From assembly GCA_963788655.1 (NCBI GenBank), contig CAWBHS010000013.1, positions 1 through 12,258 of the forward strand: DNA of 12,258 nucleotides. The letters are read 5' to 3'. Source of the DNA: an uncultured Verrucomicrobiae bacterium. GTDB taxonomy: Bacteria > Verrucomicrobiota > Verrucomicrobiia > Limisphaerales > JAFGQR01. Both the position numbers and the translations under genes were made by a program. A model generated the notes under the pieces. The model ran no database searches and was not told where the DNA came from. It saw only the letters and a program-made list of their open reading frames with translations. How positions within the stretch are numbered: the stretch's first letter is position 1; each line of letters opens with the position of its first letter. Below are positions 1-12,258 of this stretch, piece after piece.

Positions 1-101
1 TTGGATTCATGTGAAGTGGTCAGTAATGTGGAGTAGTGGGGGCGATCACTGCGGCTGGCGCGGGTTCGGCTCGTGTTTTACTTCACATTATTGACAAGGG
101 G
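1..101 (+). repeat. Left terminal inverted repeat (>=101 bp; may extend beyond window start)
   Basis: 1-101 is the exact reverse complement of 3462-3562; identity breaks at 102/3461. Contains ATGTGAAGT (9-17), ATGTGGAGT (26-34) and inverted ACTTCACAT (80-88). Confidence 0.97.
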
Positions 102-128
102 ATTGGGGTTTCCCGGTTGCTGCCGGGA

Positions 129-2438
129 ATGAAAGCAATATTACCTTGCAAACAGTTTCGTATGCCTCCAGGGCCTCGGTCCCGGTATCGTCAACTGCCG
201 GTCATTGGTCCGGTCTTGGACGATATGCTGACTTGGCTTCGGCACCACGAATACGCCGAGTCGACACTCCGTAATTACCTCAAGGGGATCAGTTGCCTGA
301 TCCGCTGGCTAAAACGACGCCGAGGACCTGCCCTCAAGGGACTCACGCAACTGGATTTGAGTGCGGCCTACGATTGGTTTCGCTTACGTCGTCCGGATGT
401 GGCCGGCACGACGCGCGCCGTGGAAAGATTCTTTCGAGATCAGCAACTGATTCCCGAAGGCCAGGCCGCTCCGCTCCTGGCTTCGGAGCGGGAGTTGCAA
501 GCTTACGGCACTTATTTGCGAGAAGTGCGCGGCATGGCGGAGTCGACTATCGCGGGGCACCAGAACCGCCTCCGGTTCTTCCTGCGATTCCTGAAGTTTG
601 ATCAAGACCCTGCGGTAATCCGCAGGTTACGGACAGACCGGATCGCGGCCTTTCTGCGCAAGGCGGCCAAAACCAACAACCGGTTTAGCCTCCCACACGT
701 CGTCGCCTCGTTACGTGGCTTTCTCCGGCGGCAGCATGCCCAAGGCGTTATCAAACAACCGTTACATCAGCAGATCGACACCCCGCGCACCTACCGACTG
801 GAGCAACTGCCGCGCGCGTTGCCCTGGGAGCCGATCGTTGCGCTGCTCCGCTCCATTGACCGCTCACAGCCGGCTGGTCTGCGTGACTTCACCCTGTTGT
901 ATATGGCGGCCCGGTATGGTTTGCGCAGCGGGGAGCTGGTGCGACTGAAATTGGAGGACATTGATTGGCGTGCGGGTATCCTGCAAGTCCCGCAAACAAA
1001 GACCCGGCAGGTTCTCCGACTGCCCTTGACCGATGAAGCCGGGGATATTTTCACGCGCTACTTAAAAATCGCTCGCCCACGCAGTTCGTTTCGCGAACTG
1101 TTCCTACGGCGACGAGCTCCGATGGGGCCGTTAGCCCCCACGGCCGTGCATGATATTTTGGAGCATCGCATCGGCCAGAGCGGTCTGGATCTTCCCCCGA
1201 TGGGCACGCATGCGTTGCGCCATTCACTGGCGGTTCACCTGTTGCGCCGCGGAGTTACGCTCGGAGCCATCGGGGATGTGCTGGGACATCGTGATCCAGA
1301 AAGCACCACCGTTTATCTCCGTTTGGCGGTCGACGATCTGCGTCAAGTGGGCTTGGGCGTGCCCCAAGGTGGAACCGCCGCCATGCTGGAACCCGCCGGT
1401 TGGAACGTCAAATTGCTCCGCGTGGGTCCCGTGCGAGCCTTGCCCTTGACCAGCGCGGATTTTCACAGCAGCTTGGCGAACTCCCTTCGGCTCTATCTGG
1501 CCAACCGTCGCGCTTTGGGCCGACGCTATGACCGGGAAGAGACCGTACTCCGACGGTGGGATGAGTTTCTGCATCGTGAGTTTGGTTCGGTGCGCCAAGT
1601 CCGCTCCGAGATGTTTTACCACTGGTCGCAGACCCTGACCAAACTCCACCCGACAGTGCTCCGGAATCGCCTGCGGATCGTGCGCAACTTTCTGCTTTTC
1701 CATGCCCGCCAGCATCCGAAAACCTTCATCCCGGATTTGGCGACCTTCCCCAAACCCAGCCCGCATCGTCCCCCATATCTGGTCTCGGCCTCGGAGATGG
1801 CCCGGGTGCTGGCCACGGCCGATCAGTTGCCAGCCTCTCATCAAAATCCTCTTCGACCTCAAACCGTTCGGTTGGCATTGCTCCTGTTGTTTTGCTGTGG
1901 CTTGCGGCGCGGTGAGTTGTTGCGCCTGCAATGGCGCCACTGCGATCTCCAGGAAGACCTGCTCCGCATCGAAGCCACCAAGTTCCACAAATCTCGCTTG
2001 GTTCCTTTATCCAAATCCGTCGCCCAAGCCTTACAATGGTATCGGGCACTGCGACGGCGTCGAGGGTTGGCGGTCCAACCCAACGATTATCTCATCTGGA
2101 GCGATAATCCCGTGGCTGCCACCCAAGTCTATAGTGCTTCCGCACTCGCCGGCAATTGGCAGTTCTTATGTCTAGCCACCGGGGGGCTAGACGAACGCGG
2201 TCGTCCCCCACGAATCCATGACCTCCGGCACAGCTGCGCGGTAGCCATTTTAGAGCGGTGGTACAAAACGGGCACAAATCTCCACACCAAGCTGCCCCAT
2301 TTGGCGACTTATCTTGGCCATGTTAATCCGGTTTCCACGCACCACTATCTCCACCTCACGCCGGAGCTGCAACAAGCCGCCAACCGGCGCTTCCATCAGT
2401 ACGCGTTCCCCATCTTTGCCGACGGAGGTGCCGATTGA
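129..2438 (+). CDS. Double tyrosine recombinase, RitA-like + RitB-like fusion (~769 aa)
   Basis: Two full catalytic sets. Module 1: YGLRSGE / QTKT / HALRH / LGH..STTVY (Tyr at 1314). Module 2: CGLRRGE / TKFHKSR / HDLRH / YLGH..STHHY (Tyr at 2346). Module 2 begins with the RitB-type FHSSLANSLRLYLANRRALG. The ORF-track start (GTG 36) lies inside the IR; ATG 129 or ATG 162 is more plausible. Confidence 0.88.
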   Translation: MKAILPCKQFRMPPGPRSRYRQLPVIGPVLDDMLTWLRHHEYAESTLRNYLKGISCLIRWLKRRRGPALKGLTQLDLSAAYDWFRLRRPDVAGTTRAVERFFRDQQLIPEGQAAPLLASERELQAYGTYLREVRGMAESTIAGHQNRLRFFLRFLKFDQDPAVIRRLRTDRIAAFLRKAAKTNNRFSLPHVVASLRGFLRRQHAQGVIKQPLHQQIDTPRTYRLEQLPRALPWEPIVALLRSIDRSQPAGLRDFTLLYMAARYGLRSGELVRLKLEDIDWRAGILQVPQTKTRQVLRLPLTDEAGDIFTRYLKIARPRSSFRELFLRRRAPMGPLAPTAVHDILEHRIGQSGLDLPPMGTHALRHSLAVHLLRRGVTLGAIGDVLGHRDPESTTVYLRLAVDDLRQVGLGVPQGGTAAMLEPAGWNVKLLRVGPVRALPLTSADFHSSLANSLRLYLANRRALGRRYDREETVLRRWDEFLHREFGSVRQVRSEMFYHWSQTLTKLHPTVLRNRLRIVRNFLLFHARQHPKTFIPDLATFPKPSPHRPPYLVSASEMARVLATADQLPASHQNPLRPQTVRLALLLLFCCGLRRGELLRLQWRHCDLQEDLLRIEATKFHKSRLVPLSKSVAQALQWYRALRRRRGLAVQPNDYLIWSDNPVAATQVYSASALAGNWQFLCLATGGLDERGRPPRIHDLRHSCAVAILERWYKTGTNLHTKLPHLATYLGHVNPVSTHHYLHLTPELQQAANRRFHQYAFPIFADGGAD
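2424..2429 (+). promoter_or_regulatory. Shine-Dalgarno for the RitC-like gene (translational coupling)
   Basis: GGAGGT 5 nt before TTG 2435 in a TTGA start/stop overlap. Confidence 0.7.
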
Positions 2439-3452
2439 AAAATCGGCCCCATCACCGTCTTAGCGTCTGCCTTACGGGGCTTCTTTACCGACTACTTGCC
2501 CCGGCAGAAAGCCATGAGCCCACATACGGTTGCCAGCTACCGAGACAGCCTAAAGCTGCTGCTGCAATTTGTCGCCGGGAAGAAGGCCGATCCCAGTCAG
2601 TTGGCCGTCGAGCAGTTGACGGTTGAGCAGGTCACTGCGTTTTTGCAGCATCTGGAGACCGAGCGCCACAATGCGGCCCGCACACGCAATGTACACTTGA
2701 GTGCCATTCACAGCTTCTTCCGCTATTTGGGGGCCCATTATCCCCAGCACCTGGCGCAAACTCAACGCCTCCTGAGTATCCCATTTAAATGCACCGCTTC
2801 CCGCGAGATCCAGCACCTGGAGTGTGCGGAAATCCAAGCGGTGCTCCGGGGCATCGACCAGCGGGTCGGCGAAGGTCAGCGCGACTTTGTGCTGTTAAGT
2901 CTGTTGTTCAACACCGGTGCCCGCGTCAGTGAAGTGGTGGGGTTACAAGCCTGTGATCTTCGTTTAATCCCACCGACCAGTGTTCTCTTGCGAGGAAAAG
3001 GCCGAAAGGAGCGAGTCTGTCCCCTTTGGCCGGAAACCGTCCGGGCGTTGCGGCAGTATCTGGAGGGCCGTGCCATCGGCCTCGAGGAAAAGCGCAGTGT
3101 GTTCTGCAATCATCGGGGATTTCCGCTCAGCCGATTTGGGATCCGCTGGATACTGCAAAAGCATGTCCATCAAGCCGCCCGCCATACCCCGACACTGAAA
3201 AAGAAGCGGCTTCACCCGCACAGTTGGCGTCACAGCACTGCGGTTCACCTCCTCCGATCGGGAGTCGATTTAAGCACTATTGCGCATTTGCTTGGACACG
3301 CGAGCGTGAACACCACTAATAAGTACATCACGCTTGATCTGGAGGCCAAACGGGAAGCTTTGGCCAAGGCAAAACCAATGTTGGCGCGCAACGGTCAGTC
3401 GGGGCGATGGCGATCAGATCAAAATCTGATCAAATGGCTGGAGTCGCTATAA
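2435..3452 (+). CDS. RitC-like tyrosine recombinase (~338 aa if one base is removed at 2438-2450; intact frame 2439-3452)
   Basis: RitC-type N-terminus LASALRGFFTDYLPRQKAMSPHTVASYRD extends upstream of the ORF-track start at 2496. Catalytic motifs TGARVSE / GKGRKER / HSWRH / LGHASVNTTNKY (Tyr at 3324). SD GGAGGT (2424-2429) precedes TTG 2435, which overlaps the upstream stop but is one base out of frame. Confidence 0.88.
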
Positions 3453-3461
3453 TCGTCAAAA

Positions 3462-3562
3462 CCCCTTGTCAATAATGTGAAGTAAAACACGAGCCGAACC
3501 CGCGCCAGCCGCAGTGATCGCCCCCACTACTCCACATTACTGACCACTTCACATGAATCCAA
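3462..3562 (-). repeat. Right terminal inverted repeat of the RIT-like element
   Basis: Exact reverse complement of 1-101; begins 9 nt after the RitC-like stop codon. Confidence 0.97.
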
Positions 3563-3852
3563 CGCCGCAACTTCCAGCGCCGCATCCGGATTGCAAATCA
3601 GCGCTCCGAGTCGGAAGTCGGAACGGAATAAACCCCGCTGGGGTGAATCCCATAGAAACGCAAATTTCAGAGAGGCGTCGCATCACCGAATTCCAGATTC
3701 ATCCGCATCGGCTTTGTCATCGACAGTCAAACCCGGCCATAGGTTGCAGAGCGCGCGCGAACCGCGGCATTCCGGCAGGGCGACACCAATGGGCCTTGTC
3801 AGCGATCATTCCAGCGCTCAACGCAGGGGTTGCCGATTGGCGCAAACCTGCT

Positions 3853-3876
3853 AGCGCAGAGTTGCAACTCGGCGCT
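3853..3876. repeat. REP-like palindrome AGCGC-A-GAGTTGCAACTC-G-GCGCT
   Basis: 24-bp palindrome with one mismatched pair in intergenic DNA. A related degenerate copy (CCGGATTGCAAATCAGCGCTCC) lies at 3586-3607. Confidence 0.55.
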
Positions 3877-3955
3877 GCGGGAAAGTCCAGTCCAGCTCCC
3901 CATCTCTTCGATAATCCTTGCTCGTATTCGAAGCAACCGGTTTGATCCTTGTACC

Positions 3956-6908
3956 GTGAAGCCAATCATCTTTATCAGTGCTCTGCTATTGGGCGTTGCT
4001 GCGATGGCCCAGGAGACCAAGACCGCAGCCGTCGGCCAGCGTCCTTACGAAATGGTCTGGGCCAATCGGACCAATGACGACCATGCACCGCTGGTCGATT
4101 TCGAAAACCTCTCCGGCTGGCACGTGGCGATCAAAGACGCGGAGGCTACGTTTCAGCGCACGCGCGAGGAACAAATTTGGGGCAAGTACGTCGGCAAATT
4201 GGCTTACCGCGGTGCGGGTAACCAACCTGAAGTCCGCGTCCTACCGCCGGCGCCGATTCCCATCAAGGTGCCCTTTGATGCCGTGACGCTCTGGTGCTAT
4301 GGCAACAACTGGGGCTGGGCGCCCGATCCGAAGACGCCGCAGGTGCGCCTTACGGCTTTGTTTGCGGATGCGTCGGGCAAAGAATTTGCCGTCTATCTCT
4401 TTAACGTCAATTGGACCGAGTGGTATCTGCTACACAAGCGGCTCACGCCGGAGCAAATTGAGCGCGTCAAGCACGGGGCCAGCTTCGTCGGCCTGCTCAT
4501 CGCCGGTGGCAACAATCAGGAGGATCGAACACTTTACTTCGACAACCTCGCAGTGTTCACCGAACAATTTCCGCCGCTCACCTTCAAGCCACGGCCCGAA
4601 CGCGGCGTTGCCATGTTTCCCGGCCAATCCGTGGGAGCCAACACGGGGCCGGGTAAACTACCATTCCCCACTCGTCCAGAAACCATTCTTCCCGATAATC
4701 TGACGTCGGATTTCAAAGTGACGACCCGCGCGCGGGAAAACGAATTCGAGCTGGTTTATGAAGGCAAGGACGGACGGTTGCTTTACCGGCTGAAACCACA
4801 AACAGGCACTTGGAGCGATGTCACTGCGGAAGGCGAACTTCGACCGCACGACAGCGCCGCGCCGGAAGGGAAAGCGGATTTCAAAATCCACCCATGCCTG
4901 GACGGTGGAGTTTACCTCGCAACCGCGAAAGGTCCGGTGCTGCCTGAGCGAGTTGAACATCTCGGCACCCAACAAAAGGGCGACACCATTGAATCTCGGT
5001 GGCGGCTGACCGGCTTCGGGTACGACCGCCGAGGTGACTTTTGTCTATCGGCTGTGGAACAAGTCCCTCGTCATTGATGTCCTGGCGCCCGGCGGTGGAA
5101 TTGGGGAGGTGCGCTTTGGCCGGGTTGCGGGATTGGACCACCCGCAGTTGGTGACCAATCCATTTTATCCGGCCGAAGGCGGACGCCCGGCGGTGGCGGT
5201 TTCGGGTTCCACCAACGCACCACTATTCCTGATGGGCAACGTGGATTGGTATCGCTCGAACGCCTCGATTATGTGGGCGGCCAACTCAGTTTCGGAACAA
5301 GGCGCGGTTTACAATGGCGGCACCCGCTACGTGCCGCTGACGAACGGCAAACGCAATGATTGCTTCGAACGATTCTTTATCACCATCGCGCCGCGCTTCG
5401 AGGAAGTGCTGCCCAATATCCCGAATCCGATCTCGCCCTGGAAACAGATCACCGGCACGCGACTCTGGCGGGCGCACGGGGCTTCCAATCGCGAGCGTGA
5501 CGCGGAGCATTGGACCGAGTGCCATCGCTGGGGCATGACGCAGGTCATCGTGACCGATCACGAAACCGGCTGGCGCGACGGCGGGGAGAGCTTCACCTTC
5601 CGCACCCGCGCCGCGCCGGGCAAAGGCGGAGACGCCGGCCAATACGATTACGCCCGGTTGATGCAGGATAAGCTGGGTTTCGTTTATGGTCCCTACAACA
5701 ACTACACCGATTTCGCGCCGGTGAATGAGTTCTGGAATTTCGACCTGATCAGCCGCACGCCGGACAATCAATTGCAACACGCCTGGATGCGTTGCTACGC
5801 GCCCAAACCGGCACGGGCGGTCGAGTATTGCGCCCGGTTGGCACCGCGGATCGAACAGAAGTTCCATTTCAGCACCGCTTATTGCGACGTGCATACCGCC
5901 GTCGCGCCGTGGCACCGCGTCGATTACGATCCGCGCGTGCCGGGGGCAGGCACCTTCGCGGCGGTCTTCTATGCCTACGGCGAAATCATGCTGCTGCAAA
6001 AGCGGGCCTGGGGCGGACCGGTCTATTCCGAAGGCAACTACCACTGCTTCTACAACGGGCTTACGGATGGCAATTACGGTCAGGACCAAAGCTATCGCCC
6101 GGCGGAGAATCCCTGGCTGGTGGACTTCGATCTCCGTAAAATGCACGATCTCGGTTGTAACTTCGGGATGGGCAATCCCGGTATGTTCTTCGCCAATGAT
6201 AAACACGCGATGGAGGAAGAAGGCTGGTTCGACCGATTTCTGGCCGCCACGGTGGCCTTTGGTCATCCCGGTTTTCTCACTTATGAAGGCGGTCTTCCGC
6301 ACGCGCTGAAAAGCTATTATATGCTCCAGCAACTGCACAGTCGCTATTGCCTCGCCAGCGCCTCCGACATCCGCTACGCCGACGCCGAGGGGAAGTTGCT
6401 GGATACTTCTGCTGCGGTGGCTAGCGGTGCTTACCGGCGATCACAAATCGTCACGCGATACAGCGACGGCACGATCACCGCCGCCAACGGCAGCAAAACG
6501 GAGCGCATGAAGGTCCAAGCGTACGGACGGGATCTCGATCTGCCGCCGAACGGTTACGCCGGGTGGACGGAGGACGGGCAGATCGAAGTCCTCAGCAGCG
6601 ATCCTCGAGGGCACCGTTGCGACTACGCCGCGACGCCCGCCTATCTGTTCATCGATGGCCGCGGGCAGTTCGTGCGTTTCCCGAAAGCAGCCGGCAACGA
6701 CATCGGCATCTGCCGGATGCTACCGGACGGCCAACATGAAATCCTGCTCTACAACAACGCCGAGTGCGGCTTTGCCATCACGGCTTCGTCGGCGATGGCT
6801 TTGGACAAAGAAGGCCAAGAAATGGGTCCGGCCGCATTGCGCACTGCGCGCGGATTGACTTACGTCATGCCAGTGAAAGGCGCGTTCAGTTATTTGCTCA
6901 AAAAGTAG
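3956..6908 (+). CDS. Large secreted protein, putative glycoside hydrolase (GH101/GH129/DUF5696-like barrel); one +1 frameshift near 5010-5012; ~983 aa when joined
   Basis: GTG 3956 gives a Sec-type signal peptide MKPIIFISALLLGVAAMA|QE. ORFs 3830-5077 and 5034-6908 join seamlessly (..SRWRLT-ASGTTAEVTFVYRL..) on removing one base. Aromatic-rich C-terminal half has YNNYTD, YCDVH and YSEG motifs. The family assignment is inference. Confidence 0.6.
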
Positions 6909-6928
6909 GACCGGCGTCCCGCCTGTCC
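6905..6928 (+). repeat. GTAG-type REP hairpin overlapping the stop codon
   Basis: GTAG leading into GGAC-C-GGCG TCC CGCC-T-GTCC, an imperfect hairpin with typical REP architecture; its TAG (6906-6908) is the stop of the upstream gene. Confidence 0.65.
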
Positions 6929-6989
6929 CGAACAGCCATAGGGCGTGCAATTTTTCTTTGGCGTCTTTGAGTTAGCGGTGATCGAACAT

Positions 6990-7136
6990 CGCGCAGCGTC
7001 TGGAGTGCGTGGAGCTTGCTCCCGCTTTGGTGAGGTGTTGCACGTACGCAAAGCAGTGAACCGTGCCTCAGACAATCGTTCGTTTCTTGACCGCCGAAAG
7101 CGCCGGCAAGCCGGACGCACTCCAAACGCTGGCGCG
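6990..7136. repeat. REPIN-like element: two inverted ~40-bp REP units
   Basis: 6990-7028 CGCGCAGCGTCTGGAGTGCGTGGAGCTTGCTCCCGCTTT aligns with the reverse complement of 7097-7136, CGCGCCAGCGTTTGGAGTGCGTCCGGCTTGCCGGCGCTTT. Each unit contains its own hairpin. Confidence 0.8.
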
Positions 7137-7367
7137 AGTCACGGCGCACCGTTTCAAAGCGAGTAAAATCTCCCCCAAAATCGCCCTTCATCGCTTTGCA
7201 TTTTCTTGCTGCATTTCGCATTTCAAACTGCAAGAGTGTTCGGGCAATGAATCGCAAGACAATGGCCGCCGTCCTTACGGGCGCGTTTTCTGACATCACG
7301 GTCCACTTCGAACCGCGCGACGTGTTCGCGCCCCGCCCCTGACCCGCAAGGCGATCCGTTCTACGGG

Positions 7368-9439
7368 ATGCCGCGCGAGCGGCTTCGCAACTTCGGCATC
7401 ATTGCGCACATCGATGCCGGGAAGACGACGACCACGGAAAACTTGCTGCGCTTCGCCAAGGTCATCCACCAAACGGGCACGGTGGACGAAGGCAACACGA
7501 CCACCGACGATTACCTCCTGGAACAGCGCAAGGGTATCACGATCTTCAGCGCAGCCATCACCTGCCAGTGGCGCGACTGCATGCTCAACCTGATCGACAC
7601 GCCGGGACATGTGGATTTCACCGCCGAAGTCGAGCGTTCGCTGCGCGTTCTCGATGGGGCGGTGGTGGTCTTTGATGCGGTGTCAGGCGTCGAGGCTCAA
7701 ACCGAGACGGTGTGGCGTCAGGCCAACCATTATGCCGTGCCGCGGCTGTGTTTCCTTAACAAAATGGACCGGGTGGGCGCCCGCTTCGAGGCAAGTCTGG
7801 AGTCCATTCGTCGTCGGCTCGATGGCCGGCCAGTGGTCTTGACGATGCCCGCCGGCGCGGAGGCCGGATTCGCGGGCGTCATCGACGTGCTACGAATGAA
7901 GCGCCTGCGCTTCGATCCGGCGACCGAGGGGGCGACGATCATTGAAGACGAGGTCCCGCCGGAACAGGCCGAAGAAGCGGCGCGTTACCGCGCGGAAGCC
8001 ACGGAAGCGGCGGCGGAGGCGGACGAGGAACTCATGGACAAGTTCATCGAGAACCAGCCCCTGACCCTTGACGAGATCAAGCGCGGATTGCGCAAGGCGA
8101 CGTTGGCGTGCCGTATTCAGCCCACGTTTGCCGGCGCCGCAAGGTTGCACGCGGGGGTGCAGCCGGTGATCGATGGCATCGTCGATTTCCTCCCATCGCC
8201 ACTGGATGTTCCGATCATTGAAGGACGCGATCCCGAGGGTAATCCAGCCCGCCGTGACCTGCGAACGGACACGCATCTTTGTGCGCTGGCGTTCAAAACG
8301 AGCACGGATCAGCATGGCGAGTTGACGTTTCTGCGCATCTACTCCGGTTCGCTGCACCGGGGCGACCGGCTTTACAATCCGCGCGCCGGCCAGCCGGAAC
8401 GTCCGCTCCGGCTTTACCGTATGTTTGCCAATCACCGTCGGGATGCGATTGAGGTGGCGGGACCGGGCGAAATCGTGACCGTCGTGGGACTCAAATCCAC
8501 TGTAACGGGCGACACACTATGCGACAAACGGTGGCCGATTCTCCTGGAGACGATGCACTTTCCCGAGCCGGTGTTGCAGGTCGCCATCGAGCCCAAGTCG
8601 AGCGCGGATCGTGACAAGTTGAACACAGTCCTCCATTGGCTGGCGAAAGATGATCCGACTTTTCGGGTGGCGAAGCACGCGGATACCGGGCAGACCATGC
8701 TGCAATGCATGGGCGAATTGCACGCCGAGGTAATCCTGTTCCGAATCACAAACGACTTCAAAGTGGCCGCGACACTGCGTGAACCGCAGGTGGCCTACAA
8801 GGAAATGCCCCAAACGTCCGCCGAGGGCGAAGCAACGTGCGCGGTCAAACTCGGCGATAAAAGCGTGTTCGGGCACGTGCGCGTCCGGGTCACTCCCTCG
8901 ACGCAGCAAGTGGCACCTCGCGTGATCGAGGACTTTCCCAACGAGGTGACGCGGAAAGCCCTGGCGCGTTTTCTGCCGGCAATCAGAGCCGGTTTACTCA
9001 GCGAAGCGGGCAGCGGTCCGGTGGCCGGTTATCCGTTGATTTACTCGGAACTTCGGCTGCTCGGGGGAACCGTCACCACCGAAAGCGCGGACGCCGCTTA
9101 CAGTTCTGCCGCCGCCAACGCGGTTCGCCAGGCGGTGGCGCAGACCAAGGCGACGATCGTCGAGCCGCACATGACCTTCGCGGTGACGGGGCCGGAACAA
9201 GCGGTTGGCAACATCGTCAGCGATCTCAACCGTCGCGGCGCCAGCATCAGCGATATTCAATCATCGAGGGCAACCGCAAGGTGGTGCGGGGCACGGTCCC
9301 GTTGTCGCAGATGTTTGGCTACGCGACCACCATCCGCTCCCTCACGGGTGGCTTGGGTTCCTACACCTTGGAACCGTTCGATTATCGACCCTTGGCGGAA
9401 AGCGAATACCAGCGGCGCTTCGGTTATGGTTCATCGTGA
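7368..9439 (+). CDS. fusA: Elongation factor G paralog (EF-G2/spdEFG2-like); one-base deletion near 9260; ~690 aa when joined
   Basis: Motifs AHIDAGKTT, KGITI, DTPGHVDF, NKMDR, MGELH, PQVAYKE. The true domain V tail (IEGNRKVVRGTVPLSQMFGYATTIRSLTGGLGSYTLEPFDYRP..GSS*) is in another frame from 9260 and ends at TGA 9437-9439. No adjacent rpsL/rpsG/tuf. Confidence 0.92.
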
Positions 9440-9480
9440 CGGCGGAAAGCGCCTTAACCGTCACCATGCATTTGCGTGTC

Positions 9481-9626
9481 GGGAGCGGGCCCGCCTCGGG
9501 CGCTACCAACCGGCGCCCTCGCCGGTTGGTCCGGTGGCCGAGACGTCATTGAATCGTGAGGCTACTCGGATATTCGAACGTGGTTGGCGAGGCGCCAACC
9601 ACGGCGCCCGAGGCGGGCGCGCTCCC
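9481..9626. repeat. REPIN/MITE-like structured element
   Basis: 23-bp terminal IR with 22/23 match (9481-9503 / 9604-9626), each arm abutting a perfect 11-bp hairpin (9505-9530; 9579-9603). Confidence 0.85.
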
Positions 9627-9658
9627 CGTTCGAACTAAATCAGGACGGCTTTTACATT

Positions 9659-10543
9659 ATGCTGAAACTGGAATACCTGGCTGAGTTGGTGGAGACGAAT
9701 CGAGAAGCGCTGTCCGCGACGGTCAAAGAATTTTCCCTGGACGGCCGCGTTTTTGCCTTCAATACCCGTCCCGCATTGATGGGCGTGGTCAACCTTTCCG
9801 CCGATTCATGGTATCGGGAAAGTGTTTGTCTTTCCACTGAACAAGCCGTGCAACAAGCCCTCGTGCTGACGGCGCAGGGAGCGGACTTGGTGGACGTGGG
9901 CGCCGAGTCCACGCTGGCGCAAGCGGCACGAGTTGATGCGGCGGGGCAAACGTCCCGGTTGCTGCCGGTGATTGCGGCGTTGCGGCAGGCGAACGTGCTG
10001 GTATCCGCGGAAACCTATCAGCCGGCGGTCGCCCGGGCCTGTTTGGAGGCGGGGGCCAAGGTGCTCAATCTTACTGGCAGCGATCACGGCAACGAAATCT
10101 ACCGGATGGCTGCCGATCATGCGGCAGCCGTCATTATCTGTTACGTCCAAGGGCCCAATGTTCGCGAGGTGGGCGATTTCGACTTCGGGGCTGATCCGGT
10201 GGCTGGGATGTCCGGATTCTTTGCCCGCCAGATCGAAGCCGCCGCCGAGCAGGGCGTGGAGCGTATCCTGATTGATCCGGGCCTGGGTTTCTATTACCGC
10301 AATGTCGAGGACGGCGCGGGCGGTTCGGCCGGGATGACGGTGTTCTTCGGCAGCTTTCGGTTGCGGTCGTTGGGCGTTCCGATTTGTCGGGCGTTGCCGC
10401 ATGCGTTCGAGTTCTTTGGCGAGGAAGTGCGCTGTGCGGAACCATTCTTTGCGGTGCTGGCGGCGTTGGGGCGCACCGATGCACTTCGCACTCACGAAGT
10501 GGCCCGCACCAAAGCGGTGCTGGAGACACTCCAGGTTTTTTGA
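9659..10543 (+). CDS. folP: Dihydropteroate synthase-like pterin-binding TIM-barrel protein (divergent, 294 aa)
   Basis: LMGVVNLSADSWY, GADLVDVGAEST, SAETY, VLNL, LIDPGLGF and RTHEV correspond to DHPS motifs. ATG 9659 is preferred because the ORF-track start (9584) lies in the repeat element. Confidence 0.75.
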   Translation: MLKLEYLAELVETNREALSATVKEFSLDGRVFAFNTRPALMGVVNLSADSWYRESVCLSTEQAVQQALVLTAQGADLVDVGAESTLAQAARVDAAGQTSRLLPVIAALRQANVLVSAETYQPAVARACLEAGAKVLNLTGSDHGNEIYRMAADHAAAVIICYVQGPNVREVGDFDFGADPVAGMSGFFARQIEAAAEQGVERILIDPGLGFYYRNVEDGAGGSAGMTVFFGSFRLRSLGVPICRALPHAFEFFGEEVRCAEPFFAVLAALGRTDALRTHEVARTKAVLETLQVF

Positions 10544-10613
10544 AGCGCGAGGATAAGGTGGAATGCCAGGGGTGTCGGGCGAAGGCTTTGGGTAATGACC
10601 GAGGAACCAATTC

Positions 10614-12258
10614 GCTCTGTAGCAAAATTTGTGGGTGGATTTGAAACAGAGCGGACTATGAAAAAGGAAAAAGGTGCGTCGCCAGAGTGACGATATTGCT
10701 GAGCGGGACGAACGGAACATATGGAGGAGGCTCAACCGGGTGAGAGGAATACCGCCGGACCTGGGACACCTTGCGCACGATCTGAGCCGCATTTCAATGA
10801 GAAAAAGACAGGCTCCGATCGGCGCCTATCCCCATCGGCGACCCTCCCCTCAACCTGGCGCTGGTGGACAACCGACGGCTGGGACTACGGGGCGGAGCGT
10901 GCGTGGCAAAAAAGAATAGCTGATCCCCTTGTGCGCCGATTAGTTTCACTTGCAAACAAAACAAACCATCGACCCGGGAACCGGCTGTTCAACTCGAAGT
11001 TAAAACCATCCTGAACCGGATACAACGTTTTGCGGGGTTCGTTTACAAGGAGGTCCGGCTCCTGTGCGAGCGCGACAAGCTGCGCGTTGAGATTACCCTG
11101 GAGGCGCATCGAGGGCGGTGCGGCAGGTGCTGGAACTCCCTGGAGCCGGCGCCACCGTTACGACCGAGACCCGGAACGAACCTGGCTCTTTGTGCCGCTG
11201 TGGGGCATTAAAACCGAATTCCTCTATGCGCCGCGGCGGGTGGAGTGTCCCACGCATGGGGTCATCGTCGAGCACATGCCGTGGAGCCGGGGCAAGAGAC
11301 CGATCACCACGGCGATGATGGGATTCTTGGCGCGATGGGCGCGGCACTTGTCCTGGCGACAGACCGCCCTGGCGTTTCAGACCAGTTGGGAAGCGGTCTA
11401 TCGTTCGGTCGAGTGGTTCGTGGAGTGGGGGTTGGCCCACCGTCAGATTGAAGGGGTCCAATCCCTTGGCGTCGACGAGATCCATTGGGGCCAAGGCAAG
11501 CGGGCGGAGCAATTCCTGACCGTCATCTACCAGATCGACCAGCACTGTCGGCGGCTGTTGTGGGTGGGGCGCCGACGCACGCAGGCCACGCTGCGCCGGG
11601 GCTTTGAGGCGTTGGGGCCGACGGTGCTCAGCGGCGTGCGCTTTGTCTGCAGTGACATGTGGCGGGCCTACCTGAATGTGATTGGGGCCAAGATCCCGCA
11701 CGCCTTGCACGTGTTGGACCGTTTCCACATCACGATGCATTTGAATCAAGCCGTCGACCAAGTGCGCCGAGCCGAGAGTGGTCGGCTGCGGGGACGTCCC
11801 GCGGCCAAAAAGCTCAAGCACATGCGGTGGAAGTTGCTGCGCCGGGGAAATCGGGTCCGCGGCCGGGCCAAGCAAAAGCTTTGGGGACTGCTGCGCAGTA
11901 AACTGGCCACTGGGCGAGCCTGGATGCTCAAGGAAACCTTCGAGCCGTTCTGGCGCTATCGCTCTGTCACTTGGGCCAGGGCTTTTCTGGACGTTTGGAC
12001 TGAACGAGCTCTGCGCAGCCGCCTTGAACCGATGGCCAAAGTGGCCAGGATGCTGCGCAACCACCAAGAGCTGCTCTTGAACTGGTTCCGCGCCAAAGGG
12101 GAACTCTCGTCCGGCCCGGTCGAGGGTCTGAACAATAAAATCCGAGTGGTGACCAGAAGATCCTACGGATTTCGCACCTACGACGCGATGGAAATAGCCT
12201 TGTATCACACGTTAGGCCGGCTCCCAGAGCCGGAAACTACCCACAGATTCTGCTGACG
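10614..12258 (+). mobile_element. ISL3-family insertion sequence (~1.65 kb; right end truncated by the window)
   Basis: Imperfect IRs 10621-10641 vs 12234-12254 (17/21 match; AGCA.AAT.TGTGGGT). The transposase stop lies inside the right IR. Confidence 0.85.
10987..12256 (+). CDS. ISL3-family DDE transposase; +1 frameshift at ~11150-11158; start codon unclear
   Basis: N-terminus LEVKTILNRIQRFAGFVY..LEAHRGRCGRC is in frame 1 (10993-11150) and continues in frame 2 as YDRDPERTWLFVPLWG..RRVECPTHG, GVDEI, CSDMW, LDRFHI, VEGLNNK, RRSYGFR. Confidence 0.9.

Follow-up and report, generated by a model that had tools for sequence, protein, structure and literature searches.

A conserved RitA-RitB fusion in a putative two-gene subfamily of RIT elements

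Positions 1 to 3562 of the window, by which we mean the whole 12,258-nucleotide stretch of DNA analysed here, are very probably a complete RIT element of a distinct subfamily, in which perfect 101-bp terminal inverted repeats (TIRs) flank a fused gene, ritAB, and a downstream ritC. Judged from its sequence, RitAB is a full RitA module, a length-constrained linker of 30 to 33 amino acids and a full RitB module, and the pattern of conservation indicates that both of its active sites are under selection across the fused clade. As the fusion recurs in more than 100 relatives, we regard RitAB as a naturally occurring pair of DNA recombinases in a single chain. RIT (recombinase in trio) elements of the canonical kind, with the gene order ritA-ritB-ritC, were reportedly described by Ricker and coworkers in 2013. 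A literature search, which did not extend to Ricker et al. 2013, found no description of a ritA-ritB fusion.

RESULTS

Structure of the element and its ends

The RIT-type element spans approximately 3.6 kb (Table 1). Its 3' limit was set at 3562, where the flanks of the window contig (C13) and of a second copy on contig C51 diverge, whereas the window copy is without a left flank because the contig begins at the element end. The second copy (C51:10266-13827) is 99.9% identical over 3562 bp, and the 101-bp TIR, together with a second copy that has another right flank, is what would be expected of an element that moves as a unit. A 20-bp palindrome in the C51 flank also starts contig C52. We considered C52 as the missing left flank of the window contig, but its spacer differs, so that any such assignment would be tentative.

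Table 1. Coordinates in the window of the genes, protein modules and terminal repeats of the element
Feature	Position	Strand	Basis
Left TIR	1..101		Perfect 101-bp match to 3562-3462 (blastn, repeat search)
ritAB, fused gene	129..2438	+	769 aa plus TGA stop at 2436-2438
RitA-like module, aa 1-412	129..1364	+	Pfam, XerD 1a0p alignment, residue invariance, best match RitA in canonical trios
Linker, aa 413-444, 32 aa, stop-free	1365..1460	+	Alignment of 67 fused sequences
RitB-like module, aa 445-769	1461..2435	+	Best match RitB in canonical trios, residue invariance, alignment to module 1
ritC	2435..3452	+	Best match RitC in canonical trios, Pfam, catalytic residues; stop 3450-3452
Right TIR	3462..3562		Partner of left TIR (blastn, repeat search)

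A motif scan of the TIR found three copies of ATGTG[A/G]AGT, one in reverse orientation (81-89) and two forward (9-17 and 26-34), the latter forming direct repeats 17 bp apart. The left TIR also contains an internal 17-bp inverted repeat (19-35 with 79-95), and its single-strand DNA fold has an energy of -16.5 kcal/mol (z of -4.0 versus shuffles). Relatives share this element plan: L058/L059 measure 3549 bp and L060 measures 3559 bp, all with ATGA overlaps at the ritAB/ritC junction. In L057, L058 and L060 the A and B genes are fused and the B/C junction reads GTGA or ATGA, and the 97-bp TIR of L058/L059 has the same layout as the window TIR. A promoter scan of the window gave nothing above chance, Rfam and tRNA scans of the window gave no match, and the element sequence was not found in any of the public RNA runs searched.

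ritC and the state of the two copies

The preliminary description of this DNA had missed that ritC lies in the ritAB frame, behind the TGA stop. This arrangement is due to one extra base at the ritC start. The TTG start of ritC (2435) shares a TTGA with the ritAB stop, at a position where relatives have ATGA or GTGA, and a run of five A residues (2438-2442) shifts the RitC body by one base relative to this TTG. The body itself (2439-3449) is intact, with the catalytic set R162, K187, H261, R264, H265, H287 and Y296 and the conserved C-terminal tail W..WLESL. A contig of run X4, which is 96% identical, has one base fewer at 2443, restoring the ritC frame; the interval 2381-2499 lies outside the X1 and X2 contigs.

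The start of ritC is out of frame in both genome copies, and in the C51 copy an extra G at 1544/1545 causes a frameshift in the RitB module that cuts the ORF to 489 amino acids. The element in this genome may be disabled or mis-assembled. In the former case the family would be real but these copies would be dead relics, as the out-of-frame TTG, the shortened ORF and the missing base at 2443 in the X4 relative all suggest. Several observations point the other way. At 1544 the X1 and X2 contigs agree with the window version and not with C51. The window contig also has likely indel errors in conserved genes, as the EF-G frame is lost at approximately 9261 relative to contig C81, and the alignment of C13 with C81 contains 37 gaps. 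Since the assembly carries indels elsewhere, the frame problems of ritC and of C51 are possibly errors, and the near identity of the copies, with a RitC body that retains all catalytic residues, implies that any damage is very recent. We consider it possible, but on balance doubtful, that the copies of this genome are dead.

The linker between the two modules

The interval 129-2438 translates as one ORF of 769 amino acids, and in the alignment most homologues begin where its ATG (129) lies. The stop-free stretch of about 32 amino acids that had been noted between the modules corresponds to aa 413-444. This linker is basic and is the least conserved part of RitAB (mean conservation of 0.39 versus 0.67 elsewhere), with only W425, L429-P430 and R433 being semi-conserved; its sequence is variable while its length is conserved. 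The spacing between P412 and F445 is 32 residues in 40 of the 67 fused sequences, 33 in 15, 31 in 8 and 30 in 2, with 37 and 38 residues occurring once each, so that 65 of 67 have a linker of 30 to 33 residues.

A low level of conservation in the linker could mean that the long ORF is made but acts in the form of two separate proteins, arising by internal initiation or by linker cleavage, in which case the fusion would be mechanistically meaningless. An in-frame TTG at 1446, which is part of the TTGA at 1446-1449 that had been proposed as a possible ritA/ritB overlap, could be read in the same way. However, this TTG is not a conserved start, as 12 of the 18 fused sequences compared, and no more, have Leu at the aligned position. 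No Shine-Dalgarno-like sequence was found upstream of it, and the alignment of fused sequences contains no conserved start codon within the linker. A length of 30 to 33 residues is, moreover, unexpected for a spacer that is merely cut or bypassed, and the fusion persists down to approximately 30% identity. Separate action of the two halves is, in our view, improbable.

Two complete active sites

The claim of two complete catalytic sets in one frame, with Tyr codons at 1314 and 2346, was confirmed by reading of the sequence, by Pfam and by alignment with XerD. Phage_integrase (PF00589) matches two stretches of RitAB (E of 4e-47; 160.6 bits versus a cut-off of 27.1), and each module has the R...K...H-x-x-R...H/W...Y set of the tyrosine recombinase superfamily. 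Module 1 has two Pfam matches to SAM-like/core-binding domains (aa 30-153 and 124-200). Its catalytic domain (aa 237-400) has codons for R266 at 924, K291 at 999, H361 at 1209, R364 at 1218, H387 at 1287 and Y396 at 1314 (TAT, 1314-1316). Escherichia coli XerD (PDB 1a0p) aligns to this module over all catalytic motifs. Module 2 is alignable with module 1 over the same motifs, its catalytic codons being R593 at 1905, K618 at 1980 (or K621), H697 at 2217, R700 at 2226, H731 at 2319 and Y740 at 2346 (TAT, 2346-2348).

Among the 67 fused sequences, R266, K291, R364, H387 and Y396 of the RitA module are invariant, with H361 and H365 present in at least 90%, as are R593, K618/K621, H697, R700, H701, H731 and Y740 of the RitB module. 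Both sets stay invariant down to 29% identity (H361/H365 in at least 90%). Hetero-oligomeric recombinase systems often include a partner whose role is mostly regulatory, and by analogy one RitAB module might be catalytically silent and act as a structural or DNA-binding partner; the invariance of the R-K-H-R-H-Y set in both modules (at least 90% for H361) makes this very unlikely.

Recurrence of the fusion

The same junction of A-end, linker and B-start was found on one chain in 119 of the best 120 of 622 significant matches. These 120 homologues are 53-81% identical to RitAB, 103 of them are at least 730 amino acids long, and they were drawn from JGI, ENA, Logan and NCBI, with many independent assemblies. 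By comparison of these sequences, the recurrence of the junction is far beyond chance. Neither outcome that the preliminary description had named as refuting the fusion was seen: the contigs that cross 1320-1460 show no indel, and the close homologues are fused and not split. Full-length fusions account for 14 of the best 150 representatives of 50%-identity clusters, down to 30% identity, and the ESM Atlas holds clusters of 767-781 amino acids with 52-67 members each. Peptide-pattern scans of genome and metagenome contigs turned up just four fused loci, most matches being distant RITs with split genes.

A triple fusion, RitABC, was considered and rejected: P0079 (947 aa), the only clearly longer protein among the best 120 of 622, is a RitAB whose B module is cut short and joined to unrelated sequence. 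L049 (628 aa) and L052 (697 aa) were likewise rejected as fusions, each being a truncated A module followed by B, and are taken as degenerate.

The junction is crossed by contigs from public runs of at least two studies, X1 (1103-1591) and X2 (1409-1601) with 0 differences and X20 (1207-1655) with 7 substitutions; all are gap-free, with 1409-1591 as their common stretch. X1 and X2 may stem from the sample behind the genome assembly and so are not independent. The indels in the window contig and the three indel differences between the element copies, all changes in homopolymer length, could be taken to favour the earlier caveat that the fusion is artefactual, with an assembly or sequencing error in the RitA tail that hides a stop (TGA 1447-1449) and with ritB starting from TTG 1446, but the shared junction position and linker length of the homologues, the lack of any gap in three contigs and the poor credentials of that TTG, unconserved and without a Shine-Dalgarno-like sequence, leave this explanation with almost no likelihood.

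Relationship to canonical trios and origin of the fusion

Our comparison set of RIT loci comprised L013-L136, nearly all with three separate ORFs (approximately 100 trios). Each window module matches the corresponding trio ORF better than the other two, in the order A-B-C on one strand. The window element departs from the trios, which have three separate genes with 4-8 bp overlaps, in that A and B are one ORF. This order, the conservation of the fusion and its placement in one clade of the RitA tree uphold the earlier proposal of a two-gene RIT subfamily.

In the RitA-module tree (79 rows), all 23 fused rows fall in one clade (SH-aLRT of 95). Four 'split' rows lie inside this clade, three of which are frameshifted or truncated fusions; P0156, a split row within the clade, may be a true secondary split. 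The base of the RitB-module tree is unresolved, with the fused groups and a 13-row split clade in one polytomy, and a single origin of the fusion is thus not supported by the RitB module. From the sequences sampled, the fused clade is wide, apparently of single origin and mainly from Verrucomicrobiota-type metagenome bins. Loss of the stop at an ordinary ritA/ritB junction, overlapping or in-frame, is the probable route to the fusion. Where A and B are adjacent but separate ORFs, B is read in the -1 frame relative to A in 87 of 100 pairs. Genome G189 has three identical RITs in which ritA ends with TGA, followed by two codons and the ritB ATG, all in one frame, and it is possible that this arrangement resembles a precursor state of the fusion.

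DISCUSSION

Canonical RIT elements with ritA-ritB-ritC are known, for example, from Cupriavidus metallidurans CH34 (Van Houdt et al. 2012, PMC3414803). The element described here resembles them in having tyrosine-recombinase modules A, B and C in order on one strand, a 4-nt start/stop overlap at the B/C junction, TIRs, a size of approximately 3.5 kb and several copies per genome. RitA is described as having two sequential core-binding domains and RitC an extra conserved C-terminal helix (PMC8138268); the two SAM-like Pfam matches of module 1 and the conserved C-terminal segment of the window RitC, ending WLESL, may correspond to these. There are also differences. In the available descriptions of canonical elements, ritA and ritB are two genes overlapping by 4-8 bp, as opposed to one gene with a linker of about 32 amino acids, and the hosts are Alpha- and Betaproteobacteria, as opposed to mainly Verrucomicrobiota-type bins for the fused form. 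The window TIRs, at approximately 100 bp, contrast with the 34-bp terminal inverted repeats given for RITs in PMC10214605 and with the 47- and 51-bp imperfect palindromic end repeats of two Sphingobium RITs (PMC5737581).

Other systems also pair tyrosine recombinases. XerC and XerD at dif are paralogues that form an obligate 1:1 pair in which either partner has a half-site and a strand of its own, but they are separate proteins, whereas RitAB is part of a mobile element with a third recombinase. The best NCBIfam scores of the RitAB modules are against the XerC and XerD models, but at 185.5 and 185.0 bits they fall far short of the equivalog cut-offs of 335.15 and 329.6. Tn554 (TnpA/TnpB/TnpC), GInt and SE elements are transposon-like and need more than one tyrosine recombinase; they have other recombinase subfamilies and gene sets, and the part of PMC10214605 consulted reports no fused pair among them. 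Lansing et al. 2022 (PMC8776779) engineered RecF8, a Cre-type heterodimer with a linker of approximately 24 amino acids that recombines an asymmetric site. RecF8 and RitAB both join two different tyrosine-recombinase monomers C-terminus to N-terminus, which in RecF8 enforces heterodimer assembly; the GGS-type linker of the former differs from the basic 30- to 33-residue linker of RitAB, which is natural, ancient and partnered by RitC. RitAB may be regarded as the naturally occurring equivalent of the linked heterodimeric recombinases designed for genome surgery.

RIT elements are widespread, but their transposition has yet to be reproduced in the laboratory (PMC10214605), and it is unexplained why the cutting of four strands should take three recombinases (PMC3414803). 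A conserved covalent link would imply that RitA and RitB are an obligate 1:1 neighbouring pair, that the C-terminus of RitA and the N-terminus of RitB come near enough in the working complex to be bridged, and that a RIT system could be rebuilt from two proteins instead of three. We propose that RitAB may act as a covalent RitA:RitB heterodimer in which the tether fixes the ratio at 1:1 and the linker would place the two modules on neighbouring binding sites at the element end. Each end would offer three related sub-sites, two of them the direct repeats 17 bp apart (assigned by motif count). Both tyrosines, Y396 and Y740, would cut DNA, and RitC would contribute a third activity. A heteromeric synapse with different subunits cutting different strands or ends, as the preliminary description inferred, would be a reasonable extension. 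More tentatively, and with less chance of being right than of being wrong, the fixed 30- to 33-residue tether of a natural heterodimer may set the geometry of RIT recombination, with RitA and RitB head-to-tail on the direct-repeat sub-sites and RitC on the third, inverted sub-site or on the perfect palindrome abutting one element end. If this were true, three kinds of active site would share four strand cleavages in a defined order, which would answer why RIT elements need three recombinases, and RitAB would be a ready-made scaffold for recombinases against asymmetric sites.

Two active sites in one reading frame

The fused gene ritAB lies in a frame that is open from 36 to 2438. Translation from the ATG at 129, the alignment column in which most homologues start, gives 769 residues followed by TGA. 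Pfam finds Phage_integrase in two stretches of this product, together with Phage_int_SAM_4 at residues 30 to 153 and Phage_int_SAM_1 at residues 124 to 200. The preliminary description had proposed one frame with two complete catalytic sets, and the ORF, the Pfam matches and the tyrosine codons (TAT at 1314 and at 2346) show it to be right in every detail. The Arg, Lys, H-x-x-R, His and Tyr motifs of module 1 all align with those of E. coli XerD (PDB 1a0p), and the same motifs of module 2 align with module 1 at 29% identity. Across an alignment of 67 fused proteins, 29 to 81% identical to the window protein, residues R266, K291, R364, H387 and Y396 of module 1 are invariant, with H361 and H365 conserved at a level of at least 90%; in module 2, R593, K618, K621, H697, R700, H701, H731 and Y740 are invariant. 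Judged by these residues, both modules of RitAB are complete recombinases.

The fusion is not an artefact

An assembly indel could create such a fusion, and a TTGA at 1446 to 1449, which is indeed present, had been suggested as a possible ritA-ritB overlap. We conclude that the fusion is genuine. A word-indexed protein search with RitAB gave 622 significant matches. Of the 120 best, 119 span both modules and, by BLAST against the separate modules, carry in one chain the end of A joined through the linker to the start of B. The sole exception, P0046, is a shortened ORF from the second element copy in this same genome, and 103 of the 120 are at least 730 aa long. The matches derive from JGI, ENA, Logan and NCBI records, often from element-sized contigs of about 3.4 to 3.9 kb, and the source names of homologues include Verrucomicrobia, Limisphaerales and Planctomycetes. 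An exhaustive search found 14 full-length fusions, down to 30 to 33% identity, among the 150 best 50%-identity representatives. ESM Atlas clusters of 767 to 781 aa have 52 to 67 members each, and the taxa of the nearest, like these source names, agree with a Verrucomicrobiota bin.

The indel that had been named as grounds for rejecting the fusion is absent from all three contigs of public sequencing runs that cross the junction. Contigs from X1 (1103 to 1591) and X2 (1409 to 1601) do so without gaps or differences, although these two are not independent of the assembly, because the runs may be its source sample; a contig from X20, a different study (1207 to 1655), is gap-free with seven substitutions. 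Between P412, which is invariant, and F445, which is nearly so, the linker has 32 residues in 40 of the 67 fused proteins, 33 in 15, 31 in 8 and 30 in 2, with one protein at 37 and another at 38. Sequence conservation within the protein is lowest in the linker (0.39 versus 0.67 elsewhere). The in-frame TTG at 1446 falls in a column where no more than 12 of 18 sequences have Leu, and there is therefore no conserved internal start.

A new form of a known element

RIT elements have been described as three adjacent genes with overlaps of 4 to 8 bp (PMC3414803). RitA has two core-binding domains and RitC an extra C-terminal helix, according to PMC8138268, and these features of the canonical RIT are consistent with the Pfam matches of the window and with the RitC comparison. 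We compared three window pieces (A, residues 1 to 439; B, residues 440 to 769; C, the translation of 2439 to 3449) with every stop-to-stop ORF of at least 120 aa in 124 loci from two collection scans. Nearly all of these loci have three separate ORFs matching A, B and C in that order, and by this homology and gene order the window element is a RIT element. Where separate A and B ORFs are adjacent, the frame of B relative to A is -1 in 87 pairs, +1 in 10 and the same in 3. A single A-B ORF is confined to the closest of the 124 loci (L057 to L060; see the table), and the nearest split loci, L061 to L063, show 37 to 48% identity. Among 72,556 plasmids there are 746 matching records, none reaching 60% identity. 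In 27 of the best 30, two genes named "tyrosine-type recombinase/integrase" lie under the match; H16 has other gene names there, and two are unannotated. A Sinorhizobium plasmid illustrates the separate recombinase genes.

We found no description of a fused ritA-ritB form in the available portions of the literature on RIT elements or on double or fused tyrosine recombinases, and the database names of RitAB homologues are generic ("integrase/recombinase XerD", "tyrosine-type recombinase/integrase"). We rate fused ritAB as a new form within known RIT elements. In two distant RITs, from Acidoferrales and Thermoleophilia bins, a shortened RitA module is joined to a full RitB; these ORFs resemble the outcome of a deletion or frameshift and have no connection with the fused clade.

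Origin of the fusion

A tree of RitA modules (IQ-TREE quick search; 79 rows: 23 fused, 53 split and 3 outgroup, leaving aside 73 listed proteins unclassed by coverage thresholds and most fetched loci) places all 23 fused rows in one 27-row clade with SH-aLRT 95. Of the four "split" rows in this clade, two end in frameshifted sequence, a third continues past the linker into module B and is simply truncated, and the fourth, P0156, may have a true stop in the linker. In the RitB tree (54 rows), every fused row falls in a 41-row clade (SH-aLRT 96), the base of which is a polytomy that includes a 13-row split clade. This topology does not contradict a single origin of the fusion, without establishing one. 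G189, a complete genome of the same phylum, is the sole match at E 1e-60 or better among 300 sampled. It has three identical RIT copies (L137, L138 and L139); in each, a TGA closes ritA, and ritB begins two codons on in the same frame. This arrangement is, at the nucleotide level, one substitution short of a fusion and may represent its precursor state.

Ends and copies of the element

In the second copy, on contig C51 of the same genome bin, the G run at 105 differs from that of the window by one G, a G is added at 1544/1545, and C replaces A at 1547. Because of the added G, ritAB of this copy is broken into two ORFs, one of 489 codons and one of 329. Short contigs from X1 and X2 agree at 1544 with the window version, not with that of C51. 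The element unit is 3562 bp, since beyond its right end the two copies diverge; a left flank is missing from the window copy, as its contig begins exactly at the element end. A motif scan found ATGTG[A/G]AGT three times per end, with two copies in direct orientation at a distance of 17 bp and a third inverted, and each end contains an internal 17-bp inverted repeat that folds well single-stranded (z -4.0). The plan is the same in L058/L059 (3549 bp, ends of 97 bp) and in L060 (3559 bp). A perfect palindrome of two motif copies adjoins one element end in C51, L058/L059 and L060, and on its far side in C51 and L058/L059 stands an inverted copy of the element's terminal 6 to 7 bp. The palindrome, its two motif copies inverted, sits at the left flank in C51 (20-bp core, 32 bp with spacers) and at the right flank in L058/L059 and in L060. 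Contig C52 of the same bin begins inside such a palindrome with a different spacer.

The start of ritC

In L057, L058 and L060, ritC starts at GTG or ATG with a 4-nt overlap with the ritAB stop. In the window a TTGA stands at the corresponding place, and a five-A run at 2438 to 2442 offsets the TTG by one base from the frame of the RitC body. The body consequently lies in the ritAB frame directly after TGA; it is intact and keeps every catalytic residue. With one base removed, the RitC N-terminus would align residue for residue with L057, and at 2443 a 96% identical contig of X4, a run of another study, is one base shorter. The extra base is common to both genome copies. Given the frameshift in an EF-G-like gene near 9261 and the 37 gaps against contig C81 of the same bin, a genuine mutation is no more likely than an assembly error.

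A probable mode of action

The comparisons show RitAB to be one chain with two complete, selected active sites of two RIT subfamilies on a tether of fixed length. It is encoded beside a third recombinase in an element whose ends each have three related sub-sites. RitAB probably acts as a covalent heterodimer, which would fix the ratio at 1:1; the tether would hold the modules next to each other, with both tyrosines active. There is an engineered parallel: Cre-type monomers joined by a 24-aa linker recombined an asymmetric site and lost activity on symmetric sites (PMC8776779). The sub-site bound by each module and the role of RitC are guesses.

Genomic setting

The genome bin has 8.96 Mb in 115 contigs (completeness 86%, contamination 5.6%), and the window is the entire contig C13.

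Features of the element, its relatives and the rest of the window
Feature	Location	Detail
Terminal inverted repeat	1-101 vs 3562-3462	Perfect
Second element copy	C51:10266-13827	L002, L003, L005; 99.9% identical
A-B ORF	L057	Partial; 68-70% identity
A-B ORF	L058 and L059	764 aa; 46% identity
A-B ORF	L060	804 codons, stop to stop; 42-48% identity
Shortened RitA joined to RitB	L049:3237-5120	Acidoferrales bin
Shortened RitA joined to RitB	L052:2734-4824	Thermoleophilia bin
ORF just beyond element	3830-5077	415 aa; no match in Pfam search
ORF just beyond element	5034-6908	624 aa; no match in Pfam search
Interspersed repeat	6980-7140	About 150 nt, ends inverted; no Rfam or tRNA match
Arm of this repeat	7095-7137	43 nt; more than 60 genome sites at 95-100% identity
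EF-G-like gene	7368-9638	Nonsense tail after frame loss; EFG_C matched at 38/89 positions
Recurring segment	9439-9650	About 180 nt, spanning EF-G gene end and pterin-binding (DHPS-like) gene start; on at least 15 other contigs at 79-88% identity
ISL3-family transposase gene	11030-12256	Cut off by contig end; five further genome copies, about 96% identity, 17-18 gaps each vs window copy

C81 is a near-duplicate contig, of which 1 to 7280 matches window 4958 to 12258 at about 96% identity. At the EF-G frameshift site C81 has one C more, and its ORF is of normal length. C13 and C81 may be strain variants in one bin, or the consensus may be noisy; mismatches between them are concentrated in window 4957 to 6457 and 9957 to 11457.
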